Part shown: in pieces, positions 1-64,000 of the stretch
How the letters are laid out: the number at the start of each line of letters is the position of its first letter
Numbering within the stretch: position 1 is the stretch's first letter
NCBI GenBank assembly: GCA_010093745.1
Contig: MU005990.1
Span: 62,001-126,000 of the forward strand
Direction: 5' to 3'
Source: Piedraia hortae CBS 480.64
Taxonomy: Eukaryota
DNA: 64,000 bases
Made by a program: the position numbers and the translations under genes
Notes under the pieces: model-generated
Told to the model about the DNA's origin: nothing
The model's database searches: none
What the model saw: only the letters and a program-made list of their open reading frames with translations

Positions 1-259
1 ATCTCGGCAACCACGTCCTGGTTCTTGAGAATCGAGCGGTAGTGCGCAAAGTCGATTGTCTGCTCCTGTTGCGATAACTGCTGCACTCGCCGACGCGCAT
101 CGTCGTTGCGCTTTTTGAACGTCTGGAGCGCTTGCGCCGTGCTCCCCTTAAGACCGAGCTTGGAGGGCAGCGCAGCCCAGTCAAGCTTAAGAGCCACAGA
201 ACGCTAGTTACATCATTAGCCGCGCAAGACGAGTCTAGAATATGACATACAGCCGCCAT
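1..259 (-). CDS. ATP7: Mitochondrial ATP synthase subunit d (5' part; runs off the window); intron 204-250
   Basis: Manual splice gives [43 protein letters not shown]...[13 protein letters not shown], typical of fungal subunit d. The intron is GTATGT...GCTAAT...TAG. Confidence 0.93.
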
Positions 260-464
260 TGCAGTTAAATAGGTGCTACAGGCGTGTAGTTGGGAGGGTA
301 CAATGTCGACGGCAGATTGTCGGGGTCTTTGGAGCGAGTAGCAGTCACGTGATATCATACTACCATTACCAGCATATTTTTGGAGAAAGCAACAAGGGAT
401 ATGTCGGTCGAGCAAGGCATCGTCGCTGGCAGCAGATGTTTCGTAGTATTCTGACTACACATCA

Positions 465-1140
465 TTACAGACTTAGCGCCATAATGCTGTTGACAATGTC
501 GTTATCGTTCTCCCTCAACGCCTTGACCGCCTTGGCCCTGCTGACACTGGCTTGGGCCATGACAAGCTCAATGTCTTTAGCCTCAAGTCCGCTCTCGTCA
601 ACATCACCGCCATCGTCATCCTCGTCCTCTGTAGCCTTTTTGTCTTCAACAGCCTTGCCTTTGCCCGTACCATTGGCACTTTCCTGAGCTGCTTCAGTAG
701 CGGACTGCGCGGCCAGTTGCTGCGCGGCCGAGGCCTGAGCCTGCGAACTCAAATCCTCAATCTTCGCATCGCCAAAGATGCTGCACCCGTTAGCTGGGAT
801 CATACCCCCTCCTTGAATGGTTTAGTACTCACACCCAGGTATTGCTATTTGGGCTCCGGTAGACGGTCGGATGGCTGATGACAAAGAGAATGTTCTTGGG
901 ACGGCGGAGCGTGACACGGGTAATACCCTCAACCTGCTTAAGGCCGAGCTTTGCAATAGCCTTGCGAGCCTTCTTCTCGTTGCGGTTCTGAATAGAAACA
1001 GTAGCTCCGGTGGGAATGGTGGCCTCGCCGCCGTTGGCATTCTCAGCGCCTTCTGACTCCGAAGAGGTCTCGTCCTCGACCTTGGGAGCGCTGCTGTCCT
1101 TGGGCTCGTCGGGAAGCTCTTCGACACGAGGATTGGCCAT
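465..1140 (-). CDS. EGD2: Nascent polypeptide-associated complex alpha subunit; intron 781-832
   Basis: NAC domain ([35 protein letters not shown]) plus C-terminal UBA-like domain ([34 protein letters not shown]). Confidence 0.96.
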
Positions 1141-1376
1141 TTTTGCTGTGCACTTCAAATGTCAGATGCCTACGAGCGATTCAGCAATTGCGAAGTCTTA
1201 CCGTGAGCTTGCGTGTGTGGCAGCAGAGAATTGGTTTTATCTTGGCTGCCACACAAAATTCGGTACCGGCCCGTGCGTAAGTCACGTGCTAAGATCAATC
1301 TGATATGTAAATCGTGAGATGCGGAACGGCATAAAGCACTGCACCATCAGTAGGCGATAGCGCATAGACTCCCTAT

Positions 1377-1870
1377 TTACGCCTTGGCACCCTTCCTGCT
1401 GGCCATCGCCTTCCTGACCTCGAACCTTGCCTGCTTCTTCAGCACGGCAACCTTGAATCGCTCAAAATCGTTAAGTTGCTTCCTGCGCTTGAGGGCAGCG
1501 GCCCGCTTTGCTGTCACCGAGTTGCCGTACTTCTCTTCAACCTTCTGGTCACCCCAGCACTTCTTTAATCCTCCGGATCCGATTGCGAGCGGGAGCCCAG
1601 TGATGACAATCGAGGTAAGCCCGAGGGAAGAGAGCGGGGCGGCATGGCGAGGGACAACCTTGGATTTGTCAGAGGACGGGCCTTCGACTAGGACCTGGGT
1701 GCGTTAGAAGATGTTCCATGGAGAAGCCGTTGTAATCGCTGTACCCTTTTGTGGTCAATTATCTGCACGATCGCGGCGAGACGGCCTTCATACGGCCCGG
1801 TGGCGAAGAGGGCAACGCGGCCGGTCTCAACGAGACGCCAGTTGCTTGCTGTAACGCTGACTTCGCCCAT
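1377..1870 (-). CDS. RPL14: 60S ribosomal protein L14 (eL14); intron 1695-1744
   Basis: MGEVSVTASNWRLVETGRVALF...IVQIIDHKR|VLVEGPS...RKQLNDFERFKV motifs. Confidence 0.96.
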
Positions 1871-2012
1871 GGTGGTTGTTTTGAGTGTTTCGCGCAAAAA
1901 GAGACAGATCGATTGAGCGTTGGTGTGCGCGGAAATGTTCCGAGTCTTGGCAACGCACCACACGTCCCCGCTGTCTACTACGCTACACATCACCCACCAC
2001 CCTGTAGCCAGA

Positions 2013-2592
2013 ATGCGCACCTACGACGATACGTTTTCCGGTCGGAAGATATACCCGGGCAAGGTAGTTTTCATTGATCATACTTGTGACTGCAGTTAAC
2101 CTTCTGTAGGGTAAACTCTTCGTCCGTGGAGACAGCAAGGTCTTCCGCTTCCAAAACGGGAAATCGGAGTCGCTGTTCCTGCAGCGCAAGAACCCCCGTC
2201 GTATTCTATGGACTGTGCTGTGTCGCCGACAAAGACGCAAGGGTATTACGGAGGTGCGGTGTCCGGTTATCGGTTGCTGGCAGCAACACTAATGACAATA
2301 GGAACAAGCCAAATCCCGTCGCCGCCGCGTGGTCAAGTCTCAGCGTGCAATTGTCGGAGCGTCCCTCGATGTGATCAAGGAGCGCCGTTCGGTCCGCCCT
2401 GAGGCGCGCGCTGCGGCCCGCCAGGAAGCAGTGAAGGAAGGCAAGGCAAAGCGTGCTGCTGCACAGAGTATTAAGAAGGCCGAAAAGGCGAAGACCGCTG
2501 CCAAGGGTGCGGCCGGCATTGCCGTGGGACGCCAGGTCAGCAAGCAAGCCGCAAAGGGCGCGGTTTCCAAGCCGAAGCCTACGACCCGCTAA
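2013..2592 (+). CDS. RPL24: 60S ribosomal protein L24 (eL24); introns 2064-2109 and 2254-2301
   Basis: MRTYDDTFSGRKIYPGK|GKLFVRGDSKVFRFQNGKSESLFLQRKNPRRILWT...QRAIVGASLDVIKERR. Confidence 0.96.
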
Positions 2593-4206
2593 GGTAGCTT
2601 CATAGTCACTGCAAGCTGACTTTTCTACGCTTCGTCTTACTTACCAGATGTCCTAGCGAATCAGCGTTGTTGGAGCACACATTGATGACAAGCATGGCCC
2701 AATTACTTTACATGACGAAGGAATCCATGACTCTAACAAGGCCTTGTTGTTCACACAATGGGCTAGAATCATAGGCTATTTTGACAATTTCCGTTGCCAA
2801 AGAATGATCTGGGAGTCCATTCAATCTGTGTGGTGATCTGATGATGGAGGAGCCGAAGATCCCTGCACATATCCCCTACTATACGAAGATTAGGCTCTCC
2901 ATGAGGAATCGTGCCATCTGCATACGCTCTTGACTTGGAATGCTCGGCGTCGATGAAAAGACTCTTGAACGAAACGTGGATGATGAACCATGTTTCATCA
3001 CAATGATTCTCCAGTCTTTGGGAGCTGATCCTTTGAAGATCTAGATCGACACCTCGATGAAATCCCCAATACATTGAGTTGCCGAAGCCCCGAAAAATTT
3101 ACGAGTTGATAGTTGCACGCAGTCATGTCTTCGGCTCTTTGCCGAGTCATATCAGTGTTTCAAAGCCCCAGGTCAGTGGCGTGTGGGACACCGCTTCCCA
3201 CCCGATGCTTTGGACAAACTAGTAATCTATCTCTAACAGATCATCCTCCATCTCCTCAGCTAAGATCTGTTCGTCTTCAGATCATCGAAAACTGACTGCT
3301 GTGCTCGTCAACGTGTCAGCCGAGTACCGGGGGAGAATTTGGACATATCCCCGTAGACCTGCATTGATTGATACGAGCCCAGCAGTAAGTAAACACAGCA
3401 AAGTTCCCGAACCCAGGCCCATTCGTTTGTAGATCTCCCCCATTGATACCCAAACACCTCCTCAAGTGGAGCCCGTTCTAGAGGGTATGGTCATATCACA
3501 CTTCGAGCTCTAACCACCCCGCTTCCGTTCCAAAGGAAAAATTCACCAACTCAAATCTCCCCACAAGCCTCATCAAAAACAAACCCAACCAACACCTTTT
3601 CCATCTAACACCAATTGATGAACATATCCTCTTAAAGCAGACTAGCGTGATGCAATCTGCAATGCAAATGTGTAGACAGGGCGGTATCAAGAATTGACCG
3701 ACACTGCCCGATCCGCTCCCCGGCGTGCAGCTTGTACAAAGACAAGTAAGATGTCCAAACCATTGATTCCGATAATCCCAACTCTACAAACTGAGAAACG
3801 TGAATCTTTATCTCCTGGGATCGAAATAGCATAGAGTAGTTAGTTAGGAATAGGGAATGGTACAAGTTCCCCTTAATATGTACTGATCAAAAAGACTGAT
3901 ATGCACCACCACCCATTTGAACCCCCTTTCCCAGAAAAAATAAGCAAAGCACAGCAAAGAAAGAGGGGTTACTGTGTTATCTCCCCCTCTTCCTTTTTGG
4001 TATCTGATGAGAGGATAAACGAAACAAGAGCCAAAATTGCAAGCCAGCAAACAAAAAGGCAAAGGATAAAAACCATTCCAGGACTCCACCGACCCGTTCC
4101 TCTCCCCTTCTTCCCGAGATAAAACGCCATGTTTCCGTCTTCCAGTCTGTTATCCAGGAGGTCCTCTTGTTTCTTTGTTTTCAGTATAGACGGTTGTGAA
4201 AATGAC

Positions 4207-5290
4207 TCAGGTAGGATGACAGCCCCTTTCATGTCTTTTCATGTTGCTCCTGACGCTAAAGGCCTTTCCGCAGCCTTGATGAGGACATTTGAATGGCTTC
4301 TCGCCCGTGTGTGAGTGGGAGTGAATTTTGAGACTGCTTGGTCTGCTGAAAGATTTGTTGCACGTCGTGCAGAGGTAACGGTCTTGCGGGAGCGGATAGG
4401 AGGCTTGGGTAGGAGGGGGAATGTAGTGGTGGTGTTCCCACAACGAATTTGTCAGGTTGCTCGTCCCTTCAGTCATCATTGGCTGCACTGAGGGCGGAAA
4501 TGTGGACGGCAGCGGTCGTTGTTGGTACAGCGTTGCGTACGCTGTATCTGTGGGCGAGTAGTAGGATGCTGAGGAAACGTTACTGGGTGACGAAGTGTAC
4601 TGAGGGAGCGTGTAAGGCGACATTGAAGGCTGAGCTGTTCTTCGCATTAGCCCAAATTGCGCCGCCCGCTGGCCCTCTGCATCGAGGTTGTTCAATGCCG
4701 ATCCCACAAGGTACGGCTGTGTTGTGTGCATGGTGCCCGAGAGAGAGGGACCAGAAATTGAGGGACTGTTGCGGTCAACAATTGAAGGAGGCGTCAATGG
4801 CGAAGCCCTCTCTGCCCGTTGCATTTGCTGGTATTGACGTGCCGCTGCTGTTCGTAGTCAGTAAGTTAGATCCCAGAATCGGATGATCAAACGCACCCTC
4901 GTGAGCTGGTCGATCACCATCTGCAATGCCAAGGAGGTTGGAGATGGAAGGCAACGATGGCTTATCATCGAGAGGTGGAGTATTTTGTTGTGCTTGTTGG
5001 GCAAGCGAATGGGTGGCTTGTAGATGATGAGGCACAGCCTGCAGATGCTGCTGCTGTGACAGCTGCTGTTGTGCAATTTGCTGCGGTGGCAAATGCGGTT
5101 GTGTAAGCGGCTGCTGTGACAGAGGCTGCTGCTGTGCCAAAGATTGCTGAGGCAGATGCTGCTGCTGCTCAGTCGGCACTGAGTAGTACGAGCTGAGCTC
5201 GTCGGTGGCCTGAGGACGCGCAGGATAGACAGGATACCGCGGATAGCCCTGGTAGCGAACTGGATAGGGCATCATGCTGACCGTAGCCAT
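4207..5290 (-). CDS. mtfA: C2H2 zinc-finger transcription factor, MtfA-like; intron 4848-4896
   Basis: Two C-terminal fingers (RYLCTTCNKSFSRPSSLKIHSHSHTGEKPFKCPHQGCGKAFSVRSNMKRHERGCH) match my recollection of Aspergillus MtfA. Q-rich N-terminus with an LPSI motif. The splice restores the frame. Confidence 0.85.
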
Positions 5291-6538
5291 TCACCGACAG
5301 TGTGGGTTAGGAGAAGCTGGGCAGATTAAGAAAACATTCCGGGCATGGAACACACACGACTGGCAGATTGGCAGGTGTCCGGATTGGGACAAAACGGGTC
5401 AACGCCGATCGATGCGGCTACACCTGCTCTTTTGAGGATGACAGCAAGCGGGCCGGGCCCGATTGGCGATGGGATGCGGCACAAAAAAAGGGAAGAATCC
5501 GGCGAGAGGGGATGAGGGGGGACAACAAGACCAGGATGCTGACTTGCGGGCAAATCAGTGATCAGGTCGGAGATTTTTTTGGCGCAAATCAATGGCAGTC
5601 GGGCGATCGTCTTGGTTTTACCGTTGTATGTTTGAGCATGGGGACAAGGCAGACTTGATACTTGGGTGTGGCGGGTAAAAAAGTGCCCAATGTCTACCAT
5701 CCAATCAATCCATCAGCCGGGCTCCCATTCGTCGATTTGTCCATACAATCAACTTGCCCAGCGCCTGTCGTGCAGATACCAGCTCCCGTGATCCAGATGT
5801 GGAAAGAGCCGGGGTAAAGCAGGGACTGGGCGTGGGTAAAATTGCAATAACGGCCTAACGGTCGAGGATGCATGGAGTGTGCCGGTGCATAAGGCCACTC
5901 CATCGCCCTGCCACAGAAATCGAAGGACCACAGGACCAGGGTGACGGCTGCTCCCGAATGCGGCCAAAGCCGTCTGGCCCCCTCCTCAAACCGCCTGGGG
6001 TAGGCCGTCTCGCATAGATTTCGGGCACCTGTCAGCGTTTCCCAAGCAGCCGGATGACATTTCTGCTAATGCGCGCCGACAACATGCTGGTCGTCGTGGC
6101 GTCAAAGTCCCGTAAACTACTCCTGTCACAGACGCTCCCACGTGGCTTTTGACACGTGGGGAGCGCCATGTCTCCGCAAGCGCCCTTCTGGGACTCTGCT
6201 CCGGCCGCAGAATTCTAGCGCCGACGGCAGAAGCTTCTTCGTTCTTCCGTCGACAGAACCTTGACCGTTGTCTGTCCACAACGCCTGACAGCCCCTGCAG
6301 CTACGCGGATCGTGTAACCGCTCACCGCGACGCCGCCATGCGCGGCCTGCATAGGGATGTTAGTGTATATTCAATCAGATGCTTAATGTTTGTGACGTCC
6401 ACGTGGACTCAGGCATCAATGTGGCTGCGTTTGCTTACCACCTACCAAGGAAAACCGACAAAATCGGATGTGCACCTGGCATTCGATCCCTGGATTAATC
6501 TGGGATTGCCCATGACGTATGTCAAGAGCATCTTGCTG

Positions 6539-6665
6539 CTTGCTCACTCGTCCAAAATAGCAAATAGCTCACCAGTCTTCAGTCTTCACGTGCATTGCTC
6601 AGAGAGCGGCCGCTCTCCGCCGCAATGTGCTCGCGCTAGACCGCTTTGGGCTCCAATCTGCTCAA
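6539..6665 (+). promoter_or_regulatory. Cluster of Mac1/CuRE-like TGCTC(A/G) motifs upstream of the Ctr gene
   Basis: TTGCTCA (6540-6546), TTGCTCA (6595-6601), TGTGCTCG (6626-6633) and TCTGCTCA (6657-6664) lie within 220 bp of the ATG. Confidence 0.55.
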
Positions 6666-6758
6666 CCACAACGACCGAGGCGGCCACGCCCCTATTGAGA
6701 GTCAAAATGAGACCTTGGGGCCTCATAACATCTCAGAGCAGTTCACAGACAGCCAACA

Positions 6759-7358
6759 ATGGATCATGACATGAATATGGGCTCAAGTTCTCACTCCTCG
6801 TCCATGTCCATGGTTTTCACAACAGACCACAGCACACCACTCTTCTCAAATGTCTGGACGCCCAAGAACAGGGGAGCATACGCGGGAACTTGCATATTTC
6901 TCGTCGTACTTGCCATCATCAGTCGCATGCTCGCTGCATGGAGAACAAAGCTGGAACTAGATTGGCACGACCGTGCCGTTAAGCGACGCTACATCGTTGT
7001 GGCTACTGACACTGAAAGACTTGCCGTCGAGGAAAAAGGAGAGGATGCCACTCTGACATCTCGTGGTGTGGACGAGCGGGTTAAGGTCGTAAAGTCCAAC
7101 TCACGCGATTTGGAAATACCCCCGTGGAGGTTCAGCACGGACTTACCCCGAGCAGCGCTTTTTACTCTCATGGCATGTGTCAGCTACTTGCTGTAAGTTT
7201 ATACGTTAAGCTTTATGGGCTAGCTGATCGATGACAGGATGTTGGCGGTCATGACTCTGAATGTTGGGTACTTTCTGTCGACTCTTGCAGGTCTCTTTGT
7301 GGGCGAGCTTGTTGTCGGACGGTTTGCCTCGGCTGATGACGGACATTCATCGCACTAA
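6759..7358 (+). CDS. Ctr family high-affinity copper transporter; intron 7193-7237
   Basis: Met/His-rich N-terminus (MDHDMNMGSSSHSSSMSMVF), TM1, MxxxM motif (YLLMLAVMTLNVGYF), GxxxG motif and a His-containing tail. Confidence 0.94.
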
Positions 7359-7926
7359 CAGCGTTGTACGGCCTGAATTGTCACACTGCCGCTTTGTTTG
7401 GTTGCATGATAATGGTTTTAAGACAGGGATCTCATGTAGATATTTGAAAGTTGCCAAAACACGTTCCGGAGAAATTCAAGGATTGGCGTGACGCGAGCTG
7501 TGATCTGAAGGTTTGACAGGGTTCATTGGGGGCTGATATGTCGTCTGTTAAGCTAATAAGCAACGGCATGGAAAGGTGGCCGTGGAAGAAATGCCGGGTT
7601 CTCAGCTGAGACTTCGAGACCCAATTGTTACTTAGTTTGATTGAAAGAGGAAGGTCACTCACTACCTTGGTCTTTCGACCTCGTAAACCGCACATTCGCA
7701 TGGAATGGTGCCTTGCATGGGACAATAGAAGACAGTGTTAGGTAATCAGGCAAAAGTGCTGTTGTCTTTGACCGACTCGGTGATTGAAGGTAAACTTGCT
7801 GATGTGTGTCATGGAGATTGGTCGCCCGACCCAAAATGTGGTGACTCAAATCGTGTCCAGAGATCGTATGATATGTAACTCATCATGGGAGCACATTGCT
7901 CCAACCTTTGCCTCTTTGTTGAAGCA

Positions 7927-9383
7927 TCAAACAGTCTCGATATATCGTTTAACTTCCCAATCAGTGACAGTCTCATCCCATAAACGAATCTCGTGCTCAC
8001 GAGTTCCTGCAAAATGGTCCACAAAATCATCTCCAAACACTTCCCTCGCGATGCTGTCCTTATGCGCGAATCGAGTTGTAGCTTCTCTTAGAGAACGTGC
8101 CAACCTCTCGCCATTACCAACCTCTTCTCCCTTTCCCAGTGGAGGTACGGGTATGGTTAATTTCTTTTCAACACCTCGACGGCCCAGAGCAAGTATGGCA
8201 GCCAAAACCAGATGCACATTGGTATCTGCACCAGGCACACGTACTTCGAATCTAGTTCCTTTTGCAGGGACTGTTGGAGGGGCAATCAGCCTTATAGATG
8301 CCGCCCGGTGCTCGAGGCCCCATGAGACCGTCACCGGCGCCCAGAAGTTCTCCACTAGCCGCTTATAGCTGTTAATTGTCGGCGCTACGATTGGCATGAT
8401 GTCTGGCAGGCCGTGAAGGAGACCGGCAAGGAAATGCCGACCGAGGTCGGACAAATTGGCAACGTCAGGCCAGGGAGCATTGTGATCCAATTCCGGTCGA
8501 GCAAACAGATTCATGCCGTCCGAATCGCAGAGACTGACGTGCACATGGCCAGAGTTACCGGGCAACCCCTCTCGTGGTTTTGCCATGAAGCAGGGTGTAA
8601 TTCCATAACTGGAGGAAACATTTTTGACTGCCAGTTTGAATAGCGCAGCTTTATCAGCCATTTTACTGATCTCATCATATTCTAAGGCAGCTTCATATAC
8701 TCCAGGTCCAGATTCAGTGTGCCAACCTTCGATCTCACACTGGAATTTACGGCAGGTGTCATAAACGTTCATGTACCAATCCAGATTGTGAACAGGTCTG
8801 GTGAGGCTGTAACCAAACATACCCTCGTCCAGGCTCGGGATATCCCCGACAGGATTTCTCTGGAGAAATGTTGCCGTAGCACTAGAATTGTTCACCGCTG
8901 ATGGGGCTCGGAAGGTATAGAACTCATACTCGGCTGAAAATTAGTGACTTTCTATGAGTTGGACACGGTGTAATTACCTCCCGCCATGGCTTTGATATCT
9001 TTTAGCCCTTCGCATTGTTTTTGTAACAAGCTTCTGGGACAAGCAGAGAGACTTACTCCCTCAGGCTCGCGGAAGCTGCAAAGGAAAAATGGCAGATCGC
9101 GTTCCCAGGGCAAACGTCGGTAGCTGTTCAAATCGACAACCGCAACAATATCACGATATCCATTTTCCTTATTGCTAATTTTCAGTTCCTTAAAATACGT
9201 CTTGTCATGCATGTCCCAGCCGAAGATGACGGAGCAAAAGCCGAAACCAGGCTTGATGATGGACAGAAATTTCTTTTTGCTCATCAATTTACCTCGCAGA
9301 ATGCCATCGACATCGATCCCTCCGACCTTAACGGCATCATCTCTCACCAGTATATCAGGTAGATTTTCCACAGTGATGTCCAT
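7927..9383 (-). CDS. Glutamine synthetase-like gamma-glutamyl-amine ligase (GlnA4/PuuA-type GSI-like); intron 8934-8977
   Basis: DVDGILRGK, AGAEYEF, HTESGPGVYE, CFMAKP..GLPGNSGHVHVSL, PTINSYKRL and RFEVRVPGAD. The flap reads NFWAP instead of the GYEAP of true GS. Confidence 0.92.
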
Positions 9384-9508
9384 GGTGCTTGGTATACGGC
9401 GAGATATCGGATGGAGCCGTGAGAGTGCCTGGGGCACTAAGCTTGATAAGGACATCCGACCCCTCATGCCCCCGCATGCCGGAAACGTTCCCATCACGTT
9501 CAACAGTC

Positions 9509-10401
9509 ATGGCTGAGCATAGAGGACGTTTGGCTGGGAAGAATGCCATTATCACGGGTGCCGGAGGGTGTGTATAGGTTCCTTATGCAAGAATTCAGTG
9601 ATTGCTAATCTCACCAGCGGCATAGGTCTGGAAACGACCATTCTTTTTCTGCGTGAAGGAGCTTCAGTGCTCATGTGCGATATTTCCGTAGATGGACTGG
9701 CGAAAGCAGTTGAAAAGGCAAAGTCACAGGCACCAAACAGGATTGGTAAAGTAGACACTACCCGCTGCGATGTGTCGAAAGAAAGCGACGTCCAAGCCGC
9801 CGTGGAAAAGCTTGATGCCTGGGGTGGCGTAGACATCATGTTCAACAATGCCGGAATCATGCACGGCGACGATGCAGATGCAACAGACACGCCAGAGAAA
9901 ATCTGGGACCTCACTCACAACATCAATGTAAAAGGAGTGTGGTTCGGCTGCAAGCACGCCGTCTTGTCATTGCGGAAGCATAAGAAGAAACGCGGGAGCA
10001 TCATCAATACTGCCTCTGTTGTCGCTCTGGTTGGCTCTGCCACCCCGCAACTGGCATATACTGCTTCCAAGGGTGCAGTGCTTGCCATGACGCGCGAACT
10101 GGCCATAGTCCATGCACGGGAGGGTTTCCGCTTCAACTCACTTTGTCCCGCCCCACTAAATACCCCGCTTTTGCAAGACTGGCTTGGCGACGATCAAGCC
10201 AAGCGCCACCGTCGAGAGGTCCATTTTCCCACCGGCCGTTTTGGCGAGCCGGTGGAGCAAGCTCAAGGCGTTCTATTTCTTGCCTCTGACGAAGCATCTT
10301 TTGTCAATGGCACAGATTTTGTTATTGACGGTGGCATGACTCATGCCTACGTAACACCTGAAGGTCCTCCTACGCAGCCCCCCGCGAATCTATCTCGATA
10401 G
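9509..10401 (+). CDS. Classical short-chain dehydrogenase/reductase (Rv2857c/SCO1611-like); intron 9568-9617
   Basis: TGAGGGIG, NNAGI, S...YTASK catalytic motif and C-terminal DGG..AYVTP. Confidence 0.93.
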
Positions 10402-10441
10402 TTAACAAGGGTTGACCTTGACACATTAGCATATAGACATA

Positions 10442-11246
10442 CTATAGAGATGCTCCCGCTGGAGGGATGCAATTTTCGAGATATTCGGCCAAGTCGTCGA
10501 TTTCTTCGTCCGTGGCACTGTGAGGTAGGCCTTTATAGGTCTTGAAATCCACTGACCATCCCCACTCACGCAACTTTTCGGCGGTCGTCTTGCCCCAGTC
10601 ATAACGCACCACAGCATCGGCATCACCATGGCCCATAAAGATTCGCGTAGACTTATTCGGACTGTCCTTTGGGATCATGCTTTGTAGTTTTCCCGGTAGG
10701 AGAAGATAGCAAGACAAGCCAAAAATACCGGCCAGTTTGGTCGGCGCAGTAATCCCTGCCAAGAGACTCATAGCTCCTCCTTGACTGAAACCGCCAAGCA
10801 CAATCCTATCGCTCGCAATGCCACTCTCGACCTCGCCAGCAATCAGGTCATGGAAGACCTTTTGCGAACGAGCAATTCCTTCTTCATCTTCACTCCTATC
10901 CGCGAGATCCTCAAAGCTTGTGATGTCGTACCATCCTGGCATGCGCATTCCCATGTTGATTGTGATGGGAATTGCGGGCGCATTCGGGAAGATAAACTTC
11001 GTCTCCTGGAACTTTTTCTGGCGTTGCCAAGTCGTTGCGATGGATGACCTGGATGGTTATTATTCTAAGTCCGCAGTCATAGTCAGGGTAGGAATTTACC
11101 ATCCTGCCCCACTGGAGTAGACGTTAGTGGTGCAATGTTGAACATTATGCTCCGTACCTGTCTCCCAGCCCGTGGACCATGATAACAGTGGACGTGTGCC
11201 TCTTTAAGGCTGGTACCACAATTGCTGCTGCCGTGGTCTTTTGCAT
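10442..11246 (-). CDS. APT1: Acyl-protein thioesterase 1 / lysophospholipase; introns 11112-11157 and 11049-11099, 12-nt exon 11100-11111
   Basis: HGLGDSGAGW, FIFPNAP.IPITINMGMRMPGWYDI, GGFSQGG, HGDAD and GLPHS (catalytic triad). Confidence 0.94.
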
Positions 11247-12309
11247 TATTGCCGGTTTTGAAAGGTGATGTCAAGGTACGTCAAAAGCCATGTGACGTCG
11301 AGCCCCGCATTATGTGGGGCTTGATGCAGGGTGCACGGCAGCAACCGCGCCAAGAATAACGAGATGCTGTGATCTGTGCATCACAATCAATGCATATGAC
11401 CAAGTGTCTTCTTCCCGGTAGAGTGTTGAACAGTTCGTATTCGTGCAACTTCCCTACTTACTAAGAAAGGATCTGCAACATGACCTTATCTATCTAAACA
11501 CAACAATGATGCCGTATGTCTGGAAAACCAATGGATCCGATGCTTGAGGTGACTGCCTATTATCTTTTCAACCCTAGAAGGTTTGTATTACTTGTCAACT
11601 TGAGTGATCCAACTGCTAGGGAATGCCTGATATTTCTTCTCCAAATAGGTTCAACCATCTGTGAAATAGAGAAATTTCACAGGTGCATACATTGCTCACG
11701 GCAGAGTGATGAGACTGATCTTTCACTAGCACATGGTTACATGAGTCTTCGTAGTCACTTTAAAAGGTCCTCTTGAAAACACACTTCTTCGTTGTGATTC
11801 TAACGTTGTTGATATATAAACACTCTCAAAGTGGTGCATTTGGAGCACACCGATATTGAGCTTGACAATGTATTAGGCGCTCCGCACAAGTTGACAAGGA
11901 ATAGGCTCGGCCCGTTCCCGGCTTAGGAAGAAATCTCGTATGATAATCGTTTGCCTGATCAACTGCCTTCAATTTTGATAAGAAATGAGCAAACCGACCG
12001 CGCCAAGAGGGGTGGAGCATTGACATGTGCTGACCAATGTAGCAACGCTCGAGGTGCGGTTTACGGCGATTAATAATCACCCACTCCAAAGATAATTAGC
12101 ACAGTTGTCGTAATATGTGCCGATTCTCGTGAATAGGCGTGACAAATGCACTGGTTTATCGGGCCTTCGCTCGTGCACATCTTATAAAGTTGCAAATGTT
12201 CTCCTTTACCTCCACCAAGACCACTATTACCTTTACCCTTTTTATTTGTGCCCTCGCCCTCGCGGTATCTATCATATTCCCGCCTTTGCAATCACGCCTT
12301 GCGACCACA

Positions 12310-13160
12310 ATGGAGCGCACCCCAGTTTTCTTTCTCTCGCATGGCGGTGAGACGAACACCACTCTCCTCCAAATGACATTGCTAATAATTCCGATAAAGG
12401 CCCCAACGTTATGGTGGAAACTAAGCACCCGGCACACAGCAAGATACAGGCTCTTGGCCATGAGATTACCACAAACGTTAAGCCTAAGGGTGTTGTTGTG
12501 TTTTCGGCTCATTGGCAAGGTACCAGGGACACGATCGAAGTCAACATAGCTGAATCAACTGATTTGATATACGACTTTTATGGGTTTCCGCCCGAGTTCT
12601 ACAAGATGAAGTACCCCCATAAAGGCTCACCCGAGCTTGCTCAAAAAGTCCTGCATAACCTGAAACAATCTGGCATCAAAGCCGAGGGCGTGAAACGTGG
12701 ATTGGATCATGGTGTCTGGGCGGGTTTCATGGTTGCATTCAATACGCAAAAGAATCCTTTGAATGTACCGATTGTTCAGGTTAGCTTGTTTGGCTCTGAG
12801 GACCCGGATCAGCATTATGCGCTGGGTAAGGCCATGTCATCACTTCGTGACGACGGCATCCTCATATTTTGCTCCGGAATGGCCGTGCATAATCTCCGAG
12901 ACATGTGGAAACCAGGCTTGCAATCTTACACGACTTCTTTCGATAACGCACTGAAGAGTGCGGTCGAGGCAAAGCCGTCTGAGAGGCAACAAGCAATGAT
13001 AGACCTGCTTAAGCTGCCTACTGCTCGCAAAGCACACCCAAGTTTTGATCACCTTTTGCCTATTCACATCGCAGCGGGCGCAGCGGGAGAAGATCAGGGC
13101 AAACAGCTCTGGACATATGCTGAAGGAAGCATGTCTTGGGCACAGTATCGTTTCGGATAA
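12310..13160 (+). CDS. LigB-family (class III extradiol, DODA/YgiD-like) dioxygenase; intron 12347-12399; an upstream in-frame ATG near 12196 is possible
   Basis: FLSHGGP, SAHW, IYDFYGFP, RGLDHGVW, SGMAVHNLR and AHPSFDHLLP metal-binding motifs. Confidence 0.93.
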
Positions 13161-13170
13161 ACTTGTCATC

Positions 13171-13550
13171 TTATTTCCCAGTTACCAACGATGAGACCTT
13201 ATCTTCTATTGCGCCATCGTTGAGTCCTGAAGTTGTAATTTTAGCAGATCTTCTCTACGTTGCTCTTCCACCTACCCTTTAGATCGACCATTTTCTCCCG
13301 CCCATATTCGAAGCGCGCGTAGACTCGCGGTTCAGTGCCATTTGCTTCACGAATCATGATCGGTGTATGGGGGTTTTGCTTCTTCATTTGAGGGTAGGAT
13401 CGAGTTAAAAAGGACCTTGCTAGTTGTTAGTACCTCCATCGCAGATTACATGGGGACGAATCACCGGACGGCATTGCTATGTTCGCTCGTTTGACAGTGG
13501 AGGAATCTCAACTCCTTGAGCGCTGAACTGAATGCATATTTGCCAGACAT
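13171..13550 (-). CDS. NDUFA2: NADH-ubiquinone oxidoreductase 10.5 kDa subunit (NDUFA2/B8); introns 13416-13464 and 13227-13275
   Basis: Absent from the ORF track. Manual splice gives MSGKYAFSSALKELRFLHCQTSEHSNAVR|SFLTRSYPQMKKQNPHTPIMIREANGTEPRVYARFEYGREKMVDLK|GLNDGAIEDKVSSLVTGK*. Confidence 0.93.
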
Positions 13551-13736
13551 TGTACCTGTCCTAGGCAGGAGTCGTCCAGTCGTGTATGTCACCGTTAATT
13601 GCACCGTTACCGCTGTTACGGCTACTCCCGTTACTTGTTGACCTCACCTCATTCGGCTACGGTTTTGTGCCTGAGCTCCGTCCTCCGCCCCGGCCAAAAC
13701 CACAACGTTGAGCGACCTAACGGACAAGTGGTCAAC

Positions 13737-14275
13737 ATGAATCGCATGCGCACCCCTTTTAACAGCTTTGCGCGTGCCTCGCGCCTTCGAAGCTATGCTA
13801 CTACGACCAATGAGAACGCGCTGGCCAAGCTGTGGAACAGCCCTGTCGGTCCGAAGACTGTCCACTTCTGGGCCCCGATCATGAAGGTAAACATCTCTCA
13901 ATGCTAGATTCGGGTTCGGGATTCGGGGATATTCATCTATGGAGCCATCTGCGGCGAAATGGCCCTTACCTCGCTCTTTTAGATGTTCTGTTTGCTAACA
14001 TCTTCTTCACACAGTGGGGTCTTGTCCTTGCCGGAGCTGCCGATTTTACTCGCCCAGCGGAACAGCTTTCCCTGTCACAAAATGCCGCTTTAATGGCCAC
14101 GGGTGCCATCTGGACGAGGTGGTGCTTTGTAATCCGTCCGCAGAATATGTTCCTCGCCTCCGTTAACGCACTTCTCTTTTGCGTGGGTACTACACAGGTC
14201 GCGAGGATCTTCCTCTGGAAGCGCGAGATGGAGGCGAAGAAGCAAGACAAGGGTGTCGTGGCATTTGGGCAGTAA
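13737..14275 (+). CDS. MPC2: Mitochondrial pyruvate carrier subunit (MPC2-type); intron 13887-14014
   Basis: LWNSPVGPKTVHFWAPIMK|WGLVLAG..DFTRPAEQLS..QNAALMATGAIWTRWCFVI. Confidence 0.93.
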
Positions 14276-14872
14276 ACATTGTCGAAGAGAAAAAGTTTTG
14301 TATGAAACCATGTTCAACCGCATAGCTGTACGGGTCAAGATCTGATCATTACATAATATCTGGGCAATGGCTCCAACGAGGAAATGAAAGGAATGGTTAC
14401 ACCGTGAGCCACTCTCCAAATTGTATGATTCCACAGTCCGAAAGAGTGGTACAATGTGCGTATGTCTGCTTCCCTTGTCGTGTTGGTTGTGATGCAACAA
14501 CTGGATCGATTTAACGTTGTTTTCAGTCGAGATAAATCTTGGTACCCAACCACGACTCAGCTTTGACATTCTGCGATGACGTGAGCTCCCGGGTGGATAA
14601 TGCCAACATCACATGCCGTGTTACAGTTCAAGCTTGTCGATCACGCGACACTAATGAGGCGAATGCTCCTTGGTCATTCCCAAGGATGTCTAAGAGCAAT
14701 CGATGCTATCCAGTCTGGATGATTTGCTTTCTAGCCAATACTTATAACAAACAAGATGCAAAAAGAAGGAGGCTAGACGAACAGCCTGGACATTAAAAGC
14801 TCATGCATGCAAAGACGCTGGAACTCCGACCCAAATGCCTATCAAGTCCATCCAGTTCTGTGATCATGCTAA

Positions 14873-17282
14873 TCACCGCACCAAGCGACCTGCACGTTTG
14901 ATAAAGGGGCTCGGCATGTCATCACCCATCACCATAGGATCCCATTTAGCCGGTGTTCCCCAACCCACAGTTCTACCTCCATCAATTCTCCCTTCCTCGC
15001 CTCCATGTGTTGAACGGGCCTGTGCAAGCTCCAAAATCGTACGCCCCCTGACCCCGCCCTTGCCGGGTGTAATGTTGGTGAGCCCACGGCGCACTGCTTT
15101 CGGCAAAGCCCCAGAAGGAGCTGCCGGGGGAGCCGGCGCTTTGCGAGATGGTGTGAGGATCACCCCATCCTTTCCTGTGACGGGGCGTTTGGGCGATATA
15201 GCTGTTGCAATAGGCACATTAGGACGCCCTTGGGCCTGACTGGAGGGCGGGCGATTTTCCTTTTCCTTCTCGGGACTGCTATGAATTCCCTTGTTGTAGT
15301 TACGCGTGCCTAAGCCACTGTTCGGACGAGAACGCTGCTGCTGAGCGGGCAGGCTTACGGGCATCGTGCGCTGACGGGAGTACATGGGTCGAGCCACGCG
15401 TTTCGTTGGCAACGCAGACTTCTGGGGTTCAGCATCGGCGGCCTTGAAAGGATCCCCGTGGATCACTGGATTCGAAATGCCGCTTGAAGGACGAATGATA
15501 CTGTCAGCCAGCTCATCCTCGGTATCAGGCACCTCCGCATCTGTTAAATAGTCAGAGTCACCAGCCATTTTAGGACGCAGCCGCTGCTCGTTAGCCATGG
15601 CAAATAGGTTCTTCTTAAGGCCTGCCCCCGAAAGGCGATCGGTTTCACCATTACGACGTGGAGAGAGGCTTAGTCCCTTGATGCTCATCGGCGCTACATG
15701 AGTAGGCAAAGGAGAAGGATCAGTCATGGCCACATCGATAGGTGAGCCGATTTCGGTTTCAAAGCTGTAATTCGCAAGTGTTTGGGCGCGGTTAATCGGT
15801 TTGCGGCGGGACTCCATTACCGTCTTTGTGCGTCTGGGCATGGGCGATCCATCGTCTCCTTCGTTCTCTGCAATGGACAAAGACATGAGATCTTCAATCG
15901 CCGAGACAGTCGGAACTGTCTCGGTAGACTTGGGTCGTTGACTCTTGCCCGGAGGGGTGCTAGACCGTACATGGCTTGCAACCAGATTCGTGTTGTCTAT
16001 TCCATGACTAGGAGGAAGGCTTGCGCGGTGGAGTCTGAGCTTTTCCTCGACGCGTTCTTCAACAGCAAAATCGAATTGTGCTTGGAGGAGTGTCTTGTAC
16101 TCCGCCACACGCTGGTCAATAGCCAATGTTGCTTTGGCATGCCATTCCATTTCAATTTTCTTTCCCGCCTCTCGCAGCCGTTCCACCTCCTGCTGCAAGT
16201 CCCGTATTTGTTGGTGAGCCACATTGAGTTTGTGAAGAGTCGAATCTCGGTCCTGGGTGGCACGTTCCAGCTGGAGTGTAGTTTCAACTCTCACTCTCAC
16301 AGCCTTGATTTCTTTGACGTTAAGGAGCTGGGCCATATCCGGACGTTTGGCAGGGTCGACTTTTAGACACCAACTGATTGTCTCCCACAATTCCCTCGAG
16401 TAAAAATCGGGCAGAGGCTTAATCCGTCCAGACTTGATCTTCATTACCAACTCGACGTGGCTGCGAGCATCAAAGGGTACACAACGCGTGGCAAGCTCGT
16501 AGATGATACACCCAAGACTCCAGACATCAGAGAAGTGCGAATAGCGTTCGGCGGCGCAGATCTCCGGTGACATGTAAAAGGGTGTGCCAACGTAGGTGCT
16601 AGCAAAGTCGTGTGAACGAATCATCTTGGATAGTCCAAAATCGCCGAGCTTGACGGCATTATTGTTCCCCAAGAAAACTTGACAAGGTCAGTAAAATCGA
16701 AGAGAGCGAACGGACAAGGAATCACTTACCATTCTCCGGCTTGAGATCGCGATGCAAGATCACATTGTGTCCTTGCTTGCTCACTAGACGTCCTTTCTTG
16801 ACAACCGCCTCTTCGCCCACCTTGGGCGCATCTTCTCCATAATGGCAACGATACAGCGCACTTACGAGCTGCGCAAAAACCTCCCAAACAAAATCCTCTG
16901 AAGCATACCGGCCTTCGTCTCTAAGCGCTTTAATGTAACCGCCGAGGTCGCCATTCCCGCAGTATTCCATGTAGAGGTGTATGTCAGAGGTGCTCTTGAT
17001 ATGCTCTCGAGTATAGTACTGAACGACATTGGGATGTCTCAGTCCTCTCAAGATGTCGAGTTCCGCGGCGAGTTGGTGTTTTTCCTTTTCGGACATTTTC
17101 GAATACGATATTTCCTTGCGACAGAGTACAGTCCCATCTGCCTTCCGGCGTACCTTACGAATGATCCCGAACGAGCCCTGACCTGGGATACGTTAGCAAG
17201 CGCGTCGAGTTGGGCGAGTCGATGGTGTACCAATCTTCTGGAGTACCTCGTACTTCTCCTCCTCTTCTCCCATTTTCGCCAT
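14873..17282 (-). CDS. nimA: G2-specific NEK-family protein kinase NimA; introns 17183-17230 and 16678-16729
   Basis: GQGSFG, HRDLKPEN, KLGDFGLSK...YVGTPFYMSPE, coiled coil with IEMEWHAKATLAIDQRV, and terminal WDP...DDMPSPF. Confidence 0.94.
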
Positions 17283-17694
17283 AACGTGCTGCTGAATCTA
17301 CCAGAGTGTTTCGGCGATCGCAAAAGACTGTTGATATCCAAAGCCCGGTGTGAGATGGTCCCTCGGCGATCGATGTCCAGAGCCGCTTCAAGCTTGTGTC
17401 ATGCCCCGAAGTCGACACTGAACAAGGCGTCGCAAGGTCTAATGTCTATCAAAAATGCGGTGCAGTCAGCTGTATGTTAGTGAGAGCAATGCGCAGTAAC
17501 AAGTGGTAGTTGCGCCTGACTGAATGTTTTTGCGTCGTTTGGCCAATGCGGTTGGCCCAGCAACCATCTACATGCCCGGGGGACCAACTGTGGGGGAGCG
17601 ACGTCACTCACAAAATGCTTTCTTAGTGACGCTTTGATCGACCCACTTCCACTTCCACGACTGTACAGGTTAGACTAGACTAGTTAGTCGAAAA

Positions 17695-19561
17695 ATGACT
17701 GCTGCTGCAGTGCTAGATAAGCATCAGCTAGAACAGGCCCTTTATGAGGAGCGCCAAGCCGTTTCGTCGGGTGCTTTGAAAGAAGAAAACCCCCTCGACA
17801 CCAGCGGCGAGTTCCGAGCCCTTTGCGAGGCCTGTCGTAGGGGTGATTTGCGTAGTTGTCAAGAGCAAATTGACAAATGTGCAAACATCAATGCGAAGGA
17901 TGAATACGATTACACGCCTCTCATACTGGCAAGTTCAATCCTTTGCTTGACCGTGTCGCAGGGCTGATGCTGAGAATTTGTAGGCGTCCCTTTGTGGACA
18001 CTATGAAGTTGTTCGAATGCTACTAGAGCAGGGCGCCCGCTGTGAACGCGACACATTCCAGGGCGAACGTTGCCTGTATAACGCACTGAACGACAGAATT
18101 CGTGATCTTTTGCTGTCCTATGACTATGCCAAGTCTACAGATCCGCTTCAGCCTCTGGCAGCACACATAACAAGCCTGCTTGGGAGAGAGCAACCACGAA
18201 CGTCGGATATCGCAATTGTGGGTGGAGAAACGACCCTGCAACTGCACAAATTTATCTTGTCTGCCCGTAGCCCATATATGAGGAGGGAACTTTCAAAGAC
18301 TCCAAATATCAAGAAACTGCGCCTCGAGGCCTCATCGGCAAGCATTCGGGCCTCTATGCGTTTTCTCTATCTAAGCGAACTAGGGGCAGAATGGGAGAAT
18401 GCGGGCAGTCATGAGATTGGTGAACTAAGCAAGCGACTGGAAGTACCTCAATTAGAAGAACATTCCATACAAACGTCGGACAGAAGAGTAGGGCGGCAAC
18501 GCAGGACGGCTGAGCTAGAGAGGGCTCGAGACCAGTTAGAGGTTTGGCTCGATGAGCATGTGATAAAGCACAAGTTCGAGGTGGACAGCAACAAGATTGA
18601 CGAGGTCAGATGGGAGCTGGGCAATTCTGCATTTGCTGACGTGCTTTTACGGGCTGAGGATGAGGCCTGGGAAGATAAGGACGAAGCAAATAGGTTGGCA
18701 ACCCAACTTGCCGAGGTGGACTTGCAGGATGACGGAAAAAAAGGCAAAGCTTGTGCTTCCATGCCTGGACAACGACGGTCAACTTTGTATCCCGCGCATC
18801 GTGCAATGCTGCTACGCTCTGAAGTCTTTGCCACCATGTTCTCTTCACCCTTTCGTGAGGGTCAAGAGAACCGAAATCTGCAAGTCATCCCTGTAGACTG
18901 TTCACCTGAGGTGCTGGAAATTGTTTTAAGGTTTCTCTACACAGAGCAAGCGACATTCCCTTTGTCCCTGGCCTTGAAAGTGCTGCAGGTGGCTGATATG
19001 CTATTTATCGAAAGACTAAAACAACGTGCAGCGCTATTGATCAGCACACTTGGTAATGGCACGGCATCAGTGGCGATCAAGGCTGGCGACGAACAAGAGG
19101 AGGAAGACGTCAACATTTATGACATAGTTCGAGTTGGCTGGGACACCAGAGTTCAACGGCTCGAAGAGTTTGGGGCGCGGTACCTCGCTTACCGCCTTGA
19201 GCGGTACATAGAGGAGCCTGAATTCCAAGAGCTTGTTCTCGAGTCAGCGAGCCGCATCACGCGCCGTCAGGAAATTGATTCTGTCGAACTCATTGATGAC
19301 ATCCGGTACTACCTTTCAGAAAGGTTTAGGTTGAGGATGGAAGATAGCGGGCTGAACGAGATGCTCGATGACGAACCCAATCCAGAGGGCAAAGAGTCAC
19401 GGCCCACCAATGAGCAACCACAGACGGACTTCGCCGGAGGGCGCGTTCGTGCGCTCAACGACGAACTTGCAGGTGACGAATTCGCTCAGAACGCCATCGA
19501 TTATCAAATACTGCTAGACAGGATTGACAGGCTCATGGAACACTTAGGATTGGATGGCTAA
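17695..19561 (+). CDS. Ankyrin-repeat + two BTB/POZ domain protein (Btb3/ABTB1-like cullin-3 adaptor); GC-AG intron 17929-17983
   Basis: LCEACRRGD, YTPLIL|ASLCGHYEVV, ERCLYNALN, LHKFILSARSPY and YPAHRAML.RSE. Confidence 0.92.
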
Positions 19562-19943
19562 GAGGGTCAACGAGGATTGCTTGCAGTAGCACGTGGGTCA
19601 TTGACGCGCCCTGTCCGCAATGCATATCGTCCTACGTTGCCTTCGCTTGAGGAGCATCCCAAAGTGGCTGATGCCTCTCTAAGTAGATGCTGCTGGCAAC
19701 ACTTACAATGTGTTCCCCCAGGTCCCATGAGCTTTTGCCTGCCAACAATCCGCTACCAACAGTGATTGGCGTGGATCCATCTTGTTGGTCTCAGCCCAAG
19801 TCCCATGCCGTGCCACCAAGTTTGCCTAAGCTTAGTCGGCAAGCTTCTTTGAAGAACAAGGGTATATAACCAAGGCCTCGATCCCCGGTTGCTGCTACTC
19901 ATTCCCTCACCTGGCTCCTCGATCAAGTATCAAGATTCCCAAC

Positions 19944-20704
19944 ATGTTGGCTCCACTCGCTGCTATGCTATTTTTGGCAACTCTCGGTAAATATTTTTTC
20001 CGTTTTTTAGATTAAACTCTAATTCCACTTCAGTTGCGTCTGCCCAAACGTCGATTGCCAATGGTGCCCATCTAACGATACTACCTCTTGGTGCTTCGAT
20101 CGTCTGGGGCTATGAATCGAGCGATAACAACGGTTTCAGGCTTAAACTGCGTGAACTGCTCGAGAACAATGGCAACCAAGTTACGTATATCGGCAGCCAG
20201 CATAATGGGGGGATGACCAACAACGCTTGCGAGGCCTACCCTGGGAAAACCATTGAGGAGGTCACAGCCTCGCCTCTTGGCACTGGGGTTTTTGATGACA
20301 ATCCTAATGTCGTGTTAATCCATTTGGGCACCAACAACTGTGTGCAAAATAAAGCGACTAGTGATTCTGCCAACCACTATGGCGATCTATTGAACGACAT
20401 CAAAAAGCATGCCCCCAATGCTGTTGTTGTTGCCTCTACCCTTATACCCAATGGCAATGCAAATATTGAGTCTTGCATCAAGGATCTCAACAATCGCCTT
20501 TCGAATGTTGTTGCGAACGCGCGAAGCAATGGCCAGAAGATCACGCTGGTTGACATGCACGCTGTAGTTCCTCTCAGTCAACTTAATGCGGACAAAACCC
20601 ATCCAACCGACACCGGATACCAGATGATGGCCCAATCGTGGTACTCTACTCTTCTTGGCACATCAAACATGCTCGAGAAGAAGGCTCGTCACTGGGTTGC
20701 TTAA
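19944..20704 (+). CDS. Secreted SGNH hydrolase, carbohydrate esterase family 3-like; intron 19987-20033
   Basis: Signal peptide, ILPLGASIVWG (block I), LIHLGTNN (block III) and DKTHP (block V). TATA box at ~19863. Confidence 0.9.
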
Positions 20705-20997
20705 GCTATGCACTCGGTTTAACGTTGATTTCGGTTATGAATGAACAAGATACCACTGTGCGTTGTTTTAATTCATTGCTTGCATAGCTTTCTATTTAAC
20801 TTGAGTTTTGTGTCCACTACTTCGCCGCACTAATCCTCTTCACTCTCTAGCTCTACCATATCCCCCCTCCCCACCCAATTCAGAAAGGCCTTCATATGTC
20901 GATTTCTTCCATTCGAATATCAGCATTATCTTCTTCCCCAAGTATTTACGGGGAACTGCAAACAGCAACTTCATCGGTACCTAGAATCAAGATCTAG

Positions 20998-21856
20998 ATG
21001 TACAACTGTGACCATAGCCATATTCAAAACTGCTTCTGGATCTCTGGGCGTAAGAAGATCGGGAAATACAAGATCTTGTTCAGGGTTGCGGTCTCATCCA
21101 GCAGCTCAGTCATGTTGGGCAGTGATGAGAACGGCGATACGGTCATCATCAAAAACATGAAGCCTAAATCAATCTATACACCATTCGAAATCGTCCTCCT
21201 GACTAAAATTATGGGCCAGCATCCTGATATCAACACCGCACTAGATTACTGGTTCGACGGTAAACTTCACTATCTTGTGATGGAATACTGCCAGGGTGGA
21301 GACCTGTTCGGCTTCATCGTTCATTGGGTGTTAATGTACTGCTATCAGGAGGCACGTATTCACCTATTATCACCAAACATTCCTAGCCTCGATGGCAACT
21401 GCATTAGGATACCTTCATGAGGAAAAGCTGGTTATCCATCGAGACATCAAGCCTGAGGACATGTTTTTGAAATTCAGCACTCCTGATGATGTGCCTCCTG
21501 TTTTAGTCCTCGGTGACTTTGGCCTTTCAAGCCCGATGAATGACACTCACGGAGTATCGGGCTCGCCGGGATATTTCTCTCCAAAATGCAAACAGTCCTT
21601 GTCCTTAGAAGAGCACGCTCGCGACAAGGGTGTGCAAACACCTAAATTAGACATGTACTGCTTCGGCGCAGTATTGTCTTGCTTGTTAACTTCTGAATTG
21701 TTTGATAATCGACGTGAAGAGAGCAAGTCGCATCTTCTTCGGCCAAAATTAGCGCGGGCTAAGGCTCCAGATAATACCAGGGAGTTTACAATCAGATGTC
21801 TTAGCGAACAACCCGAAGACAGGCCTGAAACCTTGGAATTCGTGCAGTTGGATTAG
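20998..21856 (+). pseudogene. Frameshifted Ser/Thr kinase pseudogene
   Basis: LVMEYCQGGDL is in one frame and HRDIKPED / VLGDFG / GSPGYFSPK / KLDMYCFG in another, with no usable intron between them. The catalytic Asn and the APE Glu are substituted. Confidence 0.75.
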
Positions 21857-22539
21857 AAATGCGAGACGAAGTGGACGCCATGCTACGCATAAGTATCAAA
21901 ATGCCGGTTAACTCTTGGCCAAGGCAAGCGGATTGTATCTTGGGCAAAACGTCGAAACGCGGTGGGGTTGCTGTAAACCTCTCGTAAGGTGAGTTTGCGC
22001 TATTGCGATCATTCTCCATGATTGTGGCTTAGTTATGCATGCATGCATGCCATCGGCACGGCATGCATACAGCTGCGCCTTTCCGAAGATGATTGTTACC
22101 TCATGCATCAGTCAGATGATTCGGTAGACCCGCGCCATGCATTTGTTCGCATTTCTCCGAGCAATCTCCATCTTTGCGAGATTGCGCACGGAGCCTCTCC
22201 TCTTTGGTAAAGATCACAAGTTTGGTGTCTAAATCAATCTATGTTACATCTACAAGACGTCTTTGCGGTCTTCTTGGCTTGCGCCATGCGGACGCACGCG
22301 ATGACGTTGAAGAAAGACGCATCAACTGATTCACATGCTTTTTCAAAATTTTCCTCTGTCCCGATGGACCCTGCACGATCCGCACCTTAAGTTGATCATG
22401 GGAAGATCGGGATGGTATGATATTAGTAGATTGATCCCTTGTCACTCGCCATCATAATGCCCAGCGATTAACTGCCATCCCAATCAGAGATCCTCGCGTC
22501 TACATAGCTTCTATGGCCCGAATCCTCCCACAACATCGC

Positions 22540-23281
22540 AAGACTCAACGGCAATCTTGTTGCTAAATATGGTGTACAAGTTTGTCTAGTGGAGGCGGAG
22601 ACGATGCGATACGTCGCAGACAACAGCGATGTCCCGGTGCCTAGAGTTCATGGGATCCGAACAGATCCAGCCACTCGGGAAAACTTTATTATCATGGATT
22701 TTGTGCCGGGCATGAGATTATACAGCCTGCTGCTACGTCTGACACAGAGCGAGAAGGACGATATTGCACGGCGGATCATGGATGCCCTGACCAAATTACG
22801 CAATTCACCAGAACCAGGATACCTGGACTCCACCGGCAGGCATGCTGTTACTCATGGCATGCTTTGAGGTCTCGATGACCCTGACACACTGACATCGGGA
22901 CTCTTGGAGAACAAAGCCGCTTTCAATGAAGGGCCACTGCGGAAACTAGCCACAGAGCCTCTCGTGGCCTCGTCTTATCCTAATTCTTCAGAAGCTGTTT
23001 TCCAAAACTTTCAGTGACCACTGAACAGTCCTCATGCACGGCGCTCTACAACCCAAAAACATCATAGTGCACAGAATAGGGAGCAAGGAAGATGGTAGCG
23101 TACCATTTCATTGATTGATTGGGAGACCTCGAGGTGGTATCCAGGATATTGGGAATACTACCTATCAATTTTGTCGGGTCGATTCAAGCCAGATTGACTC
23201 GAGATGACAGAGAAGTTCTTCCCGGTATATTGCCACGAATTTGCGCTGATGCTTGTGTTATTTCATTTCCTGTACTATTGA
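22540..23281 (+). pseudogene. APH/choline-kinase-like phosphotransferase pseudogene
   Basis: VAKYG...EAETMRYV...VPVPRV, IIMDFVPG, HGALQPKNIIV and LIDWETSRWYPGYWEY, interrupted by in-frame TGA stops and frameshifts. Confidence 0.82.
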
Positions 23282-23357
23282 CTCTTTCGCGGCGCTCTGA
23301 TTCATCAGGCACGTCTATTCTGTAGGGATGTGCACCAGCTTGCAACTTCAGGTGCAC

Positions 23358-23733
23358 TCATGATTGTAAAATACCAGCTTCATTCAAGGCTTGGACGATA
23401 GAAGCCATCCATTGAGTACAGCGACGCACAGGCTTCAACTTATCGATCGGCGTTCCTTTGAGCTTAAGTTGAGGACCTGGGACTGGGATACTCTGGCATA
23501 TTTGTTTAAAGTGATTAAAGTCGGACAATTTGACTTCACCAATCTTCGTCCCTGGTACATACGAGGCTGATTTCTTGGCGTTATGTGCTTTCTCATCCTT
23601 GTACGTCATACCTCCTCGTTCCAAGACTTCAAACATGCATCCAGATCTTTCTTCAGGTTTCCCCCGTCTCGACAAATATGCCGATATGAATTATTGCGCC
23701 TAAATACTCAGCGGTCTAGACGTTGTAAGACAT
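23358..23733 (-). pseudogene. DUF6540-like small protein pseudogene
   Basis: MSYNV*TAEYLGAIIHIGIFVET, then a frameshift at a G5 run into GMTY...IGEV...CQSIPVPGPQ...RRCTQW..IVQALNEAGIL. The family name is from memory. Confidence 0.65.
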
Positions 23734-23786
23734 CGATAACGTAGTGAGGCGATGAGATCGTTGTAAGGTGATGTGTGTAATGAGAC

Positions 23787-23818
23787 GATCTAAGGGAAAG
23801 GGGATCTAAGGGAAAGGG
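23787..23818. repeat. 16-bp direct tandem duplication (GATCTAAGGGAAAGGG x2)
   Basis: Read directly from the sequence. Confidence 0.85.
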
Positions 23819-24891
23819 GAAAGCTACATTATGATATGTACCAAGAGATCGGCCATTGTTATATTTGTGAGTAGATGTGTACCAGTATGCATACAAGTCT
23901 CTACAGAAAACTAGTTGACGCGTCAAGTCGAGAGCCGAGCACCGATTACTAGATTACTAATAATGCGCGTAATATACCGCATACTTAAAACAGCCATGCT
24001 GATCAGTCCTGTTTAGGCATAGTGTTACGGCGCAGTCGCGCATGACAATCGCCGATGATCGATTTGGGCGGCTGAAGTGGCGCTTTGAACGGCCGCCTCA
24101 TTTCCAGAGTAGGTGAGCGGCTGCAACGGATTTGGTTGGGCCTATTGTATGCGAAGGCCTCTGTCACCCCTCGTCTTCACCAGAAGTTCGGGTCAAATGT
24201 GCTTCAAAATCTTCAACGAAGAGACGAAATGTTGTACGATCGTTCGTGACCGATATACCTATACCCTACATCGAGTCAACGGCTTGTTGCCGCCTCTGTG
24301 ATTGGCCAACCATAGAGCAAGGCGGCTAGCGAGGCAGCTAGTAGCCAATCGCGGCACAAGGTGGCTATGCATGTATCAAGTGCTGCGTTAGAACCCCTGT
24401 CTCTGGCCATTGAATACGTGGCGACACAGTGACACCCGAACACGTTTCCAGGTTCAGAATCGTTTCTCAGCAGGCTCATATCAAGTCTGGTTGTTTTCTC
24501 TTTCGAACGAGCGTTTTTCTATCTGTTTGTTTTACTAGGCATCGTTTCGCTGTACACCGGCTATCATATACTGCCGTGGCTGGGCCAGTTTTCCGAGTAA
24601 GAGCAACAATATTATTTTAGCCTCAGCAGCAGCAACATATAACAGAGCCTTATCACAGCCAACCCCGCATATCCCCAGCATATCCTCAGCATATGACGAA
24701 GATATGATCACCCAAATAAGATCATTATCATATGTTGTCTAAAACTCACGCGATATGACGAACATATCATCATTGGGAGATGAATGACATTGGTGTTGAG
24801 TATGAGGAGAAGGTTGACTAGAGGGTGCAGACGCTATCGACGCGTTGTAGCAGTTGAAAACCGTCATACTGTTGAGAAAATCAACTCACAT

Positions 24892-25063
24892 TGTCAAGGC
24901 CCCACTTCCAGTCACTTGGCCTCGGCACGGCCCGTGAAATACTACAACACCGAGACAGTTGCCCTTTTGGTCCTTAGGCGTTGTTCTAGTCTTTTAGGCA
25001 ATATAGAGTAGCGCACACCGCTTAGCTCCGTCATTTGTGACCTCCGGCCTCTCGGGACTGACT
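24892..25063. mobile_element. Solo LTR (copy 1), 5-bp TSD CACAT
   Basis: TGTCA...TGAC(T) flanked by CACAT at 24887-24891 and 25064-25068. Clearly homologous to 56571-56762. Confidence 0.88.
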
Positions 25064-26299
25064 CACATAGCCCAGTTCAGGGATTTCATAAACGTAGCAT
25101 TCTCAAAATTTAAACGTAACCTTTCCCAATATAGACTTCTCGGCTATTCCCCGGAGCGGAGGGTGCCACCCACTGTGATAACGTACGTACATCTCCAATA
25201 TCTCTCTCCCACTCGAACCTCCCTTCTATCCTCCTGCCTTCGGCCCATTCCTCCACGGTCCGTTCCGGCCCTTCCAGACACTGTCATACGTCACACCTGT
25301 CACAAATCTCACGCCACTACGATGAAGAAGGCGCCTTAGGACAGCAGATTATTCCTCTTCGCGCTCTTGGACTCCGGGGAACACAGTTCATTAACCCTAT
25401 GCAAACCACTCGGCTACTCTACTGAGCTAATCCAAGAGAGACTGACCTTCGCGGTCCCCTATTATTTCGTTATGGCCCTCTCCCCCTTCCTACTATCTCT
25501 GAAGTGGGTAGTCCTAGGCAGCTGGCTGTCGCGGCTGGATCATGGACATGAAGCTCCTTGCCCATGCATAATAGGGCTGAATTGTTGTCGTATAGCTATC
25601 ATCTGGAATACTTGTTCCTGCATCAATGAAAATGCTTGTGCAGTCTCGTTCGCTAACGGCTGCGAAGCTGATAATTCTGCCTTATACTCGTACGGTTATT
25701 GCCGATGTCGTTGGTGGCATGGGCGTTCCATCGATCCTAATGCCTCTGAGGCTTGCCAAGATGAATTGTAGCCCAGGTCATAGGTTAATAAGGTCATTAT
25801 GGGGTCATAAAACGTAAGAGGGGTCACTGTGCCGATTGGGAATAATGGGCGCGAGTAATTCCGCCCTGGGATGTTTATCCTGGGGGTCTGGGATATGTAA
25901 CATTCCCCCGTTTTACGAGGAACTTATTTGTTGCCCTAGGGACCAAATTAGACCAAACGAAGGTATCTTAGCTAGCGACAAATGGTGATATCTTGCAAAA
26001 TATTGTGGAATTGAGTCTAAGACGACCCGACCTCAAATGAATTCCCATGACTCGGCCCAAATTGTCTGGAAAGAAGACCAAGATTAGCTAGGCGGAAAAA
26101 TGCTTACTTTTCCCGTCCCGCCAAGCAATACGAGGTCATTGATTACAGTGCGTAGCCTCTGCTGCGAATTGAAAGTCAAGAAAATATGTTTAGCGTGTTG
26201 CAGGCAAGTTCTGCTTCCATTTGTAATTGGGTTAATGACCGTAATTACATATAACAATCGTCATTGCCCCGACGTTAGGGGTTAGTCAGGGGGTTCCAA

Positions 26300-28113
26300 T
26301 TCAACTCAACCCCTTTCCTTCACCACTCCCTTTCCAGGACGGTTTCGCGGCCAGCTGCGAAGTGTAAAGCTCGGCAGGATAATGGTACATCTCCGGAATA
26401 AATGGCCTGTCCTCGGAGACGAGACAAACAAAGCAAATGCGACCAGCAGTACCAGCAAGGCAGAACTCAGAGCAGTTATGGATCAGCAAAATAGAATCAA
26501 TCATACCCCTGGCTTATTCATTACTTACAAGGTATAAAGATACACTTCTGCACAGGCTTTTCATCGGAGTATCCAGTAGAGTGCCTTGTTCAGACCTTTT
26601 GAAACGCATTTTCGTCCTAAGATTCGTGACTAATACACATGGAAAATGATCACTGACGTTTCGACATACCTTGTTCCCGGCACTTGCGAGGACTATTCGA
26701 CACGCTGTGCTAATTCGAAGTTGATAGGCCAGCAAATTTCAGACAAAGCAGTAACAAGATGACAGAAGGTATCATCTGGAAAGGATACTCAGTCGAACGT
26801 ACAGTACACTGTTGCTACGACCGAAGCTCAGGCAGGTACTGCAAATTTGCGAGAACTTCTCCACGTTCCCGAATATACTACGTGGAAGGTGATACGCACA
26901 TATACGTAGCTTTTGGTCTTGTAGGACCTTACCTCTGATTGTGAGGACCATCATTGACGAAGAATTCATAACCACCCAAGTGTGTCCCGAGTGTGACCAA
27001 TGTGAGGATTGAGAATTCAGACCGGAAATCAATCATACAAACGCATAATGTCGCTACAACGCCTTGCTTGGGAAATATTCGCGAGCTGTGGACCGTAGCA
27101 GGTTGGGGGAAAGGTTCAGTGCGTCCACTGCACAGAATTCGATTGATTTGTTGTCACAAACTACTTGCAAAAACTTCAAGTTTTTTGAATCCTTTCACTA
27201 CCGAAAGTATCTGTGCACACAGATATGCAGGACGTGATTGTGGACCGGCGTGGGTACTTTGTCAACGAACCGCTACCTTTGGTCACAACGTTCTGTCCTG
27301 TTTGACCACTCGTGGAAAAATCCCGTGAGGGGTGGGGCATTTGAAAAGGGAGGACTTACGTTATACTGGTGGTCTGCGGGGTTTGCAATGAAAGAGAATG
27401 TGTTCTCGTTCGAAACATATACCAGGACAATACAAGCTGATGTGAAAGGTCACTCGCGTAACTATATTTGGAATGTCGAGTGCGGTAAATGTGACTCACT
27501 ATATATTTCGAGGATTCTCTTCTTTCAATCTGCTTTGAAATATTGGGTACATGTGTCCTTCTGCATGAGTAGTCGCCGAAATTCATCGTCATGTTTAGCC
27601 TTCACAAAATCCTTCCGTGGTGTGCACGACTCAGACCTGACATGTATTGGAATATTTCTGGGAAATCCCCCACTGCATGCATTGTTCTATCGATCGGTGT
27701 TTTGTCTTACTGGAACGGGGAGGCCGTCGAATTCTTACATGCTCTCTTATGTTGGGCATCGCCGAGCAACGTTCCGGATGGCGTTGGCACGTCGGTAGCT
27801 AACATCGTAGAAAATATTTCATTCAGAATACATTTTTCCAAGCTCACCACATCGCTTTTAATTGCATTCATTATCATGCAGGTTATTAGAATGAATGGCA
27901 CACCTCATATTAATATTCAGTGGAAGGGTGTAACCCCATCCGCTTGCATAGGTGCCGAAGAAACAAACAGTCCTTTGAAATAAATCGAATACTCGGAAAG
28001 ATTACAGTTTTCAAGCATGTTATGTGCCCATCAAAGTATTGTGACAAGATATATCCAAACAACTGCAATGATAGTGTCAAGGGACCATTGGTCGAAGCAA
28101 GACTCTCAGACAT
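26300..28113 (-). pseudogene. Heavily decayed coding remnant, possibly F-box/LRR-like
   Basis: The N-terminus (LTLSLQLFGYILSQYFD) resembles an F-box start. Leu-rich fragments (EVLANLQYLPELRS) are scattered across frames with many stops. Confidence 0.3.
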
Positions 28114-28546
28114 GTGAATGTATGGGCCACAGATGGCTGGGGCCCACGTTCAAAGCACCTGAGCCCGTCATAATTTCTACAGTATCAGTATAGCGGCACA
28201 AGCCCAACTTAAGTGTATCGCTAGAACATGAATTAACAATTTTTCATGCAAGATGTCCACCGTAAATTACCAAGAAGATAACTCGAAACAGCGTATACTA
28301 TATCACTTCGCTTGGTTGCCAGAGCGCGGAAACGCCAAGTCAGGCAACTACAAATCGGCTCTTTGCACGCACGATCAGCTCAAGGCCTTTCAAATCATGC
28401 ACCTCTACCCTAGGGGCTGTGGCGCGCTTATTGATGATTTTTTGGAGATCAAAAGGCACTGAAAAGCTGAAATAAAATTCTACGAAGTCCACCTAACCTT
28501 GTAACCCGGGTAGTTCACCATCCACCTTTAGCATGACTCATACACG

Positions 28547-29053
28547 TTACTTCATGGCATACAGTCTTGTCCATTCCCTGGCCGTGGCAATTGCCTCGTC
28601 CTGGTTCTCTTTCCATTGCTTAGCTACAGCTTCATTGAGCGGATCCTCGGGGTTTGGTGCTCCCAGAAGAGCCTGTATGCTCAACAAAATGGTGCGGATC
28701 TGCAAAGCTGGCGACCAATTGTTCTTCAGCACGTCAAGACAGATGCGTCCGAGGCGGTCAATGTTTGGATGGTAGATCTTAGTCAAAAACCGTATTTTTG
28801 GCGGGCACATGGGATAATCATCCGGCAAGAATAATTCAAGACTGAAGACACCACCTTTTTATCATTAGCGGAGTCCGTCTCTATGAACGTGGTCCCACTT
28901 ACCCTCATAGCAACTACCAGCGGGCCCCTCGACTATGACATCAAAGTAGCGTGCGTTATCGTCGTGTGGCTGCGCTGATATTCCCGGAACGGGCTCGGTG
29001 TGCAGGCGTTCGGTTTCCTTGATGATTCTCTTTGGCAGCGGAACAGACGCCAT
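28547..29053 (-). CDS. UBC13: Ubiquitin-conjugating enzyme E2 Ubc13; intron 28855-28902
   Basis: [56 protein letters not shown]. Confidence 0.97.
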
Positions 29054-29147
29054 GCTGTGGAGAAGCAGAAGTGTTCAGTAATATTACGGGGTTCGGAAGC
29101 AAAGACCTGAAAAGATCGGGGACGTCTACACTGTTACCAAATGGTGT

Positions 29148-32036
29148 TTGCACGATGGGGAGTGCCCCACCAACGACCAACGACGTCAATGTGCTCATTG
29201 CGGCCGGTTACTCCCACTAGCGCCGGTCAGTCCCGTCGAAACCATCACCAGCAACTTCCTCTTGTGGCACGCTCGAGTAATGCACCACGTTGAACCCTGG
29301 GATAGGCCGACGTTGATAAGAATAAGCAATTCCAGATATGTTGCACAAACTAGTTATGATCAAGTCTACATCCGGCGTCTACGTGATAATAAAAGCCTAA
29401 CTCTTGTTGGAACCGGACGAGCTATCACCTGTCTTGCATGGTTTCGCAAGGATGCCGATGAGATCGCAGCAGGCACAGTCGATGGCAGAATATGCATCTG
29501 GAGCCTCAACAGTCCTCTGCGGCCCCTGCATCGTCTGCCTCCTTTAGGAGCTGCGTGTCACGCTATAAGACCGAGCGTCGCCGGTGATGCTGATGTGTTG
29601 GCCTCGGCTCATGAGGGTGGCACAATTGCCATTTGGGCTTTCAAAGAACGAGAAACGTGTTCGGTGAAGCTGATAGCTTTCTCGTCCTCAGTTAGTAGCA
29701 TCTCCTGGCACCAAATAGTTCCAGGAAGACTGCTGACAAGCAGATATAGTGGGGCTATCAAGGTTTGGGATGTTGACAGCACGCAAGATAAAGAAGTATT
29801 TTCTACAGGAGATGAATCTGATTCGCTCCACGACGTTGAGATTGTGCAAGTGACACAATCTATCGCCACTCTGCCCCAAGATGACAATGTACAGGACGCA
29901 GTGTGGTTTGGGGCCTATGGAGCAGCCGTACTGACGGAGGGTGGCAGAGTTGTCATTATCTACAGCTTTGGAGCTGCTTGGAACATCACGCAGGAAGTCT
30001 GGAAACTGAGGCTGGACCACGCAGCCAACGCACTTCATTTTACTCAACTGCAAGACTCATGCATGCTCAACGCTTCATCACAGTTGTATCCTCAAACGAT
30101 CTCAATACCTGCCATTGTTGTGGACAAAGTTGGCGGACTTGTACGAGCATCATACACCGACGATGCTGCTGATCAGCCCGGTATATGCCCAACAGCGATT
30201 GCAGGGTGCCGTATGCGACCATTACCCATTGAACCAGACCCCTTTCGAAGCGCCAGTAGCTTCTCTACTATACATTCCAATATCTCCTCTGATTTTCTTA
30301 ATACCAACCAGGCATTTGGCTCGCCTCCAGTTTCACCTTTTACCAAAGGCAACAGTCGCGTCGTTTTGACTGAAATGGATTTCAGTGATAGTGATTCAGA
30401 CGATGAAGGGTTTAGCAATACGACGCAAGGAAGCGGCATCTTCTTACCAGGAGGGCTTAATGTGCCGCTGCCCAAAGGTTGTGGTGCACTTTTTGCGCCC
30501 ACGGGGCAACTCTTAACGTTCTTTGCAACAAAGCCTCGCCCCCCCGTGATTGATTTTGCAGCAGCACGAAGAAGGCCCGTGGCCAGGAAAATCTTAAGAC
30601 TTTTTCCGGATTTTGGCAACTTATCCAACGAAGTAGATTCCGCTGATGAGGAGATGCATTCAGATAGCACAAATTCGATCACGTGTGATCAGCCAGCTGA
30701 AGAATGGAAGATGCCACCGCCTCGGAATGTGGTGGGTGAGCCACCACACCGACACGCCGTTGTTGTTCGAGATTACGCACTCACAGCTGCATCGTATCCG
30801 TCGCGACTGGTTGCAAAAAGCTACCGGTTATTTTGTCTGAGTAAAGAGACAGTGAGTGGCCTTTGTATGTACAATGCTGCAGTTGCAGACCAGGCATCCC
30901 GTGAGGATACAGCCGAAATCTGGAGGGTGGCTGCGCTTGTCCTTGCCGATGCACATGCCCGTGATTACAAAATGAGTACTGCGAAGAGTGAGCAAGCCAA
31001 GGTCCAGTGGGGTAATCATCCGCTTGGACGAAGCTGGCTCGTGGGAGAGCTGTTACATTGGGCGAAAAATCGGGCTGATGTGCAACTACTGGCGTATCTT
31101 ACCGCAGTTTTATCGCTAGCTGATGACCCGAAGACAAAAGGGTTGAAGGCAAGCATAAAGCCAAGGCAAGGCAGAGTAACTGACAACATCGTCATTGCCT
31201 CTCCATCGCCAACGAAGCTCGCACAATATACTTCAGGGGTATCACGCTGGACAGAGTCCACGTCAAGCACACCAGCAATTCTACAATCTAGGCGCACTAG
31301 CAAGACGACTGGATCCGGCAGCCCAGAATATTCAAGAGGCAGTTTCAGCGCGACAGCGCGAAGATATGCCCAAAACATCACTGACAAATTGCCCTCTCAT
31401 GATGCTTTGACGTCTTACGTGAGGAAAATCGGCGGCAGTTCGGCCTCGAATGAGCCTTTCTTCAATTTACCACATACGACAGAAGGCTGGAATAAGACCG
31501 TATCATTTGCGGACGATCCCAAGTCACATCGTGAGGAAAAAGGCACCGAAGTGCCTGGCGAGGTGCGCTGCCGCTTGCTCAACGTCGAGGCCTTTTCCAC
31601 TACGTCCAACTTCATGCCAGAGAGTATGGAAATGGAAGCGGAGTCTTGGAGGGGACACTATGCGGAGCAGCTCAGATGTTGGGAACTTTGGACACAGGCG
31701 TCAGAGCTTGACCAGCAAAGTTCAAGAGCTATTGTCGATTTCCAAGAAGAAGTTTATGGCGTGGAGGCCCTATCACCAAGTAAAACAACATGTAGTGTGT
31801 GTTGGTGCGTCATTCTTGGTTTGGCTCAATTCTGCCCGGCTTGCCTACATACCATGCATTTCGAATGTGCGCAGGTGTATTTCGTGGACGCACTCGAATG
31901 CGCGACCGGATGCGGTTGCTACTGTGCATGTCTAGAATTAAAGGAAGCACCCATTAACAACGTACACAAGCACCGGCAACTCAGCTACACAGATCCCCGA
32001 CGCTGGCGAGCTAAAATGGAGGGAAATTCGTGGTAG
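29148..32036 (+). CDS. MTC5: SEACAT/GATOR2 subunit Mtc5/Sea3 (WDR59-like); start uncertain (first in-frame ATG 29280)
   Basis: N-terminal WD40 repeats, NVPLPKGCGALF..TGQLLTFF, WGNHPLGRSWLV, ADVQLLA, YAEQLRCW and a C-terminal RING (CSVC...CPACLH.MH.EC...CATGCGCYC). Confidence 0.82.
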   Translation: MHDGECPTNDQRRQCAHCGRLLPLAPVSPVETITSNFLLWHARVMHHVEPWDRPTLIRISNSRYVAQTSYDQVYIRRLRDNKSLTLVGTGRAITCLAWFRKDADEIAAGTVDGRICIWSLNSPLRPLHRLPPLGAACHAIRPSVAGDADVLASAHEGGTIAIWAFKERETCSVKLIAFSSSVSSISWHQIVPGRLLTSRYSGAIKVWDVDSTQDKEVFSTGDESDSLHDVEIVQVTQSIATLPQDDNVQDAVWFGAYGAAVLTEGGRVVIIYSFGAAWNITQEVWKLRLDHAANALHFTQLQDSCMLNASSQLYPQTISIPAIVVDKVGGLVRASYTDDAADQPGICPTAIAGCRMRPLPIEPDPFRSASSFSTIHSNISSDFLNTNQAFGSPPVSPFTKGNSRVVLTEMDFSDSDSDDEGFSNTTQGSGIFLPGGLNVPLPKGCGALFAPTGQLLTFFATKPRPPVIDFAAARRRPVARKILRLFPDFGNLSNEVDSADEEMHSDSTNSITCDQPAEEWKMPPPRNVVGEPPHRHAVVVRDYALTAASYPSRLVAKSYRLFCLSKETVSGLCMYNAAVADQASREDTAEIWRVAALVLADAHARDYKMSTAKSEQAKVQWGNHPLGRSWLVGELLHWAKNRADVQLLAYLTAVLSLADDPKTKGLKASIKPRQGRVTDNIVIASPSPTKLAQYTSGVSRWTESTSSTPAILQSRRTSKTTGSGSPEYSRGSFSATARRYAQNITDKLPSHDALTSYVRKIGGSSASNEPFFNLPHTTEGWNKTVSFADDPKSHREEKGTEVPGEVRCRLLNVEAFSTTSNFMPESMEMEAESWRGHYAEQLRCWELWTQASELDQQSSRAIVDFQEEVYGVEALSPSKTTCSVCWCVILGLAQFCPACLHTMHFECAQVYFVDALECATGCGCYCACLELKEAPINNVHKHRQLSYTDPRRWRAKMEGNSW

Positions 32037-32322
32037 TACTTAATCATGTACCTTGTTCGATGACACATTCTAGACGTGCAGAGCAAAACCTTCCCAAAGC
32101 TCGGATGGGTCACCAAACCAGGTTTGTTTTAGGTGGCGGTGTAAAGCTCGGCCCCGCGCGCCGGGGTAGCAAGCACGTGGTCGCCAAACCGAGAAAGGGT
32201 GCGGTTTGGGAACGCTAGTCCCAGTCGGGACAGGAGCACTCCATCTCATCACCAACGCCGTGTAGTTGACAGAATGGAAGCACACAGTGACTGCAACATT
32301 AAACTTTAAAGAGATGCTCGAC

Positions 32323-33702
32323 ATGGGGCTCATACAAAAACTGTCACCTGAAGCTGGCGTGGTAATTGGCGTCATCGTCGGTTTGCTGTCAACATGCATT
32401 CAGTCAGTGGGCATGACGATGCAACGTAAATCGCATGTACTGGAAGGAGATCGAGCAGGACGGAATGAACGACCAGCGTGGAAAAGACGGCGATGGCAGA
32501 TTGGCATGTTACTGTTCCTTGTGGCTAACGTGGTGGGAAGCAGCATTCAGATTACCATGCTCCCCCTGCCACTGCTTAGCACGTTACAGGCGTCCGGATT
32601 GGTGTTCAACAGCGTACTTGCAAGTCTGCTGCTGCACGAAAAATGGACTTGGCGAACAACTTACGGCACGGGCTTGGTTGCCATAGGAGCCGTCCTTATC
32701 AGCCTATTTTCCGCAATACCCGAGCGAAGTCACGATCTGGAGCAATTAATGGACCTGCTTTCACGGCGAACTTTTTTGATCTGGTTTATCTTATCCCTGA
32801 TCCTGGTAGCTATATTGCTGGTGACGGACCTGACCCTTCGAATGGTTGTAGAAGGAGCAGAGACAGAACGCACATATTGCATCCGCGGTATGGGCTACGG
32901 AGCCATCTCTGGAATTCTCTCTGCACATGCCCTTTTGCTGGCCAAAAGCGCCGTGGAGCTACTGGTGCGCAGCATTGCCGATGGCAAGAGCCAATTCCAC
33001 GACTACCGTTCATGGCTCATCCCCGTCGCTTTCCTGGTACTGGCCCTTTCGCAGCTTTACTACTTGCATCTGGGTCTACGCTTAATATCCACAAGCCTTC
33101 TCTACCCCTTTGTGTTTTGCGTCTACAATGTTGTTGCTATCTTGGATGGACTGATATATTTTCGACAAGCTAGTCAGTTGCCAGTATCACATGCGGTACT
33201 GATTGCTGTTGGCACTATTATCTTGCTGTCTGGCGTTTTGGCGTTAAGCTGGCGATTGCAGGAGGCGGGAGAAGAGATTCCGCAGACAGTTTTGACCCCA
33301 GGACTTGGATTCATTGGAGACCAAAGCGAAGACGACTCTGAGGATCAAACGGAGACAGACGAGGAAGCTGGCGAGATTAGGCCGCTACTGAGGCATACAA
33401 CCAGCAGCGCAACATCGCAGACAATCAAACGACGCCGCGGACGAGCGTCAACGCTGAAGGAGGTGATAAATCTGTGGAATGGCGACCACGAGGAGGCTGC
33501 GGTGGATGACGCGAACGGTGAGGCGGATGATGCGAACGGTGAGGCGGACGCCGAGGCGCGCACGTCAACCTCGTGCAGGTCTCGCAGCGGACGGCGGTGG
33601 CGGCGACGGAGCACGCATCAAGGGGCGTTGTTCAGCGAACTACTCAAGGCCAACTGGTGGCGAGAGGGTGAGGGTGATGGTGACACAAGGCAAGGGCGAT
33701 GA
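32323..33702 (+). CDS. NIPA-family (DMT superfamily) Mg2+ transporter-like membrane protein
   Basis: QSVGMTMQRKSH, RRRWQIGM, LPLPLLSTLQASGLVFN, LLAKSAVELL and about 9 hydrophobic segments. 21-bp duplication (DDANGEA x2) at ~33505-33546. Confidence 0.88.
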   Translation: MGLIQKLSPEAGVVIGVIVGLLSTCIQSVGMTMQRKSHVLEGDRAGRNERPAWKRRRWQIGMLLFLVANVVGSSIQITMLPLPLLSTLQASGLVFNSVLASLLLHEKWTWRTTYGTGLVAIGAVLISLFSAIPERSHDLEQLMDLLSRRTFLIWFILSLILVAILLVTDLTLRMVVEGAETERTYCIRGMGYGAISGILSAHALLLAKSAVELLVRSIADGKSQFHDYRSWLIPVAFLVLALSQLYYLHLGLRLISTSLLYPFVFCVYNVVAILDGLIYFRQASQLPVSHAVLIAVGTIILLSGVLALSWRLQEAGEEIPQTVLTPGLGFIGDQSEDDSEDQTETDEEAGEIRPLLRHTTSSATSQTIKRRRGRASTLKEVINLWNGDHEEAAVDDANGEADDANGEADAEARTSTSCRSRSGRRWRRRSTHQGALFSELLKANWWREGEGDGDTRQGR

Positions 33703-33921
33703 TGGATATCCTACGATGACTAAAACAGCATTTCCACCAAGGGACGATTGGGGTGCTCCACCAAAAAAGGAACGCCACAAGCCGAACACGTGCGGGGCCT
33801 CAGATCAACACCCTCACGCTGGCCTCTTTCCTGGATCACATTGTTTTTCTTTATCATACCGCGCAAGAGATGAACTCGAACAGAAACTAGCGCCGGTGTG
33901 CCCGAGACCCCCTTGCCGGAT

Positions 33922-33966
33922 ATCACGTGCTGCATCACGTGGGTACATCGGAAAAAATCACGTGGG
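33922..33966 (+). promoter_or_regulatory. Triple ATCACGTG E-box cluster upstream of the C2H2 TF gene
   Basis: ATCACGTG at 33922, 33934 and 33957; the last two are followed by GG. Confidence 0.6.
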
Positions 33967-34306
33967 TCGGAGCTCGGGCCCAGCACCGGCGACATCGGAG
34001 GCTAACCGCTTTGAGCCCAGATCCGGGGAAGGTGATTGGTGACAGGCGGGGCGGGCCGGTCCAAATCTCCCTTCGGCCGACCCGCGTTTTTGGAATCGCG
34101 CGCATGAAGGCTGCAGGCAGGTCGCCACCGCTCCGGGCCCTAATCCTTCCCAAATCTCGCCTGCGCCAACCCAATCCATCCACACCCTCGGCCTGCGCCC
34201 CGCCCGCTCGGTTGCGCGGCGCTCGCCTCAAAGTACAAAGGGTGCCGGGACCCAGGCTGCCGGGTTGACAGGAGAATCACTGGCATATTTTTGACGCTGC
34301 GTCTCT

Positions 34307-35420
34307 ATGCTCTCACACGAGCCGCTCAGCTTCTCCGACCGTCGGCCCAATGCGCCTTCCTTTGAGCTGCCGCCCCCGTCGCTGGCCTACCCGTCCACCA
34401 ACAAATACGGCGGCATCGCCCCCACGCCCACGTCGCAGGCCCTGACATCGGTGGGAAACCTTCTCACGCCGCCCCAGGCCTCGCACGACGCGCTGTCGTC
34501 CACGGCCGCGCTCGCCCACGGTTCCGCCATGTGGCCGTCCGCGCCTTCCAACAGCGGCTCGTCTTACTCGACCTTCCACCCCAACTCTGCATCGTTTGCG
34601 CAGCGACCGTTATATTCGCCGTCTCTGCGCACATCCCCGCCACCGCCACCGCCACAACCCTATGATCTACCTCCATATGCCACGTCGCTGTCGCTGTCCA
34701 TGCCAGCTATGCAGTCGCTGGCGTCGCAGCAAATGCCTGGTCATATGACGTCGTCAACCTCGCAGCCGTCGCCGCCCACCGCCTTTGCGCGGGCACCGCC
34801 GACACCAAACTACTACCCACAATCGTCTACTCATCATCATCACTTCCACAATGCCGGTGCCCCGCGCAGTCCGCCTAAGATGTCGCCTACGCCCCTCTAC
34901 AACCAGGCGCATTATTCGCCGCAACGGGCGCCGTCATACCCCTCATATCCGATGCTTGGCGCCCACGTCCTCTCCCAACTGCCCAATCAGCATGGGCCAA
35001 CCGCCTTTTACGGTGGAGTTCCTGGTGGAGTCCCTAGCGTCATGCCCAGCTTTCATCCGGAGCAGCAGCATATGCCCCATATCTATGGCGCACCTCAGAG
35101 CAATCCGCAGAACGAGCGACCGTTTCGTTGCGACCAATGTCCACAAAGCTTTAATCGCAACCACGACTTGAAGCGACACAAGCGCATACATCTTGCGGTG
35201 AAGCCGTTTCCCTGTGGGCACTGCGATAAGAGTTTCTCGCGCAAGGATGCATTAAAGGTAACCAACCCGATCAAAACAGTTTTCAGCTATTATCTAACAC
35301 GTTTCACAGCGACATGTCCTCGTCAAAGGTTGTGGAAAGTCCTCTAATCACGCAACTATCAAAGATTCGAGCAACAATTCACCCGGTTCACGAACACGAT
35401 CGACACCCGTTGGCACATGA
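34307..35420 (+). CDS. C2H2 zinc-finger transcription factor; intron 35258-35309
   Basis: P/S-rich N-terminus, then RPFRCDQCPQSFNRNHDLKRHKRIHLAVKPFPCGHCDKSFSRKDALK|RHVLVKGC. Confidence 0.93.
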
Positions 35421-38400
35421 TAGAACTCTGAGGCATGGCATTTGACGCCATCTTGTCTTTATACGAAGATCATGACAGACCGTTTACTTCTCTCTAGCGT
35501 GGGCGGGCTCCCGCGAGTTTGGAAAAGGGCTACCCCGACCTCTGTTTCGCGGGGCGAGCAGGTAAGCACTTCGAAACGGAGTGCCGCATGGGGTCGCGGA
35601 GTCGGATTGTGTGTACATGTCGAAGTGTGGGCAAAGCAGTAATGTTCCCACAAAATGAGGCAATGCGTGGGAAGGATAAATGGTATTTGATGACGATAAG
35701 TCTTCTCATGGGTTTAGTCTTTTACGACCAGGCAAGCTACAAGCATTGCAAAACATAAAAAGCAGATATCAAGCTAGAGCAAGGGGTTTATGATACCATG
35801 TACATATGTATGCAATATGATATGGTTTGTGTGGATGCCTGTCTTGCTATCATCATTATCGTCAAAACATTTGTCCGAACCACAGTGGCAGTGATAGGAT
35901 CGAAGGATCAGGAAGGGGAACAGGATCAGGAACAGGAAAAACAAGCGAGGCTGCGTGCAACGCAGCCTGTTCGGCGGCCAATAAGAGATTCGGATCATCA
36001 ACTGACAGCCCTAGAGGAATAAAGGGGGATGACACAAGCGAAAGGGGATCAATTGACCCAACTTGTCCCAACATGACGAGGGTACATCATTCCAAATACC
36101 AAAACCTTCCACTCATCCAATCACGGCGACCAAGTCCTATCTGGGAACGACCGAATATTGAGGGCAAAAAACAGTCAATAGATCGTCGCTTATCTCCGAA
36201 AGGGCCCAGTTTTAACAACTATGTGAGGCCGAACCCTTCCCTGGGGAACTCGATGGACCCTTGCGGGGCCGACCTGGGTTGTTTCTATGTTTGAAATCTC
36301 ACTTCGCTAATCTACGAATATCATCAACACATCTCTTCATCCTAACCTTCGTTTCTAAGTATGGTCAAGGGTCCAGGGACAACTGACGCCCATGCATCAC
36401 GTTAGTCAGCTTGTACAACGTGTTTGTTCATCTCACCGGCCGATGCTACTGCGCCCTCCGTTCATCTTCTCCTCCCTCCCCCCGCAAACGCCTAGTATTG
36501 GTGGATGATGAAACAACAAGGCTTTGTATTACGTTTTTTGCCTTTGCTTTCCCCACAGTGGGTCCTTTGTTTGGAGAACATCATACGTGTTCGCGTAGCC
36601 AATCAGGGCATCCATGCTACAGTGATTGGTCACGGCTCAATCAACCTTCCAGCGCGCTCGGAGGCTGATCGGTAGTCTTAAACCCCGGTAAACCGAGTGA
36701 AGGTCAACGAGGCCAACCATAACAGCGGCAGTAATTCGCGTGTTGCTTTTTTACCTGTTGTTCAAACGCGATTTTATTTTCTCATGCGTCTCTTTTTCTC
36801 ATTTGCCTTGCTTCTTGTCGATTGATTGTTTCTTAACTCTGCATCTTCTAGATGTAGCATTGCCCGTTGAGGCTTGAGCGCGCTCTAGTCTCTTGTTCCT
36901 TTTGATTGGCATGCAAAACACATGCACGCTTTCCGACAATGCATCAACTTCGCTGGATTGCGCTGAGATTAAATTCAGGAACAGTACTTTTTTCACCCTG
37001 GCTGCTTTTGCGGGACGTAATGCAGTTTGATGTCGGTTGATTCCGGGAACCGTGTCGCTGGGATGAATGCAGGCACGCATGCCAGTTCGGCATGCGTGCC
37101 TGCGGAGGCCGTGCGACACCAACCCCGGACCCCAAGTTAAAAATACAGTGTCCCTTCGGATATGATCGTTTGTTCGAATAGAGATGAATCCGATGCGGGC
37201 TTGCGCGGTTTTCGTACTATATCTGCCTCTTCGTGATGACGGGAATAGCTCGGCGAGAAGCCGACATATACTGCCATCATGTGACCACGCTCGCATCCTG
37301 CCATCTGTTTGGTCTAAAAAGATTGATACGCATGCCGGGTATGTCCAATGCTGTGAGCACCAGACGTGGCCTGTCAGACATGTCAGTCTCTAGGTGTTTC
37401 TAGTGTTCATTTGCTACTAGGAAACGACATCCGACCTAGCAGGATTAAATCAATCCAGTGGAGGTACTCTGAGTCCTGATGCATATCCCATTCGCTCACG
37501 AGGACAAAAGTAACCCAAGGATTTCATGAATACATCCAATCGCTGTACCTTACAAACTTTGCCAGGGAGCAAAGTCACTAGATGAACGTCAGTTAAGCTA
37601 CCGTGACCAGGACAACTCCTCATCGCTTCTTGCGTCCCAGTTAAAGTGATTCCAATCACTGTAGTGCATTACACTGGAACGATGTCTGTCCACTTCGCCG
37701 ACAACTCAAACCATCTTTTGTGTTATCAGAAAACTTTGACTGTAAGACAAGTCGGTGTCGAGCCTCTTACTCGAATAGCTCATCACTCAGTGTCCTAGAA
37801 GAGTATTAGTCTTCGATGTTCCCCGATCAGGATTAATGCCATTTTCCTCGAGGTCCTGGTGGCCTGGTCGATCTGATCTTGATCGTGGGCTGTGCCGATC
37901 AAGCTGATAAAGCATTAATTGGTCCGTAGTCCGCGTTAGCGATTTAAAGGTTAGAGGTGGCTTTGCTGCCCAATTAGACGCAAGCTTTCAGCGATACATG
38001 ACTTCACCCGAGAGCATCGTCGCTTTTGAAGAGGTCCAGGGATCAATTACAAGCGCACGATCGACTATAGAGGGAAATAGTATGTTGCACGAGATCTAAG
38101 GTTTTTGGGGTAAACACAACAACGTGGGCGCCTGTATCGCTTGGAATCGCTGGGACGTGCGTGAGTTCAAAGTTGGGGGTATTAACATGACACCACGACT
38201 TGTGACCACCACTCGCGATTTCTGGCATTATCGACTTTAGCGGAAATGATTTCACCTCATCGTGAAGTGTAGGCATCTGCAAGAAAGGACCATTGAAGGA
38301 AGTAATCGTTAAAATCAAAGAGACAGGAGACTCAATATTGCCTGACATGCATCCGGCCTGTTCGATTCAAGATTTTCGTGCTTTTCAAGCCTCCTTAAAT

Positions 38401-38941
38401 ACTTGGCAACCAGACGACAAACCCAAGTTGTCAGGACTCGACTCGTTAGCATGCAGCTATTAGGACTGGATATTATGAACCTTCCTCGAACTATCATCCA
38501 AGTGAAATGGACAACCTCACTCAATGGGTCTGCTTCTCAACTGCTGTCCCTTTATACATCTCTCAAGTCCATCTACATTCCACGCGTCTCAAAACAAACA
38601 AACCGCCCCACCACATTCCCATCCAGACACCCATTCCTCAGCGCGTATCGCGCCCGCGCTAAGCCTAGTGTCTCCCTCATTGCTGCAGAGGAGAGTCACT
38701 CCATTTCCTCCACCACCTTCCGCTCATTCACTCCACCCACGCTCTTTTGATCCCTGCAACGCCGCTGTCTCACAGCTACCACTCGTTTTCCTAAGGGTCT
38801 TAACAGCGCACCCAGGGCGCCTGTTGGATCAGCCCGAGGGCTCGTTTTCCTTAAGGCCTGCGCGGGTCGCGCGCCAAAACCCGTTAGGGCACTCACGGAT
38901 GATTGCCGAACCGTAGTACGAGACGACTCGATATTGGCGCC

Positions 38942-41900
38942 ATGGTAACTGAGCGCCGTATTGAATGCCGAGAGCGTCGCCGCCAACCGCTGGCAGAATT
39001 ACCAACTGCTGCAAACACTCTATCCTCCAGGCCCATGCAATCACAGAAAGCTGCGGCTCACCAGCCCCCTCGCAACCAGTCCATCGTCGCCACCAGCTCC
39101 CTAGCTGTGCACACTAATCCGAATACCAGCAACAAAGAACCCGACTCCAACCGCAATTCAGCTGTGTCAGCCAGCTCGATTCTTTCTGGCCGGAAGCGCA
39201 AGGCGTACATTGGCCCTTGGCAGCTTGGCAGGACGATTGGAACGGGCGGATGCTCCAGCGTGCGCGTCGTCCGCCATCGTTTCCGTAGTCAATATGGCGC
39301 CGTCAAAATTATCAGCCGCGCCACGGCTGAAAAATCCCGTGCCCAGAGTCTGGCAAATTTGATTGAGAATACCCGCGGTGGCCCAGTGACCAACAATAAT
39401 CGTCCGCTTCCCTACGGTCTAGAGCGCGAAATTGCCATCATGAAGCTGCTGGAGCACCCCAACATTGTCAAGTTGTATGACGTTTGGGAAAATCACAACG
39501 AGCTCTACATCATCATGGAATACGTTGAAGGCGGCGAGTTGTTTCACTATATTGACAGACGTGGGGGATTGTCGGAGGAAGAATCAGCTTATGTTATGCT
39601 CCAGATCGTTTCGGCTCTGCTTTACTGCCATCGCCACCTCATTTGCCATCGGGATCTCAAGCCGGAGAATATTCTTCTGGACCAGCGCAACTCCCGGGTC
39701 AAGCTCATCGATTTTGGCATGGCTGCGCTGCAGCCGGAGGGCCGCAAGCTTACCACGCCTTGCGGTAGCCCTCATTACGCCGCTCCAGAAGTAATCAGCG
39801 CTAGGCCGTACGATGGCACAAAAGCCGATGTATGGAGCTGCGGAGTCATTCTCTATGTCATGCTTACAGGCTTTACTCCCTTCAACTATTCAGAAGGAGG
39901 CAATTTTCGCTCGCTATTTCGCGATATCATGCACGCCCGCTACCAAATGCCACCCTATCTCAGCAATGAGGCCCGTGATCTTATCTCTCGCATATTTGTC
40001 CCGGACCCCAGCCGCCGTATCACCATGGACGAGGTCTGGGATCATCCGTTTCTGCACAAGTGGGATGAGGCCTGGCGCATCAGTGGCCACGCCGTGACAA
40101 AGGAGGCGGCCATCGGGCCCGTGATGACCATCGAGCGCTGGGGTGTTGGGCGTGTACAGGATATTGACCGCAGCATTTTGCGAAACATGCGTACGCTCTG
40201 GCATAGTGAGCCGGAGCAAAAACTCATCCAAAAGCTGCTTAACGCGGAGTTGAACCAGGAGAAACTGTTCTATGCGGCGCTGATCAAGCACCGCGACGAA
40301 AACCTCGAGCAGTACGAGAAACCAGAGGATGCTGACATCGCTGCCAGCGACCACCATCATCACCATGGCCGCCCGCCTCCTGTTCCGCGCACAGCTTCGC
40401 AATTCTCCATCATGAACGACGAGCATCTGCGCATTCCAGCCGTGCCGTCGGCTAAAGTGCCTGCGGATGATCCTGGCTCGTCCTCGTCTAGCAGCTTTGA
40501 CCCATACCATGCACAGAAGGCTCCTATGGAACACACAAGCTCGGACCCTGCCAAAGTATCTGTCCACCGTCGTGCCAGAGCTGCATCTGGTGGTCGCGCT
40601 GCCAACTCTGCTCGTCCTCTTCGACGCACTTATCGACTGCCGCCCGCTGGCGCTAGGCCCTCCTCTACTGGCACGAGAACCCCCTCTGGCTTTCGTGTTA
40701 ACCGCAGCCAAAACTTTCGCCCGTCAGCGTCGCGCAGCTCGATCAGGAGCCAAGTATTCCCTAGCAGCCCGCCTGTAATGATCTCGAGAAGGCCTTCAGA
40801 CCGCCATAAGCGCGGCGTCACTTTCCGTCATCGTGCTGGATCGTCCTCGCTTACTGGTACCTCAAGCCCTGAGCCGCAGCTGCCCTTGCTGCCTCGTGAG
40901 ATTGGTTCTGGCATCACGATGCAATCATCAGAGGCGGCCCCTTCGCATTCGAGCCCAGTTGCCCAAATCGCACAGGCAATCCGGCTTCGCAAAGAGAGGG
41001 TCCTTCCTCATCCTCGTCCGGCAGCAATTGGGCAAAGTGAGAGTCGAGAAATACGAACGCACAGTGCCGAACTCGAGCGCGCATGCGAGGAGGCCTTTTT
41101 TCGCAGCTCGCCCGGTGTATCGTCGCTTGACATCTCGCAGGTTGGCAATTTCTCTTCTGCGTTGAACACACCTTCCTCTTTGGCTTTTGCTCGCAATTCA
41201 GGCAATGGCACCACACCACGGCCGCTGCCGATGCGCATGCTGGATACTCCAAACACCTACCTTAATCGCACGTTGGCGGAAACTCGTCAGAAGCTTGCCG
41301 CCCACAAGCCCGAGGGAGGTGATGACAACGCGTCTCGCTATGAGGAAGTCATGCGCTTACTCGACAATATCGTCCCGCCCACACCCATTGAACGACGTAG
41401 TGCCACTGCTCCTACGCCAACGCCTGCGGACCATATTGGCCTGTTGCCTATCATCTCGGAAGAGGGCACTCAAGGATCTCCGGGTACGGAGCTCTCTAGT
41501 GATCTGAACTGGCGTACCGTCAGTGATCCGGTGCAACAAACACCCCATCTGGATCGCTGCACGGTTCGCATCGTCACGCCGTCTGCTCACTCCTCGCCGT
41601 CTGTGGCTTCAGAGGCGCTGCCATCGCCAAACGTGGCACCTTTGAATGTACGCAAGCGCAGTCGCGGGAGCGCTGGCAGCGATGAAACCGTTATCCGCGC
41701 AGCTGGTCATTCTCCGCCGGAAAGCCCGACTAACGATGAAAATGAGGACCCCGTGGCTCTCTTGCACAAGATACGGTCGGGCTGGCTGGGTCGTTCGAAG
41801 AAGCGTGTCTCGGGAGAGAACTTGGTCAACAATGGTACGGGTGAAAGCGGACAGGTTGCGGGTACAACTGGATGGCTTAAGAAGCGCATCTCAGGAGAGG

Positions 41901-42622
41901 GCATTGCGAATGAGACGATGGGAGAAATTCGGGGTATTTCGAAGAAGGGAGAAGATGTTGGTCAAGGTGCCGGGAATGCTGGCGAGCCGGCCGTCCGCAA
42001 GACTAGATTTGCCAGTGGCTCTGGACTGGCCAAGTGGCTTGGTCGTAAATCGGTGGAGAAGTTTGAAGATAAACATGGCGAGACCCAGCAGCGCGCGCCC
42101 ATGGGAACGTCTTATCAGCCAGGAGACAACGGATCCGAAACTTCACCTGCTTCTTCAACGGATGGAGCGCCGTCTATGACTAGTTCGGTCGGGGCACCGA
42201 TTCCGGACGGCGATGAGCGCTCGTGGTTTGCTCGTTTTCTTCGCCTCAAGCCCTGTGTCAAGGTCATCCCGTTTGCAATCTCTCGTCGTCGTTGCCGTCA
42301 CGAGATGGTTGATCTTATGCGTACGTGGGAGGAGCATGGTATCCGCGACTTGCTATACTCACGCGAGATGAGTACAATCACGGCTCGGATTGGACGCGAA
42401 AATGCACTGCATCTGAAGCCAGTGTCGTTCAGAATTGAAATCTTTGTGGTTTTGGATCGCGGCCGGAGAGCGAACCTCAGCATTGCGCGTTTCGTGCAGG
42501 TGAAGGGTGCCGCTAGTAGCCTGCGCAAGCTGGTTGAGGTTGTTACCGAGATCATGAGTGCTCGAGACATGCTAGTAACGGACAAGGAAAAACGCAAGGC
42601 TCTACTGGAGCTGGTGACTTGA
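38942..42622 (+). CDS. Nim1-family (Gin4/Hsl1/Cdr2-like) septin-associated Ser/Thr kinase
   Basis: IGPWQLGRTIG, PYGLEREIAIMKLLEHPN, HRDLKPEN, CGSPHYAAPE, NQEKLFY and a C-terminal fungal KA1 domain (SWFARFL...RFVQVKGAASS). Confidence 0.93.
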   Translation: MVTERRIECRERRRQPLAELPTAANTLSSRPMQSQKAAAHQPPRNQSIVATSSLAVHTNPNTSNKEPDSNRNSAVSASSILSGRKRKAYIGPWQLGRTIGTGGCSSVRVVRHRFRSQYGAVKIISRATAEKSRAQSLANLIENTRGGPVTNNNRPLPYGLEREIAIMKLLEHPNIVKLYDVWENHNELYIIMEYVEGGELFHYIDRRGGLSEEESAYVMLQIVSALLYCHRHLICHRDLKPENILLDQRNSRVKLIDFGMAALQPEGRKLTTPCGSPHYAAPEVISARPYDGTKADVWSCGVILYVMLTGFTPFNYSEGGNFRSLFRDIMHARYQMPPYLSNEARDLISRIFVPDPSRRITMDEVWDHPFLHKWDEAWRISGHAVTKEAAIGPVMTIERWGVGRVQDIDRSILRNMRTLWHSEPEQKLIQKLLNAELNQEKLFYAALIKHRDENLEQYEKPEDADIAASDHHHHHGRPPPVPRTASQFSIMNDEHLRIPAVPSAKVPADDPGSSSSSSFDPYHAQKAPMEHTSSDPAKVSVHRRARAASGGRAANSARPLRRTYRLPPAGARPSSTGTRTPSGFRVNRSQNFRPSASRSSIRSQVFPSSPPVMISRRPSDRHKRGVTFRHRAGSSSLTGTSSPEPQLPLLPREIGSGITMQSSEAAPSHSSPVAQIAQAIRLRKERVLPHPRPAAIGQSESREIRTHSAELERACEEAFFRSSPGVSSLDISQVGNFSSALNTPSSLAFARNSGNGTTPRPLPMRMLDTPNTYLNRTLAETRQKLAAHKPEGGDDNASRYEEVMRLLDNIVPPTPIERRSATAPTPTPADHIGLLPIISEEGTQGSPGTELSSDLNWRTVSDPVQQTPHLDRCTVRIVTPSAHSSPSVASEALPSPNVAPLNVRKRSRGSAGSDETVIRAAGHSPPESPTNDENEDPVALLHKIRSGWLGRSKKRVSGENLVNNGTGESGQVAGTTGWLKKRISGEGIANETMGEIRGISKKGEDVGQGAGNAGEPAVRKTRFASGSGLAKWLGRKSVEKFEDKHGETQQRAPMGTSYQPGDNGSETSPASSTDGAPSMTSSVGAPIPDGDERSWFARFLRLKPCVKVIPFAISRRRCRHEMVDLMRTWEEHGIRDLLYSREMSTITARIGRENALHLKPVSFRIEIFVVLDRGRRANLSIARFVQVKGAASSLRKLVEVVTEIMSARDMLVTDKEKRKALLELVT

Positions 42623-43098
42623 GGCATGGAAAGCAATCAATAGGCAATCGGTAATAATTCATTTTACGCAGGCGTTTTCCCTCCGATCGCTATGACTATC
42701 AGTTCCTGGTTGAAATGCATTTCGTGCCTTCTACGATAGGCCGTGTCATGATGAGAGCCCCTACGCTAGGTCACCTCACAGGAAGCCTTAAGGTGATCTA
42801 GATAAATCTCTGTTGAATAAAGTTTTGGCTTAATATGCGCCATGGTGTAAACTCAATTCGTATGTCGGAGAGCCGACGCCCAGGGATCGGGCAAAATGAG
42901 ATTAATGGAACAGACTACGCTGGGAATCGAATCTGTACGCTCACCTCGAACTGAATTCCAACTAGTGCACGTTTTGAACTGATTCGAGGGTCACGTGGTG
43001 CATGCTGTTTCGGGAAGGTACGCTTTGACGGGGATTTTGAGTTTGGCGATTGTCCCCCCAACACGTACCGCGACCGGGATTATTGAGAGAAGGCGAAG

Positions 43099-43902
43099 AT
43101 GGCGGAGAAGCTATTCCTCCGCACGCTCAAGTATTGGGGGGAAAATATTCCGGACTGGCTCTTTGATCTTGTCCCGGGGCACTACTATAAGCCGAAAGAC
43201 AAATCCTACCGACGTGAAAGCCATGGCAAATATTCTCGTCGTCACGGTCGTGACCATCACCGCGGCAGCCGTGATTACTACGATGATTACGATGATAAGT
43301 ATGACGATGACTTTGATAATGCCTACGACGATCACCGCCGCCATCATCGCCGCCGCTGGAGCGAAAATGATGTTCGTGCTTATCGCCCTCGCGACGATGA
43401 CTCCAATAAGCAGGGACATCGCTACTCATACGTAGAGGACTATGACAGCGATGATGAGGACAAGTACGACAAAGGCCACGCCACGGATCGCCGTGTTGAC
43501 TCCCCTGCTCCTGTCTACCGCGAGATGAACCATTCATCCCGTGACGAGCGTTCCACGTCAATTCTGAAGGACTCCAAGGACGGATACCATGAGCTTCGTT
43601 CCTCCCACCGTCGCGAGCGCGTTTACAGCCCTCGCGGTAAAGACGATTATGACAAGTACTCGACGGGGAAGGCAAAGCATCATTGCCACCACCATAGGAA
43701 GCATCACGACGACTACTATGATGACTATTACCGTGGACATCGCCATGGCAGGGACGACAAGGATGACAGGTACTACAAGCCCCGCCGCTCGGGAGAGTAC
43801 CGTTCGGTGCACTATCAAGGCAAGAACCCGCCGAATCCCGTCTACGTGCCTTCCTATCATAACGGGCCGGAGTGGGCTGATCCTCGCGAGAGTCGCCGCT
43901 AG
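43099..43902 (+). CDS. Hypothetical low-complexity H/R/D/Y-rich protein
   Basis: 267-aa ORF with strong coding-like codon bias and a short ordered N-terminus (NIPDWLFDLVPGHYY). Confidence 0.7.
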   Translation: MAEKLFLRTLKYWGENIPDWLFDLVPGHYYKPKDKSYRRESHGKYSRRHGRDHHRGSRDYYDDYDDKYDDDFDNAYDDHRRHHRRRWSENDVRAYRPRDDDSNKQGHRYSYVEDYDSDDEDKYDKGHATDRRVDSPAPVYREMNHSSRDERSTSILKDSKDGYHELRSSHRRERVYSPRGKDDYDKYSTGKAKHHCHHHRKHHDDYYDDYYRGHRHGRDDKDDRYYKPRRSGEYRSVHYQGKNPPNPVYVPSYHNGPEWADPRESRR

Positions 43903-44617
43903 TTCGGCTCCAAATGGCTTCTTACTAGCTGGGATTGAGAGAAGGAGACTGGGTTTGTGCTTGTGTAGTTTCGCTCTCAGCCCTGCTAATGGATCAGTCT
44001 AATGACTATTCTGCACTCAATGTTTTCAAATTTGGCCAATTCAAGGACCTCGTTGTAGCGGTGGTGTTGATGTTGTTCTGTTGATGAGTTCCTCATAGAC
44101 CCCAATGGCTTTGCACCTGGTCGGATACCTGCAATGCTATTTATGCTGTGCATATGTACGAGCAGTAAAGAGGATGATTCAGATTCCATTGTTACTGTCT
44201 GGCTAAGCAAGCGACTAGGAAATTGTGATGCTTATCTTGGCGGAAACGACATGCACAACAGCATGTCGTGAAAATCGGCTTTGACGCAATCACCAGGTAT
44301 TACCACCGACTCGGACTTCTGCAGGCGCTGTAAATGTCGACTGCATAACCCAAATCGAACACTTGAATTCCATGCCAAGCCTCAAAGTGCGCATCCCCAC
44401 TTCCCCGCATCACAAACTCGCCAAAAAAGGGAAGGCGTGTGCGGGACCTACTCCGCTAAATTCCCCCTATGACATAAATTACCCGCCAAACTTGACTTGA
44501 GTGAACTCCATTTGGGTAGCCCGCACCACAATATTTCCCTTGTACACTTTCATTCTTCAACATCAATTTCGCTTTACACTTCAAAATTTCTTCACTCGTT
44601 ATTCTTTTCCTCCGACG

Positions 44618-45967
44618 ATGGCGCGCACTCGTTCAGCCGCCGGCACGGTTAAAACCGTGGCAGCTCCTGCACAAAATGCCAAGAATCTGACGCCCGTTGA
44701 GGCGCCCGTCGAAGCCAAGACTGTGACACATGTTAAAGCTAAAAAGAAGGCGACCATTAAGGCTGAGAAAGAGGATCCCGGAGACGTGAACGACTTGCCG
44801 CATAATCTCGGCACTGCCCTACCTGATTTGCCCGTCAAGCGTAAGGTGGAGGACGATGAGGATGGAGAGGTCAAGGTTAGTAGGCGCAAAATTAATAAGA
44901 GCAAAATCAAGGAGGAAGATGGAGATGGTGCGGAGGTGAAAGATGTTAAGGTGAAAACTCCCAAGAAGGCCAATTACGGCCTCACGCCAGGTATCAGCCC
45001 CTATCCTGATTACGCACGCCCGACGCCCGAAGAGTGCGAGGAAGTCACGCGGTTGTTATCAGCAAAGCACGGCGTTGTCAATGCGCCCAAGGCCGTACCG
45101 CCGCCGTCGCTGACGGTGGCAGGCTGCGGCGAGGTGCCATCGGTGCTGGATGCACTTATTCGCACGCGCCTTAGTGCAAATACGACGGGAAAGAACAGCA
45201 GCGCTGCTTTCCAGGGTCTGGTTCGCAAATTCGGCACGATCCCCAACGGCGTCGGTAAGGGAAGCGTGGACTGGGATGCTGTTCGCCGTGCGCCGCTTAA
45301 AGATGTTTATAAAGCTATCGCTTGCGGTGGTCTAGCAGATCGTAAAAGTCGCGATATCCAGGCCATTCTGCAAATGGCTTGGGACGAGAACCGCGCCGCG
45401 GAACCTGATGGTGCTGATGTTGAGCACACTGTCATCTCGCTCGACCACATCCACGCTATGACGACGGATGATGCGATCAACAAGATGCTGACGTTCCCTG
45501 GCATCGGCCCCAAAACGGCGTCGTGTGTGGCGTTGTTCTGCCTCCAGCGGCCATCCTTTGCGGTCGACACGCATGTTTTCCGCCTTTGCCGCTACCTGGG
45601 ATGGGTGCCGACGAAGCCAGGGCCCGGCCAACCGCGCATCGACCGCAATACGGCCTTTGCCCATTGTGATGCGCGCGTTCCCGACCGTCTTAAATACCCG
45701 CTGCATCAGCTGTTCATTAAGCACGGCAAGGAATGTGGCCGCTGCCGCGCCATTACCGGCACTGGCTCCAAGGACTGGGACAACACCGTTTGTCCCATCG
45801 AGCACCTCGTTCATCGTCATGGAGCACGCAAGGGTGGCAAGAAGGAGCGCAAGCTCGAAATGATGGAAGAGGGCATGCCTGAAGCTACCGCTGACCAAGT
45901 GGCCGAGGAAGAAGTGGCTGCAGCCAAGACGAACAGTGACAGTGAGCTGACGGAGCTGGAAGAGTGA
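44618..45967 (+). CDS. HhH-GPD superfamily DNA glycosylase
   Basis: GCGEVPSVLDALIRT.LS.NT, GGLA..KS, FPGIGPKTASCV, FAVDTHVFRL and HGKECGRC. Confidence 0.93.
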   Translation: MARTRSAAGTVKTVAAPAQNAKNLTPVEAPVEAKTVTHVKAKKKATIKAEKEDPGDVNDLPHNLGTALPDLPVKRKVEDDEDGEVKVSRRKINKSKIKEEDGDGAEVKDVKVKTPKKANYGLTPGISPYPDYARPTPEECEEVTRLLSAKHGVVNAPKAVPPPSLTVAGCGEVPSVLDALIRTRLSANTTGKNSSAAFQGLVRKFGTIPNGVGKGSVDWDAVRRAPLKDVYKAIACGGLADRKSRDIQAILQMAWDENRAAEPDGADVEHTVISLDHIHAMTTDDAINKMLTFPGIGPKTASCVALFCLQRPSFAVDTHVFRLCRYLGWVPTKPGPGQPRIDRNTAFAHCDARVPDRLKYPLHQLFIKHGKECGRCRAITGTGSKDWDNTVCPIEHLVHRHGARKGGKKERKLEMMEEGMPEATADQVAEEEVAAAKTNSDSELTELEE

Positions 45968-46035
45968 TCGAGCCAAAAATGGGGCTGGTAATGTATTCAA
46001 TAAGGTCGTGTATATGTGTGTATATATAAAGCAGC

Positions 46036-47739
46036 TCAAAATGAGCCCTCGGTGCTGCCCTCCATGCTCTTGCTACTCGCACTGCCGGCCTTGACAGAAC
46101 CAATAATTCCATCCAAGTAGGCAGCGCCGCTCCAGGCCTGGTGCTTGAGCACGTCCACGTCTAGTTCCCGCTCCCTCCGCTGCACGAGGTCAACGTAGGC
46201 CGCCATGCCTTCGTCTTTGAACCGCCGCGCCAGCTCAGCCGTGGCCAGCGCGTTGGAATGCAAACCCGCCAGCGAGATCAGCTGCAGGACGAAGCCGTGC
46301 GGTGCGAGTTTCCACACGAAATCTTTAAGATCCTCTTGGCTGAAGCCATGGGCCAACCAGTTGAACGACGGGCTCAGATTGTAGACGAGCTTCTTACCCG
46401 GCACCGTTGAGTGAATCGTCTTGGCAAACGATGCCGCCTGAATCACATCTGGCCGCGCCGTCTCGAGCCAAAGAAGGTCCGCATATGGTGCAAAGGCCAC
46501 TGCACGCTGCGTTGCCGCTGCCATGCCCGCGGAGTAGTGGTAATACCCTTCGCGGGTACGCGGGATATCCCAGTCGAATGCCACCGCGCTGCCGGCAATG
46601 TCAGCCGCGAGCTGGCGTCTTTTGGACAGAGGGACGGGCTTGCCACTGACGGCATCGAGGTACCTTTGAGGATCGCCGCTGCTCCGACGAATGTGCGCCT
46701 CTGCCGCCTCATCAAAGGTGACAAGCTTGTGGCTTTTCACCCACTCGGCCTCGAACGCATCAATTTCCGATGAAGCCGCCCCCGACTGTTCCATCTCCTG
46801 AAGCCGCTCGGCTAGGGGCTCTGCTCGTGTGTCCGTTACGCCAAGAATGTGTGCATGATCTCGCACATCGATGGCGGAACTGAGCAGTTTCCCGCTGTCG
46901 CTATCTGTGCGTGCAATAATGAGATTCTCACAGCCCATCAGATCCCACTGGAAGCGCGCGGCAACAAGCCGGTTGATATGCTCACCAGTAGGTACCAGCA
47001 CCTTGCCCGCCAGGTGGCCGCACTTCTTACCGCCATGCAGCTGATCCTCAAAGTGCACTGCTGCTGCACCATTCTCGGCAAACAGCTTTGCCAGCTTCAG
47101 GACCGCTGAGAGACCGCCGTGGCCAGTGTCGCCGTCGGCCACAATGGGCCGCAGGTAGTCGATGTACGGAGTGGCGCGGCGCTGTTCGGCCGTCATTGCC
47201 CTTCGCGCATCAAAGTGCTTCCGATCATGCAGCTGCTGTGCCTTGAACAGTCTCTGTACCTGGTTGGGCACCGTGTTGTACGGATAGTCCCCGAAATCGG
47301 GGCTGACTTCGTTCGTTGTTGTCAACAGCGAGCTGCAAGCCCAGCCTGACACGTACAGCACCTCCTGGTACGGAGCCTGTTGAGTCATTTGTACCGGATC
47401 AATGGCACCCATTGTATGCACCGGCTTTCCTTCTTTTGCCCTTCGTTCTAGGAGGTCAAAGAGCTTCCTTGCCATCAAGGACGACGGATATGTCTGCTGC
47501 AGTGTTCCCCGCTTGCCTACTACATCCTGGGCCGAATACGGCCTCTTGATTCCGTCATATCGCGATGATGCCCACCATTCCTGCACGTCCTTTACCTGGT
47601 TGTCAAAGATGGTGTTCTCAGCCCCTGGCTTATCGGTCTCGGGGAGAAGTTGAAATGAATCTGTGATATGTGTGGAAGGAAGCGGCGGCCGCACAGTGGA
47701 CATTCGCCTACAGCCGCGCAGCGAGCGGGATAGCGACAT
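46036..47739 (-). CDS. mcl1: Mitochondrial 2-methylisocitrate lyase
   Basis: ICL fold with KKCGHL (methylisocitrate type), YNLSPSFNW and an N-terminal presequence. Adjacent to methylcitrate synthase. Confidence 0.93.
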
Positions 47740-47830
47740 AATCTCGGCGCAGCTCTTTTTCGGTCTGGCTGGAGTTGAGATCCATCCGGAGCGGGCCGAG
47801 GATCCTTCAATTCTGAATTTGGCGCCCGGG

Positions 47831-47838
47831 TGACGTCA
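47831..47838. promoter_or_regulatory. Perfect CRE/ATF palindrome TGACGTCA in the mcl1/mcsA bidirectional promoter
   Basis: Located near the centre of the 163-bp intergenic region. Confidence 0.45.
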
Positions 47839-47902
47839 TGGCGGATCTTTCATGCGGGGTTGAGGGGAAATGTAAACCTGAGGAGCTTGATGCAGAAACT
47901 TC

Positions 47903-49334
47903 ATGGCTTTCACAATTCGCTCTGTCTTGAGAACTGCGAAGGTATCTTTGTTTTTTGTTCACATGAACTGTACTAAATATCTAGCCCGCGCTCCGTCGTA
48001 CTTATGCCACTGAACCAGACCTTAAGACGACTCTCAGAGATGTCATCCCCGAGAAAAGGGAGCTTCTTAAGAAGGTCAAGGTGCATTCGGATAAGAGTAT
48101 TGGCCAGGTCAAGGTTGAGAACACACTTGGGGGGATGCGTGGGCTCAAGGCTATGGTCTGGGAAGGTTCCGTTCTAGATGCCAATGAGGGCATCCGTTTC
48201 CACGGACGGACCATCAAGGACTGCCAGAATGAGCTGCCCAAGGGCACGTCAGGGACCGAAATGCTCCCGGAGGCCATGTTCTGGCTGCTCTTGACCGGTC
48301 AAGTGCCTAGCACGAAGCAAGTTCGCGCTTTCAGCAAAGAACTCGCGCAGAAATCGGCTATCCCGTCTTTTGTCAACACCATGCTCGACAACTTCCCCAA
48401 AGATCTCCATCCCATGACGCAGTTTGCTTGTGCCGTGTCAGCTCTGAACCACGAGTCTGTCTTCGCACGCATGTACGAAAAGGGCATGAACAAGGCCGAC
48501 TACTGGGAACCCACATTTGACGACTGCATCTCCCTGCTGGCCAAGCTCCCCACGGTTGCCGCCAAGATCTACCAGAATGCCTACCGTGGTGGTGGGCCTC
48601 TTCCTGCCCAGGCTGATGAGAACCAGGACTGGGCCTACAACTTCGCCGCCATGCTCGGCAAAGGTGGATCGTCAAACGAGGGTTTCCAGGACCTCCTTCG
48701 GCTCTACCTTGCTCTCCATGGGGACCACGAAGGCGGCAATGTCTCCGCGCACGCGACTCATCTTGTCGGATCTGCGCTCTCTGACCCCTTTTTGTCCTAC
48801 TCTGCGGGTCTGCAAGGACTAGCCGGGCCCCTCCACGGTCTCGCTGCACAGGAAGTCCTGCGGTGGATCCTGCAGATGCAAGAAAGCCTTGGCACTAGCT
48901 ACAGTGACGGGGACATCCGATCCTACCTCTGGACGACCCTCCGCTCCGGTCGCGTTGTGCCCGGCTACGGCCACGCCGTACTGCGCCGACCGGACCCGCG
49001 CTTTGAGGCCCTCATGGACTTTGCCTCAGCGCGACCCGAAATTGCAGCCGATCCCGTCTTTACTCTTGTCAAGAAAAACAGCGAAATTGCGCCGGAAGTG
49101 CTCAAAGAACACGGGAAGACGAAGAACCCGTTCCCGAACGTTGATTCCAGCTCCGGCGTTTTGTTCCACTACTACGGTTTCCACGAAACTCTGTACTACA
49201 CTGCCACCTTTGGCGTCAGCAGAGGTCTCGGTCCCCTCGCCCAGCTTATTTGGGATAGAGCCCTGGGCCTGCCTATCGAGAGGCCTAAGAGTATTGACCT
49301 CAAGGGTTTGCTACAGCTTGCGGGGGGACATTGA
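47903..49334 (+). CDS. mcsA: Mitochondrial 2-methylcitrate synthase; intron 47942-47984
   Basis: GGMRGLKAMVWEGSVLD, LHGDHEGGNVSAH, VPGYGHAVLR, NPFPNVD and LPIERPKS. Confidence 0.93.
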
Positions 49335-50370
49335 AATGTGAATAGATATATTTCCTTGGGTTAGATTGCATGACTGCCGTAGTTCGAGTTGCGAAGATAC
49401 GTATTCGACATCTACATTGATATATGCCTACAACACATAAGGCATTCATCGTATTCACCAGCGAAGTTAGGTTCGTTGCAAGTAGGTACATTGAGCCTTC
49501 AGGGAAACACCTCAGTGTATTTTTCTATATGACCTGGGGCTCCTGTTCCATTATCTGTTCCAGTATCCCCCAGGGTATCATGTTAAGCCATTCGACCCAG
49601 CTCCTCCAAGATAGAAATGTTTTAGTAGAAGTTTGGGTACGACCTCAGGTGTAGCTAGATGTTATCGATCAACACAAATGCCATCCATCCACTTGGCTAT
49701 CCTTCTGGCTCTTCCAATTCTATGGTATCAAGAGGCCATAGAGCCATTCGTAACCACTATCATTATAGCCACTGGCCTCCCACAAGCCCACAGCAAAAAA
49801 CACAAAGGACACAAAAACATTGTCAGTCTCCCAAGCCTCACCATCCAGCCCTGCCGACGCCCCAGAACACAGTATACACCGTGCGAAATGCCTGTCTGGG
49901 TCCTGTCTAGTCAGGGAGGAAACGGATCACAGTGGCTTGGGCACCGGCAGGCTGGCCCATATGCCATTCGAACCCGCGATCAAGGATCAAATGGTTAGCC
50001 CACCCAGCTACTAACCCAATTTTAAAAGCCCAGAAGGCGGGGTACATATACTAACCTCACGAGGTGGGGCAGCCGGGGATTAGCCGGTATAACTGCCGCT
50101 TTTGGGATGATGGTGGGGTAGGTGCGGTTAGAGTTGGATCAGATGAGGGATAACCTGACATATATAAATTCCGTCTCAAGACGGCCATCAGGATGAGATA
50201 TGCATATGTTTAAGCTAAAGATAAAGTATATGCATGATCCGAGATAATGATTAGGTTTGGTCACGAGGCTTGGCACTTCAAGTCTAACTCGTGACCACAG
50301 TTCAAAATGAGGGACATGTAAAAGTTTTGGACATTGTTCATCAATTAGTACGTTTTAAGTAGCTGTAAAT

Positions 50371-50940
50371 TTAGTAGGGCGGATTAGACGCGGCCTGAAG
50401 GTATGTTGGGACACAGCTTGAGTCGCTGCCCTTCCAATAGATCTGTGGAAATCGAATTAGCATGACAACCTCTTGCACTGGCGATTCACATACCACACTC
50501 TGGCCCATGGGCCCATGGCAAATGGACCAGCCCTCAGGATCACCATTGACCGTCAAAAGGTAGCCATCACGAAAGGCAATGTTCCCTCCAGGAGCATCCG
50601 GACGTGGTGCGAAGGCGAGCTGGGAATGTTCCTTGACCGGTCCCGTGCTGTTATATTCCACTTGGGAATTTGAATGCGGCTTGCGAGCCAAAGTGTGCAG
50701 GTCGCTGTCGGTGAGCTCGAAACGTGAGAGATAGCCATAGCCGGGGCCGATCAGGCGTAGAAGGAATTCCTCCTGGTTGAAAGGATTGAAGAGCGTCGTG
50801 GCAGAAACGTTGGCAAGTTTGCTGGTGTCAGCCGATCCATCGATCTGCGTTGTCGTCACAAGGAGGAAGTCTCTCGCGTCGGTGATGAAGGTGGCGGCGG
50901 ACGCGGTGGCCACGAGGAGTGAAAGCACAGAGAATCGCAT
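50371..50940 (-). CDS. Small secreted / cell-wall protein; likely 51-nt intron 50443-50493
   Basis: Signal peptide MRFSVLSLLVATASA and a C-terminal WSIC...IYWKG....C.P motif common in fungal secreted beta-rich proteins. Confidence 0.8.
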   Translation of the reverse strand: MRFSVLSLLVATASAATFITDARDFLLVTTTQIDGSADTSKLANVSATTLFNPFNQEEFLLRLIGPGYGYLSRFELTDSDLHTLARKPHSNSQVEYNSTGPVKEHSQLAFAPRPDAPGGNIAFRDGYLLTVNGDPEGWSICHGPMGQSVVCESPVQEVVMLIRFPQIYWKGSDSSCVPTYLQAASNPPY

Positions 50941-51511
50941 GTTTTACTAGGTGAAGCTTGGAACTGGTGAAGCTTAGGGTGTCCTTTGATGCTGAGTGAG
51001 ATGACAGAGTGAAGGAAGAAGAAGCAGAGATAAAATCAACCACGGTGAACCCCCACGTCAAATGTCACCTGAAACGTTTGACATTTGACAGGCACGTGCC
51101 GGAATGAGGTCAAGGATCGAACCTTCCCAAAGGGGGTCGGAGAGGAAGCGCTACTGCAGGTGGCTGGACGTTTCAGGGTGGAATCGGCAGTTTCAGGCCG
51201 CCATCTAGATGCAGGAGGAACAAATCACGCGAGGAGTTTCAGATGGATGACATAAGACAGACCGAGTAGTTGGCAAGCTAATGGTAGCAAACAAAAGCTT
51301 TTGTAAGTCTGCACCGTGGATGCACCCAGAATCCTTGACCATCGCCATACTGCACCGCAGCACCGCGCCCCTTGAGCACGTACATACTTTATATAGATGC
51401 GGCTCATAATGGATACAACTACTGTACAGAACCAGCATTTGCTTGTTCGGCCACGGTAGAAGGTAAAATTCGTCAGGCATGACAAGACTTAGTTGTCGAC
51501 AGCAGCAGAAA

Positions 51512-52237
51512 CTACCGATTGTCGTGACCGATAGTGATGCTGCCGCTGCTACCGCGAGATCTTTTTGCCAATGCAGCCGACGATTCGGCTTTCCTCTTTT
51601 TCCCGGAGCCGGAAGCGATAGAGGACGGACCCGGGGGATCTCCTGACTGACCCTTGTCCATTGCGGCAACCTCCTCTGCGGTTAAGAATCTACCACCGGG
51701 CCCCCGAGGCCTACGCATGGCGTGTTTGTGCCTCGATTCGTGAAGGTAGGGCTTGCGGGTTTTGGAATTCACACTAAGCATTTCCTCGAGTTTTTGGCGG
51801 GCCATGCGTCGCTTGAGAATGCGGTGAAATTGCTTTGCATTGACGTACATGGGCGACTCATCGGCTGGGACAGGGGCCATGGGTTGGTGGCCGGCCTCGG
51901 AAGGGACATTCTGGGCTATGGCCATGGGCTGAGATTGAGGCTGCTGCTGACGTGGTGACTGTGGATTGACCTTCATTCGCGGGCTGGCGGCCATGACGCC
52001 CTGTGAGGCCAGCGTGTCGGCCGGCATGGAGTAGGGCGGGAAGCCCGAAGCGGCAGCGGTAGCCATTGCGGCAGCGGCCGGGTACCCGCCCTGCATAGCT
52101 GCGTAGGCCTGTTGCGTTTGGTAGCTCGGGTGGATCATCATGTGTGGCGATTGCTGGTGCGCGGCGTGGTTAAAGCTGGCATGTTGTTGACCCGTTTGCT
52201 GCGGCGAGTGTGGGTATTGGTATGGAAACGGCTGCAT
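51512..52237 (-). CDS. hapB: CCAAT-binding complex subunit HapB/Hap2 (NF-YA)
   Basis: PMYVNAKQFHRILKRR.ARQKLEE...RKPYLHESRHKHAMRRPRGPGGRFLT. Confidence 0.95.
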   Translation of the reverse strand: MQPFPYQYPHSPQQTGQQHASFNHAAHQQSPHMMIHPSYQTQQAYAAMQGGYPAAAAMATAAASGFPPYSMPADTLASQGVMAASPRMKVNPQSPRQQQPQSQPMAIAQNVPSEAGHQPMAPVPADESPMYVNAKQFHRILKRRMARQKLEEMLSVNSKTRKPYLHESRHKHAMRRPRGPGGRFLTAEEVAAMDKGQSGDPPGPSSIASGSGKKRKAESSAALAKRSRGSSGSITIGHDNR

Positions 52238-52429
52238 GCTGTATATTACGACGGTAGGGGGTCTGGACTTGGGTTTGGATCGAACTAACACGCACCGTTA
52301 AACGTCGCAGATGGAAGCGCGTGGGAGTGAGAAAAGAGGGGGGCGCGGAGCTTGGCTTTCCCTCTTTGGGATGTTATTCAAATTGACCGTAATACGTCAC
52401 GTCTTTTATGACGCCCTTCCAACGCCAAC

Positions 52430-52971
52430 TTAATAATATCGCGCCATTTCCAAGCCCGCCCTCTTAAATCCGCATTTGACGTAGAAGCCCTCGTTCAGCT
52501 CTGAGCAGTCAAGGATGCTCTTGTAGCAGCCCGTCGACTTTGCAAGGTAATCCAACGCTTGAATGATTCTTAAGCCCAGCTTCTTTCCTTGCTGGTCCTT
52601 GGTCACTGCAATGTCTTCTATGTGGCCGACTTTGCCCAGCTCGTGGATGCTTCTGCTGTTAGTAATCATGTAAAAAGATCAGTGTGTGCATACAATTTCT
52701 TCTCAACCAGCAAAGCACCTGTCCCCACGATTTTTCCTTCCCCGTTGAGAACGACCAGAATGTGATATGAGTTTGAAGATGCCATTTCATCGAACCTCTC
52801 CTGGAACTGTCCCTCGTTGATAGTCCCTACCTGAGTAAGGACCCGCAGCACATCCAGAAATCCTAGCGCGTGATCATCCCGCGAGAGAGGTCGCATAGAA
52901 TACCCCTCTGGAAGAGCAGATATGACTTCTGGGGAGATTAAAGAAGCGGAGAAGAGATGCTTTTCTGCCAT
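52430..52971 (-). CDS. GNA1: Glucosamine-6-phosphate N-acetyltransferase; intron ~52650-52693
   Basis: GFLDVLRVLT, VEKK|FIHELGKVGHIEDIAV..DQQGKKLG, GCYKSILDCS..NEGFYVKCGF. Confidence 0.96.
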
Positions 52972-53099
52972 GGTGGAAGCAAAGGGAAACTGCTGGGCCA
53001 GCAATCATTAGAGTCGCGGGGCGCCCGTTACAATTGGTGGGGCACGGGAGTGGGATTTACACGAGGCAATTCAATTGCTTCAGGACATCATAAATACAA

Positions 53100-56000
53100 C
53101 TATCCCCGAAGAGCCAGGGCTCTTCGCGCCAGATTCTCAAAATTCAACTTCTCGTGGTCTTCCGGCATGTACTCTCCGCTCGCAATACAGTGGACCTTCA
53201 TGTTTGGATGATACTTCAAACCGCTGAGCAGCTTGGGCGTGATGAGAAAGTACTGCGACGCAGATTCCTCCGAACACGCGATATCGACCATTCGGCTGTG
53301 AACCAGACGCTCGTTGCGCGGGTCCATACCTTGGTTGATTTCGTCGACCACGCGGAAGGGTGCACGGGCCATGGACTGCAGCGCCATTAGATAGAAGATT
53401 GTGCTAACAGCCCGCTCACCACCGGATTGGCGATGCGAGTCGAGAATAGACAGTGGCTCATTGTCCCTAATAATCAATTAGCATAGATGATCAACGTACC
53501 AAGGTCGACACGCACCTAAACTTGACCTTGATCTGTATGGCCCAATGCTCGAAGTCTTCGTCTTTGTGAATTCCCACTTCACCGGCACACTGGATCTTGC
53601 TGAAGTTTTCGGAAAATGCCTCGCTAATGTGACCCACGAGTTGGTCCAACTTTGGTTCCCAGCGGCCCCTGATACTTGTAATTTCCTCGTCGGTTTCGGT
53701 GAGTTCCTTATCCATGTCGTTCAACTTCGCTTTCCCAGCCTCGATCCTCTTGGCTCGTTCCTCGTACTCTTTTAGAGCTCTGGCTCCGCCGTGACCATGG
53801 TTCATTTCAATTCGCGCCTGCACAGACTCGATTTCCGTCTGCAGCTGCTCGGGGGTCCATTCGGGCATGTCGTCGTAGACCTTGTGCAGGTATTCGTCTT
53901 GCTGCATTTCTGCGGCGATGGCTCGACATTGCTGGCTCAGCTGCTTGCCATGAGCCAACGCTTGCCGGGTGGCATCGTTGAGAGTGCGGAGCTCGACTTG
54001 GAGAGTCTGGTACTGACGTCGTTCATCCTCGTTCCTTTCCTTTAGCCGTGCAAGGTCGGACTTTGCTTCGACTGAGGCCACCATCTGCTCAATCATCTGC
54101 ACGTACAGAGAGCGCATGGATTCGACAGCATTGGCGTAATCAATCACTTTCTGGCCCTTCTCCAAGTACAGCTTGTCAATCTTGTGCGTCATTGCGTTTT
54201 TCCGCTCAACGAAAGAGCGCACGCGTTCCCGTGCATCCGTCAGCTTCTGCTCTGCGCGATGAAGCTTGGGCTCCAGACCGGCAAAGTCAGACTGCTGCTT
54301 CTGCAGCCTGTTCTTTTCCTCACGAATCTCCTCTTGTTCGGTGGACAATTGTTTTTTCCTGCCGCCAAGCTCCTTGTACTCGTCGTTTAGGGCCTGTAGC
54401 CTATCCTGGGCCGTCCTCAGAGCGCGATTTGCGTCATTAGTTCGCCTTTCTAGCTCAGCGTCTTCTGTATGAGAACCAGAGACGTTTGTGAAGATCCTGG
54501 CCGGACGCAGAGCGTTGCTGCGGGTCGATGAGGCATTATATTCTCGTCGTCTGATGACCTGCCACGAGTCGGTAGCCGTGACCCAGCTGCTGATTGGGCT
54601 ATTTTGAGCCTTGAGTGCATCGAGATGTTGGGTGGAGAGAGGTTTGGAGGTGAATCCCGTGGCGTGAATGTTGCGGTTGTCACACAACATGGCCAGCACA
54701 GGCTCGGGCCCCTCGATCAGGTCCAGCACAAAGGCCTCCAAGCCAAGACCATGCAGCGTCTCTCTCGAGCACGGCGGACGGAAGTCCTCCAGCCCTCTTC
54801 GAACCGAACGCACATTGATATTCGACAGCTTCAGCTGCTTGAAGAGGGTGTTGGAGAGCATATTGAAGTCGGCCTCAGACGTCGCGGTGAATGCGGACAG
54901 TTCACTAAGCTGCACCATGGCTTCAATGGCAGCGGCGTTCTTGGGATCCTTTGGCTGGCACTCCACAATGGGCGGACCGAAAACAGGAGACTGGAACTTG
55001 TCCCTATTTTTTTGGATCCAGTCCCAACCAACTGCCGCATCCCGTGAGTGGGTGCGCAGCTTGTTGGCGAGTTGCCCAGCCTGTGTCTGCGAGTGTTCCC
55101 GCTCCTGCTCAATACGCTGGAGGTTTTGATGCTGATGCTGCACCTGCTGCTTCAGCCCGTCCGACTCCTGCTTGATTTCGTCCATTTTGCTCGTGATTTC
55201 GCGTATCTCAGTCACCTTCTCGCGCAGCTGCTCGTTGTAAGAGGCAAAATCAACCGGGGGCGGAGGGTTTTCCATGGCGTTTTTGGTCTTGCGCAGTTCC
55301 TGCTGCAGCCGTGGAAGATCCTTGGTGATCTCCTTGATGCTCTTCTTCTCCGCGTCCAGATCAGCGACGAGCGATTCGATGGTGGCCTGTTTCTCGTTGT
55401 GTTGCACCATGTGGCTCCCCGCCGTGGTCTCCGCACGAGTGACGAGGCGCGCCTTGCTTTCGACAGCGGTATTTACCTTCTCTACATACGCGCGCTGCTT
55501 CTGTTCTTCTCTGAAGTTGGGCTCAATGTCGCGCTTCAGCCGCTCCAGCGTCTCCTTTGCCTTTCGTTCCTTCTCCTTGCACTCGGCGTGGCGCGCCTTG
55601 GCAATGGTGTATTCCGTGAACGGACGTAGCTTCTCCAGCGCGGCAATGCGCTTCTGGGCCTCAGCATGTTCTCTGTAGCGCGTCACATCGGCCTCTTGCT
55701 CGTTCTGCCGCTTTTCGTGCGACGCCACCGTCTCGGCCGTGCGCTGTCGCTCGGCGTCCTTGGCCTTGCGATCCTTGTGCAGCTTTTTGAGCTTGTCGTG
55801 CCACTGCGCCATCTCTGGCGCTGCCGCTGCGCGCTGCGTCTCGATTAGAAGATTGGCGGGCGACAGGGCGGCAAAGTCAACGACTTTATCCTGCGGCAGG
55901 AACTGGCACAGGTTGTCGATCTGGATGGAAAAGCTGCGCATCAGTTTCTCCAACTGCTTGCGCGTCGCCTGCCGTCCATCTATCAGATATGTGGCCTTGT

Positions 56001-56427
56001 TCTCTGATCGCGCGATGCGACAAGTAACGACAACATTCTCCGGTTCAGACGCCAGCTCAATCTCGATTTCGGCTTTCTTGGTGCCGTTTTTGACAAATTC
56101 CGTCAGCTGTTTCGCGCGTCCGAGATGGTCGGGCTTGAAGCCAAGGCCGATGCAGATGGCGCACACCAGCGTACTCTTGCCTGTGCCGTTGGGTCCAATG
56201 ACCATATTGAGGTTCGGCCCCGGATGGAACTCTGCGCTGCTGTAGGTAACGAAATCGGCCAGTTTGACGCGCACAATCGACCCTTTCTGGTGCTTGTTCT
56301 GGCTCCGCGCCTCTGGCGACCGCCGGAAACTGTCGGGCAGCACCGCGTCTGTCCGCGCGCGCTTCGATCCATTGTCAGACTCCAAGCTGTCGCTGCGCGC
56401 CCGCCGCTGAGGAGTTACAGATGCCAT
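53100..56427 (-). CDS. SMC5: Structural maintenance of chromosomes protein 5; intron 53467-53515
   Basis: Walker [23 protein letters not shown], long coiled coils, signature [18 protein letters not shown] and [10 protein letters not shown]. Confidence 0.97.
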
Positions 56428-56560
56428 GTGTGTGATGTGCAGTGGAAATTTGACGCGAGCGCGATTTCAAATTGACCAAATGCCCGAAGGCGACGCGAGC
56501 GCGAAGCGCGAGACGCGCCAGTCATAATCCTTACGTCTGCGTCATAATTAACCCTATGTT

Positions 56561-57201
56561 GACGTACCCGTGTCAGGATCTCAGTCCCACTTTCAGTCAC
56601 GTGGTCTCGGCACGTCCCGCTCGGCACGGCCCGTGAAACCCTACAACACCGAGACATTTGCCCTTTTGGCCTTTACGCGTTGTTCTCGTCTCTTAGGCAA
56701 TATAGAGTAGCGCACACCGCTTAGCTCCGTCCCTTGTGCCCTCCGGCCTCTCGGGCCTGACAACCCGGACAGTAACCGGATAACTTATCCTAACCCTATC
56801 TAGATTGTCATCTACTCCTGCAAGCGCTGGCGAGATATTCTATATATCTGTTATGCACACTTTGTAGAAGCTTGACAATCTTCTGATGCCAAAACTGCAT
56901 TCTTTAAGGCTGTTTTATGGCGAAATTCCGCTTGGTTGACGCTTTATGCAAACGTACCAAAACTATTGGTCGCATAGCATTCGGGTCACCTAATGGTCGG
57001 AAACCAGCGGAATTTTGCTAAAACCCATAGCCATATGCTTCCGTATTTATATATCTGAATAGCTACAGGACCAAGCAATGTTTCTACCAACTCTCAGAAG
57101 ATTTAACCAGTTGTTGCAAGTAAAAACGAGAATTGAGATGATTTGGGTAGTTAGGGTTAGGATAAATGATCCGGCTACTGTCCTGACCCGATTACTGTCC
57201 G
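56561..57201. mobile_element. Non-autonomous TIR element (MITE/foldback, Mutator- or hAT-like) containing the nested solo LTR
   Basis: Left GGACAGTAACCGGATAACTTATCCTAACCCTATCTA (from ~56767) matches the reverse complement of the right end, GGACAGTAGCCGGATCATTTATCCTAACCCTAACTA (to ~57183). Further inner inverted matches exist. Flanking direct repeat CCTATGTT at 56553-56560 and 57202-57209. Confidence 0.7.
56571..56762. mobile_element. Solo LTR (copy 2), 5-bp TSD ACCCG
   Basis: TGTCA...TGACA termini flanked by ACCCG at 56566-56570 and 56763-56767. Homologous to 24892-25063. Confidence 0.92.
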
Positions 57202-57256
57202 CCTATGTTACACCTACATCACGGAAGCTGTTGCAGCTTAAAATCTCAACTTCTCC

Positions 57257-59455
57257 ATGGATAAGAACAATAAACGATCGGCTCCTCCGTTAGAGCGAGC
57301 AACGAAGAAGCCCAAAAATCAAGATGCCCGTCAAATATCCACACAGACAACTACAGCCGCATTCAAGGGAGAGCTCGATGTCGACTCATTTGTGCGAGCA
57401 CGAGACTTTGAAATCAGTGCTCTTGAGGAAGGTATGAAACGGAGCAAGAAGGCTCTGAACCAGAGAGCGTTCCAACAGGTTCCCAAAGAGCTTAGAAGGC
57501 GAACTGCCAGTCACAATGTCAAGAAAATCCCGAAACGATTGAGGCCGAGGGCACAGCAGGAATTGGAAATGGCGAAAAAGGATGATAAATCTGTCAGTGC
57601 CCGAGAAGAGAAAAGAGGGAAGAAGGAGGAGAAGAAGAAGAGACAAGAGAAAAAGACGCGTCAAAAGATGCAACGCATCGAGACGGCACGGAAGCTGCGT
57701 TCGAAGGATGCAGAAGAAGTCGAAACACAGCCGCCGAAGACGAAACAGTTTCCCTCTGTTCCGCTAATAGGTAGGGCTGACTTTAGGAAACGCCAAAAAG
57801 ACAAATCTTGGCTGCCCACTCATATATATCACGCTAAACGCGCTCATATGTGTGTTGAGTACGGATATAGCTTACCTGAATCGCCCACGGCAAAATGTTA
57901 TAGGGTTACCCACCGTGCGTCTCGTGAGAGAGGCGCAGTGGCCTTTGATACCAGCTACATCACAACTTTCGGTCTGGATGGAGATGATAGCAGCCTCTGC
58001 AGTGTTTTGAAAGCGGTGGGCATTGACGTGAACCTTGAATCATCAAAGGGTAAAAAATGGAGAAAAGGGCTTCGAACTCTGGAAGGCTGGATTCACAAGC
58101 ACGATGACTCTGCCGCTCTCCTTGCGCCTGTAAATTTGATTTGGTGCGGTAGTAAAGTCCTCGGCCGAGTTCATCCTGCTGCAGACGCCAGTGTTATGGA
58201 CCAACTCGAACACATTGCAAGCAGCATGCAGCCTCCTGTCCTGGTCGAAAACCTGACAAGCAAAGTGGGCAGCATGGAAGTTTTTGGCCCATGTGCAACT
58301 GAAACTCTGCTCGGTGTATTACACCCATGCACACAAGATACCATGGTTGAAACGTTTAAGTCTCTTTCCGGGCTGACTAACACGGCCCTCCTACCGAACG
58401 GCGCTCTTTTACAATTCGATATTCACGACCCCCGGCTGTACTATCCACCACGCACATACACCCCACCTTCCAACTCCGATACCCTCCTCCAAACCGCCGA
58501 AGTATGGCCTCCAGACGCCATTTCCACGACTGTACACAGCAATCTCTCCGAGAGATTCTTCCAGCCATGCAGCCAGAAAAGTATCGATCGGCGCAAGGCC
58601 CTTGCCGGGCCAGGCGCCTATCCTGAACCAACACCCACCGACCCACAGATTCCCGTAATAATGTACACCACGCCGCAAAAGTCATGGACCCTCCTTCTCC
58701 CGCGAGGCTTTGTCCTCCCCGCGTGGCGCTGCGTGATGGATTATCCCCTCATCACGGGCACGAAGCCGCGTTTCGGTGGACTGGACGAATACCGCCAAAT
58801 CAATTTTGAAGGATCTCGCCCCATCTTCCCTTGTGACTTCCCCAGTACGCTGGCCGGCAAGGCATGGAACACGCGCGAACGCGCAAAGCATGAAAAAGTA
58901 CACAATGCGCGGCCTAAGGCCAAAAGAAAAAACTTGAACAAGGAAGTCGGTGACCCTTTTGGGTGTGATTGGGAGCGCATCGTCTCTTCCGAGAACTTGG
59001 TCACGGTAGAGTTCACCTTGCTATCAAAAGGCCGGCCCGAATATGCTGCGCGCGTGTACTCCCTCCCTCAATCCGCCAACGAGAGGGATGCCTGGGTCAG
59101 ACTCCTCCCCTCAAAGTCGAGCAAGGGACAGATGCCTCCCAGGGATGCTTCGCGAGATACGCTGGAGCGCATGCTGACCAGCGTGCCGAAGGCGGGGGAG
59201 CCGAAGTATCCGCCCTGTCCTGGTGAGGAATGCCTAATGGGCTTCGTCACATATGGGAATTATGATCTCGCGCGGGGCCAGGGGAAGGGTATTGGCGCCC
59301 TGGTACCGGGGAGGATTCCGGCTACTGCAGCAGTAGAAGCAGGAGACTCAATACAGGTGGGAAGCAGAGGCGAAACAGGGAATAGGTTGTGTATCATTAG
59401 AAATTCGGGAGAGGATGTGGGAAGGTTGGCGCGGTGGAAGGTTATGGAGAGGTAG
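57257..59455 (+). CDS. POP1: RNase P/MRP subunit Pop1
   Basis: FVRARDFEI.AL, RAFQQVPKELRRRTASHNVK, FRKRQKDKSWLPTHIYHAKRAHM, POPLD domain (WTLLLP....PAW, FPCDFP) and GFVT.G. Confidence 0.96.
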   Translation: MDKNNKRSAPPLERATKKPKNQDARQISTQTTTAAFKGELDVDSFVRARDFEISALEEGMKRSKKALNQRAFQQVPKELRRRTASHNVKKIPKRLRPRAQQELEMAKKDDKSVSAREEKRGKKEEKKKRQEKKTRQKMQRIETARKLRSKDAEEVETQPPKTKQFPSVPLIGRADFRKRQKDKSWLPTHIYHAKRAHMCVEYGYSLPESPTAKCYRVTHRASRERGAVAFDTSYITTFGLDGDDSSLCSVLKAVGIDVNLESSKGKKWRKGLRTLEGWIHKHDDSAALLAPVNLIWCGSKVLGRVHPAADASVMDQLEHIASSMQPPVLVENLTSKVGSMEVFGPCATETLLGVLHPCTQDTMVETFKSLSGLTNTALLPNGALLQFDIHDPRLYYPPRTYTPPSNSDTLLQTAEVWPPDAISTTVHSNLSERFFQPCSQKSIDRRKALAGPGAYPEPTPTDPQIPVIMYTTPQKSWTLLLPRGFVLPAWRCVMDYPLITGTKPRFGGLDEYRQINFEGSRPIFPCDFPSTLAGKAWNTRERAKHEKVHNARPKAKRKNLNKEVGDPFGCDWERIVSSENLVTVEFTLLSKGRPEYAARVYSLPQSANERDAWVRLLPSKSSKGQMPPRDASRDTLERMLTSVPKAGEPKYPPCPGEECLMGFVTYGNYDLARGQGKGIGALVPGRIPATAAVEAGDSIQVGSRGETGNRLCIIRNSGEDVGRLARWKVMER

Positions 59456-61895
59456 CTGTGTAGGAAAAGTTGTTTTGGAGGTTCAAGACTCCTATTCTTC
59501 TGCTATTTGTAGTATCGGTCTTGTTGTGTGAACCGTGAAGAGGATGCTATAGATACGATTACTGAAAGACGCTCTCCACGAGTGAACAACCTGTCAAGTC
59601 CGCTCTCTCTTTCCCCTGTGTATGCCGTATCATACTTACTGAAGATGAAGGTTATTGCTAGCGTGCCTTTTGAGTTTGGTCCCTCGCTTCAGCTAATTGA
59701 AGCGGTTATAGGTGGCGTTGTAAGATCGAGACTCAAGCGAGCACAAAGCTGGTGATTATCCTGGTTGTGGGCAACTGCAGAACCGTCCGCGCTCTAAGAC
59801 GGTCACACTAACATTCTTTCAAGTCAATCACACGTTTCGTCAATCAATGCAATCCGGCACTCGTGCGGACATGGCAAGCTGAAGAACAGCATGAGGCCTC
59901 CCTTGAAGGACCCCCAGATAATTCTGCCTACACTCTGCTATTCCCACTCCACTCGTTCGCCAACTACTTGCGAGGGTTCCTACTCGCATAGAACGTCCAC
60001 TATCTCAGCACCTGATATCCCAAACCATGTGGGAGCCAAAGCAGCCAATTCTTCGATCGCCCACGCCAAGCGCGGGATGTGTGCCTCGCAGACTCATGGC
60101 CCCGGCTCTCCTAACAGCTATTCCACGCGTGATGCTTCGGCTTCTGATACCGGCTCTTCTCCTGCTCGCATAGTGTCCTGGGCTTTGCCCAATCTGAATA
60201 ATTCGGGCGTTATTGGCCGTCGGAGAGGGTACTCGCAACGCTCGTGCAGTGAACTACCCGCCGATCTGGTTGTTGCCATGGAAGTCGAGTCTGCGAGCGC
60301 CGACGGCCATAGTCGTGACTAGTTTCCGGGCTCAGACTCTCGCTAAAGTCGAAGTACCAACAAGGAAATCTGCTGGTGACTATCATATCCTCCTTTCAAA
60401 TGATTCAGGCGCATAGTAGGTTATGTAATATGGGCTGTGAATCACTTTTTCTGCCTTCTCGCGAAGAAAATCCTCTTCCATCTCAGGAAAACTCCAATGT
60501 GATTCCATCTGCCCAGCCCAAGAGTGTCACACAAACATCAAACTCTGTTTTCGAAAAAGGTTGAAGAGGTGTGAAGTCAACCACGTTTGTGCTTGCGTAA
60601 CTGCGGATATATCAGCATAACTGTTACGTAATATGTTTTTGAATGGAACCTTCATCCAGAAGCAAAGGATCGGCTCGAGACTTTGGGGTAAACAAAAGAT
60701 CAGAGGTGGATCCTGAAGATGTCAGGAATCGCGTTGAAATCCTCGAGTAGCAGTCTCCATACCTATCGACCTCCACCCCACCTTGCCCCAGTCAACTCGC
60801 ATTAGTGACTGTCTTTAACCGAGATGCCTTCTTCTCCTGCATCTGCATGTCTCCAATGTTATGCTTTTGATGTCGGAGTATATCGGTATTCGTACAAGCG
60901 TATTAAGGTTCAATGTTGCTTGCGTAGACGTTCTCGATGTTCGGCGCTTGCTTGGCAAACCAGGTCACCTGGAACGCTAAAGGTTCTCAGCCTTCTCGTC
61001 GTCAGTTGCGACTCATAAATCTTGGGCAGCAGTAGCTTTTCTCTTTCCTTTCTCGCCTTGCAGGGCGATTGAGCCTACAGGAATCCCATGTTGTTTATCG
61101 GTAACTACCTCTGCACTGAACATTTAAGGAAAGCGTTTATAAGATTGAAATATGCCGGACATTTGTTCATGAAGCAGGATCTGGTTTATTAGCCACTGAA
61201 TGCTGCGCCACCCAGTTAAACTTATTCGATGCAAGGCATTGTGCAGTTAATAATGCCACCAGGAGCGCCTAGAAACAAAGTAAAATCGGCGGTTATTATC
61301 AGGACCCTAGTACATGAAGTGCAGCATTATTGATTGGCTGCCACTGCGACATAGGATTGGAGGGTCGCAGCTCGAAATCGGGCACCAATCCTTGTCGGCA
61401 CTCGTCTTTCTACAATAATTGGCTCTTTCTCATTGAAGATGAAGAGCGAATGATGCAGCCACAATCGCTGAACGGATTCTGATCGATGGGTTGATCAATT
61501 TCCATTTCCCCGTACCCAACAACGGCTTTGATAAGTTCTAAACGAAAGCCTCGTTTCTCTGTTAAGAAGACCTCAACTCATAAACATCGGTGGCAAACCC
61601 AACTCAGAAACAAAACTATGCACAGCAAGCAGGCAAAAAACTCTAAAGTCACATCACCCATAAACATGAATGGCAAATCTAAGTCAGAAACGAAACCTTG
61701 CGCAACGAGCAGGCAGCGAACCCAAAAGCTATACCACCAATGAACACTGGTGGCGAACCCAACCCTGGAAAGAACCTAGTGAGGCAGGCAGAGCAGCGGG
61801 CAACGAACCCAAGAACCGGGTCAGCGAATAGCTATATAACTCGCCATCCCCTCCATACCAAGAACACCAAACCACCCAAGGCTGCTCAAACAAAA

Positions 61896-62369
61896 ATGCC
61901 TCGTTCTTACTCTACTTCATCCTCAACCGCCTACCCAGGCTCATCCACCACCTCGTCGGACTCTTACATGGGCTCGGACTCATCCTTTTCCGACTCCTCG
62001 GCCGGCTCGCTGACATACGGATCAACGACTTCTTCTGCACCCACAACCCCAAACCCAGTGGAGGCCCGAGCGGCCGACTCTGTGATGCCGCAAGTCCCTC
62101 GTACAGCGTACGGCTCATTGTCGTTCTCGACATCTTCCTCATCCCTTTCGGCTGGATACGAATCGTCATCCCACTAGTCGTCAACAGCGCGTTGCTCGGT
62201 CGGCTACGAATCAATCTCTCACTCATCGCCATCAACGCTTCCCTCGGCCGCGCCCAAGTCGTCGTCCCAATGGTACTCTTTCCAGGACAAGGGAGTGGCG
62301 TTTCTAACGGTGGACGCTAGGAGAGAGGATGGTTCCCCCGGGAGTGGAATGGAGACTGGATATGAGTGA
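61896..62369 (+). pseudogene. Ser/Thr-rich small protein gene with an internal TAG at 62175-62177 (nonsense allele, readthrough or base error)
   Basis: TATATAA at ~61833 and CAAAAATG start context. The frame stays open and repeat-like for 63 codons after the TAG. Confidence 0.5.
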
Positions 62370-62649
62370 TGATTTGATGTTAAGTTGTTGAATAGTGCTG
62401 AGATTTAAATGATTGGGTTGTCGTTTGGGCTATGATTCAAGGTAGTTATGTCAGTTGAATTCGTTTTGCGGATGAAAGATTCCATGTTTTCGTTGTGGGG
62501 ATGGGCTGTAGATGTGCATGCTACGTGCGGTTTCTCATGAAGATCTCAGGAACTGGCCACTTCGACGATTGTCTTTGGACGATTCCATGCGGTCATAGTG
62601 TACATCTATTTTTCACATCACTGAGGTGACCACTAGATCGCCCCAGCCT

Positions 62650-63740
62650 AAATTTCATGGAAATCTGAAACAAGAGATGACCGGAATGACGAAATCATGT
62701 GAGGACAACATCTGCGCAGCAGCTGGGCTATGAACAAATACCAAGGATAGTGTTGAGACAACAAACAAGGACTCTGACTCGATGCACCCTCGTATGCATG
62801 AGTCAATGTCCGATATGCTGGCGAGCAAGCTCAGCGATCATACTGCAGATCTGAGGCAGGCAGTGATATCACCGATGAAGAACCCTCTGCAGGCGGAACC
62901 ATCGAGTCCACACGGCGCTCGCATCTTCAACAAGCTCAAAAGCGACAAAAACCCGAGAAAAATTCCGCCAATCGCTTCACACAATTAGTGTCTGGGCCAT
63001 CGACAAGCGGATTTGGCTGTAGTACTCCTGTTACGATGTCCTAGGCCAGCATACATTCGAACGTCAAGGGATGCTTTGCCTGCACAGGCGATTTGCCTGC
63101 TTGTGACCGAACCCAAGATACGGAATTCTGTGCCATCGAGGAAACTCAATCCTCCACCGAACCACCGTACGGAAAGATTTAGCATGCCATGCTCTCCGTC
63201 TCTAAAGGAAATCGACTCTTTCTCCACCTTTCCACCAGGTGACTGATGTGTCACAAGCGCCCCTTCTGGAACTACACAGTAGAACAGGCCAATTTAATCG
63301 CAATTGACTAAGTTCTCCTGGTCTACGGCATTTTCTAGGAGTTGACTGGCGGGCCACTCGGCAAATCGTGACCGAGGTGTCGCGTGTTGCAACAGGTACG
63401 TTGTCGATATTGAGTGTGGGGATTGGGTGTTAACCCGCAATCGACTTTATAATCCCATTGCCCATAGCAGCTCGTCCTTTGCCATCAATGCAACAATGTA
63501 TTCCGACTCACACGTGGAATCGGTCTCGGCTCCCGCCACTTGAGCGAATCCTCATGCGGTCCACCTAGCCTTGTATTTGTCTATCGAGCCATCAGCATTC
63601 ATTGAAGGGTGCGTTCGGCCAATCTCCTTTTCTCTTGAAATTGATTTATCTTGCGGGATCCAGTCAATCATCGCTTGCCTTTTCCCTTACGAACACTCGG
63701 AGGCACCGTTTTACTTCTCTGTTGGCATTCTCTGTTAGCT
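62650..63740 (+). pseudogene. Decayed F-box-like gene remnant
   Basis: The fragment LGYEQIPRIVLRQQTRTLTRCTLVC (~62723-62797) resembles an F-box motif. The downstream sequence is broken by stops and frameshifts. Confidence 0.3.
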
Positions 63741-64000
63741 TATCGGTCTGCGGGTGATAGTGGTGGCGGCGGGGTAATCAGCTGAAGTTTGGGGAGGGTC
63801 GTGTCTGGGAATTTCGTCAGCTGGCAACTTTGGCATGTGCGCAGCGCTCCATGGGCGGCTGAGGCTGCCCCTGGATGCCAGAATCTCTCCCCCAGACTCC
63901 TCATGGTCATGCCGACGGATTTGTGCCCTAGTTGCCGATGCACCGTCTAGGCAGTTGAAGGTGTTTTCTTCACGCGGCATAGGTGGCACAAGTGCCGCCA

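Follow-up and report, generated by a model that had tools for sequence, protein, structure and literature searches.

A conserved divergent gene pair for a putative gamma-glutamyl-amine ligase and a short-chain dehydrogenase points to a fungal route for amino-alcohol use

Organization and transcription of the locus

The locus lies in the window, that is, the whole 64-kb stretch of Piedraia hortae DNA analysed here. It consists of a glutamine synthetase (GS)-like gene on the minus strand and a short-chain dehydrogenase/reductase (SDR) gene on the plus strand. As read from the sequence and its reading frames, the two genes are arranged head-to-head, with start codons at 9383 and 9509. The sequence-only reading had described a GS-fold protein and an SDR encoded divergently with 125 bp between their ATGs, and this arrangement holds. 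The features are as follows.

7927..8933, minus strand: GS-like ligase exon 2, catalytic domain; stop codon at 7927-7929
8934..8977, minus strand: 44-nt intron of the GS-like ligase gene, GT..AG (plus-strand ends CT..AC)
8978..9383, minus strand: first exon of the GS-like ligase gene, encoding the N-terminal domain; start codon at 9383
9384..9508, no strand assigned: upstream region common to both genes, 125 bp between the ATGs, with one HGATAR site
9509..9567, plus strand: first SDR exon, read from the sequence, in which the Rossmann motif begins (..NAIITGAGG)
9568..9617, plus strand: SDR intron, 50 nt, GT..AG
9618..10401, plus strand: second SDR exon, with the remainder of the Rossmann fold, the NNAG motif, the Ser/YxxxK catalytic residues, and AYVTP at the C-terminus

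The GS-like ligase comprises 470 aa and is 100% identical over its full length to a 470-aa public protein (P0004). The translation of its exon 1 (P0002) matched the NCBIfam model of gamma-glutamylputrescine synthetase weakly, over the N-terminal part of that model, and could be aligned to the N-terminal sequences of 25 fungal orthologues. The SDR comprises 280 aa encoded by two exons, and its orthologues have GRLAGKNA[IL]ITGAAGGIGLETT at the region of exon 1.

Transcription was assessed with run X1, the sole run found, which is a public contig set that we presume to be derived from RNA. In this run, a contig joins 8933 to 8978, skipping exactly 8934-8977 (44 nt), and a contig skips 50 nt with GT..AG ends in the SDR gene, at 9567/8-9616/7 (cut +1). 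Because the contigs omit exactly both introns, the introns are regarded as real and both genes as transcribed; the intron-containing structure proposed from the sequence is thus confirmed. A single 1011-nt contig spans 8803-9907, including both introns and the shared upstream region, and bridges both 5' ends. The 125-bp region between the ATGs is entirely covered by RNA-derived contigs, and the 5' ends of the two genes abut.

The HGATAR site in this region is a TGATAA at 9444. Across the shared upstream DNA of 26 fungal loci (34.8 kb), HGATAR occurs 180 times, compared with 99.7 +/- 10 in shuffled sequence, and its core is the commonest among 12 permuted cores. Measured against shuffled and permuted backgrounds, this modest excess is a weak hint that GATA factors may place the pair under nitrogen control. 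Neither an aldehyde dehydrogenase (ALDH), a GATase/C26 protein nor a permease was found in the 64-kb window, which agrees with the earlier remark that it holds no ALDH or gamma-glutamyl hydrolase.

The ligase keeps the GS core and has replaced the ammonium-handling residues

Pfam PF00120 (Gln-synt_C) matched the translation of ligase exon 2 (P0001) with 250.3 bits (cut-off 24). It was the only Pfam domain found in the 470-aa protein, and an amidohydrolase domain of the FluG type is absent. The residue numbering used here (e.g., Asp50 and Glu327) is that of GS, and the residue letters were verified on E. coli GlnA in the same alignment. All six metal ligands (E129, E131, E212, E220, H269, and E357) are kept in the ligase, as are R321, R339, R344, R359, G265, and H271. 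The alignment to GlnA therefore agrees with the claim that the metal, ATP, and glutamate motifs are retained. This ligand set is common to all gamma-glutamyl ligases and not only to GSI. In the window ligase, D50, S53, Y179, N264, and E327 are changed to K, K, F, P, and W, respectively. The flap reads NFWAP where true GS has GYEAP, so that the E327 position is occupied by tryptophan, as had been noticed from the sequence. Among six aligned fungal ligases, W327 is present in all six, and residue 179 is likewise never tyrosine (F in five, H in one).

Equivalog models were consulted as well. The full ligase scored 205.5 bits on the GSI model TIGR00653, below its cut-off of 429.15, and 150.1 bits on the GGputSyn/PuuA model NF045547, below its cut-off of 650. 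The GSI score and the replaced ammonium residues both speak against a true GS. Matching public proteins go by the names "glutamine synthetase" or "Type-1 glutamine synthetase 2", the first of these labels being attached to many of the approximately 120 best-matching proteins. Some longer relatives have assorted additional domains, not the same ones in each protein, and on this basis look like merged gene models. Taken as a comparison of sequences, the results support a ligase with a GS catalytic core, in which the site forming gamma-glutamyl phosphate would be intact and the ammonium-handling residues are gone.

The SDR belongs to a bacterial family tied to GS-like operons

Classical SDRs are marked by TGxxxGIG, NNAG, a catalytic Ser, and YxxxK. 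The window SDR scored 185 bits on Pfam adh_short_C2 and has the corresponding motifs, namely TGAGG|GIG across the confirmed splice and FNNAG, NTAS, and YTASK in exon 2 (P0003). Its strand beta-2 ends with an Asp (..VLMCD..). In the classification of SDRs, an Asp at this position points to NAD, and we take this as suggesting oxidation. The top PDB match was 4wec with 194 bits (next, 130), and the window SDR shares 46% identity with its counterpart in a Streptomyces glnA4 cluster. Motif segments that the sequence-only reading had likened to the M. tuberculosis SDR Rv2857c are visible in the alignments to both proteins, which stood in for Rv2857c here. A Protein Atlas query with one SDR orthologue returned generic SDR clusters that say nothing about its range among fungi.

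For the exon 2 piece, which lacks the 20 N-terminal residues, the top NCBIfam model was PRK06057 with 246.5 bits (cut-off 404; next model, 186.1). The same model gave 505.6 bits for the SDR of the Streptomyces glnA4 cluster, which passes the cut-off, and 308-323 bits for SDRs of non-actinobacterial operons, which fall below it. In a rooted tree, the SDR family is separated with a support of 99 from E. coli FabG, HdhA, and KduD. The fungal SDRs form a clade (support 100) sister to the multi-phylum bacterial operon SDRs (SH-aLRT 96), and the Streptomyces SDR lies outside them; this was a quick tree with long outgroup branches.

The genomic neighbourhoods of the 80 closest bacterial SDRs (49-58% identity) were inspected. 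A GS-like gene is present at 65 of the 80 loci, mostly ending approximately 50 nt upstream of the SDR gene on the same strand; eight of the 15 loci without one have less than 1.6 kb of upstream sequence. Pfam scans of four loci revealed the orders GS-SDR-ALDH-GATase, GS-SDR-ALDH, permease-GS-C26-SDR, and decarboxylase-GS-C26-SDR-AFOR. Homology and gene order thus support the assignment of the SDR to a bacterial family tied to operons of predicted GS-like amine glutamylation.

The ligase belongs to a lineage other than that of GlnA4

The sequence-only reading had called the ligase GlnA4-like, and this description was not borne out. The two proteins are 30% identical, and in trees the fungal ligases form their own clade, apart from the clade of GlnA4 and the SDR-operon ligases. 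An AU test against one joint clade of fungal ligases and GlnA4/operon ligases, a group defined after the first tree had been seen, gave a delta lnL of 328 and p = 9.2e-7. Orthologues are present in Glomeromycota, chytrids, Kickxellomycotina, and Saccharomycotina; judged by this distribution of sequences, the fungal ligase clade is ancient.

The closest bacterial ligases, from Burkholderiales, Usitatibacter, Opitutaceae, and Halieaceae (loci L241-L263), are 41-45% identical to the fungal ligase, form one clade with it (support 96/99), and carry the fungal pattern F179, P264, and W327. At 18 of their 33 loci an Fe-type alcohol dehydrogenase (Fe-ADH) follows the ligase, and at several an ALDH, a C26 hydrolase, and a permease are also nearby. 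A PRK06057-type SDR was found at none of the loci of these ligases that were searched. By analogy, the Fe-ADH loci may represent the same amino-alcohol layout built with a non-homologous dehydrogenase. In a bacterial sister group of the Collimonas/Duganella type, the ligase lies beside a PuuB-like FAD oxidase at 12 of 13 loci, which suggests that the wider ligase clade is not restricted to amino alcohols. Moreover, PLP-dependent decarboxylases are found near related ligases at two bacterial loci and one fungal locus (L251, L049, and L211), and the permease encoded next to the L251 ligase shares 44% identity with that of an SDR-type operon.

Since the ligase falls outside the GlnA4 clade, the pair is not simply a fungal version of the glnA4 cluster. 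Of the earlier idea of a fungal version of the bacterial amine pathway, the part that rests on the SDR family, the conserved linkage, and the active-site pattern stands, whereas a GlnA4 origin of the ligase does not. According to the trees, the fungal pair joins a ligase of one lineage to an SDR that partners a different one.

The head-to-head pair is conserved in fungi

We collected 80 fungal metagenome loci, which were dereplicated to 71 clusters. An SDR orthologue lies upstream of the ligase in 23 of the 27 clusters with at least 3 kb of upstream sequence available, and in 28 of the 33 with at least 2 kb; linkage in other fungi had been suggested as a check, and the survey bears it out. In the remaining 4 of the 27 clusters, the pairing is broken up or missing within 7 kb. 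The SDR orthologues at these loci show 62-89% identity. Among the 34 clusters with the pair, 31 have it divergent and 3 in tandem. In two named genomes the genes carry consecutive locus tags (LTR85_009887/009888 and LTR37_019704/019705), and in at least three named assemblies they are non-adjacent by their tags (ANO11243_004680/007880, LTR62_001783/004725, and D0865_11104/11009). Across fungal classes, identity amounts to 70-80% for the ligase and 75-87% for the SDR. These comparisons of sequence and synteny support conservation of the head-to-head pair across Pezizomycotina, including moulds and lichen fungi.

That the two genes are chance neighbours in a compact genome was ruled out because the linkage is conserved in 23/27 clusters. 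ALDH or C26 as a conserved part of the module was also rejected. At the 80 fungal loci searched, ALDH gave three weak matches (L205, L207, and L208, belonging to two clusters) with 25-29% identity and at differing positions, and C26/GATase gave none.

Comparison with known systems

In the accessible part of the source, Streptomyces SCO1610-SCO1615 is described as an ethanolamine utilisation cluster with the gamma-glutamylethanolamide synthetase GlnA4, the SDR SCO1611, the ALDH SCO1612, and the amidohydrolase SCO1615 (PMC6529630). As far as that part goes, the cluster resembles the fungal pair in that a GS-like ligase lacking Glu327 in the flap adjoins a member of the same SDR family, and its chemistry is the one proposed here for fungi, glutamylation of the amine followed by oxidation of the alcohol. 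Unlike this cluster, the fungal pair has a ligase of another clade, 30% identical to GlnA4, and its intron-containing genes are arranged divergently, with no ALDH, hydrolase, regulator, or permease adjoining them. In Phaeobacter MED193, the annotation of one cluster names an ethanolamine gamma-glutamylase, a gamma-glutamylethanolamide dehydrogenase, and further steps, and the excerpt available reports that the cluster proteins of the marine Phaeobacter rise on phosphatidylethanolamine (PMC10132767).

The multi-phylum bacterial GS-SDR-ALDH-amidotransferase operons contain the closest bacterial relatives of the fungal SDR (49-58%); unlike in fungi, their ligases group with GlnA4 and genes for the later steps lie in the operon itself. 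Conversely, the bacterial GS-like/Fe-ADH/C26/ALDH clusters, whose function is predicted, contain the closest ligases with an alcohol dehydrogenase next to them, as in fungi, but this dehydrogenase is of the iron type and not an SDR. The E. coli Puu system (PuuA, PuuB, PuuC, and PuuD) follows the same logic of gamma-glutamylation for amine catabolism. PuuA lacks Glu327, as does the fungal ligase, but it branches far from the fungal clade in the trees, and by annotation the second Puu step is an FAD oxidase acting on the amine, in contrast to an SDR acting on the alcohol.

Aspergillus FluG is a fusion of an amidohydrolase and a gamma-glutamyl ligase, and the portion of the source at hand reports no GS activity for it and a Trp in place of the flap Glu, as in the fungal ligase (PMC6478659). 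The same portion argues that the ligase half of FluG acts via an unidentified gamma-glutamyl compound and calls Streptomyces GlnA3 similar to FluG (PMC6478659). By this description FluG is set apart from the window ligase, which has 470 aa and no amidohydrolase domain, and GlnA3, which served as a stand-in for FluG in the trees, is distant from the fungal clade. Deletion of M. oryzae MoGLN3 (MGG_02538) left growth and virulence normal and raised glutamine, according to the accessible part of that study (PMC8229676); MoGLN3 may be an orthologue of the fungal ligase.

Proposed function and alternatives

In the reading that we favour and consider moderately probable from the sequences, the pair is a conserved divergent fungal module in which a gamma-glutamyl-amine ligase and an SDR perform the first two steps of amino-alcohol catabolism, probably that of ethanolamine. 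As the ammonium pocket is rebuilt, the ATP-dependent ligase would join glutamate to an organic amine. The SDR, which would prefer NAD, would oxidise the hydroxyl of the gamma-glutamylated amino alcohol to an aldehyde, and an unlinked ALDH together with an unlinked gamma-glutamyl hydrolase would complete the route. Because these two reactions match the opening steps of the gamma-glutamylation pathway by which bacteria convert ethanolamine to glycine, ethanolamine is the likeliest substrate. For the fungal module, we infer what the ligase acts on, in which direction the SDR works, how the route continues, and that nitrogen regulates the pair.

That the ligase is a genuine extra GS with a functionally unrelated SDR next to it seems very improbable. 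The public names and the Pfam catalytic domain would agree with it, but the residues for ammonium binding and deprotonation (D50, S53, Y179, and E327) are all replaced, the GSI score is less than half the cut-off, and the SDR is linked to the ligase in most fungal clusters and, independently, its family is linked to GS-like genes in bacteria. A glutamylation route for an amine other than ethanolamine is rather unlikely; it could concern, for example, aminopropanol, or an amine derivative oxidised elsewhere by the SDR. Such a substrate would suit a ligase that the AU test places outside the characterised ethanolamine-ligase clade and whose wider clade includes partners of PuuB-like oxidases, and the decarboxylases near related ligases suggest amines derived from amino acids. 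The SDR family, however, is linked to ethanolamine clusters in Streptomyces and Phaeobacter, as given in the accessible parts of PMC6529630 and PMC10132767, and the L251 permease resembles that of an SDR-type operon.

Several points run contrary to the favoured reading. The characterised ethanolamine ligases all lie in a clade to which the fungal ligase does not belong, and no ALDH, hydrolase, or permease is linked in the window. The pair is not kept together in every cluster or named assembly, and a bacterial sister group of the ligase pairs with a PuuB-like oxidase instead. In addition, the two proteins are more conserved than would be usual for a dispensable route of catabolism, a conservation that housekeeping or signalling would fit too. 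We nevertheless regard it as unlikely that the pair makes or modifies a gamma-glutamylated housekeeping or signalling metabolite, with the SDR tailoring the product, maybe as a reductase. The very high conservation across fungal classes, the age of the ligase in fungi (Glomeromycota to Saccharomycotina), the lack of linked catabolic partner genes in the window and at the 80 loci, the transcription of both genes in the sole run found, and the argument that FluG acts via a gamma-glutamyl compound (in the part of PMC6478659 at hand) would all accord with such a role. Against it, the bacterial relatives reside in catabolic operons with permeases, ALDH, and gamma-glutamyl hydrolases, the beta-2 Asp of the SDR suggests NAD and oxidation, and the ligase has no FluG-type amidohydrolase domain, with the GlnA3 type branching far off.

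Implications

In bacteria, amines are known to be metabolised through gamma-glutamylation; our full-text literature search found no such route described for fungi, as the sequence-only reading had supposed. The conserved fungal pair points to an undescribed fungal route for amino-alcohol use. The SDR of this module and the bacterial Fe-ADH would exemplify two non-orthologous solutions to one pathway step, and the pairing itself would exemplify a partner swap between ligase clades. We propose tentatively, with slightly less than even confidence, that filamentous ascomycetes possess an unrecognised primary-metabolic gamma-glutamyl route, assembled as a mosaic of ligase and SDR, for the catabolism or detoxification of ethanolamine and other amino alcohols, possibly under GATA control. 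If true, this would account for the use by moulds and lichen fungi of ethanolamine freed from phospholipids, and thousands of genes that currently carry the label "glutamine synthetase" would gain a function. The ligase-dehydrogenase pair thus offers a concrete hypothesis for ethanolamine and amino-alcohol metabolism in fungi.

Divergent organization and transcription of the two genes

The sequence and reading frames of 7600-10800 gave the following models for the GS-like ligase and the short-chain dehydrogenase (SDR), whose starts lie on opposite strands with 125 bp between them:

Ligase gene: ATG at 9383, stop at 7929..7927, minus strand, 470 aa
Ligase intron: 8977..8934, minus strand, 44 nt, GT..AG, skipped exactly in RNA-derived contigs
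SDR gene: ATG at 9509, end at 10401, plus strand, 280 aa
SDR intron: 9568..9617, plus strand, 50 nt, skipped exactly in RNA-derived contigs

The exon translations analysed were P0002 and P0001 (ligase exons 1 and 2) and P0003 (SDR exon 2). A public 470-aa protein, which its source lists as glutamine synthetase of Piedraia hortae CBS 480.64, matches the ligase model exactly. In the single public run with this DNA, a 1011-nt contig spans 8803-9907, including both splices and the intergenic region. The RNA label of the run is a guess; the RNA nature of the contigs is shown by the splices, and they give no expression ranking. Because the contigs are spliced and one bridges the intergenic region, both genes are transcribed, with abutting or overlapping 5' ends. 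These data confirmed the closely spaced divergent pair described by the sequence-only reading. The SDR gene call in the protein collection (242 aa, 9673-10401, plus strand) begins at an internal Met (MCDISVDG..) and therefore lacks the TGxxxGIG cofactor motif; the spliced contig and orthologues of 275-289 aa favour the longer two-exon model from 9509.

The SDR gene is neighboured by an Abhydrolase_2 (phospholipase/carboxylesterase) gene at 10390-11056 (minus strand), which has a 53-nt intron (10390-10442, minus strand) right at its stop codon. Its 3' end reaches into the last part of the SDR coding sequence, so the two transcripts converge and overlap. About 2 kb past this gene, an open frame at 12351-13157 (plus strand) encodes a LigB-type extradiol ring-opening dioxygenase domain (115 bits). 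Downstream of the ligase lies a Ctr copper-transporter gene at 6729-7237 (plus strand), whose 45-nt GT..AG intron (7193-7237) is visible in RNA-derived contigs. A second head-to-head metabolic pair is formed by an isocitrate-lyase-family gene (46039-47835, minus strand) and a citrate-synthase-family gene (47985-49331, plus strand), with frames about 150 bp apart; going by the family names alone, they are possibly the methylisocitrate lyase and methylcitrate synthase of propionate metabolism.

The ligase carries a gamma-glutamyl-amine ligase signature

Gln-synt_C was the sole Pfam domain of the ligase (250 bits). It scored below the cut-offs of the NCBIfam equivalogs for GSI (205.5 bits, cut-off 429), type III GS (184.6, cut-off 470), and gamma-glutamylputrescine synthetase (150, cut-off 650). 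The active site was compared by alignment to E. coli GlnA, with the key residues numbered as in that enzyme and each letter verified on the GlnA sequence. All 6 metal ligands, the phosphate-/ATP-binding arginines, and the glutamate-binding Arg321 are kept, and Asp50, Ser53, Tyr179, Asn264, Glu327, and the adenylylation residue Tyr397 are replaced by K, K, F, P, W, and E, respectively. The alignment puts W at Glu327; NFWAP is accordingly the flap, with this residue exchanged for Trp, just as the sequence-only reading had it. Judged by these residues, the pattern is the signature of a gamma-glutamyl-amine ligase, not of an ammonia-fixing GS.

The ligase belongs to a fungal lineage distinct from GlnA4

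The sequence-only reading had called the ligase GlnA4-like, which did not hold. It shares 30% identity with GlnA4 and 27-33% with the bacterial SDR-operon ligases. Phylogenies were inferred three times: a quick tree of 115 rows, a quick one of 74, and a careful one of 74. In all three, the fungal ligases are monophyletic (support 96-100) inside a 96/99-supported clade, and GlnA4 and the SDR-operon ligases form a separate clade supported at 99-100. An AU test rejected a joint clade of fungal and operon ligases (delta lnL 328, p 9e-7), this clade having been defined only after the first tree was inspected. Membership of the GlnA4 clade is ruled out by the trees, the AU test, and the low identity. 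PuuA, GlnA2, and GlnA3 are more distant from the fungal ligase than the GlnA4/operon clade. An exhaustive profile-free search recovered orthologues (44-54% identity) in Glomeromycota, chytrids, Kickxellomycotina, and Saccharomycotina, so the ligase gene is old in Fungi.

Two fused models from two assemblies, P0319 and P0324, contain fungal ligase paralogues (46-55% identity) apparently merged with D-serine-dehydratase/alanine-racemase-like or RidA-like neighbours, which suggests further GS-like ligases with different partners in fungi.

The SDR belongs to a bacterial GS-operon family

The best NCBIfam model for the SDR was PRK06057 (246.5 bits, below its cut-off; runner-up 186), and the best solved structure was 4wec (194 bits; runner-up 130), which we take to be a mycobacterial entry. 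TGxxxGIG, encoded across the verified exon junction, is present, as are NNAG, YxxxK, and the catalytic Ser. By general SDR classification, the Asp found at the end of strand beta-2 suggests NAD as cofactor and an oxidative role.

The closest 80 bacterial SDR loci (49-58% identity) come from Acidimicrobiia, Acidobacteriota, Chloroflexota, Bacteroidota, Planctomycetota, SAR324, Betaproteobacteria, and others. A GS-like gene is present in 65 of them, mostly on the same strand and ending about 50 nt upstream; 8 of the 15 loci lacking one have less than 1.6 kb of upstream sequence. Pfam layouts of four loci were GS-SDR-ALDH-GATase, GS-SDR-ALDH, permease-GS-C26-SDR, and PLP decarboxylase-GS-C26-SDR-AFOR. 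Streptomyces glnA4 loci were retrieved via a primer sequence given in the GlnA4 paper, which places an ALDH (SCO1612) between glnA4 and the SDR gene (PMC6529630). In S. coelicoflavus, glnA4 is followed after about 1.2 kb, on the same strand, by an ORF with the SDR domain; the product of this ORF passes PRK06057 (505.6 vs cut-off 404) and shares 46% identity with the fungal SDR. In a quick rooted tree, the fungal SDRs form a clade (SH-aLRT 100) whose sister group (96) is the multi-phylum operon SDRs, with the Streptomyces SDR outside this group and the whole family supported at 99 against E. coli FabG, HdhA, and KduD. Given the operon linkage, Streptomyces identity, and tree placement, the proposed kinship with the bacterial GS-operon SDR holds at family level.

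The pair is conserved in fungi

Metagenome contigs were scanned with an alignment of 26 fungal ligase orthologues, yielding 80 loci that form 71 clusters at ≥97% nucleotide identity. Their nearest named ligases are from Mycosphaerellales, Pleosporales, Dothideales, Lecanoromycetes, Sordariales, and Xylariales. An SDR orthologue (62-89% identity) lies upstream of the ligase in 23/27 clusters with at least 3 kb of upstream sequence, and in 28/33 with at least 2 kb. Among the 34 SDR-bearing clusters, 31 are divergent and 3 tandem, with a spacing of 0.3-2.8 kb. Among those with enough upstream sequence, the clusters lacking the SDR (L160, L162, L178, L200/L201, L202) have ligases nearest to Chaetomium, Coniosporium, and Mycoblastus proteins. 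The two locus tags are adjacent in two named assemblies and non-adjacent in at least 3 others, and SDR orthologues keep 75-87% identity across Dothideomycetes, Eurotiomycetes, Lecanoromycetes, and Sordariomycetes. Linkage of the pair was upheld by the survey. For a linked ALDH, only a weak match appeared, in 3/80 loci. No GATase/C26 gene was found in the 80 loci. A gene scan of the window for ALDH, GATase/C26, permease, and Zn2Cys6 genes likewise found none, in line with the initial remark that it holds no ALDH or gamma-glutamyl hydrolase.

A count over the shared upstream sequence of 26 fungal loci (34.8 kb) gave 180 HGATAR sites, or 5.2 per kb. Shuffled sequence gave 99.7 ± 10 sites; the density was 1.1 per kb within the two coding regions and 1.9 per kb in the outer flanks. 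Of 12 permuted cores, GATA is the commonest (runner-up 146 sites). The 125-bp spacer of the window has one HGATAR site, no more than expected by chance. Measured against shuffles, coding regions, and outer flanks of the same loci, the excess would be compatible with nitrogen control by GATA factors.

Bacterial relatives of the ligase and the proposed function

A genome search with a Collimonas-type relative as query returned two ligase groups. The Oxalobacteraceae group (33-37% identity to the fungal ligase) has a layout resembling the Puu scheme: one Pfam-scanned locus reads permease, amine oxidase, ALDH, amidase, TetR, ligase, PuuB-like FAD oxidase, and C26 hydrolase, and the PuuB-like oxidase follows the ligase in 12/13 loci. 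The closest bacterial ligases (Burkholderiales, Usitatibacter, Opitutaceae, Halieaceae; 41-45% identity) are followed by an Fe-type alcohol dehydrogenase in 18/33 loci, several also having a C26 hydrolase, ALDH, and amino-acid-type permease nearby. They share the F179, P264, W327 pattern with the fungal ligase, and the careful tree puts them closest to the fungal clade among the large groups, although at a weak node (62-64 / 88-90). No PRK06057-type SDR was found in the loci of this second group. The arrangement of ligase followed by alcohol dehydrogenase therefore recurs with two unrelated dehydrogenase families. Apart from the SDR argument, this comparison also supports an amino alcohol as the likely substrate of the fungal ligase.

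Among bacterial loci L241-L263 (e.g., L251:5406-10363 and L250:5398-11677) are clusters in which a permease or an aminotransferase gene comes with genes for a GS-like ligase, an Fe-type alcohol dehydrogenase, a C26 hydrolase, and an ALDH; they look like an amino-alcohol gamma-glutamylation operon with the iron ADH replacing the usual SDR. PLP-dependent decarboxylase genes lie within a few kilobases of related ligases in two bacterial loci (L251:2624-4021, L049:3191-4720). A further such gene lies on a fungal contig (L211:53-1441), some 5.5 kb upstream of its ligase, and its product shares 38% identity with the enzyme of L251; these genes may hint at an amine derived from an amino acid.

In full-text literature searches, we found no description of such a module in fungi. 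Less likely readings are a different amine as ligase substrate and a role of the pair in making a housekeeping or signalling gamma-glutamyl metabolite. The working scheme would be like that of the GlnA4/SCO1611 system, although the fungal ligase lies outside the GlnA4 clade. The module is a mosaic, pairing a ligase of fungal lineage with the type of SDR that accompanies a different ligase clade. In the favoured reading it catalyses the opening two reactions of a gamma-glutamyl-dependent route for amino-alcohol catabolism, the amino alcohol probably being ethanolamine, and the later steps would be encoded away from the pair.
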